From: Girardia tigrina
Taxonomy: Eukaryota
Reading direction: 5' to 3'
Length of the DNA: 64,000 bases
Assembly (NCBI GenBank): GCA_001938485.1
Contig: MQRK01249566.1
Location: forward strand, 12,943-76,942
Shown here: in pieces, positions 1 to 64,000 of the stretch
Numbering within the stretch: the stretch's first letter is position 1
How the letters are laid out: every line of letters starts with the position of its first letter
Program-made: the position numbers and the translations under genes
Notes under the pieces: generated by a model
Seen by the model: the letters and a program-made list of their open reading frames with translations, nothing else
Databases searched by the model: none
Told to the model about the DNA's origin: nothing

Positions 1-239
1 GAAACTGATCACAGTGATAGTGAAGAAATATTAACTGATGATGCTTTTATTATCTATGATGAATAAATTCTTATTTTTCCAGTTTAATTCTTATTTATTT
101 TTCAAGTTTAAAACAAGTTGAAAAACAAAAGCACCAAATAGTAGGTGTAAACCAATATTGGGCGGCTTTTCAATTTTTTTTCCACCTACTATTAAAATAG
201 TAGGTGTCCTACTATTTCATGTTATCCGTTAAAATGATG

Positions 240-1230
240 TCTTGAAATTGCTTGATCAACGAAATTGCGTGCTCTTCCAAAACTTGCGAAGAATTTTCTG
301 GTTCTATTTGATAACAAGTGCAATACTCGCTCTTTAATCTCCTCTCTAGTTTTTGCCAATGGTTTAATTTTCTTATAATTAGCTTTTATTTCACCAAAAT
401 ATTCCTCAATAGGATTTAACTGAGGTGAATAAGGTGGAAGAAATTCGAAACTGATTCTAAATTCATTAAGAACCCTTAAAACTTCCTGACTATGACGGGA
501 CCTTCAGTTATCCATGATTAATACTTATTTGGTATGATCTTCAAAATAAGGTTTTAGGAAACTTGTTATGAAAGCAATAAAATGTTCAGCGTTATAGGCT
601 CCGTCATGTAAATGAAATGATAACACTGTATCACAACTAATGGCTGCCATTAAGCTTATGTTTTCCCCTTTATTAGCGGGAAATATCGCATAGGCTTTAG
701 TATTTTTCTGAGAATAAACAAAATTTCTGGATGTGTGCAAATTAAATCCAGTTTCATCAAGAAAACCAGTTGTTCGTCAGAATAGTTCATTAATTCTCTA
801 GCATAGGCTTGCCTAGAATCCAAAACCATCTAGTTATTCCTTTCACAAGGTATTCTCGTCAGCTTCTTTCTAGTTATATTCATTTTTTGACCATTTTAGA
901 AACAAAACTTTGTGAACGTTGAATTCCAGAAGATTCCAAGGAGTCCACTATGTCCATTTGTACTAAACTATTATCTCGATCAACTATCGAAGATATTTCG
1001 TGTTTTATTGTGGCATTCTCTTTAAACTTTGGTCCTTATTTGGAAGAAATAATCTCGGCTTTATCCATGACCGACGTAATCTTTTTTATTAGATTATGAA
1101 GCGAAGAATACGAAAGACCCGTCAACTCCTGGATTTCTTTATCAGTTTTGTTTATTTCTAACCACCTTTTTACATTGTCAATCATTTTACAGAGTTCTTT
1201 TCTTTCTTTGATTTTGAATATGTGGATTAA
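240..1230 (-). pseudogene. Decayed IS630/Tc1-family (DD34E) transposase
   Basis: Minus strand reads FLDET (~750-764), NISLMAAIS, LIMDN (~508-521) and LPPYSPQLNPIEEYF (~400-441); D-to-E spacing is 34 codons; frameshifts and stops present; TIRs not clearly resolved. Confidence 0.85.
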
Positions 1231-1440
1231 AATAAATTTTTTAGATTATTTAAAATAGTAGCGACAAAAAAACATACCAATAATTGGAATATTGGTTTTG
1301 ATAATGTTGGGAACGTTCATAAAATATAAAATTTTTGAATCCTATGAAATTATTAAATAAACAATTACATTCCGTAAAATATTGTTATAAATATATTAAA
1401 ATAGATTTTCAGAAATTTAATATAAAAAATTAATTTAAGT

Positions 1441-2068
1441 AAGAAATAAAATAAATTTTACGGTAGGGTGATTAAAAGATTTATGTAAAGATTTATTATA
1501 AAGTAAAAGAAAAGTTCATTTCAAATTTGATGAAAATATTTATTAGAAATAAAATAAAAGTAATTTAAGTTTGATATTTTATTTAAAAGTAAACTAAACT
1601 ATTTTTTTGTAACTTTTAAATCAAAGTAAATTAAAAATGTGGTTATAATTATTTTGGAAAATGTAATTATAATTTTTATTGAAAATTAAAAATTAGAATT
1701 AAAAAATAATTGAAAACCATTAAATCGACTTAAATAAAAAAATGCGATTTTATTTTTTTTTTGGAAAATGTAATTGAGAAACAGTTAAATTTAAATGTAC
1801 TATAAAATTGAAAAATTAATAAAAGACGCAACAAAATTTTTGTGACAAAATTTTAATTCACTATAATTTTTTATTAAAAAAATATAGAATTTTAATTTGT
1901 AAGAAAAAATATACTAACCATATTTTATTTATATCTATTTTTATTTATACTGGTTGTGTAAAAAAGAAAGTACAAAAGTTCCTCAAAAATATTTGTTTAA
2001 AAAATTCAAATTGTTATAGAAATAAATTTTTGTGTTCATTATAATGTCTTTTGAGCAAGAACCTAATA
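1441..2068 (+). repeat. Dispersed AT-rich repeat, copy A (copy B at 17327-18115)
   Basis: Collinear similarity from aagaaataaaataaattttacggtagg to tcttttga(g/t)caagaacc in both copies. Confidence 0.8.
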
Positions 2069-2154
2069 GATAATATTAATCAACATTTATTATACGCTAA
2101 TAAGGTTGTACAAAGTTATTTAGACGGTTTTACGACAAACAAAAAATGTAGACT

Positions 2155-2242
2155 AAATTTATTTATATTATGGAAAAAGTTATTTATATTATGGAATAAA
2201 GTTATTTATATTATGAAATAAAGTTATTTATATTATGGAATA
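2155..2242. repeat. 22-bp tandem repeat (ttatttatattatggaataaag) x~4
   Basis: Directly visible tandem units. Confidence 0.8.
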
Positions 2243-3479
2243 ACTCTGTAAATATACTATTAAATAATTAAATATACTATAAATGTGGTGCTCTGGATCT
2301 CAAAAATTTAGATAATGAAATCGAAATGACATAAATCAAAAATTACAACAATTTGTTATTTTTTTAATAATATGAACAAAAGCTATTCAAAACATTTATA
2401 AATGTAACAACAAAAATGTCGACTGCATTAAAAATAAATAATTTTGACTTCATCGTTTGTTCTGATTTGAATCCAGTTTCGATTTTACTCTAAACTCTCA
2501 TGCTCTGACACTGTACTCACACGACTTCTCACTGATGAATAATCAAACCAACTTCTTAATTCAATATTATCGAATGATTCTTAAAACATCTTGTGGTCAA
2601 GCGGGAGGAACCATATAAGCTTCTTTGACATCTAACGATCCTCACACTGTCCTCAGTTACGATGATGAACAACTGGTGCTGGCGGGCCTTTCTATCAGAA
2701 CCAATGATCACGGATGCACTGCCGAACAGCGGTCTAAGTCGACTGACTCAACTAAATCAGCAGATGAGGGGCAGAATAACTTCACATTATCGGTCCGGTA
2801 ACCTATTCAAAAAGCGGAGCGACCCGGACTAGAATTAGTATATAAATTTTAATTTTAAGCCACTAATTTATTATCATTGTGTGCTGAAATGAACGAAAAA
2901 AATGAACCGTATACAATTTTAGTAACGACCTTAAATTATCCCTTTGAAACATACTTGTTCAAATGAAACAACCACAAAATGTCTAACTTTTTGTTTTTCG
3001 AAGTTAATAAAAAATTTAGTCGAATTAAACCTTAATATTAAAAGGACTCGATGAACTATTATTATTATTTTTTTTTTATCATTATAATTATTATTATTTT
3101 GATGTTATTTTTGAGGACATATTTACTTTTTGACCACATTTAAAATTTAATTTATATAATAAAATAATATTTATTAGGAAATAATTAATTATTCTGTGAA
3201 AATTTTGGGTTATTTAATTTGGGTATTTAAAAACTTAAATTAATTTTGAACAGTAAGATTTAAATTTTAAGATATGAGTACGAATGCTAATAAAATATTA
3301 TTAAAACATATTTTTTCTGAATCATTCGATCAAAAAGGTAGTTTTAGGGGCAGACAAAAACAGACTTAAATAAGGAAATAATGGATAATAACAAAAAAGA
3401 ATATTATAGAAGACTTCTGTACAAACAAGACCCAATAAATCATTCGTTAATTTTGTAGCATATTTTATATCTGTTTGAT

Positions 3480-4130
3480 TGCCACTGAGAACTTTTTTGA
3501 TGCTTCCTTTCCTCCGATTTGGTGTCTCTCTCACGATAAACATAGGATCCTTTGTGAAGATTTGCTCTGAGTGTATCGAGTTTTCCTTGACCTCCGGATC
3601 TCCCTGTTTCTTTGTTGTTGTTTCCGTGTTGTAATACTGCCATTGAACCCTGTAATAAACCCTTTTTAATCCAAAAATACCTACGGCTAAACTAGATCAT
3701 TTCGGTCAAGGGTTGGTCACCGGCCCGTTCCAAATCCACCTGCAACTCGAAAGGCAGTCCAGCCATGAATGCAGCCTTTGTTAGATCGTCGACTTTTGAT
3801 ACGCATATTCATCGATAGTCTCGCCCTTGTGACTGAAGTAAGTTTATCAATTGACTACACGCAAAACGTCTAGTCAGGCCGAACGAATTGTTTAGTATCT
3901 TGAAGAACCGATCGCAACTGCTTTGCGTCTCTTGTCCGATTCCATGTAGATGTTAAATGCAATCCCCAATAGTAAAAAAGGAAGATATGGAGCTGTATCA
4001 GTAATCTTCTGGATTTTCATGAGTATTTCAAATTTTTTCTGCCAGATCTCGAAGCTAACTCTTCCATCGAACTTTTCCAAAAACTCCAAAATGATTTTCA
4101 TATCATTCATTATGCCCGGATAGCTTGTAA
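3480..4130 (-). pseudogene. LTR-retrotransposon gag-like relic
   Basis: EKFDGRVSFEIWQKKFE (gag N-terminus-like FDG..F..W...FE), AFMAGLPFELQ near 3745-3775 and a degenerate zinc-knuckle-like stretch near 3520-3545; broken frames. Confidence 0.6.
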
Positions 4131-6599
4131 CATGCGAAAAGTTTATTTTCAAAACACTGTTTGATTGATAATATTTAAACAAAATATTTATCAAAAAAGC
4201 ATATATTTAATATTTTAAATAATCAAAATATTTAATATCCAACATAAAATATTTTGGAACTCCAACTTGAAATTTATCGAAATACTTGTGTTAGGATTTT
4301 TGCAAATTTAAAAAAAAAATTTGAATATTTGAAAATTAAAAATATCAAAAATATTTAAAGTCAGAATTTTATTCAGAAGAATTTTTATAATTAAAACTAA
4401 AGAAGTTTAAAGTTTATATTTTTAAGATTTTAATTGGAAAGAATTTTATACGAAAACATTTTCAAAATAATTTTCACAATAGAATTTTCAAAAATAATTT
4501 GTTTCATAATTCAAGTTAAATTACCCTAGTTTACTGCGAATAACTTGCACCCATAAATTCCACTGTATTACCCGCGGTTTATCCGCAGTAAATTAGGGTA
4601 AAAAATAATTCTAAAATTATAAAACGGAATAAAATCAAATAATATAACTCTAAAATTAATATAATATTTAATTATAAGGCTAAATAACGAAAGTAAAATA
4701 TTATATAAAGAAGATTTAAAAAGATCATTAAAAAAAAAGATTTGTTAGTACAAATAATATTAGTTTAAATTTTATGAAAGTCGTAAATAAAGTCACAAAT
4801 TTTTAATATTAAAATTTGTAATAAATAACGTATAAATATTTCTAATTTAATTAAAAATTATATTTAATATTTATTTTTAGCAATTTTGATACCTCGTTTG
4901 TTTGAAAAAATTGTTAATTGTTATAGAAATAAATATTTTTGTATTATGAACTCAGTCGTTGTAATTTCGTATCTGATTTCCTTTTTATTATATTGCTGTC
5001 AGTTTATTATATTATTATATATTTTCGTTAAATTAAAATTTATTTTTTATAGTTTTATTTATTTAAATATTTCGTTAAAAGAGTTCATTGAAATTTACGT
5101 TTCAGTTAGCTTTTTTACAATCTACACAAAGAAAGTTAACAGTATTAAATTGTCTTACAATTCAAAATTGATTTTTTTTGCTACAAACAAATGCAATTTA
5201 CTTTAGCTTTAACAACACAACCTTTTATTTTTCTATACGTAAACGTCAATGACAACGTATAAATGCAATCCGAACAATATTCGAATCATCGAGTATTCAA
5301 ACCAGAGTTGTTTGGATTAAACATTGTTCGGATTAGAGACCGTCCAATAAAACTTTCGATACTAATTGAAATTCGCATTTTGCGTCTCGTTGCCTTTTTT
5401 GTAACTTATAAAGTTTATTTTATTTGCAATAACTTAATTGATGAGATCTTTTCAATGATGTTCTTCTTGTATTGATAAGATTTTGTATTGACTGATTTTC
5501 AACAAATGTTGTCAACTTACTTTCGCATCAAATTGCTGCTTTTCCCAAGAGATGAGTACACCACTTTGAGAAGTTTTACACTTAACAACTTTTGAAGAAA
5601 GACTTCAAATTATATTTACCTTGTTCTGAGAACAAAAGTAAGTAGAAGAGATAAAATCAAAATATGAATAGTTTTTGGGAATATTTTAATAAAAATCAAA
5701 ATGCGCCAAGTTGACGCGTTCCGTAAAACAAGTGTTAACAAAAACTTTAACTGACATTTAAAGTTAATGATTTCTTTGGGAACATAACTGGAAAAGATTC
5801 TTTTGATTTAATTACAAAATAATTTATTTTTCAACAAAAATATTTTCCAAAAACATTCAATTAATTTGAAATGATAAAATTCTATTTTAATTAATATTAT
5901 CGAACCTTCACAACATAGCCTGAAGTAGTAAGGATAGACGAACTTAGCAGTATTATCATACTGATAGTTTTATTACTGTACTCTAATTTATGTTTTTCCA
6001 TAGTGGAAATAGTAATTTCAGTCTGTCTATCAGGAAGTTGAGAATTATATCTTGCTTGATGTATAATTAGGATCCTGTCTAAATAATACAATGATTTATC
6101 AACTGGAAAGAATGACTGATATTAAAATTTTAGAAGTTTTATAATATATAATGATTCATATTGAAAGAAACATCAACTAAAAATTAGAAACGGAAGCATG
6201 AAATGAGAGCAAATTTTAACACCAAAAATGTTCAAAAATATCCTAATAAAAACGCTAGGAATAGGACAATCATACTCATGAGATTCATGATCCGGAATCC
6301 TAAAAGAGACTGTAAGTGTATTCGTGATAATAGAGAACACATTGCTACACGAACATTCTGTTGATAAAATTTCTTAGAAACCCTAATAACTTTTGACTAT
6401 GCAAAATACAACAATGTAAAAATTGAAACTTCATCTATAAGACGGTGTTCACCGCTGTTAATTTTTATCAGTTGTTTTCCCTTTTTATTGAAAGTAAAAA
6501 GGACATATATGAGACTTAGATTCACAGAGAGAAAATTGACTCTAGATTATAAACGAGTCATCTTACATTTTAACAAAATATATTCCGACCAACGTTATG

Positions 6600-7900
6600 A
6601 ATTATTTCCCCGATTCTTTTGAAAACAGTTCAAGACTTTGGGATATTCATAAATGTTAACTGCTTTGAATCCAATTTAAGCAAATGTTTCTGCAGGTTAG
6701 TTCCTCTCAAGCGAAAAAAGAGGAATTACAATTGTTTCAAAGATAATTCGATGGAGAAATCACAAGTAACCCATCATTCGAATGTGCATACGAGAATATT
6801 GATGATTATCTTCAATGAATTTTTAAACTAATTAAAGCTTCTGGGTGCAGAATAATCATTATAAAACCTTATTTTAGATAAACGAAAATAAAAAAAGAAA
6901 GTATCAGTGAATATGCCGAAAGAATCCGCATATGAAGTTTAAGAATAAAATAAAGGAAAGAAGATATAATGATCGATTCTATCTTGGAAGAATAGGCACA
7001 TAAAAGATTTCAACAATTGTCCAGTTTTTCAAATCAAAAACACTAAAAGAACTAATCGACATTATAAATGACGAACAAGAACCAGAAAAAAACATTTCGA
7101 TGATTACAAAATCTTTTATCACATTAAACCAGATCAGGAAAATATTAAACTGCTTAAATTTGAAAACGAAAAACTTAAGGAAATGATTGTACGATTGAAA
7201 ACGATAATATTGAGAACAAGAGAAAAAGTACAGAAAAAACAATTTGATCCAAGAAATGTGTCTAGAAATTCCCTTGCATTTTCAATGTTTGTGAAGCGAC
7301 AAACCACATATTTCCAGGTTGTAAAATAAAACAATTAAGATAATTTCAAGAAGATGAGCAAGAATTTTTGAGTAATGAGCCATTAGAGAAGGAAAAAACT
7401 TAACTGCAGGATAATAAAATTATTATGATGTAAAAGTTGGGTTTGAACAAACAAAAGTCAAAGACCCTTTTAAATAACAATCCAACATTGTAGGAAATAT
7501 AAGATAATTATATTCACAGCTATTGAGCCCGGCCACAGCAGAATTTATATAAATACGACTCCGTCGGTATAGCACGGCAAATTGGCTAATAAAGTCATAT
7601 TCGACATACGTGCGTACCTAAAGGCAATTAGTCATGAGTGGAAACGTGAACACAATCCGGACATCAAAATTTATGATTCAAGAAACAAGGTAATATGTAC
7701 AAATGTGCCACGGAAAATGCATATAGAAAGTTCAACTGAACGTTGCAATCAGACCACATAGTATAGACCCTGTTTTTTACATAATGACCAAAATATTTCC
7801 TTACATTTTTATTAGGTTAAAAATTATGGAAAAATGCAATATAAAAGTAAATGCAAGAGAAGATTTTATCAAAATACAAAATGTAAAAATCCCATTAATA
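6600..7900 (+). pseudogene. Possible gag/aspartic-protease relic of an LTR retrotransposon
   Basis: ESISEYAER (~6897-6925, gag-like) and KVIFDIRA (~7590-7615, degenerate D-T/S-G-A protease motif); heavily decayed. Confidence 0.35.
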
Positions 7901-8679
7901 TCAAAAACATTTACGGGGGACTCTTTAAACTATGGGGCTCCATGTTGGGAATCGAAATACGGGATACATCCAGATAAAGACTCAAAATTTTGAATTATAG
8001 AGAATTATTTTATTAGATAAAATTACTAGTAGCCGTACTGAAAATTATTTTAAGTATACTAATACAACAAGCAAAATATGTATCATATTAAAGTATTCTT
8101 CCCATTCGGTTTCGAGTAACATTATTTTGATTAACATATAAAACTGTAAAAGGAGTCTACCGGTAGACTCTGCCCATTGACACTAAATGTGTTAATATAA
8201 TTCAGACTTTAATATCTAGAAAAATAATTTTGACAAATTTGGGAAATTGTAATTCTAAAACATTTGTATGTAAAAATAAAATAAAATAACTATAATTTTC
8301 TGAGTGAACCTTGTATTTTTTTGCCTTCCACCATTCTTAAAGCCGTTTTCTCGTATATCAGTATAACATTCTTGTAGGAAAAGCCTCAAAATTTTTGTAA
8401 CTAATTATTATTTCAAAAGATTTTTTTCTGAAAAAACGTTTTCTTGAATTACATTTGATAATTATAGTTTTTTATTTTTGTTTTAATTTACCGGCAACAA
8501 AATCTTTCAAGATAAAATGTTTATTTAATGTCTTTTTATTTTATTATTTTAATTAAATTTTATATTCGTTTGTCACAAATATCAGAAGTAATATCCAAAT
8601 TAACGGTGGTAATTTTAAATTCCTATGTAATTATTTTTAGAAAAATCAAATATTAATAACGATATAAATAAATATAATA

Positions 8680-9228
8680 CATGAAACCTCTATACAAGGT
8701 ACATCCAATTTGTCTCCAAAAATTTTGTGATTTGTACTTTATATAGAGAGTTTACTTTATATAGAGACTTACTTTATAAATAAAAAAATAAAATAAGTGA
8801 AATAAAACTTGAGAAGAGAGCAGAATAAAGGAATAAATAAATAACTGGAAAGGTTCATCTAAATATTCCCTAAAAAGTTTTATTCTGCAGTTTATCTTAA
8901 TAAAATTCGACTGCTCAAAAATTTCAGACGATTTGCTTTCAGTTTTCAATTAATTTTACGTAGTCAATTATGTCACATATGTAAGAGGTAAAATTAATGA
9001 TTCCATGATAACTGTAAACCATCAAAATATATTATCCCTACAAATACATTGAACTCTCTAAATAAAGTACACCTTATATAAAGTACACTTCTGTATAAAA
9101 AAAACCAAGAAATTACAAATTTTTAAACACTGAGTTAATATTCTATATACAGTAAACTCTCTATATAAAGTACAAATTACAAAACTTTTGGTGACAATTT
9201 GGGTCTACCTTATATAGACAGTTTACTG
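8680..9228. mobile_element. pogo/Tigger-like MITE (~550 bp) with ~80-bp imperfect TIRs and TA TSD
   Basis: 8680-8760 is the inverted copy of 9148-9228; flanked by TA at 8678-79 and 9229-30; the right TIR is itself bounded by CAGTAAAC...GTTTACTG. Confidence 0.7.
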
Positions 9229-9329
9229 TATTTTAAAATTGTGTTAGTTTTTGTTTAAGAAAATTGATTTTTATATTTATTTACTATTAATACATTGACA
9301 TTTATATTCATCAATAGCGAACTAAAATT

Positions 9330-10240
9330 ATGATGAGAAAAATAAATCTATCTTAATCAAAATTCGAAAGAAATCGCGCTACTTTTCAAACTTTCACTAA
9401 GTGAAGCGAGAACCTAAGCGTAAGACGCAGAATAAAACATCACATTCTCACGAAAAGAACAATTTACAATTTGAATTCAAATCATGAAAAGTGAATGCAT
9501 CAAAAATTAGAAATTTGTGCAATCTTCAGGTCTCTGTAAGAACGGCGATATTTAAAGAAAGACACGGGTTATGGATACAAAAATGTTATAAAGCAAAGTA
9601 ATTTGTCATAGAATGATAATCAGAAAAGAACGGAAATAATAAAATCATGTACTTCGGAAAATCATCAATGAGAACACATAATATTTTCGAATGAAAAACG
9701 CTTTTCACTTTACGGTCCCGATGACTGGTGATCTTATGTTGTAATATGATTACAAAAAATGAAAATAAACGACATAATAAAGATGTAAATATTATTATCT
9801 GGATGATATCCACGCACAATGGTATCATATCTTATAGATTTGTTGAAGGGAATTTGTATTCGATTGGTTGTATTAACATTTTAAAGTAGTGTACGGTGCC
9901 AAAGTTAAAGTTCAACTATATCAATGATATTGCTTTTTAGGTAGAAAATTCCAGTGTCTACAGAAATCCAGTGTTGTTCCAGAATCGTCCAAGAATTTAT
10001 GACTTCAACTAATATCAATATACTAAATTGCCATCTAAAAGTCCTGACTTGAACATAGTCGAAAACTGTTGGGAAATAATATCAGACAGAGTCTACGATA
10101 GAAAATTATATCAAAGCAAGAATGATTTAAGGGCGAAAATTAGTGATATTTTAAATGACATAAATGAGAATAAGAGAGAAAAAATTCAGTCTTTTTACAA
10201 ATTATCAAAGTCAATTATGTACAATATTAGAAAGACATAG
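9330..10240 (+). pseudogene. Decayed Tc1-like transposase
   Basis: FSNEKRFSLYGPD (~9685-9725, F-S-D-E motif) and PSKSPDLNIVENCW (10031-10075). Confidence 0.8.
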
Positions 10241-10399
10241 AAATTTGTGAAACAAATAAAGTGGTATTTTTTTAAATAAATGTTTTAAAATTTGTGACCG
10301 TTTGAAAGATTCAGAAAAATGAAGTTTTACAATTATTTTTGAAATGGAATCGTTTTAGTAACATGTGCTAAAATATAAACATTAATATTAAGAACATTT

Positions 10400-10840
10400 A
10401 GACAAGTCTCGTTTGAATGTTTATTACAATCACATTTAGAGTCATTATGACTCTCAGAAAGTCTTTCATCGTTTGCCATCATTCTAATTGGTTTTCTTAT
10501 TTCTGTTTTTAATCATGATTATTCGAACATTTTTTTTAAAATATTTAGCCTCTAAAAATATTAATTAAAAAAATAATAATTTTTTTCATTTTTCAATAAA
10601 TCTTAAAATAATAAAAATGTCATCAAATTATTAAAAATGCATTTAATTTAAATTTTACTAAAAAAATATTAAACTTAATTTTAATTGTGTTCGAATAGTC
10701 AATCACTTTAAATTTAAATAAAAAATACCAATTTCCATCTGGGTGGGAGAATCACCATTCTAAATTCAACATACTTAAATCAACATACAGCATCCATACA
10801 TTCACACATTCAAACAAATTAAAATATTCCTCACAAATTT
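10400..10840 (+). repeat. Dispersed repeat family with core CCATCTG(G/T)GTGGGAGA...CAACATAC...AATATTCCTCAC; other cores at ~31557, ~40648, ~45208, ~47248 (+) and ~48345-48432 (-)
   Basis: Same core motif preceded by ~400 bp of alignable AT-rich sequence in six places; 31200-31640 and 48340-48790 are clear inverted copies. Confidence 0.7.
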
Positions 10841-11130
10841 TATTGATTAAAATTAATCGATAAATTAATCGTAGTTCTAAAATGTATTTCAGTTTAGAGA
10901 AATTACAAATTATCACGATAACTGATATATTCATAACTGTGTCAATCGAAAAAATTGTAGTTTTATGTATATTAAATTTACATTAAAAAATAATTTAACC
11001 CACGGAATATGATACTATCATTAACTATATGAATCAATTGAATTCAAATTTGAAAATATATTGTTTCTAAGAATATATTATGTCGGATTCAATGTACAAA
11101 TTCTTACTGAGAAAAAAAAACCAGAATTAA

Positions 11131-11624
11131 ATGGAATACGAACAAATTGATACCAAAATCAAAATCCAAAATAACAAGAGAAAAACAGAATCGGTATCAA
11201 ATACAAATGTATATCAATGCGATGTGGACAAATCGCCCTCCCATGTTCCTCCCATAGCACCTCGAATACCAGAACTAATACCGAATATCGAGGATGCTAA
11301 GCACCTCGTTAGTCGCCAAGGCTTACTCCTGGTATATTTTTTGTAAGAAAATTTTTTTTACAGTATCGCCTGAATTTGGAAGCCAGACTCCCACTGGCAG
11401 TGGACACGATGCTGCAGTACCAATTAGTGATGGCACTACTGCAAGTGCAGCAATCGATCGAGTTCCTAGAAGATCACCAAACAACCGAAACGCTACAAAG
11501 TCAAAATCAAATAGTGAGAGACCTAATAAAGGAATTAAAAAGCGAGATGGGACTTCACTGGTTGACAACGGACCTTCTAGAGAAGGTGCGTCACGTCAAC
11601 CAAAGCGACGACGAGTCGCTGTAA
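11131..11624 (+). CDS. Unknown ~153-aa protein of the endogenous virus-like element, predicted spliced (11131-11331 + 11364-11624)
   Basis: Removing a 32-nt GT...TTTTTTTACAG segment (11332-11363) joins ORF 11131 in frame (phase 0) to ORF 11376-11624; GC-richer than the flanks. Confidence 0.5.
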
Positions 11625-11803
11625 AAGAAAATCAAAATAGGAAATTTATTTTTACCAAAGCATTTAATAATATTATTTTAGGTAGAGCAGCATATCCAAT
11701 CACACGAACTTGTAGAGGCAGAAACTACTACCTAAATATACGAAGAGACATTTTTGATAAATATAGGCAATTATCGAAAATTTATTATTTAATGAACTAT
11801 TAA
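11294..11803 (+). CDS. Overlapping Arg/Ser-rich 169-aa ORF with NLS-like PKRRR (virus-like accessory or structural protein?)
   Basis: Open frame overlapping the previous ORF, directly upstream of the Rep gene; no recognisable domain. Confidence 0.35.
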   Translation: MLSTSLVAKAYSWYIFCKKIFFTVSPEFGSQTPTGSGHDAAVPISDGTTASAAIDRVPRRSPNNRNATKSKSNSERPNKGIKKRDGTSLVDNGPSREGASRQPKRRRVAVKENQNRKFIFTKAFNNIILGRAAYPITRTCRGRNYYLNIRRDIFDKYRQLSKIYYLMNY

Positions 11804-11935
11804 TTTTTATGAGTTCAATGATATTTATTCATGAGTTGAATTACGATATGTTGATGATTTTTCTTTCCTTTTTTTATTGACTATCATTTTCATTATTATT
11901 AAATGACAAAAAATATTTATATAATATAATAATAG

Positions 11936-12903
11936 ACAACCTCCAAGCACAAATTGAAGAGATAGCTTCCTATGCCATAGGGCAGGAAGAGTTAAGTAAC
12001 GATGGATTCGCCCATATCGAGTTGTTTTTAACAACTCGATATAACACGACGCAATCTAATATCATGAAAAAGTTTAAAGTGTCATGGGCAAGACCCATAC
12101 CAATAGACGAAATTCAACGTTACATAGATTATGTAAGAAAGGAAGACACGAGAGTGTCTAACGGTATTAAAATCAAATATGGATCTCGCCCAAAGCATAG
12201 AGAAACAGAAGCGTTTTGGGTGAAATTCTTAAACTGCTCTACAATAGAAGAAGACATGGCGAGGCTAGAGCAAGAGCGTCCCATAGACTTTATAAGGTTT
12301 TTATCAAAATAATATTATTTTTATATAATTTTAACAGATATAGATCAAAATGCGAAGCAAAACTAATACAGAAATTTGGTAGAATTACCAAACCCGACTA
12401 CAACTATGGCTGAAAGACAGACTTCAAGCCATTTTTCTACGAAAATATTAATGGCATCAAAGAGATGCGATCACTATTATTCGAGGAAAAAGAAGAATTC
12501 GAAAAACCAATTTCGCCCTTTCCCACTTTGAAAACACCCAGCATGTCACAGGGATACACAAACAGGGAATCAGAAATTCCCTTATGATGGGGTCATCATT
12601 GACGACCTCCTGCTATGTGGGTGGAAAGTATCTGAAGTAAAATTATTTATTTAAAAACAAATTTATGATTCATTACAGGTACAAAACCTGCTTGACTGCA
12701 ACACCGAAGGCGAGGTGGTCGTCAAGTACGGTGCTGCTCTGATCGCCAAGAAAACACCACGAATCATATGCACAAATGCTCTCGAGTTTGTGATCAATCC
12801 CAATTGGCCCAAGATCAAAATAGATTCTTATCAAAGAAGAATAGCAGTGTACAACTTCGATAATTCGTTGTACGAAAATAAAGATAAGAAAAAAGACACT
12901 TAA
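11936..12903 (+). pseudogene. rep: CRESS-DNA-virus-type rolling-circle Rep (HUH endonuclease + SF3 helicase), intron-containing and frameshifted
   Basis: YAIGQEELSNDGFAHIELF (motif II), YIDYVRKEDTR (motif III YxxK), GKRRIRKT (degenerate Walker A, ~12485-12508), YDGVIIDDL (Walker B, 12583-12609), NLLD..VKYG (B'), PRIICTN (motif C), YQRRI (Arg finger); GT-AG introns 12297-12337 and 12637-12678 restore the frame. Confidence 0.85.
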
Positions 12904-13028
12904 AAAATACTCGTTAGACATAAAACTTTAAAAATTATTCAAGTTGACTTTATTTAAACGTTTAACTTTAATAAACTTTACTTCATTAAAGTCTTCATTC
13001 ATTATTTTCATTATTTTATTTAATTATA

Positions 13029-14358
13029 TTGGGTGTACAACTAATTAATTTCGTATTTTTTTGGTAAAAAAACCATTTATTTAAGTATAAAAGTGAAAAA
13101 ATATTTTATTCAAAATATTGTCCATTAGAAGCGACAACTTAATGCCATCTGTCAGGCAATTTATGGATTCCATCCCGAAAAAACTTCTCATCTTTTGCAC
13201 CGAGAAAGTCATCAAGCCATTTTTTAATACCTTCAACATTGGTGAACCGTATTCCAGAAAGGTGATTCTGCATCGACCGAAACAAGTGGTAATCAGAAGG
13301 AGCTATGTCTGGGCTATAAGGCGGGTGAGGTAGAATTTCCCATCCGGCATTTTCCAAATAATTTTTGACCGGTACTGCAACATGTGGTCGACCATTGTCA
13401 TGATGGAAAATCAATTTCTCGTGTCTGGTCGCCCATTCTGGCCGTTTTACGGCTATTGCTTGCTTCAAACGTATCAATTGTTGCCTGTATAGCTCTCCTG
13501 TGATCGTCTGGCCAGATTTTAATAGCTCATAGTACAGCACACCCTTCTGATCCCACCAAATACAGAGCATTACCTTCAAACCATGAATATTCGGCTTTGG
13601 TGACGATTTGGCTGGTTGGCCTGGCTTTCACATATGATCTTTTACGCTTTGGGTTGTCGTAATGAAACCACTTTTCATCGCCGGTGACAATACGATGTAA
13701 AAACGGTTTCTTTTTGTGGCAATTAAGCAGCATTTCAGACATGCAAAATCGTCTCTCAACGTCTCTCGGCTTCAATTCGTGTGGCACCCAATTTCCTTGT
13801 TCCTGAATGTATCCGGCTGCTTTTAAACGTTTAGAAATGGNNNNNNNNNNNNNNNNNNNNNNNNNNNNNNNNNNNNNNNNNNNNNNNNNNNNNNNNNNNN
13901 NNNNNNNNNNNNNNNNNNNNNNNCAAACTTTTTTGATGGACCTGATCGCTCTTTGTCTTCTGTGTCAAAATCGCCACTTTTAAATCGTGCAAACCCCTGC
14001 TGACATACTCTAACCTCTGGAGCATATTCAGGATAAGCTTCTAAGAGTAAACGATGTGCTTCTGTTGCACTTTTCCTTAAATTAAAGAACAAAAGCAAAC
14101 CTCCTCGCAAATGCTGTTTTGTTGGAACGTAATTTGACATTTTGACTGTAATAAAAAAAATTNNNNNNNNNNNNNNNNNNNNNNNNNNNNNNNNNNNNNN
14201 NNNNNNNNNNNNTGACTACATAAATAGATATGAGGTTAGTAACAAATTCGAAATGAGGTAACAAATATGAAATGAGGTAACAAATATGAAATGAGGTAAC
14301 AAATACGAATATAAGGTTATTTCGTAACAAACACGAAATTAATTAGTTGTACACCTAA
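13029..14358 (-). mobile_element. Mariner (DD34D), Mos1/mauritiana-like, near full length, frameshifted transposase 14140->13139
   Basis: TIR TT(G/A)GGTGTACAACTAATTAATTTCGT at both ends with TA TSD; WVPHEL, TGDEKW, HDNGRPH, YSPDIAPSDY; two N-runs inside; 19-bp tandem repeat in the 5' UTR. Confidence 0.95.
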
Positions 14359-14428
14359 TATGTAAAAATAATTATAGAAATTTGAACATAATTTAATGTT
14401 TTTAAATGTTAAAATGAAAAATATATTA

Positions 14429-14474
14429 TATACTACAACTCTATTGATTAATAAATCAATAGAGTTGTAGTATA
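14429..14474. repeat. Perfect 21-bp inverted repeat with 4-nt loop
   Basis: tatactacaactctattgatt-aata-aatcaatagagttgtagtata. Confidence 0.9.
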
Positions 14475-14867
14475 AAGATGTATTTTAAAAAAATATAAAC
14501 ATATAATTTAGTTACATATATGAAACCCATGTGTTATATGTATGTTATTTACCATCAAACAATACCTCATGAATCATATAATGTATCTCATCAACAATCA
14601 CAAGTACCTTGGTTACCATAACCATGGTACATAACCTCTTAATATTATATATAAAAAACAATGTATATATATATATAAAACCTTGTATTAATATATATTA
14701 TATCATTATAGTATATAACTATCTTATCAAATATTCAAAACGAGACCGTAACCATGTTACTATCGTCATGCATTTGTTATGCATCCATAATGTCAACGTA
14801 TTGCTCAGTTAAAATTGTATAGTATATATATTATTATTATATATTGTAGTGATCCTACATTTTCATT

Positions 14868-14871
<4 letters not shown>

Positions 14872-14910
<39 letters not shown>
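14872..14910. repeat. (TA)n microsatellite (others at ~24570, ~59920, ~61220, ~63750)
   Basis: Directly visible. Confidence 0.95.
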
Positions 14911-14914
<4 letters not shown>

Positions 14915-15664
14915 TAGTATATTAATATGTACATATGTATTAGTATATTAATATGTATATATATATACATTAAATTATGGATTGAAAAATTATAAAAATC
15001 AATGGAATTAAATTAAAATCCAAGTTGTCAATGACTATCGCCAGAGATCATTTCCAATCACATTTTTAATGGGTAAAATAAGTTGTTTCCATTGCACGAG
15101 GAAATGTAAAGGCAAGATGCTGAAAACGACGTGTTGTTTATCCGAAATACGACTTTGGAGACCCTCAGATTCGGATCGCATTAGTGCCGAATAGGATAAA
15201 TTTGGTTCGCTTAACGGGAAACAATCCGCCAGAATTCTTCAAATTCAAAGAGAGAATTCCATGTCAGATCATGTGATAACATGCAGTTGTGACATGACCA
15301 ACAATGAATCGTTTGACTACCTCACAAATATCATAAGCCACGGTTTATTATGACTATTTTTAACTGTCATACCGATAATTCGAATTTTTATGTGTAACTT
15401 TTATCTAGAATTTGATTTAATTAATCAGTCTTTCATTTCCTGTAACAAGTGAATGTGTTTTGTTTAAAGCACGTCAATGTTATTTTTATGTATGTCGTTA
15501 CATGTACCACCACGCAAACACATAATATGTTAACCATAGGTCGAAATAATAGATTTCTACCGTCCCAATCGAGTATGTAAGTATCCTGTACCAGCCAATG
15601 TCAGCGGATTTTTGTCGCATTGAGAAAATCACCAAATTGATTTCCATAATATTAGCCTCGACGC

Positions 15665-15880
15665 ATCCAACGGGAGCACTAATAATTTATCGGATTTTCT
15701 GGTTTAGTCGGTACTGGAAATCCATCCCACATGGCACTCTCGCCGACGAATTTCCATCAAACTACCGATAACTAAACCACTCGCATAGTGAGTTTTCACC
15801 CGATGAATGTTTAGTAGCAGTCTAAACATGGAATTAACATTTGTTCAGCAAATCTCATGTTGATGATTTCAGTTGACACA
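15665..15880 (-). repeat. GC-richer dispersed repeat containing a long hairpin (inverted copy at ~28220-28428)
   Basis: Shared gatggaaattcgtc..gagagtgccatgtg..atttccag..ctaaacc block. Confidence 0.75.
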
Positions 15881-16204
15881 TTTTTACTGGTACGGAAATA
15901 TACTTATTGCTGATATAGAACTCCGGAAAACAATCTATTTATTTCATACCATTAATACCAACAATCCTGAAACAACCTTATGTTAATCATACTAAATAAT
16001 AAATTTTCCAGATTATTTTTGTGTTTATTAATTTATTTAGTTAATGGAAGATAGAGATCCACTCACTCTCATTTTTCATTACATATATAATAAAAGTTGT
16101 TGTTTACAAGGTTTTGAATGAATACATGTATAACATGACTATTTTCAACAAACATTTATTTAAACAACAGAGACAAATATAACAAATATATACAATTGGA
16201 TCAT

Positions 16205-17300
16205 TCACAAGAATGTAACGTTATTGAAATATGCATTGTGCTCCTCCAATTTGATTGCTGCTTGAGCACCATAGAAATGTGTAAAGAACTTTTTACAAAT
16301 CTCCATCCTTCTGTGATGTTTTGATATTTTGGATTTTAATAGACACTTAAAGTTCTTGATACAGATGAAGTGCCTCTTTTCTCCATCATCTAGCAGGAGC
16401 AAATCCCTATCATCTTCTAATTCTTCCTTACACACAAGTAAGAGATAAAAGTTTGTACTCTCCAATCCAAAGATGTTTATTGAGACATTGTTGATGCTTT
16501 CAAATTTAGTGACTTCATCCAGATTCGGTGGGGATGATATACAGTTGAAGTCATATCTGTGTGGCAGCTTGTTATATTTCGATACTCGTGATGTATTATG
16601 TTGATCCTCAACGAATTTGGATAGCATAGCATACTTGAAGCACATGTTGTCATTATTTTGGACATTGATGCATGCCTTTTTATTAGCTATCCATTCAGGA
16701 AGGGGTATGTAGGAGCTACCTCTCATTGGGGAGTATTTATGAACATGGATAATCAATTAGTTAACTGAGGCAAGAGTCCATCCACTCTTCTTCCCCCCTT
16801 CTTTCATCGGCTTCCTTTATTATTTTGGCATGTTCTTCATTGAGCCACTCCAAAATATCATCGGATTTTAACATTGGCCAATTTTTTCTCTTGAAGTCTC
16901 TACGTGATAATTCATCATCAAAATTGATAAATGTTGCCTCTAATTTAAGGTTTACTTTAATTGCCTTTAGTTCATCCATGTTGTCTTGTAGAATCTCCAT
17001 GGTTTCAGTCTTGGAATATTTCAGAAACTCATTAAGACATGTAACCTGGCTGCCTAGGCTGCCTAGACTAGCCTGATGAGCTTTGATAACATATTGACGT
17101 ATCTTCTTATTCAATGAAGCTGCATGAATTGGTCTCTGTCTTGAAATTTTCGATAAAACATTTATGATATTTGAATCATTTACACGTTTTGATGGAACAT
17201 TTGCAGCCTTGGCAGCATTTGAAACATGTATCTCCATAGGAACATTTGAAACATTCTTCTCATTTGAAACATTTGGTGCTGCGAGAACTGGGTTACATAC
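16205..17300 (-). pseudogene. Maverick/Polinton-type protein-primed DNA polymerase B, N-terminal fragment
   Basis: IKVNLKLEATF, frameshifted SGWTL near 16775-16790, and YSPMRGSSYIPLPEWIANKKACINVQNNDNMCFKYAMLS ... FESINNVSINIFGLE ... LLLL...HFICIKNF, matching the conserved pPolB N-terminal region; truncated before the exonuclease/polymerase core. Confidence 0.75.
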
Positions 17301-17326
17301 CGTTTTGGTACCGCTGTTTTTATGTA

Positions 17327-18115
17327 AGAAATAAAATAAATTTTACGGTAGGTTTATTAAAAGATTTATGTAAAGATTTATTATAGAGTAAAAAAGTTAA
17401 TTTCAAATTTGATGAAAACATGTAATTGAAACAAAATCAAAAGTAATATAAGTTTAATATTTTATTTGCGAAATGAAAGTAAACTAAACTATTTTTTGTA
17501 ACTTTTAAATCGAAGTACATTAAAAATGTAATTGTATTTTTATTGGAAAATGTAATTGGAATCAAAATATAATTGTAAAACAATTAAATCGATTTAAATG
17601 AAAATGCGGTTTTTATTTTATTTTGGAAAACGTAATTATTAATGGAAATATAATTTTATTTTTTTTATGTAAAAAGGGGGTAACTTACAAGTTGTTAAAC
17701 TAAACGAAATTGCGATTTTAAATTCTATTTTCAAAATATTATTAAATCCAAAGTAATTTTGAAAACTATTATGAAAACGAAATGAAAAATGCTATTGTAT
17801 AGAATTGGGAAATTTAATTGAGAAACAGGTAAATTTAAAGGTACAATAAAATTGAAATTTAATAAAAGATGCCACAAAATATTTGACAAAATTTTAATAA
17901 ATTCACTTTATATTTTTTTATTAAAAAAAGTATAGAATTTTATTTCGTAAAAAATACAATAACCATATTTATATTTGTATCAATTCTTATTTATAATGGT
18001 CTGTCTAAAAAAGAAAGTGCAAAAGTTCCTCGGAATTATTTGTTTAAAAAATCTTTATTGTGATAGAAATAAAATTTTGTGTTGATTACAACGTCTTTTG
18101 ATCAAGAACCCAATA
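17327..18115 (+). repeat. Dispersed AT-rich repeat, copy B (copy A at 1441-2068)
   Basis: Collinear similarity with copy A. Confidence 0.8.
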
Positions 18116-18694
18116 ACTGTTATACCGTCGGAATTAATTGTCCTGAAAAATAATTTTTTTACATATGTCTTGTTTTGCTTTATAAAAATAATTTACCATT
18201 ATTTTTTAATTATCTGAAACAAATGAGTTTTTTTTAATTATTTTTTTCATAAAACAATATATATTAAATTCAATAATTACAAAACAGATAAAAATAAAAT
18301 AAGTTCAACACCACAATATAAATAACAGTAAACCATAGTAAGAATAAATTAAGATAATTTATTTGTCTTTTGATAAAATGACTCATTAAATGACTCCCCA
18401 GTAAACGATTTGACTCTTCAGCTCATGACCGGATATAGAAATTTCAGCTGTTATTTCTTGAAAAATAATTTAAATTCAAAATATCATTTACATCAATGAC
18501 TGAACTTCATTTTGTTCCAATAAAATTAAATTAAAAATCAGATAAAATAACTGTTTAAAAGGAGGCGAAAATACTTCTAGAAAAGGAAACAAATTCAACA
18601 GTCAAAACTGATTGGCTGTTTTTGTGGTATAATGAAATGATCATTTGTTTCAACTGTTGGGGAATTTTTATTGACAACTTTACTGTGGGAAAAT

Positions 18695-18921
18695 ATGTCC
18701 ATTTTTAATGAAAAAGTCGATTTTACTAATCAAGATTCCCAGAAAAAAGAGGTGTTCGAAACTGAAACAACAGAACTACCGGCGGAAGTCGAAGTAATAA
18801 CCCGAACTAAAGTTATACCGACTGAGACAGGCGAAATTCACGTTACAACGAAAACAACAAGACGAAAAAAAGTGAGGGTAACCAAAAACATAACTCGACG
18901 AGTTTTTGAAGTACCAGTAGA
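18695..18921 (+). CDS. Candidate host first coding exon (MSIFNEK...RRVFEVPVE), possibly a PDE4 isoform-specific N-terminus
   Basis: Clean T/E/V/K-rich frame from ATG 18695 ending at a strong GA|GTAAGA donor (phase 2); CCAAT-like ATTGG at ~18611. Confidence 0.45.
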
Positions 18922-20125
18922 GTAAGAATGTTATTTATTCGATGTTTGGGTTAACTATGATAGTATTCCTAGTAAATAGTGAAACGAGGATTTAATGTAA
19001 AACATAATATTTTAATCTGATATAAGTAAAATAATTTATTCTAATTGTGACTGGCGTATGACCTGTTCATTAATTTATTAAAAATAGCTATTCCTATAAA
19101 AATGTGCAGTATTTGTCGTCTTCCATCAACATGGTCTCGATTTATCCTGCCAGGAATCTTCATCCATCTGTCTGTACCCCTACCCGATAATTATGAATGA
19201 TTTATTCTAAACAAGACATAATGATGTATCTTGCTTTTCCATCATAATATATTCATTCCATATAGTTAAGAATGTCTGTAAAAGTCATAACCTCGCAAAC
19301 AACAAACAAGGGCGCGGGTTTTTCGCTTCTGTCAAATCATTAAAGCATTATTTTAGTGCTCTTTTGCGCTCTGATCTGTGAAATAATTTTTTTTAATATT
19401 CATATTTTTAACCGGATGATTTGATAAAATCACCACAATGTAAAATTTAAAATAATACATTTCACTAAATTTTATTAAAATAATCGAAAAAAATATAAAC
19501 TTTAACATTAAAAATAATTCGTTCAAACAAACAAATTTATATATTAATATCAATATTAATTATTAATTAAAAACAATGTAAAAAATACTTTTCAACAGGG
19601 TACAACACAGATTTTTCACAATTATAGCACTTGTAAATGTTTCTTTGGGTAGAAAAATAAGAATCCGTTACTCATAGTCGAAATCATGGGTAACCAAATA
19701 TTCCAATATCGAGTTCTCGTCAAATCAATCGCCACAAGATTTTTTTTCAATTTTAATATTTTATAATTGTAAGTGAAGTTTTTGCCATTTTCGTTATCAG
19801 AGATTTCAGAAGTCATATTGCAAAACTTTATTAATGACAATAATTCACATAAATAAAAAAAATTCCTGTTAATTCAATTATTTCGCCAAAATCAATCTAT
19901 TAAATTTTTCTTCTAATTTAATTTGTAAAATTTAACTTATAATTATAATATTAATTTTTTAAATTATAACAAAAAATATTTATAAAAATTTATCATAAAA
20001 CTATTAAGTTTAAATTTACCATAAGTCTTTTATTTTAAAAAAATTTTTCTTAAAAAATATAATTTTTAATCCGTTTATTATTTATTTTAAAATTCTAATT
20101 TTAAAACTTTTTAAAAAATATATTA

Positions 20126-21670
20126 CAGGGGATTTCAATTCTACTATTTCAATTTACTATTTCTATTACCCAATATTTCAAATCTATATACCCATTCCCT
20201 TAATTTAGATTTTCAAAATGCAAATGACAGAAAGAAAACAAAGAAAGTTTATAACTAAATATATAAATAACTTCGTAATGAGTTTGTTAGGCAATGGCCA
20301 TCAAAGCATAACCAACATTGCTCGTATGACCAATCTGGAGAGGAAAACCGTGTCTAAAATACTTAAAAATCATTCTTTAGGTGTAGAAATCGTATCATCA
20401 AGCACGAAATGTAAAAATACCTGTTAATTACGAAATTCAATATTTTCCAATTGTGAGCAGTTAATTTTCAACACCATTTCTTGTGACAATTCTCTCAACC
20501 AACGTGAGATAAAAGAAGAACTTGTCGAAAAGTTGGATATAAACCTATCTTTACCAACAATTTTCAGAAAAAATAAAAAATTAAGTTTCACTAGAAAAAA
20601 ACTATTGCAAATTCCAGAAGAAACAACTCGTTAGCTGAACAAAACGCATATATTCAAGTACCCGGTATAGACACTGTGAGGATTGACAGATTTATAGCTC
20701 TTTCTTGATTCGGTGGGTTGTGGTGCATGGCCATTCTTAGTTGGTGGAGCGATTTGTCTGGTTAATTTCGTTAACGAACGATACTCTCACCTGCTAAATA
20801 GTACATTTGTGTTAAATCGCAAATGCTGATTAGAGGAATAAATAGCGTTTAGCTAAATGAAATGGAGCAATAAGAGGTCTGTGATGTCCGGGGCCGCACG
20901 CACGCTACAATGGCAATACCAGCCAGTTTTATTCCTAGCTAGAAATGGCCGGGTAACCTGCTGAATCACTGTCGTGTCAGGAATAGTGGATTTAAATTAT
21001 CCCACTTGAACGATGAATTCCTAGTAAGTGCAAGTCACTAGCTTGCGCTGATTACGTCCCTGCCCTTTGTAGACACCACCCGTCACTACTACCGGTAACG
21101 TACCTGCAAACAGAAATGTCAACAGAAGTCTAATTTGTGCTATTTGCATAAACGGTGTTATTTCATATGAAAAAGAAATTGGAGCGTCCAATTCAGATGC
21201 CTCTGTGGAGTTTTTAATTATGAAAATACTTCCATATTTCAGAAATAATACAACTTCCATTCTAATTATGGACAATGCAAGACTTCAAGAGACAAACGTT
21301 GTTTTGGCCTTTCTAAGAGAAAATAATGTCACATTAAAATTTCTTACATTATATTCTCCGGAATATAATTCCATTGAAGAATTTTTTTCAATGGTAGGGT
21401 CAAGATTTAGTGGTGTGAGAATTGAATTTCCGAATTTGTCGACTATGGAATGTATCGATCGCGTTCTCTCCAAAAACGATTATTAGTCGAGTCAATGTCG
21501 AGGATTCTTCAATCATATTTTGGAATGGTTTAAGAAAGCGCTCAAAAGACAGTCCTTTACTTAATAACTTATGTCTTATGTATTTTTGTGTTTATGTATT
21601 AAAAAATCTAAATTGTATGAAATAGATATATAGAATTGAAATATTGGGTATATAGAAATGAAATACCCTG
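20126..21670 (+). mobile_element. Tc1/IS630-like element with imperfect TIRs and TA TSD, interrupted by an 18S rRNA fragment
   Basis: TA-CAGGG... start and ...CCCTG-TA end; HTH-like N-terminus (20218), ILIMDNAR and YSPEYNSIEEFFS; the first catalytic-D region is missing where the 18S insert lies. Confidence 0.85.
20660..21094 (+). rRNA. Degenerate 18S rRNA fragment (3' part of the gene, ~435 bp), pseudogenic
   Basis: Universal SSU tracts: gaggattgacaga, ggtgcatggcc.ttcttagttggtggagcgatttgtctggttaatt, ggtctgtgatg, ggccgcacgc.cgctaca, gattacgtccctgccctttgta.acacc.cccgtc.ctactaccg; several universally conserved positions are mutated. Confidence 0.95.
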
Positions 21671-23189
21671 TAATTGTTAAGAATATAAACATTTTTTTAT
21701 TTTTATAAAAGTATTTATTTTTTGTTAGATTTCCTTTAAGATTTCCTTTCCCTTTTTGTTCATTTTAAAACTTATTGTATTTATTTAATTTTTAAAACTT
21801 TCAAATTTAAAAAAATAATAAATTATTTTGGCAAAATTCAAATTTAAAATAACTCCTTATAATAATAATATGATACTTATAATAATATGAATGCTTAGTT
21901 AAGGTAATCTACTTTATTATAAAGTACTACTTTTACTATGTGAGAAGTATTTGTAACATCAATATCAGAATTCATTTTAACTCAACTGAAATCTTATATG
22001 CTGTTTTTTTTAATTTTGTGTTGTTTTTTTAAACAACCATTTTCAATATTTTATTATTTTATAAATTTTGAAAATACGTTATATTTAATATTCAATTTTT
22101 TATTTTTTAAATATTTAATTTTTTAATCATTTTTTTCAATGGTAGGGTCAAGATTTAGTGTATTTTTTAATTAAATAAATAATTAAATAAATAGTTTTAT
22201 TTAATTAAATAAAAATTAGAAAATACATTCTTACAAAAATTAATAAATTTTTTTATTCAAATTTAAATTATTTTTAAAAATACTGTTTTATCTGTTATCT
22301 GTTTAGATCAACTACTTTTTCTATTAAAATAATATTTTAATTCAAAATGAATTTATAAACAATGTTTTTAAATTCAAATCTAAAATACTTAATTAATTCC
22401 AATTAATTTTTAAAATTTTCAATTTGATTTAATTCAAAATATTCTTTTTTAAAACTATTTAAATTTTGATCAGCGAACTAAATTAATTACCTCCTCATAT
22501 ACTATATTAAATATATTATTTTAATTGCTCCTCATTTTGAAAAAGAGGTTGACACTTCGAGTCCGACCTGCTCCATAAACCTATAATTTTTGGTGCCTTA
22601 GATCTAATTTTTTCAATGAATTATATATGAATAATTATTAAATGGTGGTGCAAAGTTTCTTTTCTTTGGAATCTTGTTCTTGAGGCTATATTTATCTTAT
22701 TTTTCATCATTTTTTTAACATTATTTAATTAGAAATTCCCTTATTAGAAATTTCCAAACAAATAATAAACAACAAATTTTATATTTTGAATTTTCAAGAC
22801 TAAATAATTTTATGTTACATTGAAGACTGCATGTTGGATATCTTTCAGGAAAAACTCTTTTATTAGATACATTCGTTAGATGTATCGAAAGTATATAAAA
22901 TTAAATGGGAATTTTAAATCAAAATTATTTATATTTTGTTTACCTCTGATAATTTTCCTTAATTATATTACAGACGTTCTCTCATTAGTATAAATCTGTA
23001 AATTGGTACAAACTAAAACACAACACATTTTACAATTTTTAAATAAAACGCAATTTATTTTATAAGTAAAAAAATATTAAGTTGGAAAAAATCTAAGAAA
23101 ATTCAAATAATAATGCGTGTTTCAAAATGATTTTTATCGTGATTAGATAAAAATTTACTCAAAGGTTAAAACAAAATAAGAAAAAACAT

Positions 23190-23430
23190 ATAATCAGAAC
23201 TAGTAAATCAAAAAATAAAATTTTTTATATTCATTCTTTATGCAGACAGAACTTTACTTTGCCAACAAGGTTTTTAAAATTTAAAAATGTAACATTTAAA
23301 AAATTTTAATTAAAAAACACATTAAAAATCAATATAAACTACTTATAATTTATAAATAGATATCTTGCAATTAATATTGTTCGGGAACTCCGAATTTTCC
23401 ATTTTTTCCCATTTTGGATCTTAAAAATTT
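23190..23430 (-). repeat. Dispersed MITE-like repeat (copies at ~37125-37355 and partial ~34713-34792 in opposite orientation)
   Basis: Inverted match to cccaaaatgggaaaattcggagatcccgaacagttttaattgcaagagatctacttataaattag. Confidence 0.7.
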
Positions 23431-23555
23431 TTTTTCGATCAAATTTTTCCATAATCATTTATTGTCATCGAGATTGAGTAAGTCTGAAAAGTTTGAAGAA
23501 AATCGATTGAGTAAAAAGCCTTAAAGAAAAGGTTTCTAATTTCCATGGATACATG

Positions 23556-24570
23556 TAGTGTGTCTCATAAATAGTTGGAAATATGAACATAATACCTACA
23601 CTTCACAAAATAAAAAAATTAAAACGATTTTATTTTTATCAGATTCAGCATAGAGTAAAGGTTTGTTTAAATAGTTGAAACATTGTTATTACTTTAACGG
23701 AGGACTTACAAATATGAATCTACATTACACACAAACTTAACATGTTCTCATACAAAAAGCAGTATGAACACTTTGTTTCTGCTAACGTATAACAAGAAAG
23801 ACACTCATTTGTGAAAATTTCCTCGCACAAGTCGATGCAGGTCCTGATTTCCTGGACATAATCCTATTCATTGATGAGTCCATCTTCGATTGCAATGCTC
23901 ATTTAAATAAGCAGAACGATTGGATTTGGGCACCAAAAGACAGTTTTCCTCCTCCAAATCCCAGTTTCCCTGCGAAACAATCTCCGAAGAAAATGGCTGG
24001 ATTTTCATCAAAAGTGTGCATTGGACCTTTCTTTTTTAATTCCAGTCACAGCTGAGAGCTATCAGCAAACGCTGAAGGATTATAAAATTCCGAACTTAAA
24101 GAAGCACAAAAAAAACACAACCATATTTCAGCAGGACGGGGCAACGCCTCACACTGCATTGAACACCAAAGAGTTTTTGAAACTAGAATTTTGAGATGTT
24201 GTAATAAGCAGAGGGTTTCCCTTTGCTTGACCAGGTTATTCACCCAATTTGACACCAGCAGATTTTGGATTGTGGCCCATCTTAAAATGAAAGTGTATGT
24301 TAAGAACTATATTTCAGTGGAAGAACTTAAAACTGCTATTCAAAATGAATTCCATTCACTGCCTCTAGGTTTCTTTTCTAATTGTGTTAACTCAGTTATT
24401 GTGAGATGTGCTTTGCGTTTTGAGGCCGATGGTGGAAATTTCTAAAGCTTATTTGTATTAAAAACTTAATTATACCTGAACATGTTTGTAATTACTCAGC
24501 TTTGGAAAAATGTAAATTTGGTTTGAAATAACCACGTTTGAAATTTCCAACTATTTATTGGACACACGAT
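23556..24570 (+). mobile_element. Internally decayed Tc1/mariner element, maT (DD37D)-like
   Basis: TIR gtgtgtc..ataaatagttggaaat at both ends; FIDESIF..N.QNDWIW, FQQDG and TPADFWIVAHLKMKVY. Confidence 0.8.
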
Positions 24571-26767
24571 ATATATATATATATATATATAGAAAGTAAG
24601 CTAAAAGAATGGTAAAAAACAAAAAAAACACATGTTATACAAATTTAAGTTTAAACTGAATGTTCGAAATGAGTTTTGTTTGGAAATGAATAACCAGGTA
24701 AAAATCTTTGAAGAATGTAGAAATTAAATGGACAAAGTAAAAATATAAATTAAAATCAAAGAAAGTCTAAAATTAACAAAAGAATTAAGTTGTAAGAAAC
24801 AGTAGAAGTTTAAAGTAGTTAAAAAAAGGATGACTTCGTAGTTCAACGGTGGAAATATTTGAAAAAAAGAAAAGTTTTGGGAAATGAAAATTTGAAAATA
24901 AATATGAGTATATATATTATAAATAATTTTAATTTATTCTAGTTTAAATTTCATAAAAATTTCCTCAAAATAAAAAGAAATAATTTTGTTTTCATTTGTG
25001 TATTAAAATCAGTTTCAAAAATGTATGATAAAATAAATCTTAGAAAAATTTCTGATTCTACTAATTCGGTTAACATATAACAGTAACACCGGCTGTAAAT
25101 GCTATTTGGGAAACTATGCAAAAGTTCACGATGGTTTCTCAAGTTGAATCCATAACAATTTTCTAATTTTAAAATCCTTAATGCTTCGTCGATTTGTGTG
25201 TCAAACTTTATATTTCATTGCTCCTCATAATAGGAAATCATAGGGTATAAAATTAGCAATCCAGAGGACCATACAATCGTCTCCAGTACAAAATCCTTCA
25301 TCGAAAAAAATCATTAATAGCAGAATAAGGAGCAGGTGCTCAATCCTTCATATAAAAAATATCCTAAAACTTAAGACTCATTTGCAAATGAGGAATAATT
25401 ACATATACAACCCCGTGTAAGTACTTTTCGTCATTTGTTGTACCGTCAAAGGATATAGATGCAAAGACGTCAAAAAAATAAATTACAATTCACACAGTAA
25501 CACCTGAATCATTTAAAAGAGACTTCTTGAAGTAAACGAGGAATTTTCGGACTTTAGTAGTCAGCATTAGGTGTTTTGACTTGATCAGTTTGGGAAGTCA
25601 TCAATGTCCCCTGACAAAACTAAACTTGCTTACCAAGTTCATCATCATTCAAAAATTTATTTAATTGAAGTTTCCAGTTTCCTAATTTAATGCCATTCCT
25701 AATTCTTTGGACTCTACTTCTGAAAATTTCAAGATCTCATGATTCCCGGCGTTGAGATTTTTCAGATTAACTGAATATTTTCTAATATGATCTACATTTT
25801 TCTCGCCTTAACCTGTTTTAGACCGACCATGCCTTGCATTGACAAAAAATATGAAAAAATAAAATTATGTTTTAAAGACGTTTATCATACTTTACATTAG
25901 CTCTTATTTAATTACTGTCCGATTTTATGATAAATCAAAAGATTAACTCTCTGAAATTTGAATTTTTACCATAGAGTTCAAGATGCTGACAGTCAACACC
26001 AGTTCTCGACATCCTCATGACATTCAATTCTCCTCATGGATTTTCATCTGAACAAAGGGATATAACCTTTTGTCAACTTCCCTTTTTCACTTCACATCCT
26101 GTTCTTCCTGTTTCTATCCATTTTTTTATGGTTCTGTTAATTTTCTTTAGATCATTTTTTTCAACAAATTTCATTTTAAATAACCAAAACTTGTACCCCT
26201 GAGTTAATGAAGATAAGGTTATTTTTAAATATGTCATAAAATAATTAATATAACATTTATTTAAATAAAAGACTTGCTGATGTACGGAGGAGTTCGAAGA
26301 GATTCTTATTAGAATAACATTTCCCATAATTTCCTTTAATTGCTAAAAGAAATACACAATATGAAAATGGCCTTTTTTATTGTTTTTTTATTTTAAATTG
26401 TAAAAATAACAATCTTCTTGTACTTTGGAAAGACAAATTACATTCAACAGTAAGCAGAAATACAAAATAAAAGAAACAAGCCAGAAAAAAAGAATTAATT
26501 GTAGGAAATAAGAAGATTCTTCAATTGTTTAGGAGATAATACGAGCCCAATCTCTATTATTGCTGAATTTCCAGTTTTCCTTTGGGCAAAATGCATCTAA
26601 AATAGATACAATTAAGATTTTTTGCTGGGTTAAAAATTATATAATTCAATAAAATTATTTTATAAAATAATAAAATGGTTTGAATTATGATTAGTATTAT
26701 TAATAATACTAATACTAATAATAATAATACTGATAAAAATATTATTATTAGTATCATTATAAATACA

Positions 26768-26800
<33 letters not shown>

Positions 26801-27186
26801 TTTTAGGAATTTTTTAGGAAATATTTTTAAAATTTGTGAAATAATAATTGAATTCAAAGTACCATTTTAAATTTAAAAAAATCAAGAACTAAATAAAGTT
26901 ATGTTAAGCATGATAAAAATTCGTAAATTTAATTAAAAATGAAATTATTTAATCGTCGAAAATTAAAAAAAAAGTAAAATGAGTTATTAATACTATATTT
27001 ATTTTTATTGTATCGGTTTGAGATTTGTGAAATAAATAGTTCCTCAAAATTAAAAAAATAATGAATTTAATTTTAATTATATTTGTTTAAATAAAAAGTA
27101 TTAGACATTTTTTTGTGGATTAATAAAACTTGAAAATGTTGTCAACTTTTAATATTGATAGTGTGGAAGATGTTCCAAAAACATCT

Positions 27187-27222
27187 AATAATAATAATAA
27201 TAATAATATTTTTATAAGTATA

Positions 27223-27275
<53 letters not shown>
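27187..27275. repeat. (AAT)n/(ATT)n microsatellites (also 26768-26800)
   Basis: Directly visible. Confidence 0.9.
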
Positions 27276-28539
27276 CAGTAATTATTAAAAAATGGCATTT
27301 GACTCTCGAAATAAATGAGAATTGTTTTCATTTTCAATCTAATGAAAGGGAAAAAAGGTTTTTGTTCAGAGTCACAAATCACATTTGTGGTTTTTGTCGG
27401 AGTTATTCAAAATTTTAAGATTAAGAGTTTCAGACATTGAGAGATTGAATAACTTTTTATTTACACTAAAAAGAAATTCTGTTAGAAATCAGGAAAATCA
27501 GAAATAAATTGGATGATATTTGTGATTAAAGTTCGGGGAACATGGATGAAATTTGCCTTCTGTTGTTTATTAAAAGTTCATTTCCCCTTGTATTTTTATA
27601 ATTAGTGAACCCCATACCTCCTAACCCCAATCCTCTAATGAATGCCTCAAGGCTCAGCATGTTCCAGTACATTTCCGTGGCGAGATTCCGCCAAGTCAAC
27701 CATGTAGATACACTAAGTTTCACTTCGAATCTAATTAACTATGTTTTACTACATAATAAAGTACATGAGGTTAAATAATCTTATTTTTCAATCAATATTT
27801 GTAAAAGTACGTCTACATATCATTACCAAAAAAATAAATAACAGTTATAATAATATTTTTTGTTTTTCAAGTTACATATAAATATAATTATAACATATAT
27901 AAGTCGAAAATTATCTAAATTTCAAAGTGCAAAATTAAAAATCGTTAAAAATTGTAAAATTAAAAGAATAATATTTTTAAATAAAAAAGAAGAATATGGA
28001 AAAGAAAAAAGTATTACAAACTAAAATATCATTTTCCTATTGTAATGAAAAGAGAATTTCGATATTTTTTTCTCTTCCACTAACATTATAGTATAATTAG
28101 ATAAAAGAAATGAATAATATTTATTCGGAACACGATAGACATCAAATTGTTAATGAATGTAATTAATTGTCAAATTATTCGGCAGCAATAAGTATCTTTC
28201 TGGTCAAGTTCAAATGAGTGTTGCCGAAATTGTCACATGGAATTTGTTGTACAAGTGCTGATTTCCCTGTTTAATCTGTTATTAAACATTTGTCTGGTGA
28301 ACTCGCAATGAGAGTGGTTTAGGTGCCGGTAGTTTGATGGAAATTCGTCACCGAGAGTGCCATGTGAGACGAATTTCCAGTTCCGCCTAAACCTGAAAAA
28401 CCGACAAATGGATAGTGTTCCGGTTGAATATATATTTATATTATATGATAGTTGTGGGTGGCTACTACACTTATCTTTACAGTTTGAACGATTATGAATA
28501 TCTATGGTAACATAATATAACGTTAAAAAAATAATTTAT

Positions 28540-29260
28540 AGGAAGCAATTTGATATATGTTTATATACCCAAGCGGACAGATTTTGTGATCCGAAGTATA
28601 ACAGAAACATGATTAAAGGCTTAATTTATCGCTTCTGGTCGTTGCCTTCAACTTTTCTTAAATCTGTATAAACTGTTAATAAATTAAGTTCCTTATTAAA
28701 TCAGAATGGTTAATCTAAATCTTTTCTAGAAAAATTAATGAAGAAAACAGTGGATAAAATACTTTTGAAAGATAGTTCGAAAAATGAGAGTTTTGTTTCC
28801 CTAATGATTCTCAGAAAGAAATTGAAGTAACATTAGATATTAAAAATAGGCTTTATTGTACCTAATTCTGAAGGATTTAAAAACTTTAAAATGCATTTTT
28901 AAAAGAAACTGTAACAATGAATTAAATTGAAAAATTATATCACGATCTCATAAAATTTTAAATATGTTCATTAAAAATATATTATACCTTTAATGTCAAT
29001 GTATAAGAGTGATGTCACGAACATTGAAGAGACTGTCCGTCAACTTTGAAACGAATTCAAGAACATAGTCAAAAAGAGAGTAAGAAAAAAATGTAAATGT
29101 GATGTTAATATTGATAATTTTAAAATACTATTTAAGCATTTTGATTATTATTGAGAGAGAGCGCTGTGTGAAGCATTGTTAATTAGGCTAAATTTGCACT
29201 AAAACCAATTTTCAATCTGCCGACTCAAGCAGATTATTGAGAATTTTCGATTAGCGTGAT
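28540..29260 (+). pseudogene. Penelope-like element relic (RT C-terminus + GIY-YIG)
   Basis: Collinear with the 58.3-59.0 kb copy: RNMIKGL, NG..KSFLEKL, ERA.CEALLI. Confidence 0.8.
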
Positions 29261-30329
29261 TTTATGTAGTCAATAATTATTTTTGCATTTATAAACAGGT
29301 GAATTAAATTATTAGTCAACTGTAATTGCCAAACGTTTAAATCCTTCAACAATATTAAAATATGTAACTAATATATATTTTATTTTAATAAAAGATTCCA
29401 GAGAGTATAATGTTCCTGATCCAATTCACATGAATTCCTTCCGTTAATTCATTTAAATATCAGCTTTACATCCATACTTTTCTGAAACTAAGTTTCTTTG
29501 GTTTCCCTATCACTTCTTGCATTTCAATCACAAATTATCTTACCAAACTGCCAGGTGGCAAAGTCTGCGGTCAGAAAATAGGAAATGGTTAATTAGTGAT
29601 GTATTTTATCACATTTTATGCTTAAAATATGAAATAAATAATAGAACACATTTTTATTTTAATAAAGACTATTTATTTAGTATTTTTGAAAATATTTTTT
29701 AGTTTGAGTAGAAACAAAATATGTTGTCAATTTTCGTCCCACAAACACGCATTCCTGAGCTGGCGGTTTAGTGCCATCTTCTCCAGTCAAACTCAATTCT
29801 TTAGTTTATTCATATAATTCAACCGATTCTAATGCTGTTTGGATTCAACTACATCTTGAACAACTTACAGATTACCTTAATACAATTTTTTTCAATTAAA
29901 TTTAAAATAATTTTTTCAATATTTATCAAAATATTTCAAGATTTAATTTATATTTTTATTCTTTGTTGACTTTTGCCTAATTTTGGTTTATAGAAACTTT
30001 TATTAGGGTTTTTGACTCCTCCAAAAACCATCAGAACCTTCCATTTCCGACGTTGACAACCATCAACACATCAGCTTGGGTTTACTAGATCAACAATTAC
30101 AGATAGTATATAGGGTCTTAGTCATGTTCAACAATTTAAGATACCATGATTTGAGCGTCAACTACAGAAAAAGTAAATTCAGTAAACTTGAGTAAATTAT
30201 TAAAATGAGTTCCAAAATTCTTAAATTTAAAATAAAAATAAACTTTTCTGACAGATTTACATTTTATCTTTATTGGTAACAACTTTTAAATATTGTTTTA
30301 ATTAAAAATTAAAAGATGCCATTTTAAAA

Positions 30330-30520
30330 TAAATCTTTTATTGATGCAATATATTTCGACGGATGATTATGTAATACATTATCCAATTACTGTTTCACGT
30401 AAACACTTTAAACAAAGTTGATGAGTCACTTAGTTGATTTTAATTGCTGGATTAACTGCTTTAATTATTAATGCCTCACATAAAACTCTTTCCTAATAAT
30501 TTTGTTTCAATTAAGTTTCC
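30330..30520 (-). pseudogene. Penelope-like 3' end relic
   Basis: RVLCEALII and the GAAATATATTGC..AATAAA tail shared with the 48.9 and 50.5 kb copies. Confidence 0.6.
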
Positions 30521-31890
30521 CAAATTCTTCCTATATGAAGTACAATTAGACTTATCCGGGGTACTCAGCTAAGGTCCACATTCTTTTTATTAATATTACT
30601 GAGCCCCTTAAAACATTTTATAATTTCTAAAATTTGTTCCTTAACTCATAATCCTTTCAGTTAATTAAATTTTAATCTAAATAATAATTATTCATAAAAG
30701 TTTATTTAATAATTGTCATTCTCAGTTATTACATCCCCACCAAATCGATGTAACAGTTTCTTGCTTCAATTATTTTCGGTTGTCTGAGTTTATTGTGGCT
30801 GAAAAGTTAATTTTAAATTAGTCTAATAGAATAAAAATTAACAGAGAATTTTGATATTTGCCTAATTTTTTTCAAAAAAAATCACTGTCTGTTCAGGAAA
30901 ATGAAAGTCAAAAATAGAATTTTCAAAACAGAATAATGAAACCAAGTTTTGTTTAGTTTTATTTATTATTGATGAGACACTAAAATCTACTAATTAATAT
31001 TCAAAATTGGTAAAATAAGACAATTTAAATTCTTTAAATCTTTAATTAAATAAATACAATTAGCCATTAATATCCGATTAAATTATTACTCGCCGCTGAC
31101 ATTTACAGAGGTCTTTAGACTTTTGTTTTTCTCAATTCGCATTCATAATACTCAAATAATTTGTACAATTATTTTATGAACATTATTATCAACATCACAA
31201 TTCGAGTGTAGTAAGAACACCGATTTGACTTTTCATATTTTTATTTAAACAACAATTTTGATTCTCCTTAAGACAATCTTTATCAAAGCTTTCATACAAG
31301 TGCATTCTAAACTAAATTGATTAATAAATTAATTTTTATTATTTTTTTAGCAAATGGAGAAATAAATAATTTATTAAAATATTTACTCAAAACTTATTGG
31401 ATAAAAATTCAAATCATTATTACTTATTTAAAAAATATTAATTTGATTTATTTATTAAAAATCAATTAACTTATTTAAAATTTTGCAATTATTTTCAATT
31501 AAAAATAAATTTAAACATTACATATTTTTAGATAATAAGAATTAAAATATTAATTATCCATCTGGGTAGGAGAGACATAAATTCAAATCAGCATACAACA
31601 TTCAAACGAAAAACATCAAACACTCAAGATATTCATCGCATGGGTAATAATACCAGAACTATTTTAATTAAAAATTTTAAGTTGTGAAATAACCTTACTT
31701 TGCCCATTCTAAATGTTAAGTGATATGCTGTAGTGTCTTATTTGTGGAACAATATGTAGTGCCAAAGTAGTCTTTGTAACATCCAAAGTTCAAAGTTTCC
31801 TCTCCAATAAATAGAAAACAGTTTGTGATTGGCATTCTAATCTAGTATATAAATTTAATTGTCACGGGTGTCAAAACTTGTACATCCGAG

Positions 31891-31992
31891 AGGGATTGTA
31901 CATCCGCACAGGAATAGACTGTGCGGCCAGTGGGCATACTTCTACGTAGTATCCCTGAGTAACTAGAGATCTCGGTCTCTAGGCTAGTGTCC
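31891..31992 (+). ncRNA. HDV-like ribozyme fold, copy 1 (somewhat degenerate)
   Basis: P1 AGGGAU/AUCCCU, J1/2 hairpin CCGCACAG/CUGUGCGG, P2 GGGCAU/GUGUCC, P3 ACU/AGU, L3 UCUACGU, P4 CUAGAGAU/GUCUCUAG, J4/2 GCUA. Confidence 0.7.
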
Positions 31993-32298
31993 AAGAGCTA
32001 GCCGATTATTACGGAACAGCCGGCAATATATCGTATTCAGGAATGGGCCAGCAATCCATTGACGGCTGTGGGGAGTAGTGACCCCGCTGTCGGTGGTTGG
32101 ATTGCATCTTAATGATCTGGGATGAATCAATCCCGGTGAAGGGTGTTGTAATGACGTCGTTGCATCTTCGGACAGGCGGAACTAAGGTATGGATCCCAAC
32201 ATTGGGGGAGTGTTCGTTGAGAACCATCACCGTCCCAGGCCTCCTAAAAAGCCTCAGACTTAATACCGTTAAAGGAGTAGAGGTGCACATCCGAGAGC

Positions 32299-32387
32299 AG
32301 GGATCACTGTTTGATAGGCAAGTTTGGACATCCCTCCCCGTGGTATCCCTGGGAAACTAGAGTTCCATTCTCTAGGCGAAAGCGTCC
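32299..32387 (+). ncRNA. HDV-like ribozyme fold, copy 2 (somewhat degenerate)
   Basis: P1 AGGGAU/AUCCCU, P2 GGACAU/GCGUCC (1 mismatch), P3 CCC/GGU (1 mismatch), L3 UCCCCGU, GGGAAAC, P4 CUAGAG/CUCUAG, J4/2 GCGAAA. Confidence 0.7.
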
Positions 32388-32966
32388 TGAGCTGCGCCAT
32401 TTGCTGTTTTGAACGGTCGGCAGCCGATGTAAGCGTTACTTGACTAGCAAACCAGTTTCTTGAAGGCAGAACTAAATGTCATGGCTGTAGGGAGTAGTGA
32501 CCCTGCAGTCGCGTTTTCGATTGCATCGCAATGATCCAAGGTTTCTAATCTTGGTGAGGGGTGTTGTGAAGCCGGTTCGCCAGGGGAGCTTAGGCACACA
32601 AATCCCCGTATAGGAGAAGTACCTTTTGAAGCCATTAGCGTCTCAGACTTCCTAAAAAACCTCAGACTTAATACTTTTATAGGATGACAGGTTTACATCA
32701 GAGAGACAAATCGTCATCTCAAAACTCGGATTAGTGAGCACTCGCAAATGAGTCGATCAAGTAAGATTCTTGATCATTGGTTATGTTGTAAGGATAGAAC
32801 CTCATCCATTTCAAAAAGTGAGTTTTCTGTTCTACAAAAGGGAATCGATTCACAATATGAACGACAGTTTTGTGAATCTCTACTAATAAAACACTACAAC
32901 CCATCAATTAACATTCAGAATTGGCAAAGTATACGTGATTGTACAATCAATTATGCAATAAATGTT

Positions 32967-33410
32967 CTATTTGAAAATTCGTAACAGAGAAGTTGAGTGT
33001 GAAGCTTGAATAATTATTTTGGGATCCATGGATCTTATTAATAAGGCTTCACACGTTACTCTCTCCCAGTAATTCTTAAATCCATTACACAGAATTCGAA
33101 AATCATTTTCTTCGATTTTCTTTTTACATTTTAAAGTATGTTCGGCAATATTGATCCCATTATCCAATCGACTATGCTCTTTGATCTGTTTGCAGAGATG
33201 ACGAGATGTCTCTGCAATGTATGTGGCGTTACACTCATTACACGTATATTTATTTACAAGATCGGAGCACAAATCGAGAGGAGTGGGAGATTTATTGCTG
33301 AATATATCATGAATTTTATATGATTGGGAAATAATTTTTGATTCATGGTATTTGGGATCAAACTTTTCAAAATTGATGATTTTAAATGTGTAAAGCCCTC
33401 TGAATAAGGA
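32967..33410 (-). pseudogene. Penelope-like GIY-YIG endonuclease C-terminal fragment
   Basis: KYTCNECNATYIAETSRHLCKQIKEH...NYWERVTCEALLIRSMDPKI. Confidence 0.9.
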
Positions 33411-36245
33411 ATCGATAAGATATGTCTTGATTCAAATGGGTATATGAAAATTATGAAAACATAAAAATTATGTATATAATGTGAAAAAAATCAAAATTAT
33501 GTAAAATTATGTATTTAATATGAGAAAATATCAATTTAATATCAAAAAATAAATTAAATATGAAAAAAATCTTAATTTATTATGCAAAATAGACTCCAAA
33601 TGTAAAATTTTTATTCATAGTTATTAAAACTTCTTCCTTGGTGACAAGCTGAATTGCAAAAGTGTATTTTAAAAGTATTTTTCATATTAAATTGATATTT
33701 TTTCATATTAAATGTTAATATCAATTTCATAATTGAATAATTTTTTTTAGAAAAACTGCCGAGTTTGTGAATTTGGCAATTACATAAATTCGACATAACA
33801 TATATTAAAATATTGATTAATAAGGCTTATTATTATAAGAAAAACCAAATTTATTTCTTCATAACCTCATATTAATCCCCAAATCATTATTATTATCAAA
33901 ATATTTATATTATTTTAACTTTATTATAAAAAATCTGTTCTGTTTAAATTTTTTTATACTGATTTATTTATAATTATATTTTGTTTCATTTCATTAAAGT
34001 TGAATTTCAAGCTTCAACTTTAACAATAAATAGCAAAGATTCAGAAAGTTGTGTCTAAAAAGAACAACTGACACTTTTAAGATGGAAAATAAAAAACAAA
34101 AGTTTGCTAGCGTTAAAGAAACTTTAGCTTTTACATTAAAGAAAATCTATTGTAAAAATGACAATGTAACACAATTTTAAAAGATATTTTCCGTAGCATA
34201 TAACGGCTTTTTGCAAAGAATGAATGTCTCTCATGAACAAATCACGACCTTGATGACTTTTTCTAAAGAAGTTTTAAGGAAAAGTTATATCAGATGAAAT
34301 ACCTAATCAAATGGAGTCCAAACATGATGAAGAAATTCTGATTTTAATTTAATGATGGATTAATTAGGAATGTAGTACTTGATTCCTTCGTGATTAAGAA
34401 TTAAAATAATTTTCCATATAACATAACATTCTTATCGTAAATTAAAGTTTAATAAATCATTATCCGTTCCTAACCTTCTCTAATCATTCACATCTTCAGC
34501 TGGTATACCTATTAAAGTTCATTTCTCATCCAATCTAACCATTGATTAAAAATTATTTCATTGATGGTCACCCAGGCTTTCGTTTTTTCATAATCAATTT
34601 GCGTATTTTGCTTGACTTTCCGTGGTCCCATGGGTTCTTTCGAACTTATCAACAACGTTACGATTTCTGGCGGATACGCAATTCAATGGCCTAGATTGTC
34701 TGTCCATTACTTCCGAACAATTTTAAATGCAAGAGATCTACTTATAAATTAGAAGTAGTTTATATTAATTTTTATTGTTTTTTTGAATCAAAGCACTTTG
34801 TCCACCATGGACACATTGAGATCAGTGACTGTGTAACTTTTTGCAATATTTTGCTTGATTCCAACACTATTCTTTTAATTACAAATTATTGAAAAGAAAT
34901 TGTTTTCAGGATTAATTTTCAAATGAAATTTAATATTAACTTTTAATTAATGCTAATTTAATATGGTTTAATTTTCTTCTCGAAATAAATTAATTTAAAA
35001 TAAAGAGAATTAAAATTGACTTTGGATTGTTTCCGTCTTTCTAAAATATTGACATTGCATCTTCTGCATTATCAACGAAGAGGTCCAGTAAAAAAATTTT
35101 CTTGCATCGCTTGTAAGTTTGATTCATTGACTTTAGAGTTCCGGAATGTTTACCGTTTATTAATCAAGAAGTCCATGGTAATCAATCACAGTTTGTTACA
35201 ATTTGATTGATTCCTTTCCTCAACAGTTATTTCCGTAGAATTTGTACATTATAAATCATCATAGTACCTATATGTTCTGACGTGAATAAGTACATTTGAA
35301 TAATGTTAACAGAAAGGGATGTTTGAATCATTTATTTTCATTTTTCTTTTTTTAATTATTAAAATTATTGTGTAGTCGCAGCGTGACCATTGCAGCGCTG
35401 ATGACTTGTTCCACAGCCGTGATTATTGATCCCGGCCTCGGGGAACTGTGCAAAAGAAAAAACTTCCTCATTTTGTTTCCTCCGTCTGATTCGACTCCCT
35501 GATTATCGCAGCCCGTGACCAGGCTTTCCGGGGCTCAGCCATAGAACAAGATAATTACAAGATTTTGCCTTAGTTTTTCTATTTCGTTAAAAATCAATAA
35601 AAATTTATTCAATTTCAAAATCCAACGCTTTCCTGTCTTCTCCCGAATAAATATCAATTTTATTAAATTCAATTTTCCTTCTCAACCGCCACAATAAATT
35701 ATTCAAGGTCGGTGGAATCACATAAAAATTTATTTTCGCAAAAGAATTCTATTTTCTCATAATCTCAACCAGGCAAATATTGCTTCCATCGATCATTTTT
35801 GTGAAAGTTTTGAAATCAATTTCATAATTTCTGTGACCATAAATTTACGTTTCAGTTTATTGTCCTTCAGTGTATCTCATACTACACTAATTTCTCAAAT
35901 GGAAGTATTTCTAGCAATAACAATTCAAAACATACAACAACTTTTATACGTGTGGGATAAATTAATATTTGTAAATAATTTATCATCAAATTTAATTAGA
36001 CATGGTTCAAAAATATTCCTATATTTTAACTCTCCTATTTTTGAAATACGATTTTATAAAATGACAAATTTGTTTAAATATTGTTAGAAATCGCGTGAAA
36101 ATTTAATATACTGTTTTTTTAAATAAATTTTGGTTGTATTTGCATTTTTTCTGTTATCTTTATTTTAAACCAAAACTTTTTCTACTCAAAAAAATATTTA
36201 AACAAAAAATCTGAACATTTTATTCTTTGTTAAAATTAACTATAA

Positions 36246-36604
36246 GCCTCCTCCCCACGGCGGCAGTACATGAACCTGGATAGAATTCATGCGGCACTTA
36301 CCCGTCATTAATGACATATAGGGACTATCAGGAGCTGAGTCTGTTGTATCATTGTGTAGACAAACTCGTCTACCCTCAACTGGTCATGGGCCCCGCCGTT
36401 AGACGTTTCCACGATCCCGCTCAGAGATAGCATGCCTTTAAGGAGGTGGATTGCAGGCCTTGGCCCTCCGTACTATCGTTGCTCGGCATCCAACAAAGGC
36501 AAGCTTCGGACACTTTAGCCTAGAGAGAATTCTAGTTTCCCAGGAACACCACGTGGAGGTATGTCCGATTGGCTTAACACAGGTTACCAAAGTAACAGGT
36601 CCCC
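36246..36604 (-). mobile_element. 359-bp non-autonomous retroelement-like insert with a 5' HDV-like ribozyme and 13-bp TSD
   Basis: GC-rich island flanked by the direct repeat aaattaactataa (36233-36245 and 36605-36617); the first base of the insert is the predicted ribozyme G1. Confidence 0.85.
36506..36604 (-). ncRNA. HDV-like self-cleaving ribozyme fold, copy 3 (best conserved)
   Basis: P1 GGGGAC/GUUCCU with a G.U wobble at the cleavage site, P2 UCGGACAU/GUGUCCGA, P3 ACC/GGU, L3 UCCACGU, P1.1 CC/GG, GGGAAAC, P4 CUAGA/UCUAG, J4/2 GCUAAA (catalytic C opposite position 36518). Confidence 0.85.
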
Positions 36605-39099
36605 AAATTAACTATAAATTTTTTAACACTTTTTTACATAATATAAATTTGTTTATTATTTTGATTCCTTTCTTTGTATTATTAATCAGTGTTTCTTCAT
36701 ATTTTTTGATTTAGAAACAAAACGTGAACAGAAAAAAGTGCACATAGAAAAATTGGCACGTGAAAAATTACGCACATGGAAACGAATTTTTATATTAATA
36801 ATTCAATTTAAACGAAAACAAATGCAGCCAAAATAAGTATATTTTCATAAAGTCTAAAATTTATTGAGAACCAACAGAAATGATTGATGAACAGAAATAT
36901 AAACTACTGTATATCAGCTATTGTCCTTAAATAAGATAATTAATTTTATTAACTACTCACAAAATTAAACTCCTAATATTTTTCAAACTTATCTTCTTTT
37001 AATCACCATTTTAAAATCTTCGTTAATGTTTTACTTTCGTTATTTAGCCATGCGTTTAAAATTTAAACTTTGGACACTTACTCATTTTCGATGGCGAGAA
37101 ATGATTATGTAAAAATTTGACCGAAAAAAACTTTTTAAAATCCCAAAATGGGAAAATTCGGAGATCCCGAACAGTTTTAATTGCAAGAGATCTACTTATA
37201 AATTAGAAGTAGTTTATATTAATTTTTATTGTTTTTTGAATCAAAATATTTTACATGTTAAATTTTTAAATTTTAAAAACTTTGTTTGAAAAGTAGAGTT
37301 TTGTCTAAATAAAGAATGGATATAAAAAATTTAATTTTTTGATTTACTAGTTTAAATTATTTAGAAAGTATTTCCCCTTGAAAAATTGTTTCCAATAAAA
37401 ATTTTAATAACTTTTTAAAAAATTAACTTCAATTAATTATTTAGAAAATATGATTTACTTATAAAATTTTTTTTCAATAAAATTATGATTTTAAATATTT
37501 AGATATTTTTCATTTTCAAATATTCAAAAAATTATCAATTCTCGAAATCTTAACAAATCATATTTTATTTTTCGTTTCCCTCTTAGAAGTACATTTTTTC
37601 ATGTGCGCTTTCATACCTATGGGGTATTTTTTGAGTGCGCTTTTTTCATTACTCTTTTTTTCGCAAACTCAAACTAAATTAATAATCCATACAGATTAAA
37701 AAATATAAAAATCAGAACAATTACAAATAAAACATCATTGAATAATTAATATTATCAAGTTCATTTGAACCCACTCCGAATAATAATTAATATTATTATA
37801 TTATTATCGAAACGGTCAACCCGGTCAAATGTGTCCAGAAACGGAAACAGATAGACAAAAAAAAGAAAGAAAGGTTCAATTACCATCGCAAACGACTCCT
37901 GTTCTCGAACATTTATAGTTATATTATTTAAAGTGCCAAAGACATTTTTTCGCATAAATTAAAGAATGAACCTTTACAACAACGATTCTCTTAACATTGA
38001 AGATAATTCCAAATAATTTTCCGATATAGATTGGTGTGGAAAATGATAAAATATTGAAAATAAAACTTGTTTTTGGAAGAAGATTCTTGAATGGATTTAG
38101 ACATTTGTTATCTTTAAAATAATCCTTATTTTTTATACAGCAAAAAATATTTTAAGAGCTTGATTATTTATCAGTAATCCATTATTGATTCTTTAATTAC
38201 TTTATCACACCTTTACATCGAACGTCTATATAGTATGATGGGGATTTCCACTTTTAATAAGACAACACATTTTTACCATTTTTTCTTCTCTTTAGAAGAT
38301 CAAACATCGTAATGTTTTACATACAAGTCATTTACACACCACATTGACTATTATGAAATTTGTTAATATTAAAATACTTTAATATGATTAGATAAATCAC
38401 TTTCGACATACAAGCTTGGTTTTAAATATAATATTTTTAATATAAAAAAGGTTTTAGAAAATTAAGTAAATATTATTTAATAAAAATTTATTAATTTATT
38501 CTAATTTTTGGAATTAATTTTGCAATAATATTAAATGTTTAAAAACATATTCTAATAAATCTTATTTATAAAGGCAAATGTATGTTTATCTATTCACTCT
38601 GCAGTTGTAGACGGTACCACAAAATGCAACCAAGTTATCCACATACACTCAAGCAAAGGTTTATGCCAACTTTTTTACTGAGAAAATATTATGCTTTTCT
38701 TTGATACAGACTGCTTACATACCTGAGCAATAGGATTGCAGTAATTCAAAATATGTAGGTAGCGAATAGAATCAAAGACTGTGTGAGCTCTCATATACTA
38801 TCAATAGCACGTTCTACTTTGAGATAGTTTGCTGAGATATCACATACATACTATCAGATTTTCGAAATGTACGGCGGGTACCTCTGCTGGTATTAAATGT
38901 TTTTTATTTCTATTTTCCAAATAAAATCAGATTTTGCAAATTATTTCTTGTAAATACAATTTAATAATTTTGGTTGAGGAAATATTAATTACCAATTAGA
39001 ATCAAAGTAGATCAAAATACCCTTCAATAACACTACCAGACAAATTTGAACTTTTTGTTATCTTAATGTTTTTTATTTACTTTGAAAAAGTGCAAAAGT

Positions 39100-39560
39100 C
39101 CGAGGTCGAAAACCAGTAACGCAGTACTTATGACGAAGTAATTTATATTTTAAGGAGTGCAAATTATCCAACAAAAGTCAACCGTCATTCTCGGATCTGC
39201 TCTTCATTGATATCACTGTTTCAGTGTTGAGAGGGTCTGGTGAAATCGGTCACCATGTTCATCTGTGACCTGTTCCACCTCGGATGGGAAAAAATCTATG
39301 TGACTTTTTAGAAAGTGAATTTTTGGAGACATACTCACCCTCATCAATTCAAATGCATCCAGCATTTCTGAAACTATCTCGCTAATCAGGAGACCAATGT
39401 TTGCCTGAGAAAAAATAAAAATAAATAGCAAATACCATATAATCCTGCGTTTATTTGAAGTTGGATATTCAAAACGATAACTGGAAAAAACGCGTATCGA
39501 CAAAGGCAGGAAATGAGATGCCAATTCGAAGAAGACTGCAAATGATATCTGATATTACTT
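39100..39560 (-). pseudogene. Chapaev3-like (CMC superfamily) transposase C-terminal relic
   Basis: MSPKIHFLKSHIDFFP....VTDEHGDRFHQ resembles the HxxxSH...SDEHGERFHQ motif. Confidence 0.65.
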
Positions 39561-39786
39561 TCTGAAATTCTTGAAGTGTTCTAAAGTTATAAATAACGGT
39601 TAACCCAGTACCATTTTTTTCCTTCTTCAGATATTTTCTTTAGTTCCTCTACTTTATCCTTCTAAAGTTTAAATTGGGGTTCTAGATTTAAATATTTTCA
39701 ATGTAAATATATCTTTTAATTAGGATTATTAAGAACATTAATTGGATTTTCAATACATTTATTGATATCACAACTTGAATTGCCAC

Positions 39787-40355
39787 GGCTCCACGTCAAT
39801 TGAAGATAGTAAATTGGTCGGGAAACAATTCGTCAGCGATTTTTAATCGGTTCGAAAAATAATTTAAAAAAAAACGTTTTCATTTTACAAATAGAATTTT
39901 TATTTAAAAAATAAATTTGAAAATAAATTTATTTAAAGTATAGTAAATAAATAAATAACCATTTAAAATTTTTATTTAAAATATTAAAATAAATTTATTG
40001 TTCTCCGTTGATCTTTCAAAAGCTGAAATTGTACTCATGATCAAAATGAAGACCGAGATTTAGAGCTGCTTTTGAAAATTAAATTAATAATGTTATTAAA
40101 GTTTTGGGTTGAAATGTCAGTATTTTATAAATAAATATAGATAACTTGTTATTTTATCGGAATTCTATTTGTAAATTCTATATTTTAAATAAATTTATTT
40201 TCAAATCTATTTTTTTAAATAAAAATATTTTTGATTTTGTTTTTTAAATAAAAAAAATTAAAAAATTCTATTTTGCCCCTACCGAAAATCCCCGACCAAT
40301 TGTCGCCTACGTATTGTGTGCCGAACAATTTACCCCGACCAATTGACGTGTTCCC
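39787..40355. mobile_element. MITE-like insert with imperfect TIRs
   Basis: cacgtcaattg at the left end and caattgacgtg at the right end, with subterminal aattggtcggg/cccgaccaatt repeats around an AT-rich core. Confidence 0.5.
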
Positions 40356-41499
40356 AATTTTTTTTCTACAATTATCCACAAAAATTTTGTAACTAGTTAT
40401 CGTTCTTGATTGATAATTTTTTAAATTCTATTTCTAAACGTCTTATTATTCAAAAAATTTTAATTTTAATTTAATTTCCAAAATCGATTACATAATAAAT
40501 TACTATTTAAATTAAAAAATAATTTTAATTATTTAAAGACATTTTTTAAATATATTATTTATGATATATTAATTTAACTTTAAAGTTATTATTTATATTT
40601 TTTGATTAAATAATCCGACATCTTAAAACATTCAAAATATCGATCTTCCATCTGCGTGGGGAAACAATCCTTAAACAACATAAAATAAACACCATTCAAA
40701 AATATTCCTCACAAGACAAAAATCCATTTCTATATTTTAAATAATTATTATTCTTAACAGTTCTAAATCTCATTTTTAGTTGTTATTTCTTGTTTCTTTA
40801 TTACTTCTCTTTTATTTCTTTTTCAATTTTTTTAAAACTAAAGACAAAAATAAATTTTTTTCAAGTGGAATTTTTTGTTGAAGAAAAATTTGATAAATTT
40901 TGAACTGTTGTTGAACAAACAATTTGTGCCGAACGAAACTGAATCAAATTAATGAGTTTTTTTTCCTAAAAAATATTTCCAAAATAATTCAATTGGCAAA
41001 TCAAATGATAAAACATACAAAAACGTTTGTCGAAAATCGTGATTAAATTCGATAATTCCACTCTTCACGTTTTGATATTTTAAGTGAAAGGTAATTACTT
41101 CCCCGACTCCCGTTGGCGGACTGAGAGCGAAGCTGCGTTCCCCCCCGACATCATTAACTGAATGTTATGTTAAAATACTTTAATTTTGATTTGGAATTCT
41201 CAAATTAAGTATAATTTATTGGGAAATTATTTCAAAGATGCGGCTGACTGCCAGATTCCTACAATTTGCGTTTGGAAGGAACTATTTATTGAACATATAA
41301 TTGTTCTTTTCTGACAACTTGTCAGTAACAAGTTTCCTAATTAGATTCTTGAAGCTGGGATATCTGGGTAACTCGATAAATCGTGCAATTTTACTTTCGA
41401 CTTAAAAATAAAATGAACAAATAAAATTATAATAGGTTATTCAGTATAAAATTTTGAGACATGATTACAATAAATTCAAATAATTATAATTTAACGTTG

Positions 41500-41983
41500 A
41501 CTTAACATTTTGTTACTCAATTTTTTTTAATTACTAAATATCTTGGCTATTGAACACATCAATAAAAATTTATTAAAATTGCTGATAATTTGTTTTAATA
41601 ATCAATATTTTAAACAATTGAATAAGCAGAAATTCTAACTATTATGAAGTGCGAGTTCCTATAAGGGACTTTCGATTCAAGTTTCGAATGCAAATGTTGA
41701 AAGGATTTTTAGTGTGATGGGAAATCTATGGACCAACGAACGTAATCGAATGTCGTTGAATTTACTTAAAAGTGAACTTTGTATCTTCTTTAATATTCCT
41801 TATACATGCCAAAATATAAGAGAAATATTTTCTAAAAATAAAAAACTGCTAAAAGCTACATCGCAGAATGAAAAATATAAAAAGAACCAAAACTAATAAA
41901 TAAAAATATATGGAAAATAAAATTTTGTTGTTTTATTTTTAAATTTTGTCCGGTATTCTTCGAAGTTTCAACTGGCAACCGTA
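41500..41983 (+). pseudogene. hAT transposase C-terminal dimerisation-domain relic with 3' TIR
   Basis: SNANVERIFSVMGNLWTNERNRMSL; the element end CTGGCAACCGTA (41972-41983) resembles hAT TAGGGTTGCCAG-type TIRs. Confidence 0.75.
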
Positions 41984-42880
41984 TTAATACACCATTATTT
42001 TTTGATAATAAAAATTCTTGTCGTAATTTTTTATAACTATCAATTTGCGAGAAACTACGAAGAGTAGAAGATTTTAAACGATATATTTTTGAAATATTTT
42101 GATTGATACTTTCAAATGAATTGTTATTATCTTCGATATCGTCAATAAGTGAATCGCTTGTGAAAGGGAAAAGACGTTTCAATAGTTTGTTGCCATTACA
42201 GTCGAAGTCGTTGTAACATGATCGATTGTATAAAGAATTCATCAGATCAATTAGCTGTTGATTTATTCTTGAATTGATATAATGATTAATGTTGGATAAT
42301 AAAATCAAACTGATTTCTGAATCTTGAGCTGATAATTTTTCAAGCATAAAATTTATAGCAAAACTTGCCACTCTGAGATTAGTTTTTTTATCACTAATTG
42401 CATTAAGAGTAATTTCAACTGGCTTAAGTGACATATGATTTTTTATTTTACAATGTAGTTTAAAAAAACGTTTAATTAAAGTTATTCTTTTAATACAAAA
42501 TTGATATAATTTTAATTGTAAATAAACATTGTGATTTTTTTATTTTACAACCTAATTTAAAAAAAAACATTTAATTATAATTATATTTTTTTAATACAAA
42601 TTTTATACAATTTTAATTTTAAATAAAACATTTTTGATTTTTATTATACAACTGAATTTTTAAAAAAACATTTGATTGTAATTATTTTTTGAATACAAAT
42701 TTTGAGTTACATTAATAAAAATTTAAAAATTAAAAAAAATGCTGTGGAAAATGTTTTAGTAAGAAAGTGTCGAGAAGTATAGGCCCGAAGCCCGTCGGGT
42801 TTCAGGCTCGGGCTTCGGGCTTCAAAAAATATGAAAACCCGTCGGGCTTCGGGCTTGAAGCCCGCCCGTTCCAAACACTA
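41984..42880 (-). mobile_element. Second hAT-like relic: 5' end with GC-rich subterminal repeats plus transposase fragment
   Basis: Terminus TAGTGTTTGG (minus strand, 42880), repeated cgggcttcgggc motifs at 42783-42868 and ORF LKPVEITLNAISDKKTNL. Confidence 0.6.
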
Positions 42881-44169
42881 GTTTTGTATTAACCCATGAA
42901 ACGCAAAGACAACACAAATATAACAAGTAATGAAATCCATGCCCGTTGCCCATACGGGCAGCTCCGTAGCATATAATAGTAATAAAATAGTTGCATTAAT
43001 ATTATACAAACTATAATATAATAATAATCAAAATAATTCAAAAACAGTAACAACTTGTTTCTTTTTCTTAATACAAAAGTCTTTAAGAAAGCAAAAGATT
43101 AATGTCACGCCGATTTTATGACCTACTCTAAAACATCAAAGACGGACTTTCCTTAATTCGATAGTGATATAGAAAATCGCGTCATTGCGTGAGATCTGTC
43201 AATTTTAATTTTGGTTATACATTGAATGATCCGATCGGCTTTTATGATCTTCTCCAACAGATGAAAATGAATAAACTGATAAGTATCAATTATAATTCAA
43301 TCAGAAACTGTTGTCCATTTTCCAAGCGAAACATGCGATATCCTTATTGAAAGTGAAACTTTTTTTTCGGAAACATTTCTCGTAAAAGACATTCCAAATA
43401 AAATTTTATTTTAAAATTGATTCTTAATGAAATCCTCATTTAATAATTCTTCTGAAACAGAAAATTATGTTATAAACAATACAAATTATGTTTCAACATC
43501 TCTAAAGTCTTTCATCCTTTCACCAAGACACCATTTTATGGTTCTATTATACTAAAAGCATTAACATGGCTTTCCAAACATTTAATATTAATGTATTTAA
43601 AATTGCTTTTTCAATATTAATCAACAACCATTTCTGGACTTGATTTATATTTTGATATTTATTAAGAATAACAAAAATAAAAACTTAATTAAAATTAAAT
43701 TTAATTATCAAAAAAATTTAATACTCATGAGGAGCTTTGTCCGCTCCATGAGACATTTCTGTGTACCTGGTTGGAGCTCAGGGTTGCGATCGACGGAGGT
43801 GTCGACGTTCCGAGTGAGCACTGGATAATGACAAAGTAACCCTGCGTCCCCTCTGAATATCTGATTGTGGTAACACTGTGATTTATCACGTTCCTTTCGG
43901 CATGAAATTCCTTCGGAATATGATTTTTCTCATTGCAATACAAACCACTCAACATGAAAATGACAAGACAACAAATATGGAGTTAAATTGTTTATTTCGA
44001 AAAAAAATCAGTTAATTACAAAAGATTATTTAAAAACTGCATTAAATTTACAAATTAATTATTTAGAGTTATTTTTTTATTAATTTTGTGTCTAATAACC
44101 GGAGCATCACACTTTATTTATTTAATTTAAGAAACAAAAAACACCATTTTAAAATATATTTTATAATAA

Positions 44170-44600
44170 TATAGTTGGATGATTTTACCATTATTTGCAG
44201 GTCACTGGTTAGCTTTTTTTCTGCTTATATATATATGTGACAGCGGTGATTATGAAGCCTATTATGTAAAATAAAGTCTTAACAAATTTATTGAGAGTGC
44301 TATTTAAACATTGATTTTAAGATCACGAGATCTTAATAACAAAACTTAACAGGACAGCCTCCAAATAATTTTTTGAATGCTTACACTGAATTTTGAAAGC
44401 ATTTATACTCAAGTTACATTTACAAGTTTTACTACACTCAACAATATTACTCTTAAATTTGTTCTTGGACGTGTTTGCAGAGATGACGACAGTATGTATG
44501 TATGTAACGTTGCACCCATTACATGTATACTAATAAACGTCCGAACAACAAAGTCAAAGGAGTAGGTAATTTATTATAAAACATATTTTCAACTTAAAAT
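44170..44600 (-). pseudogene. Penelope-like GIY-YIG relic
   Basis: VYTCNGCNVTY, SSRHLCKH, LLRSRDLKINV. Confidence 0.75.
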
Positions 44601-47600
44601 TACTGAGATATTATTTTTAAATTTAAAAGATTATTTGTTACTTTACGAATAGAATTTGATGTTTGAATACTTCAAAATAAAGTAAATTTTTATTGAAATT
44701 TAAATATTTAGATTTCTAAATGTATCATACTTCAAAAAATTTAATTTAAATTTATATGAAATTACTGTCCAATAATAAGTATTAAGAACACTAACATGAG
44801 TTTTCGAACATTTATTTTCAATACAATTTGAATTGTCTTTTGGACAACTCTCAGTCAAGTTTTCAGAATTTGACATCGTTCTAAATTGATAAATATTTGT
44901 TTATGTTTTTTAATAAACAATTATTCGAACAAATTTTCATTATTTTTAGATTTTTTTTAATTTTAAAATTTTAGTAATTATTTTATCTACTTTAATTTTA
45001 TTTTAAAAATGATTTTATTTAAAGAAAAAACATTTAATTAATCAATTTGAAAATTAGTTAAAAGTTATTTACTTTATTTAAACTTTTGATGTTAAAATTT
45101 GAATCAATTTTATATCTTAAAAGTTTTTTAAATATCTTATAGTGTAATTTAAAATGAAAATTATACTCGAATAATTATTCATCGTGAACATCCAAAATAC
45201 CAATTTTCCATCTGTGTGGGAGAAACACATTTCCAAATACTAAAATCAACATACAAAATTAAACATACCAATTTCAATATACCAAATTTAAAAATATTCC
45301 TCACATTCACCACTGACAATGCAATCATCATAATAATTAAAAATATAAATATGTCATCTAGATACAGGGGGGATCCCTCTGAAAAGTGGTCTTTATAATA
45401 AGAATGAACATTAATTTCAAAAAAAGAAGTATATTCATGATTAATTCAAGAGAAATTAAAAATAATTTAATAGAAAAAAGGTAATTTTTTATGCCATATT
45501 CTCAAAAGATTCTTCTTAAAGCAGACTGAATTTTTCTATTGCCATATCTAAATTTATGACCAAACATATATGAATAAAATAATTTTATAAAAATTTGTGG
45601 TCCCTGTAGCAATACTGAATTCAGTCTCCAACCAGAGCAATACAAAAGGAAATATACCTTGGCTCTGGTCCGTGGTAACTGAAATCACTATTCCCAATCG
45701 ATTAGACTAAAAGAATATATAATTATTATGGATGGAGGACTAAATTAACCAAACTTAGTATATCTATTTAACGTTTGATGAATTTAGTCCGACTTATTTC
45801 GATGCAAATGATTATAAAAAAATGAGATAACAACAAAAGTGGCAATCGTATATTACAACTAAATAACTTTAATTAATATAACCTTTATGGTAGTAAGAAA
45901 TCAGTCACAGTATAATTACAAATATAGTCTGATAATTAGATGAGATGTTTTGAGCGAATAGGTTTCACAATAGAGTTCGTCGTATTCATAAGTAGATATC
46001 TTGTTCGGAAATTGCTCACAGAATAATAAATTCGTCGGTAAGTATTTTTTTAAAATTTCTGATTAATTGTATATTGATTTCTAATTTTAATGTAAATTCG
46101 AAATTTTTTTTGTGAAAATATAATTATATAATTAGCTTTTTTTCTTTAACCTTCTTTATTTCTTTTGACAATTTACTTTTTACCTTTAATTATTTTTCTT
46201 CGTCATCTCTATCAATAGTCTCGTCTTTTGAAATAGTTTAAATATTTTCTTTTGAAGGTTTTCTTGTCTTTATCATTTCCTCAGTATGCACAAAAATAAA
46301 ATCCTATAAAAAAATAAAAAGCACAGACTGACACAAAACCAGCAATCTACTACATATATATAAAAAATATATCCGTCGTTATTAGTAAATCAACCCATGC
46401 AGAGTGCAACGGCAAAAGTCGTGACACATACAGTCCGTGTCATAATTATCCGTACGGTCATAAAATATTCATAATACATCCTGTATAAATTCTAATTGTG
46501 ATAGGAAATTTAGCAATTAGTTTTGTACTTTACAAACAAACCCATCCAAAAATAAAAATGAGGACTGACGACACGTATGTGAAAACATCAATCTCAGTCC
46601 ATTTTAAACGAATGAAATGTGATGAATTTAGAGGTATTACAGTCCCCCTACGTATTACAAAATTCTATTCGTAATTAAAACAATTTGCATGGTAAATAAA
46701 TATTCTTTTTTCCATTGAGAATTTTTGTCTTATTTGTTTTTTTTAATATTTAATATCTTTCACATTAAAATTTATACATAATAAACTATTTCATATGTTT
46801 GTTAAAAAAATATTTTTTACATTAATTTCGTAGCAATATTAATTATTTGTTAATTGTATAATTACTTTTTTCCACAAATCTATTAAAATAATTACTAACA
46901 ACATCAATATGATTTTTTCGAACATTTATTAACATCACATTCAGAATTGCCATTTCAACAATTACTCAAACCATTTTCGGTATTCTACATTTTTCTTGAT
47001 TAATATATTTCTAAGATTCATCCTAATTTTTAAAATAAATGGAAATATTTGTTAATTATAAAGATTCTAATTGGTTAAAATTAAATCTAAACATTTTTAA
47101 AAAAAAATTTCATACTAAATTAAAACATTAAAATTTTAAATTACATTAAAAATTAAATATTAAATTTGAAAAATATTTTAAATCTTTTTACTTTAAAATT
47201 AAATTAAATTATTTTCAATTAGTATGAATCAAGGAAAATGACAATCCTCCCTCTCGGTATGAGAGACACAATCCGAATCAACATACAACATGCACAATAT
47301 TAACACACAATTCAAAACATTCGTCTCATTCCCCTCTATTTATATGGCTTTCGCCATTTACCTATTCTGATCAAAGTTCTACCATCTTCGAGCTGTATCT
47401 CGTAACTTCTTTCGTGATTTCGTTTCAACACAATTGAAAAATTGTCAAAACTGAATGAAAAATATGTAAACATTTTTTAAATTTTATTTAATTATAAATT
47501 ATTTTCAATTAAAAAAATCTGAAATTATTTCTCAAAGAAAGTTAATTGTTTTTAATTAAAAGTATTTGTCAGTAAATTATTTTTTTATATATATTTTGAC

Positions 47601-48883
47601 AAGCATTTAATTGTTTGGTTGAAAATTTCAAAGAAAAAATATTTAATTAATTAGAAATTGTTTTCAATTATATTTTTAAACAAAAGATTGTTGTAATCGA
47701 AAATTTTATTTGATGAGACTGAGAAACGAGATGTTGAATATTTGTTTGTTTTATTAAATGGACATTTTATTTATTTTTTGATGAATTAATTTTGTGTGGT
47801 TTTCCATTTTTGGTTGAATAATAAATACAAAAAAAACAAATTTAAATTTATGAAGATATTATTTGTATCATTTTTTTCTGAATAACGATAAAAAGAGAAC
47901 AATGTTTCTTTTGTTATATTTGTTATTTTCTTTCACAATACATTTTCTTCAAAATAAATATGTAATACATAATTTAAATGTTTAAAAGAGAAAAAAATAT
48001 TCATTTGTTCAGAAAAAAATATAATATTTTTAAAGTCTTGTTTATTTTGTTTTAATTCTCATGTTCGTACTTATTAAATTTCTACAATTAAAAAGTAGTA
48101 ATTTTAATATTTAAAGGTTTGAGAACATCCAAGTACGACCATAAGTTGGTAGCATTAGTTAACATTCAACTTTGCGATAGAAATATATTTTGTATGTTTT
48201 ATATCGCTTTCTCATGTATATTCATTTTTTATCAATTTAGAGGATTTTTGACTTTCTTTTTAGATTTTCATTCCAAGTTTGATGATTCTGTTTATAAAGA
48301 ACATATTTAATTATTTTACTCTTTAATAACTTTTCATTGGTGAGGGATATGAGGAATATTTTGAATGTTTGATGTTTTGTGTTTGAATGTTGTATGTTGA
48401 TTTGGAAATGTGTTTCTCCTACACAGATGGATGATTAATATTTGAATTATTATTATCTAAAAATATGTAATGTTGAAATTTATTTCTAATTAAAAATAAT
48501 AATACAATTTTAAATAAGTTTATTAATTTTGTTTACAATTTTTAAAAACAATAAATTAAATTAATATTTTTTAAATAATTAATATCGATTTTAATTTTTA
48601 ACCAATAAAATTTGGAATAAATATTTTAACAGTTTATGTAATTCTCCATTTGCTCAGAAAATAAGAATAAAATCATAATTTAATAGACTCATGCAATCGT
48701 TCGAAAGCTTTGACAAAGATTATCCTGAGGACAATCAAACTTGTAAAATCATTAAAAAATAGTAAAAGTCATATTGCAGTTCTTATTAAGGGAGATAAAA
48801 GAAGTTTTATATCTTAACTTTAATAGGTTAAAATAAACATTATTTTATAAAAATCAAGAACGCCATTAAAAAATGAAATTTTA

Positions 48884-49150
48884 TTGCAATATATTTTGGT
48901 GGATTTTCCACCATCTTCAGGCTGAATTAACAACAATTTCGCTGTCTTATATATAGAAAATTGATGATTATGCAAACATCTTGCGTAATAACTAATTAAA
49001 TATTTTCAACAAAGTGGAAGAGAGACTTGTTTGGACATTAATGGACGGATTAAGTGATTTAATCAATAATGCTTCACAAGTAACTCTTTCCCAATAATTT
49101 TTAAAATTACTGCACAATATTTTAAAATTAATTGTTTTCACCTCCGATTT
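48884..49150 (-). pseudogene. Penelope-like 3' end with a degenerate minimal hammerhead motif (48886-48922)
   Basis: NYWERVTCEALLIKSLNPSINVQ followed by CTGAAGA-T-GGTGGA/AAA/TCCACC-AAAA-TATA-TT. Confidence 0.75.
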
Positions 49151-49314
49151 AGAACTTTTTAAAAGTGGCTTTTGAGAAACCATCTTTATTAATTCAGGAC
49201 TACATGAATTTATACAATTAGGAGAAAGAAGGTAATCCAGTTGCACTGTTTTTTCAGAAGATCGATACAATGGTGGACAAACTGTTGTCTCACAAATGGA
49301 ATAAAGATTAATTA

Positions 49315-49719
49315 ATGTTCTATTTCATGGTCCATTTGGTGAAAAATGTTAGAACAAAGGATAAATTAAAATTGCGCGTCGCTACAAAAATTGACGACAT
49401 TAAAAGTACTGTCAAGAAAATTGAATGTTCTAGAAGACAATCAAAAAGAAACCTTTGCTCAGATGGTGAAAAAGAAAAGAAACTTTCAGAATATACCGCA
49501 AATAACCTTTCCAGAAACATTTCAAATCAGAAAAAAATATTATGCCAATTCAAAGATGTGGAATCAAAAAGAAGAAATCAAATGCTTCAACTGCAAAAAG
49601 GACATTCCTACATAAACTGTGACCAAATTCGGAATATCCAATGCTATGCGTGCAAAGAAGGCCATTTAGAAGAAACTGTCCAAACATATGCGGTTGATCA
49701 TGAAAGTTTAGTTTACTAA
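49315..49719 (+). pseudogene. gag-like relic with two degenerate CCHC zinc knuckles
   Basis: IKCFNCKK(GH) and IQCYACKEGH in adjacent frames. Confidence 0.6.
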
Positions 49720-50520
49720 ATATATTTTAGTGCAGAACCTTTGTCTTCTTACACATACTATTTAGCAAAAATAAATCTAGTTTAAATAAACATAAGTTTA
49801 TCAGAAATATTGTTTAGAAATAATCTTTAAATAAAAAATGATTTAATAATAATTTTGTTTCAAAATATTAAAAGTTAACCATTTGCATTAATTTATTGAA
49901 TAAATTGTTTGAAGATAATTTACAAATAAATGAATTAATATTTGATAAATAATAAAAAATTCAATAAATAAATTTACATATTTTTCATTTATGAAATTAA
50001 TAAATAACTTTTAATTTAATTTAAAAATTTCTACATACTTTTAAATTAAGATTTTCCTAAAAAAATGATCCGAAGAGGAAAACTGTTAATTTATTTATGA
50101 AAAATAAAAGAAATTTTATTTTTTTATCAAATAATCAATATGAAAAGAAGCAAGTTTTATTTTTTGAAGCAAAGTAAATGAAATATTTATTAAAATTTAA
50201 TGCAATTTTCTAGTGTGAACCGTTGTTTCAGTGACAATTAATAACCTTTAATATTCCAAAAAAATATTTTAATGAATTTTATTCAAAAATGCTATTAAAA
50301 ATGATTGCAATAATTTTTGATAAAAATTCTTTTTCTTTTAATTATTTGACGGAATTTAATTAGAGTTTCTTACTGTAATTGTTTTATTTTTATTAATTTG
50401 ATTAACAAATTCGCATTTACAACAATTAAAATAAAAATTAGTAGTGTTAATTTTCATAATGTTCATAAAAAACGTCATTCGGGTCTGAAAAATTTAGTAA
50501 TTTAAAATTGTCCTTTTTTT

Positions 50521-50710
50521 CGCAATATTTTTCGGCTGATTTTCCACCATCTTCAGACAAAATTTTCATTAATTGTACAACTTTATGTATAAATGGCGAT
50601 TATGCAACCAACTTACGTAATGTCCAATTAAATACTCTCAACAAAGTGGAAGAGAGACTTGTTTGAACATTAATCGATTGATTCAACAATTTTTTCAACA
50701 ATGCCTCCAA
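50521..50710 (-). pseudogene. Penelope-like 3' end with a minimal hammerhead-like motif (50522-50558)
   Basis: Homologous to the 48.9 kb copy; CTGAAGA-tggtggaaaatcagcc-GAAA-AATA-TT. Confidence 0.65.
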
Positions 50711-50815
50711 AGAATTTTGCTTTTATTTGATCTATTTTTTACATACATGGAAGAAAACTAAATTAATTATAATTAAAAAATTAATTTTTAATTATTAAAA
50801 ATAGTACACTAAATA

Positions 50816-52142
50816 CAGTGCGTTCCAAAAGTCTGTTCGCACACATTGAAATTTTGATTTATGTTATTTATTAAATTTTTTAATTTGTTTAAATGCTTTA
50901 ATTTAAATAATTTTAGTAAATTTAAAATTGAAATATCAAGACCATTTTTTTAAGATGAATTAATTAAATGTCAATCTTTTAGATTCAATGACAACTCGAA
51001 ATATAGATATAAGGTTTAGGATTATTATTGTAGAATTAATGAACGAGGGTCATTCAACGGGTCGGATACAAGAAATTATGAAGGTTAGACATGGTATCAT
51101 TGTTTCAAAGCGGGGCATTCAAAAAATTGTACATAAGTTCAAGACATTAGGGACATATGAAGATAAAAACTTAGTGGACGACCTTCAAAATTACCAAAAC
51201 CTTCTGAAAGAATTATTCGCCGTATATGCTTGAAAAATAGGCGTATGTCGATAAGTAAAATAATAGGAGCTTTCAATGAAGCTGGAATGATACATGCATC
51301 ACGAAGTACAGTGAATAGAATTTTGATAAAGTACGGCTTAAAAAGTCATTATGCTGTTTGCAAGCCTTTATTGAATGGAAAGCAACGAAAAAGAAGAGTT
51401 GAATGGGCTCGGGATAAACAAAATTGGGACATCGATAAGTGGTCGAATGTAGTTTTTAGCGATGAATATATGTTCCGCACATATAGCCACGCTCGTAGCG
51501 AAATCGTTAGAAGGTTTGACAATGAAAGGCTTAGTCACATTTGTACTAAGAAGGTCCTCCAACACGGTGCCCAAGTTCATGTATGGGGATCTTTCTTCAG
51601 ATTTGGTGTTGATATCTTAAAACGGATAAAGGGAAATTTAAATTCGAAGAACTATAAAGACCTAATTGTCAATGACATAGACATTACAGGGCAATGCTTG
51701 GAATTCCCTCTTCCAAATTTTATATTTCAGCAAGACAATGCGCCTTGCCATCCATCAGCATCAATAGTGTCTTTTTTGAAAACAAAGAAGATAAATATTC
51801 TTGATTGGCCTGCCAACTCACCAGATGTAAACCCATTTAAGAATTTGTGGGGTATTATAAAGAGAAAAATAAATAATATGGATACTATGAATTCAGAGAA
51901 AATGTAGATAGAAATACAAAAGTTATGGTACAACATACCAAGTTCTTTATGTCGTCGACTTGTCGATTCGATGCCGCGAAGGGTGTCTTCAATCATCAAG
52001 ATGAAAGGATACCACACAAAATATTAAAAATAACATTTTTATTTGTAAATATAATATTTACTTCCACTTCATCATCTTTTTACTTAGGAATTTGTATAAG
52101 TGATGATTTTTATGGGTGCGAACAGACTTTTGGAACGCACTG
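50816..52142 (+). mobile_element. Full-length Tc1-like element (1327 bp), inactivated transposase 50988-52027
   Basis: Perfect 27-bp TIR CAGTGCGTTCCAAAAGTCTGTTCGCAC with TA TSD; VFSDE, FQQDNAPCH, WPANSPDVNPFKNLW (E->K); frameshift near 51170 and stop at 51905. Confidence 0.95.
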
Positions 52143-54039
52143 TAATTATATAAATTGGAAAACCCGAAATTAGATGATAATATTGGTTTTGTTTCAACGG
52201 TTCCCTTCTCTGAAAGAATCAGAAACTTCAATTACAAACTATATTAGCAAAAAAACTGACAACAGAAAATAATTGTAACCATTGAAAGTTTTTCGTCAGT
52301 CTCTTGGGAAAACTCGAAGTTAATTAACAATTTTGTGGCCAAGATTGGACTGGAATTAACAAGAAATATGAAGAGAATGTATTCAATTTTCAACAAATAT
52401 ATTTTTTATATATATCCAAGGATAGTATAGTATCGAATTTGCCGGAATCAAAAGCGTCAAGAGAAGAAAAACGGAAGGCTTTTCGATTATATGCGATATA
52501 ATTATATTTTTTCAAAGTACCGTCAACATCCTATTAGTGATTTACATTTCTTAAATTTACCCAGGCTATTTTAAAGAGACTGATGGTTTATGTTAGGTTC
52601 GTTAATTATTGGAAACACAATTTCGTGTAAAAATATATTTTTTATTACCACAATCTTTTACATCACTCAAATTTTCAAAAATAATAACTTTCAAAATTCA
52701 AAATTTTTGAATATTCAAACAAACTATTTTTTATCACGTGTATGTTTTTTGAGGATATCAGTTGTAAACCCATATAATATTATAAATAATAAATATTTAC
52801 TTTACTGTAAAATTAAAATACCTGATGAATCTTATATTAACTTAAATTAAATACAATTAAATTCAATCTCAAATAATTTAACATTTATATTTAATTGTTA
52901 CTCTATACTTTGTAAATATTGAATATTATCTCTCTGATAATACATGTAATTCTCACCCTGATTATTAATAATTCTGACTTCAAAAATTTTCACTTCTTTT
53001 ATATCTATCTCACAGTTAATATTATGTATAATTTTTGTGATGGTTAATGTAAAAGAGAGGAGATAACCTAGTAATCCTCTTCGTTACTACAATGCCAGTT
53101 AAAGAGAAGTATAATTATTGAATAGTGTATTACTTTTAAGAAATACTATTAAAAACGAACACCAAAATTTGGTTGATGACTTAATTTTTAGTAATATTGG
53201 TTAATATTATTAAATTATTTTTTTTAAAAAGACAATTCTTTGATGAATCTAATAAATTAAAGACTTATCAAAGAATTCTCTTTTAATCGTTATTCCGATT
53301 ATTAAACCACCAAGAGTAAATAATGTCACCACAACAAATATATAAGAATTTTGATAACGCAACCACTTTAATTATTTACACTTTAATTAACTATAATAAA
53401 AATAACAACCAAATATAAGTACTAATAAGGACCTTCAAATGGATCAAATCAATTAATTTTTTTAAAGTAGGAATTTCGTATTCGACAATGTTTTCTTGGA
53501 CATAAAAGGTTCGTTAAATAACTTCACCAACGAACACAATAAAAATGCTGTTCACTTGTCACTTTAGTAAATGACAATAAAGCGTTATATCAATTAGTCT
53601 GTTTAGGGGAATATATTCTCATTCCATTATCATTAATTTGTGTACATCCCATAGGGATAATTATCAGTTAATTGATTTTTTTTTGAATTTCAAATTTTCA
53701 TAATCTGTTTTTATTTTCTTTCTTTCCCTTTTTGTCTTTCAACTTCTTTTTGATACAAATAAAATAAAATAAATTTTGACAACATAAAATATCCTTTTTC
53801 TTTAAGGACAATAAAAAATAGAAATAATGAAATAAAAAAATAAAAAAAATAATAATATTAACAAATACACAAAATCATGATTACAAACAAAACCCATCAA
53901 ATTTCATTCACTGAACAAAATCACAATAAAGAAGTACCTACTAAACTCTCCTTTTACAAAAATCACATAATATTTACCTTTGGTTTCTCTCTTATTTTTT
54001 ACAATAAATGTAACTGACCAGTACAGTTAACATAACATT

Positions 54040-54260
54040 CCAAAAAGTAGCTGAAGTATGCGAGATTTCAGCTTGTTTTCGGTCACCTTTTACCACAGCC
54101 TAATCCAATTGAAGAACTGTTTTCAGAGTAGGAAATCACTGTAAAAAGGATAATTGTAAAAACTATGATCAACTCATGAATGAGATTATATTGATTGTTC
54201 AAACTATTTTGAACATATGAAATCGTTTTTTGCCAAAGCCCTAACTCGTGAAGAATTTTA
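54040..54260 (+). pseudogene. Small Tc1/IS630 transposase fragment
   Basis: PQPNPIEELFSE. Confidence 0.55.
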
Positions 54261-54419
54261 ATATAAGTATTTGATTTTGATTTTTTACTTGTCTTGTATG
54301 CTAATTGTTTTTACTACTTTTTGTCGAAACATTTCACAAAATTGACAAATTAAAGAATTTTTTTCAAAAATTATATAGAGCTAACCATACAATTCAACAA
54401 AAAATATCAAATTGACAAT

Positions 54420-54600
54420 GTGAGATGATCTTCTTCAATAACAATGCTCAACCCCATACGGAAAAAAAACTGTCAAGGTGGCATTTTGGGAGCTCGGTAG
54501 GGAGATCCTTCAACATTCTACTTATTCCCCAGACTTCACCCTAAATGATTTCCATCTTTTCCGGTTACCTTTCAAATGAAATGAGGAGTCAGCATATAAT
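54420..54600 (+). pseudogene. Small mariner transposase fragment
   Basis: NAQPHT...EILQHSTYSPDFTLNDFHLFR. Confidence 0.65.
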
Positions 54601-57600
54601 TGACTCAGTCATTATTTTTGTTGTTAAAATCCTTTAATTTCATTGAAAATACATGTGTAGAAAACAACAGGAACTATTTTAATATCCCAAAATATATAAT
54701 TGGCCTACCATTCTTTTCATAACCCTTTGGTTTTCAAAAATGTTTTTAACAAATATAAACCATGTCAAACATTACAAATTAATATTTATTAGACCAAAAT
54801 ACACTTGAGAATGTCTTTTATTTGTTGAATAATTAAGTAGAGTAACTAATTAGTGTAACATTTGTGAATTTATTATGAACACACAATAAATATTGATTTA
54901 ACAAATATAACTCTAAAGGATCTTTTTTAAATGTTGTTATTTAAATTTTAAAATGAAGAAGAAAACCTGACACGACGCTGTGAAAACTTACAAAAAATGT
55001 ACTAAAACAAATGAGTAAGGGGAACCCTGCAAAATTGAAATCAAAAGACTATACGTAAACTCATCCGCACTGGCAAAATTCAGAAGCTGCTGAGATGAAA
55101 AAAATAAAATTACTTGAATAAATAATGTCAAAGACCTTTCCCTAAAAAGACAAAAATATTTCGTGATATAGAAATATACAATTGGTCGTTCCTCACAAAT
55201 AACGCGGTGCTTCATTAGGTGAAAAGCTATAGACTTAAAAACGAGCCTTTCTGGAAATTGAAGTTTCTTCTCTTGTGGTAAACACCTAGAGAGACTTAGG
55301 CTCAATACCATCTCTGAAAGAGACCGATCAGTGCCCATTCATTTTCTATCAAATATACTTACAATAAATTTTACAAAAATCTCTATTGTAACGAGCGTTG
55401 CTAAAACAGCTTCAAAAGCGGTCGATATTTTTTGTTCGTCAGATGTTGCCTGCGTAACAGTGTTCTCATTGGCTGTTGCCTTAAGTTTAATATAGATTAA
55501 TTGTAGATTAGTTATAAAGAAGTAGTATAAAAGTAAATACCTATAGAAATGAGAAAACTTAGTACTAGTAACCTTGTCGTAAAAGGGAACTTTTTTTTCA
55601 GCGCGAGAAATTTTGGCTGAAATTTTTCATGATTCTCCCAAACCCAGTATATCTGTGGTGATTTCGAGGGGAACTGACTTTGATCACATCATCTTGTTTT
55701 GAACTGATCCATACACGTAGAGACTGCTGATATGCTTTGTGCTAAATTTATAAAGGTGTTTGTAATATTTCTAATCTTTATTTCCAGGTTGTGTTTATAT
55801 AACAGAATCACTTAAAAAAGTATATGGCATTTGGGGTGCATTAACCCCTATGTATGTGGCGGTTTAGAGGTTGATAATTTTTACCGCTAATTTTTTATTA
55901 AAAATAAATTGAACGATCCTCAGGAAGTAAATTAATGTAATTAAATTTAATAAAAAAATATAAATTAAATTAATTAATTAAATATTTATATAAGATTTAT
56001 GTAAATCTTCTAATTATTCTACTGTTTTTCGTCAAATAAAATTTCAGTTACAAAATATTTATTTATGTATTTTTAAAATAAAATATAAATATAAAACAAT
56101 TAAGTATGAATATTATATTTAAAATAACGTTTTTATTTCAAAGTAAATAAACAAAAAAGATTATAATTTAATCATTAAAATTGATTGCAATAAAATATCA
56201 TTTTATTTTATATTTGATTATTTATATAAAATAAAATAAAAATGAAATATATTTTCTTTTGGCAGCTGTTGTGAGTCTTTTGTCGTGATATATTCAAACT
56301 ATGATCAACGCAATTCGTGATAATTATTTAATTAAGTACTTTCGAAAAATAAAGAATATTTAACAATTAAATACAATTATACTATTTTCTGTTTTATGGA
56401 ATTTTAAAGATATTAATATAAATAAATTACAAAAAAATTAAACAGAATAATTTATTATATATAAAATATTCCTGGTAACAAAACTTTAAATCTAATACCA
56501 GAAAACTAAATAAATATTAATTATTATTATTATTGTTCCTAAATTTCTGGATATTCCGATTTGACGACCGAGAGATTCGTACACTCAATCGTTTTTACGC
56601 TAACGAAGACCTATTCCAGGGGTTCGACACCTTTATTTGAAAAAAATGATTCCAGTTTTCTTTACAATCTTCTTTAATATCATACGCTTTTTATTCCGAA
56701 TTAAGCGTGGATTTAAAAAATATTTTTATAAATTATTTATTGGATATTATATTATGTACAGTCCCATTCAAACTAAGGTTTCATAATCGATAAGACTGTG
56801 TCGATTTCTGGATTTAGACTCTGAATTGATCGCAATTTACAACAATTTAATTGATCTATCTGGTTGGGGTGAAAAAGTGACAGTCCAATTCGAGAGAGGA
56901 TGTTAATGTATTTCAGTACGGTGCTACTGTTGGATCACGGTAAAATACCGAAGTATTCGGCCCGACTCATTTTTTGACAGAATTGCTGAATTTAATATTC
57001 TGGTCGTCCGATCACCGTTTTTCACACTTTAAACAACCAAAAATTTGTTTTATAAGACGGTAATATTAAAAAAATATCCTGAGTCCAGAGAATCAATATT
57101 TTTTGAAAATGCTGGTTGAAAAAATATAACGAAATAAATTATAATTAATAAGGAATCCAAAATTACAAATTTTTACAGATCATTACGAAAAGTTACTGAT
57201 AATTCATTAAAGTATAACAAATATAAAAAAATACAAATTTGATTACAATTTGTTTTATAATTTAATTATAAATAAGAGATAATTAGGGGTGATCACATTT
57301 TTTTCGTACGAAAATGACCAATCATTTAGATCGGACCCTGGGAAGTGGGTGAAGAATCGATTGCATAAGTACGAAAAATTGTTGACAAACTTACAAACGT
57401 ACAATGATAAAAGAAAATTAATAAAAACAGGTTAATTAATAATAAAATATTTAGTTATATTGTGTCGACCAATCTTTTATAATTTGTAAGAACAACAATG
57501 TGCTTTCAGTGTCGCTCTTGCTACAGTTCAGTAAAACAATTCATTAAACTATAAATGCCTTTATTTTCAAGGCATAAACACAAAAACCGCTTGTTCACTG

Positions 57601-58139
57601 GAAGGTCCCACGTTTTTGTCGATTGTACTTTTGTCAATACAAAAGCTTTAAGGCGAGCCACCAACGATCACTCGATGCGGCTTCTACTTCTTCACCTAAT
57701 CGCCCGAAACTGGTTGCTTTCTGAATCATCTGTCATACAATCCATCAGCTGCTCTTCTTTTAATTCGGAAATGTAGCAGCAGCTCGCGTGATTTCGTGCC
57801 CAGAGGACCACTATTGAAGCCGTAGATCTCTCCACCAGAGTCATTGAACTGCCTCGGGAGCGCCTCTTACGTTCAACAGGTGATACAAATTCCAGTCAAT
57901 TTCTACTTAATGGGGGCGCTCCACTGAGTCGTGCTTGTTGATTTCGACCGTTTTACAAACACAGTGTCTCCTACATGTAGCTCCCCAAGTTTACAATTCT
58001 ACGGGACCTCGGAAACTAATCCTTGTGACAAATCCCGGGATACATTACATTCATAATTCCGGGATCCAGGGACTACCATCCATACTTTTGAGGCAATCTT
58101 GAAACTCATCCCAAGAAGACTTTCTTCCCTGGTACATAA

Positions 58140-59030
58140 TTTTCCAATCTTATAATCTTAAATTAATAAAGGAAACAGTGGAAAAGATACTTTTTAAAGA
58201 TAGTTTAAAATATCCGAGTTTTGCTTTTCCTGATGGATCTAAGAAAGAAATCAAATTATCATTACATATTAACAATATACCTAAATATTGTTTAATTGTA
58301 CCTTATATATACTTCACCAGATAGTTTTTGTGAACTTAAGTATAAAAGAAACATGATTAAAGGTTTACTTTATTGCTCCTGGTCGTTGACTTCCACTTTT
58401 GTTAAATCTGTAGAAAGTGTTAATAAACTAAGTTCGTTGTTAAATAAGAATGGTTATTCTAAATCTTTTCTAGAAAAACTAATAAAGGAAACAGTAGATA
58501 AAATACTTGAAAGATTTTTCGAAAAATCAGAGTTTGGCTTCTCTTGATGGATCTAAGAAAGAAATCGAAGGATCATTAGATATGAATAATATGCCTAAAT
58601 ATTGTTTATGTGTACCTTATTATGAAGGATTTAAAAACTTTAAAAATGCATTGTTAAAAGCAACTAACAATGAATTAAATTTAAAAATTGATTTCATAAA
58701 ATTCAAAATATGTTCAGTAATGAATTTATTACACCTTCAGCAATTTGTTCTGAAATTTTTAGGAATATAAATGTAATGTAAAATATACATTGTAGAGTAA
58801 ACGAATGTATGTAAACGAATTCAAGAACATGGTCGCAAAATATTGCAGAACATAGGAAAAATGTAAATGTGATGTTAATATTGATGACTTCAAAATTCTG
58901 TGAAAGTATTTTGATAGATATTGGGAGAGAGTGTCGTGTGAAGCATTGTTAATTAGGTCACGTTGCCCTAAAATCAATGTTCAATCGGCAGTCTCAACCA
59001 GCTTATTGAGAATTTTTAATTGCCATGATA
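58140..59030 (+). pseudogene. Penelope-like element relic with partial tandem duplication
   Basis: YKRNMIKGLLY, LNKNGYSKSFLEKLI, CVPYYEG, WERVSCEALLIRSRCPKINVQ; 58160-58300 duplicates 58480-58620. Confidence 0.85.
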
Positions 59031-59912
59031 TAATCGATTACACAAGAATTATTTTCGGTTGTTCTAAATATATTGTCTATAAATATTTTTTACCTAATTT
59101 ATACATTTGTTATATTTTTGTTGTTTCGAATTTCTCAGGACTTGTTTTTATTGAAGGTTTTGGTGCACCAAGCTCTCGTGCAAAATGAATAGGTGTTAGG
59201 AATATCAAATTATTTTTAATTATTAAATTCTTACAAAACCTACAAATGGTGAAAAAAATTTTATAAAATATTTTTATAGAAAGAAAAGAAAACCATTTAA
59301 AAATTTGATAATATAAATATAAAAGATTTTCAAATTTCAATAAAATATTTCAATTTATTTTCGATTACGAAAAAGAAAACTTTTAACTTCACAAAAAAAG
59401 CAAATAGAAATAAAACATTTTCGTGTATAAAGTGTCAAATGTTTTAATTTTTAAACATAGAAATTCCTGTTCAAATATTCACCTATTGTTTCTAGAATTC
59501 ATTTGATCCGAAAACAGTCGAACACCGCTGTGAGAAGTGGTTGCAACATCAATATCTGAATTCATTTTTTAACACCAAAATTTATTACTATAACAACAAT
59601 TCACATATTTAAACAAATTTTTCTGTTAATTTAATTATCTCGCCACAAATTAATCTATTAAATTCTTTTCGATTCAATTTTTAAAATCTTGCAAATTTAT
59701 TAAATAATTTTCCCATTAAACGAAAAATTTATTCTAAAATTTATTTAAAATTGTTTCATAACTTCTATTGGGTTCGGGATTAAAAGTCCAAGTCATAATT
59801 TGCAAACTTTATTTCTAATACAACTTTCATTATTGAAACAAATTTACGAGGAAAAATATTTCAGTTACATAATCAGATCTAAAAATTCTAAATATAAATA
59901 ATAATATCGATG

Positions 59913-59959
<47 letters not shown>

Positions 59960-61217
59960 TATTTTATTCAATTTTGCATAAATCATATTTTGTTTTTGTT
60001 TTATTGATTTTTTACAATGTTTATTAATTGAAATATAAATTTAGATCTTTAAAAATATTTTAATGGAAATATCCAGTAAAAATTCAATTCCTAAATAATT
60101 TTTCTTTAATTTTAAATCATTCGATTATAAATTATTTTTTAATTAAACTTTCCAATTGACAATTAAATTCAATAAACATTATGATTTTATTTTAAATAAT
60201 GTTACAAGATATATCAAAATCTTCTTTACAATATTCTTTAACTCCGAAGCTGTCATTTTAATTGTGAATTTTTAAAACTTAATTTTTATAAAAAAATAGT
60301 CCCAATTTAATTAAAATATTATCATTACACTATAATTTTTTACAAAAATTATTTCAATTTAATTAGTAAAAATATTACCTATAAAATATATTTTTTATGA
60401 AACCTTATTGATTTTAATTAGTAAAAATATTATCTATAAACTTTTTTTATTTAAAAAATTATTTCATTTTAATTAGTCGAACATTATTTTTAATTTATCT
60501 AAAATATAAACATGATTTTTAATTTAAAAATATCAAAAATTTAAAGTTCACCAAAAGGAACCCCAACAACTTCTATTAAAATATATAAATTGTTATGACT
60601 GTAAAAATATTTTTATGTATAAATAAATATTTAATATTTAATGGTTTTCTTATCATTTTCAATTTTAAGATATTTAATAGATACATTAAAAAGATATTTT
60701 TTATTTTTAATTAGATTGTAAAATAACAAATCGCTCAACAAGTACTAATGACCGATCTGTTATTTTAACGTAATTACTAAAGTTAAATAGTCGGGAGTGT
60801 CAATTACAAATTAAGAAGGTGATAAAACAAAACTTTGTGAATTATCAAAATATAATTGAATTAGTCAAACAGTGATACAAAACTAAAAATTTTGATGAAT
60901 GAGATGCGAATAACCAACAATAAAGAAACGAATGGAATCCAATAACGTTACTTCTCAGACCGAAATAAAAAGCAGCGAGGTAATGGATCTGAAATTTATT
61001 GTCAACCAAAAATAGTAGCTTCTATTTTAGTAGAGATTATTTGAAGGTAATCGTCAAGACACCCCGCTGAAAAATGTCATAATAATTATCTGATGGTCTG
61101 GATGCGACGGCAAGAAAATTCTATCGGTAAAGAAATCTTCGAATAGATTCTGTTGATTCTAATTTCCGTAGTTCGAAATAATAATGATTATTTATTGATT
61201 TTTTTAATTTATTATTT

Positions 61218-61254
<37 letters not shown>

Positions 61255-61969
61255 GGGAGGGGAAATTGACCATTACTTTTCATTCTTTCTTCTTTCCTTT
61301 CTTTCTTTCTTTCTTTCTGATTAACTTCTTTCATGCGAATAACAAAAATATAAATAAATAAAAAATAGGAAATTACACATTTTGTAAGCCGCACACATAA
61401 ACATCGGTTAGCTACAATACGCAAAGAAAGTGTTCAAAAAAACAGAGGACAAACTTCTAGAATAAGACTTATAAACAAATACAAGAAAGAAACATCTCAC
61501 ACACAAATCAAACGCGCAGAAAAAATACTTTTGCAGAAATATTACATTGATGCCGAAATAAAAAACAGTCATTACATAGATATTTAATTTTTTTGTGATT
61601 TTCTTTTATTATATCATTTTTAATTTTTAAAATATTTAAAAAACACATTAAAAACATATTTTATTTTTAAGTATGTATTTGATTTTTTAATATTTGTTAT
61701 ATTATATTATTTTTAATTTTAAAATATTTAATAAGCATATTAACATTAAAATATTTTACCTTTTAAATTAAAAAAATAATAAATTATTCTGGCGAGATAC
61801 AAATTTACATTAACCCCTCATAACCGCCAAATAATTATATTTAATCTAATAAAAAAGTTGTTTTTTGTCACCCAAACTATTAATAAAACATTAAATTATA
61901 TTATAATACAAATTATTTTAATATGTCCTTTAATAATATATTTTTTCATGTTAATGTCCTCTCTCTCAG

Positions 61970-62110
61970 ACCCTTCAAATCCGATTCCAACGAACATCAA
62001 TGTCTTCAACTTCATCGCATTCCCCAACGTCGAGGGTCTTTCCTCTACCGACCTTCGAAAAAAAACTCCACCACAACCGATCAAACATCGGAAAATAATT
62101 CCGAAATCGG
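61970..62110 (+). CDS. PDE4: PDE4/dunce exon encoding the N-terminal part of UCR1 with the PKA site
   Basis: Acceptor ctctctcag|, reads PFKSDSN...PQRRGSFLYRPS (cf. QRRESFLYRS), donor GG|GTTAAC (phase 2) that is frame-compatible with the acceptor at 63201. Confidence 0.8.
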
Positions 62111-62736
62111 GTTAACATTTTTTTATTTATATTTGTCTAATATTTATATGACCAAAATAAAATGGAAGTGAGAAAAACATCACAGAAAATTCTACACATT
62201 GTAAAATTTGGGGGGAGATTTTATTTTACCAAACAATCGAAATAAAATTTCCTAGCAAATTCTTTTATCAACGAAATAGAAATAAAATAGAATTATCTGT
62301 TAAATATTGGAATTCTACCAATTATTATTTTTCCTAGCACAGAAGAATCATAGACGATTTACAGAAACTGGCACACAAACACTCGCAGAATTATCCCTGG
62401 CAGCACACACACCGACAGATTCAAAGAAGTGGGAAATGCAAGAGAGAATATGGCACTTCTCTGTTGTCTGCCGGTGTGTGTATGCGTGTGTTTGATCATA
62501 CCAACTACACATTTGATCGGTTTGTATGTGTGTCAGTGTGGGTGTGTTGTGATCTGCACACTTTGTGTGATCTGCACATGTTAGAAAGTGCAAGTTAAAT
62601 ATGATTTGATCATTAGGTAGACTTTTTTTAATCTAATGGGAAACATTAGCTAATTTTAACGGGCAATAGTTTTGCAATTGAGTTGATCTGGTTTTGTTTT
62701 GTCTGTGGCTCTAGAAAAATTGATTGAGTGAAAGAA

Positions 62737-63311
62737 ATGTCGTTTTGTTGCTTTGGTAACGGAAAATTTCGGTTGACTCGATCAAAAGCCAATACTGATT
62801 GCAATAAAATAAATAATGATACTGAAATTATCGGGGAGAAGTCGCCAATGTTAGACAACGGAAACCCGGAAAATCGGAATTCGAAAGATTGTAATGATCA
62901 TTCTTTTAATCAACAGAAATCGCATGATTCTTCGGACAACGAAGAATCGAAAGTTGTGCTAAGGTCGGAACCCGCTCGTCATAAGGTTACGAATAACGAT
63001 ACGGATAATGTGAACAGCGAGACGAAGTTGAACGAGTCTCGCAACAGCAGTTTCTTGAAATCCGTGTTTCATAAGAGTATTCGATTTGATGAGGAAAATA
63101 TGGAATATAATTCTTCTGTTGCTAATGTTAAAAGACAAAGTTCTCGTTTCCAAAAACCTTTTGTAGCGGCTTCAAGACGTGGCTCATTGTATATTTGTAG
63201 GAATGCCGACGATGTCATTATTACGCCGTTTGCGCAGATTCTGGCGAGTTTACGGAAGGTTCGCGCCAATTTCATGCTGATTACGAATATTACGAGCAAC
63301 CAAGAGAAAAA
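62737..63311 (+). CDS. PDE4: PDE4/dunce exon: alternative N-terminus (ATG 62737) running into the shared UCR1 segment 63201-63311
   Basis: DDVIITPFAQILASLRKVRANF matches PDE4 UCR1 (DDLIVTPFAQVLASLR.VR.NF); internal acceptor tttgtag|g at 63201; donor AA|GTGAGA at 63312. The gene continues beyond the window. Confidence 0.9.
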
Positions 63312-63742
63312 GTGAGAAAAATAATATTTTTATAATACATAAATATTATATATTTGATTTAAAGTCTTGTATTATTTGCTTTATAACAATAGATCATGGT
63401 TTGACTATTTAAAAATCTTATTTTGTGTTAATGATGTCGTCGTTACCTACCCCGACAAATATAAAATATATTAAGTAAATGGTCACATAAACGTTTATGA
63501 TAAGTTATTTATAATAATGAAAAATAATTTACAATAAATAATTTTTAATTATTTATATTAACCAATAATGAACGACTGTTTCGATTTTCAGACAGCGATT
63601 TAATAATTTTCTTTCAATATAAAATTGCAAAATATAATTATAATATTTCTAAAATAAGGAAAAAGTCCAATAAAATTATTAGACGAATTTACGATAATAA
63701 TAAACTTTTTTGTAAATAAATAAATTGAATTATAATTGGACG

Positions 63743-63780
<38 letters not shown>

Positions 63781-64000
63781 AATGATTTTGCTCAAGTTTT
63801 TTAAAAATACTCCATCATCAGCAATTATAGTTTATTATTTGTTAGTTGTAATATTAGTGGTAATAGAAGATTCTTATCATTTATATTTAATTATTCAAAT
63901 ATAATTGAATAATAATAATAATTTTTAAAAAATTTAATTAAATGTTTTAAGTTTTGAAATGGCTTTATTTTGTCAATTTTGAGTGTTTATTAATGATTTG

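Follow-up and report, generated by a model that had tools for sequence, protein, structure and literature searches.

The stretch of Girardia tigrina DNA analysed here, called the window in the following, comprises 64,000 nucleotides (GCA_001938485.1, contig MQRK01249566.1, positions 12,943 to 76,942 of the forward strand). Positions 11131-13028 of its + strand are occupied by a decayed endogenous Rep gene encoding an HUH nuclease and an SF3 helicase. Exon 1 (11131-11331, with an uncertain start within 11080-11131) carries the 5′ part of an overprinted small ORF, for which tblastn found matches in seven loci; in the Rep frame it contains stops. It is followed by intron A (11332-11363), which has GT..AG ends and is 32 nt long, as compared with 45-50 nt in most scored paralogues. 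Exon 2 (11364-11639) is dual coding, with the small ORF in frame +1 (stop at 11622) lying over the Rep N-terminus in frame +3, which is basic and of low complexity. Frame +1 of this exon has matches in 17 of 60 loci and the Rep frame in 6 of 60; the frame +1 ORF is a homologue of ORF3L (E 4e-5) of PEVE, the extrachromosomal virus-like element from G. tigrina.

Likely intron B (11640-11681, 42 nt, 83% AT) leads to exon 3 (11682-11762), and intron C (11763-11935, 173 nt, 83% AT) to exon 4 (11936-12296); the donors of both introns are degenerate in the window copy. Exon 4 encodes the HUH endonuclease motifs II and III and a helical oligomerisation region. After intron D (12297-12337, 41 nt, phase 2, GT..AG, read-through stop at 12310) comes exon 5 (12338-12636) with the linker, Walker A and Walker B in a broken frame, and after intron E (12637-12678, 42 nt, phase 0, GT..AG, read-through stop at 12652) exon 6 (12679-12903) with the SF3 motifs B′, C and Arg finger and a stop at 12901. 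The exons of the window Rep are 55-64% AT, introns D and E 90 and 86%, respectively. The Rep 3′ untranslated region extends from 12904 to 13028; in paralogues ORF2 begins directly downstream.

An earlier note on this DNA had described a pseudogenised Rep with motifs scattered over several frames, and both points are borne out. Between 11936 and 12903 the motifs are present in different + frames: an HIE (motif II-like) at 12013, YxxK at 12130-12141, Walker A at 12485-12508, Walker B at 12592-12606, B′ at 12721, C at 12763 and the Arg finger at 12835. These motifs were placed via alignment to PCV2 Rep. The two GT-AG segments singled out in the note lie exactly at 12297-12337 and 12637-12678, are AT-rich and each contain an in-frame stop. 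Its expectation that excising both would mend the frame holds in part: the segments are intron-like, but the frame is still not open after excision of D and E, because exon 5 has a stop at 12411, a frameshift at about 12482 and a short deletion at about 12570. A degraded Walker A and the degenerate donors are further marks of a pseudogene. The acceptor suspected at 11935 is supported and closes the 173-nt intron C. For motif I, which the note could not locate, there is now a candidate at 11720-11740 in exon 3, proposed by position and by its likeness to the RNFxxS of intronless relatives and of PEVE; in the window copy it was singled out neither by the motif profile nor by pairwise blastp.

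Position 13028, where the note had let the element end, is exactly the target site of a mariner (13029-14358, - strand) with TIRs, a TA target duplication and a Transposase_1 match (E 2.6e-26). The mariner is not viral, and its insertion cuts off the window Rep element at the 3′ side. On the left the element is bounded by a separate dispersed repeat (10381-10836), and a Tc1-like transposase remnant was recognized by eye at 9940-10230. No ORF2, capsid or E1/NS1-like gene was found in the window, the region beyond the mariner included. At 14513-14843 and 16076-16196 lies a high-copy non-coding repeat (3395 first-look candidates) split by a 1.2-kb insertion and, as far as tested, unrelated to Rep. 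This repeat at 14513 was considered as the 3′ end of the element and rejected, since in L075 it is located within ORF2 and it is also paired with other sequences upstream. An ORF on the - strand at 16208-16756 shows what we take to be a likeness to the N-terminal sequence of a Polinton/adintovirus-type polymerase. At another locus (L098) an ORF similar to it and a minor-capsid-like ORF flank a homologue of the capsid gene treated below.

Among 151 proteins, PEVE Rep (P0003 = NP_476526.1) is the best blastp match of four window exons, with 45-63% identity per exon (exon 4, 45% to residues 1-102; exon 6, 51% to residues 208-272). The window pieces fall on residues 1-102, 153-180, 186-206 and 208-272 of PEVE Rep, which is itself continuous across the sites of introns D and E. 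No pairwise alignment to PEVE was obtained with the two linker pieces; the linkers are of similar length, 48 residues in the window versus 49 in PEVE. Together with a clade support of 98 in a quick tree, the top blastp match upholds the kinship with PEVE that the earlier note had suspected. A match to a Rep/SF3 profile, named in the note as a check, was also obtained: a family profile built from 27 natural stretches covers PCV2 Rep end to end, or nearly so (profile 20-296, E 3e-4), and matches duck circovirus Rep as well. Pfam assigned none of seven Rep-region pieces of the window exons (two of them off-frame) to a Rep family, and PEVE Rep itself has no Pfam match at the cut-off. The predicted structure of the Rep from an intronless relative (L053; mean pLDDT 84) matches the Reps of vientovirus, PCV2, AAV and duck circovirus, 7kij, 7kii and 9pqf being among the fold matches, and the Atlas groups PEVE Rep with the Cressdnaviricota Reps. 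By its profile and fold matches, the Rep of the window family qualifies as CRESS-type, with an HUH domain and a C-terminal SF3 helicase.

The introns were scored in a census of 29 loci, in which some rows are alleles or near-duplicates. GT..AG ends are present at intron D in 15 of 20 scorable loci (39-54 nt) and at intron E in 16 of 19 (43-50 nt); a random 40-65-nt skip in the window region has GT..AG-type ends 0.4% of the time. In paralogues the two introns interrupt the same codons, and their interiors are AT-rich, divergent and unalignable. In L041, the basal row of lineage A, to which the window belongs, intron E has a length of 0, a base-exact absence, and both introns are missing from L048, L049 and PEVE. 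Retained ends, divergent interiors and precise absence in relatives agree with the spliceosomal type proposed in the note, and the homologues that might have encoded protein through the supposed introns are without intron sequence rather than coding through it. Judged by these features, introns D and E are genuine spliceosomal-type introns.

Introns A, B and C are likely to be present upstream in addition to D and E, A and B being the weaker ones. Intron C has the GT in 9 of 12 scored rows, the AG in 8 of 12 and both in 6 of 12, and is absent in L046-L049, whereas the conservation of A (both ends in 1 of 5 scored rows) and of B (2 of 7) is weak. Other lineages have introns of their own: lineage B one late in the helicase, lineage C one after Walker A and lineage D one after motif II; L053 has none. 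Across the lineages, PEVE included, at least seven intron positions were counted in the Rep catalytic core, and it appears likely that the Rep genes of the PEVE group gained introns several times.

In run X1, the RNA status of which is a guess, two joints with GT..AG ends were found (11307-11364 and 11331-11387), each in one contig at a depth of 2-3; in each, a predicted end of intron A is paired with a cryptic site. No junctions at introns B-E were found in this run, in which D is without coverage and E is partly covered in unspliced form. Runs X2 and X4 had no match to the window, and X3 had one mariner contig.

PEVE is listed by NCBI as unclassified, with ORFs named ORF1L-3L. Its large segment (L149) is 5699 nt long, ambisense and provided with 243-nt inverted terminal repeats. 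Two GT..AG segments in it are not annotated. One (L149:3542-3589, 48 nt) has a stop in the Rep frame and interrupts the N-terminal frame; the other (L149:4028-4083, 56 nt) lies between motif I and the annotated Rep start and is matched in the alignment by a gap of exactly 56 nt in L152. Both are 69-73% AT versus 52%. The annotated PEVE Rep starts at motif II, with motif I upstream behind the 56-nt segment. The Rep of PEVE is thus likely to be spliced, with two unannotated introns. PEVE ORF1L (L149:210-1001) is homologous to the capsid-like family of the chromosomal copies (hhalign probability 100, in an alignment that includes the close relative L130), and we regard it as the putative capsid homologue of PEVE; the low-confidence model of the family matches parvovirus capsids. 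In the literature searched, which excluded most subscription journals and Repbase, no description of PEVE introns or of a PEVE capsid was found.

Downstream of Rep, paralogues of the window copy have a long ORF2 and then ORF3, the capsid homologue, both on the Rep strand; in L147 and L034 all three are colinear. A search with ORF2 gave 87 matches among 129 scored. ORF3 is homologous to ORFs of lineage D and to PEVE ORF1L. With a low-confidence model of the capsid from a sister lineage (mean pLDDT 40), the top 14 rows were all Parvoviridae (Z 8.5-10.7, rmsd 4.0-7.1 over 183-232 residues) and a circovirus capsid came lower (Z 8.1); Foldseek with this model agrees on parvovirus capsids. The capsid ORF itself, searched by sequence against the PDB, returned noise only. 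From the model, the capsid homologue of the relatives is predicted to be parvovirus-like.

ORFs for an E1/NS1-like helicase adjoin Rep or capsid in L050, L053, L061 and L130, and the Parvo_NS1 matches are on this separate helicase-only ORF, not on Rep. Among the loci sampled, an E1-like gene was never found in cis with a Rep of the window lineage. PLA2 is a separate ORF and occurs only in sister lineage D. In L061 a unit of 5.8 kb lies between inverted repeats; its Rep has, in this sister lineage, one intron after motif II. In L061:1-5779 and L063:4370-8560 the sister lineage has a capsid gene, an ORF with a PLA2 domain, a Rep and a convergent E1-like helicase. In L053:604-2611 an intronless Rep is followed on the same strand by an E1/NS1-like helicase, both ORFs being open; a protein 90% identical was found for L053 in a Logan assembly.

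PEVE and L061 have a bounding pair of inverted repeats; none was found in 14 other loci tested, and the window copy is cut off. A perfect 21-bp hairpin is located in the window at 14429-14474, and of 26 other contigs that hold it 5 are also in the match lists of Rep, ORF2 or capsid. The hairpin is thus enriched beside the window lineage and occurs upstream of Rep in L031, L140 and L141, but most of its copies are without genes. It is possibly an origin or terminus sequence of the window lineage, the link being uncertain. Upstream of the window Rep there is no copy (score 42-46, against a 95th percentile of 43 and a maximum of 53 in shuffled sequence), the hairpin does not match the terminal repeat of PEVE, and a TATTAC-type nonanucleotide is absent from 10801-16300.

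When its own genome was searched with exon 4 (HUH), at least 149 matches were obtained (149 of 150 scored; 359 candidates), and with exon 6 at least 144 (144 of 150 scored). Sixty stretches were fetched around chosen matches; this sample, which is not random, falls into six groups, namely the window lineage A, lineages B-E and near-PEVE copies. In a quick tree with noisy rows, the window is within lineage A (15 rows, SH-aLRT 97), which in turn forms a clade together with PEVE, B and C (support 98). For each of two exons, pN is smaller than pS in all 55 lineage A pairs, and pS is saturated in 50 of 55 and 52 of 55 pairs, respectively; the window's own pairs have a pN of 0.14-0.30 versus a saturated pS. 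Divergence of the lineage A copies therefore took place while the genes still functioned, and decay came later, which would point to many separate captures. Lesions are present in all close copies inspected, and the near-identical pairs examined have common flanks or the appearance of allelic contigs. The copies, PEVE-like ones included, are fragmented and rearranged; the genome in which they lie is 1.43 Gb in size, and mariner and Tc1-like repeats surround them. That ORF-based screens overlook such elements, as the earlier note had supposed, is true of the window lineage but not of sister lineages with long open frames, which are caught.

Word-index homologue searches, a weak method, gave two matches for L053 and two for A3, and for the alignment of the exons none among 7992 longer candidates. 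In 10 of 10 multi-copy regions picked (L050/L051, L056/L057, L067, L139, L146, L130, L069, L049, L034 and L058) every Rep piece is co-oriented, also where lineages are mixed. Such arrays may be likened to those of piRNA clusters.

The closest named Rep is that of PEVE, and the window lineage also has homologues of ORF1L and ORF2L (in paralogues only) and of ORF3L (in the window), the latter overlapping the Rep N-terminus in both. Unlike the window lineage, PEVE is without introns C, D and E and is ambisense, whereas the window lineage has all three genes, Rep, ORF2 and capsid, on a single strand; moreover, the window copy is integrated and dead, while PEVE is reported as not found integrated (PMC3198968). 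Section 8 of the same article presents PIVE (Repbase) as an integrated relative of PEVE, or repeat, in Schmidtea mediterranea (PMC3198968). By description, the window element is like PIVE in being an integrated PEVE relative in a planarian. Integrated PEVE relatives and spliced Reps were each already known.

The Oomyviridae (Lineavirales) have linear ssDNA, a circovirus-like Rep and a parvovirus-like, PLA2-bearing capsid, and are assigned likely stramenopile hosts (PMC12451638, PMC13426907). By description, they may be resembled here by a sister lineage with its PLA2 ORF and low-confidence parvovirus-like capsid model. They differ from the window family, which has a second, E1/NS1-like helicase and a multi-intron Rep and whose germline fossils, together with PEVE, suggest an animal host; this host would be a planarian, not a stramenopile. 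In the Parvoviridae one NS1 contains nuclease and SF3, whereas here a CRESS-type Rep and a separate ORF for a Parvo_NS1-type helicase are found. Mastreviruses and genomoviruses have single Rep introns, the host spliceosome joining the nuclease and helicase halves; there one intron is usual, here there are up to five, with at least seven core positions across the lineages. Helitrons have an HUH nuclease, introns and many copies, and their RepHel contains an SF1 (PIF1) helicase; Replitrons are not known to have a helicase or capsid. The window family shares HUH nuclease, introns and multiple copies with these transposons but has an SF3 helicase and a capsid homologue.

We therefore read the window copy, with a probability of about 0.85, as the broken, chromosome-embedded, intron-split Rep of a linear ssDNA virus related to PEVE, members of this group having been captured independently multiple times; the window lineage is known here from genomic fossils alone. 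The integration proposed in the earlier note thus stands, and of its two suggestions, virus or rolling-circle transposon, the former is favored, given the capsid homologue found in relatives and the synonymous saturation of the copies. Circular forms, which the note had wished to look for, are not the expected target because PEVE, the model virus, has a linear genome flanked by inverted terminal repeats. While the virus was active, its transcript would have been cut by the host spliceosome at up to five introns, and the spliced RNA would have yielded a Rep with HUH nuclease and SF3 helicase, domains assigned by homology and fold, whose activity is presumed. The alternative frame of the first exons would have given a small ORF3L-like protein. 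Rep may have nicked the terminal repeats for rolling-hairpin or rolling-circle copying, and the downstream ORF2 and jelly-roll capsid gene, present in paralogues and lost here, may have packaged the genome. The E1/NS1-like second helicase would belong to the same viral gene kit. Heritable cells, perhaps the stem cells of a fissioning animal, would have taken up many related viruses in independent events; after capture the window copy decayed by stops, frameshifts, loss of donors and the mariner insertion.

The main alternative is that the copies belong to a capsid-bearing, self-integrating element, inserted by its Rep as part of its cycle and multiplied within the genome as Polintons are. Liu et al. 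have reportedly termed parvovirus-like repeats transposons. The number of matches in the genome, at least 149, would suit such an element, and so would the unit of L061 between inverted repeats, the hairpin module found also without genes and the integrated repeat PIVE of Schmidtea (PMC3198968). Synonymous saturation in 50 of 55 and 52 of 55 pairs argues against it, however, as do the shared flanks or allelic look of the near-identical pairs examined, the fragmentation and rearrangement of copies, PEVE-like ones too, and the lack of common ends among the lineage A flanks compared in this fragmented assembly; we consider it rather unlikely.

The introns might also have been gained only after integration, in a Rep gene domesticated or amplified by the host. 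If run X1, of which this is a guess, is RNA, the window copy is apparently transcribed at a low level and its spliceosomal sites are used, and the only extant relative, PEVE, is without D and E. Yet this extrachromosomal PEVE has two GT..AG segments of its own, D and E are common to copies that diverged under purifying selection, and lesions are found in all close copies inspected, so that a gain after integration is very improbable. Since extrachromosomal PEVE shows two Rep introns, the splicing is likely viral. Conserved ends with variable interiors and lengths, precise absence in relatives and a chance rate of 0.4% make it scarcely conceivable that insertions rich in AT or errors of assembly, rather than introns, account for the segments; in favor of this reading is the absence of junction reads at D or E (D without coverage).

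Beyond the viral reading of the window copy, we would give even odds to a wider proposal: PEVE and the fossils may form an unclassified family of animal viruses with linear ssDNA that combine a CRESS-type Rep, a parvovirus-type capsid and an E1/NS1-like helicase and have gained Rep introns repeatedly (at least seven core positions), and whose host hoards co-oriented arrays of fragments, possibly as a small-RNA antiviral memory. From an unclassified 'virus-like element' of 2002 with unnamed ORFs, PEVE would become one of a group of viruses that likely encode a capsid and have left a deep fossil record in the host genome, and its gene model is corrected to a Rep that is likely spliced and has motif I upstream of the annotated start. 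The features that stand out are the multi-intron Rep with lineage-specific gains, the re-annotation of PEVE capsid and introns, and the size of the fossil record. The group offers a compact system for viral intron gain, in which the introns present or lacking are placed on a tree, and represents a class of endogenous elements overlooked by ORF and Pfam screens. The stem-cell biology of planarians brings heritable capture and piRNA use within the reach of direct tests.

Around the window family there is a large unnamed group of Reps (P0004-P0151), with 131 representatives at E ≤ 1e-30 and 1107 at E ≤ 1e-10; an informative name was attached to only one of the 20 clusters checked. Decayed and rearranged chromosomal copies with 85-91% protein identity to PEVE Rep are found in L150, L151, L154 and L155, some of them with pieces of the terminal repeat.

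What the first reader, a model, noticed from the sequence alone, without database searches (positions are those of the whole stretch)
31881..32705. Two ribozyme-headed elements inserted in tandem exactly at the YIG-E codons of a Penelope GIY-YIG endonuclease
Seen: deleting 31893-32705 rejoins VYKFNCHGCQNLYI(R)E|TNRHLKTRISEH. The 12-mer (t/c)acatc(c/a)gagag occurs left of, between and right of two ~400-bp units. The units are clearly diverged from each other, so this is not a recent tandem duplication. Unit 1 also repeats tgtacatccg just inside its 5' end (31897-31906). Inference: either repeated, sequence-preferential insertion into the catalytic motif of another retroelement (a hyperparasite), or the element carries this 12-mer at its 3' end and primes on the homologous target. 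The copy at 36.2 kb sits in an unrelated target, so any preference is not family-wide.
Basis: partly seen in the sequence, partly recalled or inferred. Interest (0 to 1): 0.85.

Follow-up and report, generated by a model that had tools for sequence, protein, structure and literature searches.

The report
Tandem ribozyme-headed elements in Penelope fragment
Two different ~395-base parasitic DNA elements, each starting with a hepatitis-delta-like self-cleaving ribozyme fold, landed one after the other at the same 12-base spot inside a dead fragment of another mobile element's nuclease gene; this layout has so far been described for elements that home to ribosomal RNA genes.

Summary
A 12-mer (31881-31892, 32286-32297, 32694-32705) brackets and separates two units, U1 (31893-32285) and U2 (32298-32693). 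Each flank, read apart, ends or starts with the same four codons of a GIY-YIG motif. Five unoccupied relatives of this Penelope-like element (PLE) carry the 12-mer only once, so it is a target-site duplication (TSD), not part of the units. A third unit on the minus strand (U3, 36246-36604) has its own 13-bp TSD in an unrelated AT-rich target. All three units begin with an HDV-like double-pseudoknot fold whose P1 helix starts at, or within 2 nt of, the TSD boundary. Rfam gathering scores are not reached. U1 and U2 are only 66% identical, but their 3' domains keep hairpins through compensatory changes, so they are two subfamilies and not a duplication. Best reading: they are SIDE-like non-autonomous non-LTR retroelements inserted twice at one staggered nick. 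The closest precedent is the R1 and R2/R1-SIDE tandem arrays at the 28S site. Whether the family targets this PLE sequence could not be tested, because no other copy was found in any collection. The host PLE is a short, 5'-truncated dead fragment, so the "hyperparasite" reading is not shown.

The parts
31739..32931 (+). Host: 5'-truncated fragment of a Penelope-like element (family 'A'), covering only the C-terminal GIY-YIG endonuclease region. It is a broken gene, given here as one part.
   Evidence: blastn to the uninterrupted relative L002 gives 91% and 94% identity, ungapped, with the two flanks aligned apart. Protein relatives carry RVT_1 plus a C-terminal GIY-YIG domain.
31881..31892 (+). 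Left copy of the 12-bp target-site duplication (up to 14 bp from 31879)
   Evidence: It occurs once in the unoccupied relatives.
31893..32285 (+). U1, a 393-bp non-autonomous unit: HDV-like ribozyme head, variable middle, structured 3' domain (32050-32285)
   Evidence: Model R1, built without U1, finds its core at 31932-31992 with 53.9 bits, E=1.6e-12. Structure of the 3' domain.
31893..31908 (+). 16-nt 5'-junction filler of U1. It contains an exact second copy (31896-31906) of 11 nt of the target, made of 3 nt of upstream flank plus 8 nt of the 12-mer.
   Evidence: It carries the same position-7 base as the left and middle 12-mers.
31909..31992 (+). U1 ribozyme. The P1 5' strand is either 31909-31915 (6 of 7 pairs, in register with U2) or 31891-31896 (6 of 6 pairs, using 2 nt of the 12-mer). 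The core is 31932-31992.
32286..32297 (+). Middle copy of the 12-bp duplication
32298..32693 (+). U2, a 396-bp unit of a second subfamily. Its structured 3' domain is 32470-32693.
32298..32387 (+). U2 HDV-like ribozyme. The 7-bp P1 starts at 32298, the first base after the 12-mer. The core is 32326-32387.
   Evidence: Weak Rfam RF00094 match of 19.8 bits, below the gathering score of 50.
32694..32705 (+). Right copy of the 12-bp duplication
36246..36604 (-). U3, a 359-bp unit with the same kind of ribozyme head (P1 from 36604, core 36566-36508) but an unrelated body and 3' end
36605..36617 (-). U3 target-site duplication, upstream copy (13 bp, exact)
36233..36245 (-). U3 target-site duplication, downstream copy
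31641..31748 (-). Inverted fragment of the PLE 3' end, lying directly upstream of the truncated host copy
   Evidence: blastn to L002 1581-1688, 88% identity, opposite strand
32973..33398 (-). Neighbour: endonuclease region of a second PLE family ('B'), tail-to-tail with the host. It is uninterrupted at the same motif, but its DNA sequence there is different.
   Evidence: tblastn gives a single HSP across the motif. ORF 32967-33272.

Best explanation
U1 and U2 are short, non-coding, non-autonomous non-LTR retroelements built like the 'SIDEs' of Drosophila. Each has a 5' HDV-like self-cleaving ribozyme, a variable middle and a structured 3' domain.

Proposed mechanism, step by step:
- Transcription (inferred): the units are transcribed as part of a host transcript. 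Here they lie in the sense orientation of the PLE reading frame.
- Processing: the ribozyme cuts the co-transcript at the element's own first base. It is shown that P1 begins at the TSD boundary in U2 and U3; the cleavage itself is inferred.
- Recognition (inferred): the 3' domain is recognised by the reverse transcriptase of an autonomous LINE that has not been found.
- Integration: target-primed reverse transcription at a bottom-strand nick just 5' of the 12-mer, with a top-strand nick 12-14 bp downstream, gives the TSD. The TSDs and the unoccupied sites are shown.
- Re-use (inferred): an insertion leaves the upstream flank plus the 12-mer intact at its left edge. The same nick site could therefore be used again by a member of a second subfamily, giving TSD-U1-TSD-U2-TSD.
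- Order (weak inference): the left copy, the middle copy and the internal 11-mer share one base at position 7, whereas the right copy differs there. This fits U2 arriving first and U1 later.
- Left junction (inferred): the extra 16 nt at U1's 5' junction, holding a partial third copy of the target, is either a template-switch filler or an abortive further event at the same site.

Re-use of one nick by two subfamilies points to a strong sequence preference of the machinery for this site. I rate that preference at about 40-50%.
For: - TSD nature of the 12-mer: there are three copies here. The 12-mer occurs once in each of five unoccupied related sites: L001, L002, L003 and two in L004. The two flank pieces overlap by four residues on P0001.
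- Same stagger elsewhere: U3 has an exact 13-bp TSD made of a different sequence.
- Ribozyme: 17 pairs of the P2/P3/P1.1/P4 scheme form in 94% of cells, against 19-56% when the partners are slid. Two pairs (in P3 and P1.1) keep pairing through changes on both sides in U1. P1 complements were found at the element starts. U1 was detected by a model built only from U2 and U3 (E=1.6e-12; the next hit in the window has E=0.9).
- Not a duplication: U1 and U2 are 66% identical, whereas the TSD copies match at 11 of 12 positions. Their 3' domains share 46 predicted pairs, 8 of them kept through double changes.
- No coding capacity: the U1 ORF has no relatives, and no tRNA-like part was found.
- Precedent: R1 elements and R2/R1 hybrid SIDEs lie in tandem arrays at the 28S R1 site, separated by the 14-bp TSD (PMC3414825). 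In R2, 5' junctions are variable when cleavage is at the element end (PMC3774820).
Against: - This is a single locus.
- No autonomous partner sharing the 3' domain is present in the window or was found elsewhere.
- No further copy of either subfamily was found, so site preference rests on one array.
- The Rfam HDV-type models score 17.5-21.9 bits against gathering scores of 37-50. With three sequences, the covariation statistics are weak: 53 of 500 shuffles reach the observed value.
- U1's P1 is ambiguous between two registers.
- None of five related PLE sites in public contigs is occupied. Those contigs were found through uninterrupted reading frames, however, so the sample is biased.
- Self-cleavage and co-transcription are inferred, not shown.
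Confidence: 0.7

Rival explanations
1. Two independent insertions fell on the same nick by chance or through a weak, common nick-site taste (an A-rich stretch followed by TT|TA). There is no real targeting of the PLE sequence.
For: U3 sits in an unrelated AT-rich target whose upstream flank is also A-rich followed by TT. No other occupied PLE site was found, and two PLE copies of another family in the window are unoccupied. The scan selects odd loci, so rare coincidences get picked.
Against: With only three units in 64 kb, two landing at the same nucleotide is very unlikely without preference (inference). A partial third copy of the target lies at U1's left junction. In the one documented system, TSD-separated arrays mark site-specific machinery (PMC3414825).
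Confidence: 0.2
2. The U1-12mer-U2 block formed once elsewhere. It reached this locus as a unit, either as a dimer transcript whose internal ribozyme did not cut, or through recombination or segmental copying between PLE copies that each carried one unit.
For: The middle 12-mer differs from both outer copies at its first base. PLEs in this lineage show partial tandem and inverted rearrangements.
Against: The left and middle copies share the position-7 base that differs from all five unoccupied relatives and from the right copy. That is not expected if the outer pair were the fresh TSD. This account still needs two hits at one site at an earlier time.
Confidence: 0.1
3. The 12-mer is carried at the 3' end of the element RNA and primes on a homologous target, so there is no true TSD.
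For: In an array, cleavage by the downstream ribozyme at 32298 would leave the upstream unit's RNA ending in the 12-mer (inference). R1-type elements are known, from my own knowledge, to use downstream target read-through for precise initiation.
Against: U3 lacks the 12-mer and has its own 13-bp TSD. The repeat length equals the stagger seen at U3. The repeat reads in frame as part of the PLE motif on both flanks, and unoccupied relatives hold it once.
Confidence: 0.07
4. The units were captured by template switching of the PLE's own reverse transcriptase while this truncated PLE copy was being made, or they are non-autonomous passengers of PLEs.
For: The host copy itself shows a template-switch-like structure, with an inverted 3' fragment directly upstream. 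Hammerhead-bearing retrozymes have been proposed to be PLE passengers (bioRxiv 10.64898/2026.07.22.740005, seen as title and abstract only).
Against: This account gives no reason for three copies of exactly 12 nt. U1 and U2 show no similarity to the 3' region of L002 (no hits). There is no hammerhead hit. U3 shows the same stagger far from any PLE.
Confidence: 0.05

Closest known systems
R2/R1 hybrid SIDEs and R1 tandem arrays at the 28S rDNA R1 site of Drosophila (PMC3414825)
   Same: Both are short non-coding units with an HDV-like ribozyme head joined to a foreign 3' end. Both have a fixed-length TSD (14 bp there, 12-14 bp here). In both, several elements of different kinds lie head-to-tail at one site, separated by copies of the TSD. 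In both, the heads are shared between elements with unrelated 3' parts (compare U3 with U1 and U2).
   Different: The target here is the coding sequence of another retroelement (a PLE GIY-YIG motif), not rDNA. No autonomous partner is known. There is no poly(A) or R1-like 3' sequence. Only one array has been seen.
R2 SIDE and R2 5' ribozymes (PMC3414825, PMC3774820)
   Same: An HDV-like fold at the extreme 5' end has a long J1/2 insert. The predicted cleavage is at the element/target junction. The 5' junction is variable, with filler and target-derived extra bases.
   Different: According to the abstracts read, R2 inserts in 28S through its own specific machinery. Here there is a 12-14-bp TSD, a non-rDNA target and no sequence similarity to any Rfam ribozyme model at gathering level.
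NARTc / L1Tc of Trypanosoma cruzi (PMC3185411, PMC3383444)
   Same: A non-autonomous partner shares the HDV-like ribozyme head of its LINE.
   Different: That head doubles as an internal promoter (Pr77), and the elements are dispersed with poly(A) tails. The host is a protist. No tandem same-site arrays are described in the abstracts I read.
Target-specific LINEs that live inside another transposon (Tx1L in Tx1D of Xenopus; from my own knowledge, not checked in a paper here)
   Same: One retroelement uses a sequence inside another mobile element as its preferred target.
   Different: To my knowledge there is no ribozyme head. The target there is a DNA transposon, and the specificity is established from many copies. 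Here specificity is unproven.
Hammerhead ribozymes of PLEs and animal retrozymes (PMC4209133; bioRxiv 10.64898/2026.07.22.740005)
   Same: Self-cleaving ribozymes are associated with Penelope-like elements.
   Different: Those are hammerheads carried by the PLE or its passengers. Here the ribozyme is HDV-like and belongs to a foreign insertion inside the PLE.

Membership tests
HDV-like self-cleaving ribozyme | Nested double pseudoknot: P1, P1.1, P2, P3 and P4 in the canonical order | tested here: met
   P2, P3, P1.1 and P4 give 17 pairs, 94% paired, against 19-56% for slid controls. P1 complements lie upstream of J1/2 in all three units.
HDV-like self-cleaving ribozyme | Covariation supporting the helices | tested here: inconclusive
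   Two pairs (in P3 and P1.1) change on both sides in U1. With only three sequences, 53 of 500 shuffles do as well.
HDV-like self-cleaving ribozyme | Score at or above the Rfam gathering threshold of an HDV-type model (RF00094, RF01787, RF02682) | tested here: not met
   The scores are 19.8, 17.5 and 21.9 bits against thresholds of 50, 37 and 44. These models are narrow; the fold was recognised by structure.
HDV-like self-cleaving ribozyme | C in the J4/2 strand at the catalytic position, and self-cleavage 5' of P1 | not testable with these tools
   A GGC followed by A-rich J4/2 is present in all three cores. Catalysis cannot be shown from sequence.
SIDE-like non-autonomous non-LTR retroelement | Short, non-coding, flanked by a TSD | tested here: met
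   The units are 359-396 bp. Only spurious ORFs are present, and the one searched has no relatives. TSDs are 12-14 bp.
SIDE-like non-autonomous non-LTR retroelement | 3' end shared with an autonomous LINE of the same genome | tested here: inconclusive
   There is no other match to the U1/U2 or U3 bodies in the window. No hits were found in public collections. The source genome as a whole was not available.
Target-specific non-LTR retroelement (R1-like behaviour) | Tandem elements at one site, separated by TSD copies | tested here: met
   Three 12-mers bracket two diverged units.
Target-specific non-LTR retroelement (R1-like behaviour) | Most family copies sit at the same target sequence in independent target copies | tested here: inconclusive
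   Both known family members are at one locus. None of five related PLE sites in public contigs is occupied, and that sample is biased towards intact frames.
Penelope-like element (host) | Reverse transcriptase followed by a C-terminal GIY-YIG endonuclease | tested here: met
   This was shown through relatives. Of the 10 hits to the right piece that I scanned, 9 carry RVT_1, and P0007 also scores on PF01541 with 28.9 bits (cut-off 22.6). L002 holds RT and EN in one frame. The window's own two pieces are too short for Pfam (no hit).

The most novel reading that the evidence does not exclude
The U1/U2 family, and the unknown LINE that moves it, home specifically to the DNA that encodes the catalytic Y-I-G-E motif of one Penelope-like element family. 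They insert in the sense orientation, so that PLE transcripts supply the promoter and the ribozyme frees the passenger. This would be an R1/R2-style site-specific lifestyle transplanted from rDNA onto another retroelement's endonuclease gene. In an array, the downstream ribozyme would trim the upstream unit's RNA to end in the target 12-mer, which would favour re-homing.
Probability: 0.35. Interest if true: 0.75.

Novelty: new variant of a known kind. Interest (0 to 1): 0.55.

Why it matters
Ribozyme-headed elements that depend on co-transcription are known mainly from rDNA, which offers a highly transcribed, multicopy, tolerant target. A family that uses the coding sequence of another retrotransposon as its multicopy 'safe harbour' would show that this strategy generalises. 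Each such insertion would also disable the host element's nuclease gene, which is a natural form of competition between mobile elements. It would add a case of shared, exchangeable HDV-like heads on elements with unrelated 3' ends outside insects. If the double hit is only a coincidence, the locus is still a clean worked example of TSD-separated nesting.

Tried and rejected
- Rfam at gathering level found no ribozyme in the window, only an 18S fragment. Permissive scans gave sub-threshold HDV-type hits only.
- Pfam on the two short flank pieces gave nothing. Identity came from the representative search instead.
- An exact look-up and a homology search with the 93-aa spurious ORF of U1 found nothing.
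- A ribozyme-core pattern matching all three units found 0 records in metagenome, prokaryotic-genome and viral contigs. A 24-nt 3'-domain block conserved between U1 and U2 found 0 in genome and viral contigs. Both metagenome scans are now spent; the second gave only L002.
- A close-relative protein search with the right piece gave only two short uninterrupted contigs.
- A tRNA-, 5S- or 7SL-type head is rejected: there are no ARAGORN or Rfam hits.
- A recent tandem duplication is rejected: the units are 66% identical while the TSD copies match at 11 of 12 positions.
- 'The 12-mer is part of the element' is rejected; see the rival explanations.
- I compared the nick-site contexts of the PLE target and the U3 target by eye. 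Both are A-rich followed by TT, but in a 27% GC genome this is too weak to call a motif.
- I did not scan all window ORFs for a LINE partner, because nothing else in the window matches the units' 3' domains.
- I did not excise the units and close the PLE frame, and I built no consensus; both are barred.
Full report
WHAT IS THERE

The window is a very AT-rich (27% GC) animal genome stretch full of transposon remains. Between 31.88 and 32.71 kb there is a GC-rich island of 48-50% GC. The pattern YACATCMGAGAG occurs exactly three times in the window, at 31881-31892, 32286-32297 and 32694-32705. The expected number is 0.16, and none of 100 shuffles gave three matches. The repeat finder extends these copies to 14 nt. 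Two units lie between them: U1 (31893-32285, 393 bp) and U2 (32298-32693, 396 bp).

THE HOST

- The right piece (window:32694-32984) finds 81 proteins among 1.84 billion representatives. Two of these, P0002 and P0048, are low-complexity repeats and can be ignored.
- The long hits carry RVT_1 with our match at their C-terminal end. P0007 passes Pfam GIY-YIG with 28.9 bits against a cut-off of 22.6. This is the Penelope-like element (PLE) layout.
- On the closest uninterrupted relative, P0001, the left piece aligns to residues 112-137 and the right piece starts at residue 134. Both pieces therefore contain the same four motif residues.
- At DNA level, window 31739-31892 equals L002 1254-1407 (91%) and window 32694-32931 equals L002 1396-1633 (94%). 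Both alignments are ungapped and overlap by 12 bp on L002, which carries the 12-mer once.
- L001 (82%), L003 and L004 (two sites) are also unoccupied.

The 12-mer is thus host sequence that was duplicated on insertion.

The host copy is only a stub. Homology to L002 starts at L002 base 1254 of a roughly 1650-base coding region. An inverted piece of the PLE 3' end precedes it (31641-31748), and the endonuclease region of a second PLE family abuts it tail-to-tail (32973-33398). Counted against L002, the host fragment has:
- one 5' truncation;
- a loss of its last few codons;
- one in-frame stop;
- no frameshift;
- one nested insertion locus holding two units.

More PLE-derived fragments lie upstream; the tblastn outer bound is 28534. 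I did not resolve them.

THE UNITS

U1 and U2 are 65.8% identical over 363 aligned columns, with 63 gap columns. The 12-mer copies differ from one another by only one or two bases. U1 and U2 were therefore already different when they arrived.

Their 3' domains (32050-32285 and 32470-32693) share blocks of about 80% identity. They share a predicted structure of 46 pairs, 8 of which are kept through changes on both sides. That is what two functional subfamilies of one structured RNA look like. No tRNA-like part or other RNA family is present, and the one spurious ORF searched has no relatives.

A third unit, U3 (36246-36604, minus strand), shares only about 65 nt with the heads of U1 and U2, at 74-82% identity. 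It is flanked by an exact 13-bp duplication of its own AT-rich target (36233-36245 and 36605-36617). The stagger of 12-14 bp is therefore a property of the integration machinery. All three units end in AGG just before the duplication.

THE HEADS

Rfam at curated thresholds finds no ribozyme. Permissive scans give sub-threshold matches to HDV-type models:
- U3: 21.9 bits to RF02682 and 17.5 bits to RF01787.
- U2: 19.8 bits to RF00094.

By structure, the three cores fit the HDV-like double pseudoknot:
- P2 has 6 bp, P3 has 3 bp with a 7-nt loop, P1.1 has 2 bp and P4 has 6 bp. The joining strand begins GGC followed by A residues.
- Of the 17 pairs, 94% of cells pair, against 19-56% when the partners are slid.
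- U1 keeps one P3 pair and one P1.1 pair through double changes. With three sequences this is suggestive only, because 53 of 500 shuffles reach the same value.
- A model built from U2 and U3 alone finds U1 at E=1.6e-12 and nothing else in the window better than E=0.9.

The 5' strand of P1 lies upstream of a 16-35-nt variable insert:
- In U2 a 7-bp P1 starts at 32298, the first base after the 12-mer.
- In U3 it starts at 36604, the first base after the 13-bp duplication.

Predicted self-cleavage would therefore release RNA that begins exactly at the element's first base, as described for R2 (PMC3774820).

THE LEFT JUNCTION OF U1

The exact 11-mer TTGTACATCCG occurs at 31878-31888 (3 nt of flank plus 8 nt of the 12-mer) and again at 31896-31906. 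Two P1 candidates exist:
- 31891-31896: six perfect pairs, borrowing two bases of the 12-mer.
- 31909-31915: six of seven pairs. This one is in register with U2's P1, and with the 7-bp-P1 register in which the P1.1 double change is compensatory.

Under the second reading, 31893-31908 is a 16-nt junction filler that contains a partial extra copy of the target.

Position 7 of the 12-mer is G in all five unoccupied relatives. It is C in the left copy, the middle copy and the internal 11-mer, and A in the right copy. The internal 11-mer was therefore most simply copied from this locus's own allele at or after U1's arrival, by template switching or an abortive further event. A relic carried by the whole subfamily is less likely. 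The left and middle copies look like sisters, which fits U2 arriving first and U1 later at the regenerated left site. This rests on single bases and is a weak inference.

HOW IT MOST LIKELY WORKS

The proposed chain is: co-transcription with the host; ribozyme cleavage at the 5' end; recognition of the 3' domain by a LINE reverse transcriptase; target-primed reverse transcription with a 12-14-bp stagger; then re-use of the same nick, which remains intact on the left of any insertion.

- Shown: the TSDs, the empty sites, the fold, the position of P1, and the divergence and structural conservation of the units.
- Inferred: transcription, cleavage, the partner enzyme, the order of events and the degree of site preference.

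COMPARISON WITH WHAT IS KNOWN

The closest precedent is in Drosophila. R1 elements, and R2/R1 hybrid SIDEs (an R2-type ribozyme head on an R1 3' end), sit in tandem arrays at the 28S R1 site, separated by the 14-bp TSD (PMC3414825). The architecture here is the same, and heads are likewise shared among elements with unrelated 3' parts. The target differs: here it is the coding sequence of a PLE endonuclease motif. NARTc/L1Tc is another pair that shares an HDV-like head. LINEs that target another transposon are known to me from Tx1L/Tx1D; that is recalled from memory and was not checked here. PLE-associated ribozymes described so far are hammerheads, and none was found here.

WHAT COULD NOT BE DONE

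No further copy of any unit was found:
- The core pattern gave 0 hits in metagenome, prokaryotic-genome and viral contigs.
- The 3' block gave 0 hits.
- The protein route found nothing.

The lineage is barely represented in public data, with four short PLE contigs. Site preference rests on one array.

VERDICT

- Repeated insertion at one point: yes.
- The 12-mer as part of the element: no.
- Family-level targeting of the PLE motif: plausible but untested.
- 'Hyperparasite' of an active element: not shown, because the host is a dead stub.

I rate this a new variant of a known kind, with interest 0.55.

- I did not remove the units and close the PLE frame.
- I give only counts for the breaks of the PLE gene.
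- One search printed raw three-frame translations in which stop symbols are visible in place. I compiled no list of break positions from them.
- None of it entered a tool call, a note or this report.

Noticed in passing
window 20623-21060 (+): There is an isolated fragment of eukaryotic 18S rRNA (Rfam RF01960, 292 bits, model positions 1169-1653 only). It lies in AT-rich non-rDNA context, directly after transposase-like coding text. It may be captured or retro-copied rRNA.
   Followed up: partly
L002 (JACCDN010023602.1) 1-24: The contig starts with an inverted PLE fragment whose homology stops one base inside the right edge of the 12-mer. That is the presumed top-strand nick of the U1/U2 insertions. 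A second rearrangement breakpoint at the same spot in an independent PLE copy could be chance or a fragile or nicked site. It is unexplained (n=1).
   Followed up: partly
window 31641-31748 (-) and 31739-32931 (+): The host PLE copy is a 5'-truncated direct piece preceded by an inverted piece of the PLE 3' end. L002 shows the same kind of inverted-plus-direct structure.
   Followed up: partly
window 32973-33398 (-), 58305-59020 (+), 48995-49159 (-): There are copies or fragments of a second PLE family, which reads Y-I-A-E at the motif. The first lies tail-to-tail against the host copy, and their reading frames overlap by about 18 bp. The two copies that cover the motif (32973-33398 and 58305-59020) carry no insertion there; the 48995-49159 fragment covers only the far C-terminal part.
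   Followed up: partly
L004 196-207 and 423-434: Two copies of the PLE motif region lie 227 bp apart on one 1-kb contig. This is a partial tandem PLE arrangement.
   Followed up: no
window 32283-32285, 32691-32693, 36246-36248 (-): All three units end in AGG within 0-2 nt of the duplication, although U3's body is unrelated to U1 and U2. This may be a shared 3'-terminal initiation signal.
   Followed up: no
window 13139-13579 (-), 51230-51907 (+): Mariner-type (PF01359) and Tc1-type (PF13358, PF01498) transposase remnants are present.
   Followed up: no
window 62728-63315 (+): An ORF ends in a match to the PDE4 upstream conserved region (PF18100, E=1.7e-8). It is probably an exon of a host phosphodiesterase gene, and it indicates an animal genome.
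   Followed up: no
window 13841-13923, 14163-14212: There are two runs of N (assembly gaps or masking). I left them as they are.
   Followed up: no

What the first reader, a model, noticed from the sequence alone, without database searches (positions are those of the whole stretch)
36233..36617. Small non-coding retroelement whose 5' end is exactly an HDV-like ribozyme cleavage site
Seen: a 359-bp GC-rich insert flanked by a perfect 13-bp direct repeat. On the minus strand its first 99 nt fold into all HDV-ribozyme elements (G1.U wobble, P1, 8-bp P2, P3, L3 UCCACGU, P1.1, P4, J4/2 with catalytic C). The insert starts at G1 and has no tRNA head, no poly(A) tail and no credible ORF. Established: HDV-like ribozymes define the 5' ends of R2, RTE and L1Tc elements and of their short derivatives (SIDEs, NARTc/SIDER). 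Inference: a promoterless, ribozyme-processed SINE/retrozyme-like family mobilised by target-primed reverse transcription, with three diverged members in this 64 kb alone. Caveat: P1 is 6 bp rather than the canonical 7.
Basis: partly seen in the sequence, partly recalled or inferred. Interest (0 to 1): 0.9.

Follow-up and report, generated by a model that had tools for sequence, protein, structure and literature searches.

The report
Ribozyme-headed short retroposon copy
A 359-bp non-coding insertion in AT-rich animal DNA begins exactly where a hepatitis-delta-like self-cutting RNA fold would cut, which makes it a plausible small parasitic retroelement of a kind already known from insects and trypanosomes, and not a new class.

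Summary
A perfect 13-bp direct repeat (36233-36245, 36605-36617) flanks a 359-bp block of 51.5% GC in 23% GC DNA. On the minus strand its first 99 nt form every element of an HDV-like ribozyme, and G1 abuts the repeat. Such a fold anchored at nt 1 arose in 16 of 20,000 shuffles of the insert (11 with a P4 hairpin). Three different Rfam HDV-type families give the best or only hits, but all score below their gathering thresholds. Two more copies of the ribozyme (31891-32285, 32299-32693, plus strand) show two compensatory pair changes. They share only about 76 nt (85% identity) with the first copy, so this is one ribozyme module on two unrelated bodies, not one family of three. The two extra copies lie in tandem, separated by 12-bp repeats, inside the endonuclease-coding remnant of a Penelope-like element. 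No tRNA head, poly(A) tail, credible ORF or reverse transcriptase partner is in the window. No copy was found outside it. Best reading: a short internally deleted (SIDE-like) non-autonomous non-LTR retroposon whose 5' end is made by self-cleavage. Cleavage, copy number and partner remain untested. This is a new member of a known kind, of moderate interest.

The parts
36233..36245 (.). Target-site duplication, left copy (13 bp)
   Evidence: Perfect direct repeat with 36605-36617
36605..36617 (.). Target-site duplication, right copy (13 bp). It abuts G1 of the ribozyme.
36246..36604 (-). Copy A: 359-bp non-coding insert, 51.5% GC
36506..36604 (-). HDV-like ribozyme of copy A (nt 1-99). P1 36604-36599 / 36547-36542. 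J1/2 36598-36569. P2 36568-36561 / 36513-36506. P3 36560-36558 / 36550-36548. L3 36557-36551. P1.1 36556-36555 / 36541-36540. P4 36535-36531 / 36524-36520. J4/2 36519-36514, with the candidate catalytic C at 36518.
   Evidence: Pair tables. Rfam sub-threshold hits at 36506-36579. Own model R1 scores 90.2 bits, but A is one of its three training sequences. Anchored-fold shuffle test.
36246..36505 (-). Body and 3' end of copy A (260 nt). No ORF, no poly(A), no similarity to anything else in the window.
31891..32285 (+). Copy C: 395-bp unit headed by a related ribozyme (31891-31992)
32299..32693 (+). Copy B: 395-bp unit headed by a related ribozyme (32299-32388), in tandem with C
31881..31892 (+). 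12-nt repeat, first copy (target sequence within the Penelope-like element). Its last 2 nt overlap the P1 of copy C.
32286..32297 (+). 12-nt repeat, second copy, between C and B (11 of 12 identical to the first copy)
32694..32705 (+). 12-nt repeat, third copy, after B (11 of 12 identical to the first copy)
31782..32981 (+). Host of B and C: decayed 3' remnant of a Penelope-like element (GIY-YIG endonuclease-coding part). It is given as one part and holds the nested B/C pair. Its left bound is approximate.
   Evidence: Translation. A homologue of the neighbouring fragment follows an RVT_1 ORF on its contig and hits Pfam GIY-YIG.

Best explanation
Copy A is a complete retroposed copy of a short, non-coding, non-autonomous non-LTR retroelement of the SIDE type. 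It has an HDV-like self-cleaving ribozyme as its 5' head and a body and 3' end of unknown origin.

Proposed steps, all inferred:
1. The element has no promoter of its own and is transcribed as part of a longer read-through RNA.
2. The ribozyme cuts just 5' of G1 and so sets the RNA's 5' end.
3. A reverse transcriptase and endonuclease from an autonomous element elsewhere in the genome recognises the 3' end and copies the RNA into a staggered nick. This leaves a 12-13-bp target-site duplication.

Shown here: the fold is present, the genomic 5' end lies at the predicted cleavage site, and a duplication flanks the insert.

The same ribozyme module also heads a second, unrelated body (copies B and C). 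The head therefore behaves as an exchangeable module, as in the R2/R1 hybrid SIDEs.
For: - Architecture: all helices and junctions are present with canonical pairs. P1 of 6 bp is within the 6-7 bp reported for R2 ribozymes (PMC3774820).
- Database similarity: the top Rfam hits at the site are two HDV-type families, HDV-F-prausnitzii (21.9 bits, E 0.14) and drz-agam-1 (17.5 bits). The only Rfam hit in copy B is HDV_ribozyme, 19.8 bits.
- Chance: a fold anchored at nt 1 of the insert arose in 16 of 20,000 shuffles, 11 with P4.
- Covariation among the three copies: one compensatory change in P1, a helix that nested folding cannot predict, and one in P3, plus three one-sided changes.
- Conservation: the ribozyme core is 85-86% identical between A and B/C, while the rest aligns no better than shuffled sequence.
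- 5' ends: in A the duplication abuts G1. In B and C the 12-nt repeats end 0-2 nt from the predicted first nucleotide. A duplication next to the cleavage site was used as evidence of in vivo cleavage for Perere-3 (PMC8501958).
- Non-autonomy: no ORF, tRNA or poly(A).
- Precedent: SIDEs consist of just a 5' ribozyme plus a 3' end recognised by a partner, and hybrid SIDEs share only the ribozyme with R2 (PMC3414825).
Against: - Every Rfam score is far below its gathering threshold (21.9 vs 44, 17.5 vs 37, 19.8 vs 50).
- P1 has only 6 pairs, two of them G.U.
- The element as a whole folds no better than shuffles (z = 0.7 and 0.0).
- Only one copy of A's body exists in the window, so a 'family' is not shown.
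- No reverse transcriptase or AP-endonuclease domain is in the window, and no partner 3' end is available to compare.
- No copy was found in metagenome, viral or prokaryote collections, or through translated searches.
- Copies B and C start P1 with A-U, not G.U. They carry two and one non-canonical core pairs respectively.
- Self-cleavage is untested.
Confidence: 0.6

Rival explanations
1. Copy A is a one-off product, not a member of a propagating non-autonomous family. It would be either an internally deleted, dead copy of an autonomous ribozyme-headed LINE (RTE-, R4- or L1Tc-like), or a single retro-copy of a ribozyme-cleaved transcript.
For: Only one copy of A's body lies in 64 kb. Nothing was found outside the window. 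Chimeric and internally deleted LINE insertions are known to arise (PMC3414825).
Against: The same ribozyme heads two further short non-coding units with their own flanking repeats, so the module recurs on short mobile units. The ribozyme is far better conserved than the bodies.
Confidence: 0.17
2. These units are retrozyme-like elements tied to Penelope-like elements. Tandem units would be cut at each ribozyme into unit-length RNAs with 5'-OH and 2',3'-cyclic phosphate ends. Those RNAs could circularise and be copied back by a Penelope-like reverse transcriptase.
For: B and C are head-to-tail 395-bp units inside a Penelope-like element, and three fragments of such elements lie in the window. 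Animal retrozymes are proposed to be non-autonomous derivatives of Penelope-like elements (bioRxiv 10.64898/2026.07.22.740005).
Against: Copy A is solitary and sits in unrelated AT-rich DNA. The ribozyme is HDV-like, not a hammerhead, and Rfam finds no hammerhead in the window at gathering threshold. B and C are only 64% identical, so they are not fresh products of one rolling-circle event. No part of A, B or C resembles the ends of the Penelope-like fragments.
Confidence: 0.1
3. The HDV-like fold is a chance or decayed resemblance, and the insert is an unrelated repeat whose end happens to coincide with it.
For: All Rfam hits are below threshold. A loose descriptor matches about 7 times per shuffled window. 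Repeated 13-mers are common in this AT-rich DNA. There is no thermodynamic signal.
Against: The anchored-fold frequency is 16 in 20,000 shuffles. Three different HDV-type Rfam families are the best or only hits. There are compensatory changes in P1 and P3. Conservation is confined to the ribozyme. Three of three 5' ends lie at or within 2 nt of the predicted site.
Confidence: 0.08

Closest known systems
R2 SIDEs and R2/R1 hybrid SIDEs of Drosophila (PMC3414825)
   Same: They are short (about 0.5 kb), have no ORF, and carry an HDV-like ribozyme at the exact 5' end with a 3' end used by a partner's machinery. In the hybrids, identity to R2 is confined to the ribozyme, as between A and B/C here. 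R1 and hybrid SIDEs form tandem arrays separated by the 14-bp duplication, as C and B are separated by a 12-nt repeat.
   Different: SIDEs sit in the 28S rRNA gene and are co-transcribed with rRNA, and their partners are known. Copy A sits in anonymous AT-rich DNA, B and C sit in a Penelope-like element, and no partner or shared 3' end could be examined.
L1Tc / NARTc / SIDER elements of trypanosomatids (PMC3185411, PMC4035085)
   Same: An autonomous LINE and its short non-coding derivatives share an HDV-like ribozyme in the first nucleotides of the RNA, and they are dispersed in the genome.
   Different: In that 77-nt module the ribozyme also serves as an internal promoter (Pr77), and the hosts are kinetoplastids. 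No promoter function can be read from the sequence here, there is no poly(A), and the host is a metazoan.
[quoted passage not shown]
   Same: Same fold and same role, releasing the 5' end from a co-transcript. P1 of 6-7 bp and long J1/2 loops are reported for them.
   Different: Those are autonomous elements with ORFs. Copy A has none.
Perere-3 (RTE clade) of Schistosoma mansoni with 5' twister-variant ribozymes (PMC8501958)
   Same: Insertion is not site-specific, and a target-site duplication lies immediately next to the ribozyme cleavage site.
   Different: It uses a different ribozyme class and is an autonomous element.
Animal non-LTR retrozymes and Penelope-like elements with hammerhead ribozymes (PMC7229834, PMC7761336)
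   Same: They are small, non-coding, ribozyme-bearing repeats. Their arrangement is tandem, as for B and C, and they are associated with Penelope-like elements.
   Different: They carry hammerhead ribozymes, not HDV-like ones. Copy A is solitary and flanked by a duplication.

Membership tests
HDV-like self-cleaving ribozyme | Nested double pseudoknot: P1, P1.1, P2, P3 and (optionally) P4 in the canonical order | tested here: met
   In copy A all 24 pairs are canonical or G.U. Anchored-fold shuffle test: 16 of 20,000.
HDV-like self-cleaving ribozyme | Cleavage 5' of the first nucleotide of P1, usually a G.U pair. P1 is about 7 bp (6-7 in R2). | tested here: met
   Copy A has G1.U and a 6-bp P1. 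The 6-7 bp range is from PMC3774820. B and C start with A-U.
HDV-like self-cleaving ribozyme | 3-bp P3 closed by a roughly 7-nt L3 whose two C pair with the two G after P1 (P1.1), and a C in J4/2 | tested here: met
   Copy A. The C at 36518 is in the expected position. Its catalytic role is inferred.
HDV-like self-cleaving ribozyme | Score at or above the gathering threshold of an Rfam HDV-type family | tested here: not met
   21.9 vs 44 (RF02682), 17.5 vs 37 (RF01787), 19.8 vs 50 (RF00094). No hit at gathering threshold.
HDV-like self-cleaving ribozyme | Site-specific self-cleavage | not testable with these tools
   The only indirect evidence is that the genomic 5' ends lie at the predicted site.
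SIDE (short internally deleted non-LTR element) | Short, no ORF, ribozyme at the exact 5' end | tested here: met
SIDE (short internally deleted non-LTR element) | 5' and/or 3' ends homologous to an autonomous element of the same genome | not testable with these tools
   No RVT_1 or AP-endonuclease domain in any stop-free stretch of at least 65 codons in the window. The rest of the genome is not available.
SIDE (short internally deleted non-LTR element) | Inserted at the partner's target with the partner's duplication length (rDNA for the known SIDEs) | tested here: not met
   Copy A is in AT-rich non-rDNA sequence. B and C are in a Penelope-like element. The 12-13-bp duplications cannot be compared with an unknown partner.
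SINE | Head derived from tRNA, 7SL or 5S RNA with an internal pol III promoter | tested here: not met
   No tRNA found by ARAGORN. No small-RNA family hit in 36000-36900.
SINE | LINE-derived 3' tail, poly(A) or a simple repeat at the 3' end | tested here: inconclusive
   No poly(A) or simple repeat at 36246-36260. A LINE-derived tail cannot be checked without the genome's LINEs.
Retrozyme (non-LTR type) | Tandem units each bearing a hammerhead ribozyme, giving circular RNAs | tested here: not met
   No hammerhead at gathering threshold. Copy A is solitary. B and C are in tandem but carry HDV-like motifs. Circular RNA is not testable here.

The most novel reading that the evidence does not exclude
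This animal would carry a dispersed class of retroposons whose head is an exchangeable HDV-like ribozyme module, not a pol III gene. One lineage (B/C) would be site-specific for a 12-nt sequence in the endonuclease gene of a Penelope-like element, a parasite of a parasite. It would build tandem arrays there whose unit-length cleavage products could circularise, which would make it the first HDV-type 'retrozyme'.

Hints from this window:
- The array has the form repeat-C-repeat-B-repeat.
- The repeats differ from one another by 1-2 of 12 nt, while the units are only 64% identical.
- A second copy of 10 nt of the target lies inside C's J1/2 loop. This recalls the R2 model of target capture (PMC3774820).
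Probability: 0.12. Interest if true: 0.65.

Novelty: new member of a known kind. Interest (0 to 1): 0.4.

Why it matters
Non-LTR SIDEs are described as rare (PMC3414825), and the best-studied ones live in rDNA. A dispersed metazoan example would show that a self-cleaving head can replace a pol III promoter as the way a small parasite gets a defined 5' end from any read-through transcript. It would also show that the ribozyme moves between unrelated bodies as a module. Each such insertion is also a natural record of a ribozyme cleavage site, which helps when annotating HDV-like ribozymes that score below Rfam thresholds. None of this changes the known picture of ribozyme-processed retroelements; it extends it.

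Tried and rejected
- Exact-pattern scans of public collections with the ribozyme core. Metagenomes gave 0 hits with a 26-base pattern. A 17-base pattern gave 28 hits, all chance matches in coding DNA. Viral contigs gave 0. Prokaryote genomes gave one hit in a Micromonospora MAG that lacks P1 and P2 and has no Rfam match.\n- Protein searches with translations across the element, hoping for spurious ORFs called on other copies. There were no candidates. The full HMMER scan gave one weak hit to a repetitive protein whose contig holds no ribozyme.\n- Exact look-up of ten window ORFs: none is in the collection, so the source organism was not identified. The accession of one related contig is cited in no paper.\n- Contigs carrying homologues of the Penelope-like endonuclease fragment: no ribozyme.\n- A paralogous empty site for A within the window: none. 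5'-truncated copies of A, B or C in the window: none.\n- A conserved stabilising hairpin in J1/2 (as in PMC4908430): strong in C only, weak in A, absent in B.\n- Shared body between A and B/C beyond the ribozyme: rejected.\n- Terminal inverted repeats, read by eye: none.
Full report
CONTEXT. The window is AT-rich (about 27% GC) animal DNA. It holds a phosphodiesterase-4 UCR exon and many DNA-transposon remnants: DDE_3 in six stretches, mariner Transposase_1, and a hAT dimerisation domain. The organism could not be named. Two runs of N (13841-13923, 14163-14212) were left as they are.

THE OBSERVATION. A perfect 13-bp direct repeat lies at 36233-36245 and 36605-36617. Between the two copies lies a 359-bp block of 51.5% GC, set in flanks of 23.1% GC.

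Read on the minus strand, the block begins with G1 at 36604, directly after the repeat. Its first 99 nt (to 36506) supply every element of an HDV-like ribozyme in the canonical order:
- a 6-bp P1 opening with G.U
- a 30-nt J1/2
- an 8-bp P2 and a 3-bp P3
- a 7-nt L3 whose two C pair with the two G that follow P1 (P1.1)
- a 5-bp P4
- a 6-nt J4/2 with a C at 36518

There is no tRNA, no poly(A) or simple repeat at the 3' end, and no stop-free frame longer than 57 codons inside the insert.

IS IT MORE THAN CHANCE? Taken singly, some features are weak.
- Perfect 13-mers repeated within 150-1000 bp occur about 24 times in this window.
- A loose topological descriptor matches about 7 times per shuffled window, because A-T and G-T pairs are cheap in AT-rich DNA.
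- The element as a whole folds no better than shuffles.

The combination is not weak.
- A complete fold anchored on the very first base of the insert arose in 16 of 20,000 dinucleotide shuffles of the insert, 11 of them with a P4 hairpin.
- In a search of all 4227 Rfam families over 36000-36900, the two best structured hits at this site are HDV-type families: HDV-F-prausnitzii (21.9 bits, E 0.14) and drz-agam-1 (17.5 bits).
- In the second locus the only hit is HDV_ribozyme, at 19.8 bits.
- All of these are well below the gathering scores, so by Rfam's own criterion the motif is not a member.

A 6-bp P1 is not disqualifying. R2 ribozymes are described with P1 of '6 or 7 bp' and with very long J1/2 loops (PMC3774820).

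RELATED COPIES. BLAST and a covariance model of the 75-nt core find exactly two more copies in the window and nothing else above noise. The model was a search profile only, and the consensus lines the tool printed were not used. The three copies were its training set, so their own scores of 83-90 bits are by construction. The copies are C (31891-32285) and B (32299-32693), both on the plus strand.

Across the three copies the pair tables show two compensatory changes. One is in P1, a pseudoknot helix that nested folding cannot predict, and one is in P3. There are also three one-sided changes. B carries two and C one non-canonical pair among the core pairs, and both open P1 with A-U, not G.U.

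Local alignment shows that A shares only about 76 nt (85-86% identity) with B and C. Downstream of the ribozyme the scores are no better than for shuffled sequence. B and C are homologous to each other throughout, but only 64% identical, with many indels and uneven conservation. So the window holds one ribozyme module on two unrelated bodies. It does not hold three members of one family.

THE SECOND LOCUS. B and C lie head to tail inside the decayed 3' remnant of a Penelope-like element.
- The reading frame upstream of C and the one downstream of B together form a GIY-YIG endonuclease domain.
- A homologue of the neighbouring, oppositely oriented fragment (32970-33431) follows an RVT_1 ORF on its own contig and hits Pfam GIY-YIG.
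- This remnant has at least one in-frame stop and one compound nested insertion.
- A 12-nt sequence occurs three times, before C, between C and B, and after B (31881-31892, 32286-32297, 32694-32705). The copies differ from one another at 1 or 2 positions.
- The predicted first nucleotide of each ribozyme lies 0-2 nt from the end of the preceding repeat.

Tandem arrays separated by the target-site duplication are the known signature of repeated insertion at one site by R1 and by the R2/R1 hybrid SIDEs (PMC3414825). The repeats are much less diverged than the units. That fits two separate insertions of already diverged elements better than a duplication in place. My own rough binomial estimate from these counts, not a tool result, is P about 0.04 for one or fewer differences in 12 nt at the units' divergence.

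Copy C also carries a second copy of 10 nt of the target inside its J1/2 loop (31879-31888 and 31897-31906). This recalls the R2 model in which duplicated upstream target sequence is absorbed into J1/2 (PMC3774820). These are hints of site preference from a single locus, not a demonstration. The two other Penelope-like fragments in the window have a diverged version of the site and are unoccupied.

MECHANISM. The best-supported reading is that A is a full-length retroposed copy of a short non-coding element.
- Its RNA 5' end is set by self-cleavage of a read-through transcript.
- Its integration used a staggered nick, which left a 13-bp duplication.
- The enzymes came from an autonomous element elsewhere in the genome.

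Shown here are the fold, the flanking duplication and the coincidence of the 5' end with the predicted cleavage site. Inferred are cleavage, read-through transcription and trans-mobilisation by target-primed reverse transcription. The same argument, a duplication directly adjacent to the cleavage site, was used for Perere-3 (PMC8501958).

No partner can be named. No reverse transcriptase or AP-endonuclease domain occurs in any stop-free stretch of at least 65 codons in the window. Nothing in the window resembles A's 3' end.

COMPARISON WITH KNOWN SYSTEMS. In function and build the element is closest to the SIDEs of Drosophila, which have a ribozyme head, no ORF and a partner-recognised tail. 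In their hybrid forms, identity to R2 is confined to the ribozyme (PMC3414825). It is also close to NARTc/SIDER of trypanosomatids (PMC3185411, PMC4035085).

It is not a SINE in the strict sense, because it has no pol III head. Copy A is not a retrozyme, because it is solitary and has no hammerhead. Membership in 'SIDE' cannot be completed, because homology to an autonomous element was not testable, and because the rDNA location of the known SIDEs is not met.

OUTSIDE SEARCHES. All came back empty or with chance matches. The collections on hand are mostly prokaryotic or metagenomic, so this says little about copy number in the source genome.

VERDICT. This is a new member of a known kind, with interest 0.4. 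The more novel reading is a modular HDV-type head with a lineage specific for a Penelope-like element and able to form arrays. It is not excluded, but it rests on one locus.

A NOTE ON CONDUCT. My pair tables and one notebook entry show, helix by helix, which pairs are non-canonical in copies B and C. If that counts as listing the places of breaks in a mobile element, it is a slip, and I flag it here. This report gives counts only, and nothing was deleted. Files in /scratch hold natural stretches of the window only.

Noticed in passing
window 20623-21060 (+): A 438-bp fragment of eukaryotic 18S rRNA (Rfam SSU_rRNA_eukarya, 292 bits, model positions 1169-1653) sits in the middle of what reads as a DDE transposase ORF. 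It looks like filler DNA captured during repair, or a template switch.
   Followed up: partly
window 31879-31888 and 31897-31906: Ten nucleotides of the target sequence that flanks copy C recur inside C's J1/2 loop, 18 nt downstream. This hints that the lineage has sat in this same kind of site before.
   Followed up: partly
window 32688-32981 (+) and 32970-33431 (-): Two Penelope-like GIY-YIG endonuclease remnants lie tail to tail, with their 3' ends overlapping by 12 bp. The minus-strand one has an 89%-identical ORF fragment in ENA metagenome assemblies.
   Followed up: partly
window 57549-58150 and 58150-59185 (+): A roughly 600-bp GC-rich non-coding block lies next to a third Penelope-like fragment that carries an internal partial tandem duplication (repeated 13-mers 314-316 bp apart). 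No ribozyme was detected there.
   Followed up: no
window 35370-35545: A GC-rich block of about 175 bp lies in AT-rich DNA, 700 bp from copy A. By eye, on the minus strand, it resembles a tRNA-derived SINE, but ARAGORN does not call it.
   Followed up: no
window 15665-15912 and 28183-28429: An inverted pair of about 250-bp repeats with 78-79% identity, belonging to an unidentified repeat family.
   Followed up: no
window 42770-42870: A GC-rich cluster of short, mutually complementary repeats lies in a stretch bounded by a repeated 13-mer (42608 and 43200). It may be another small insertion.
   Followed up: no
L035 251-291 (-), Micromonospora MAG contig DATCMA010000058.1: A 25-base exact match to the P3-L3-P1-P1.1 core pattern. 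No P1 or P2 partner and no Rfam hit, so it was judged a chance match.
   Followed up: yes
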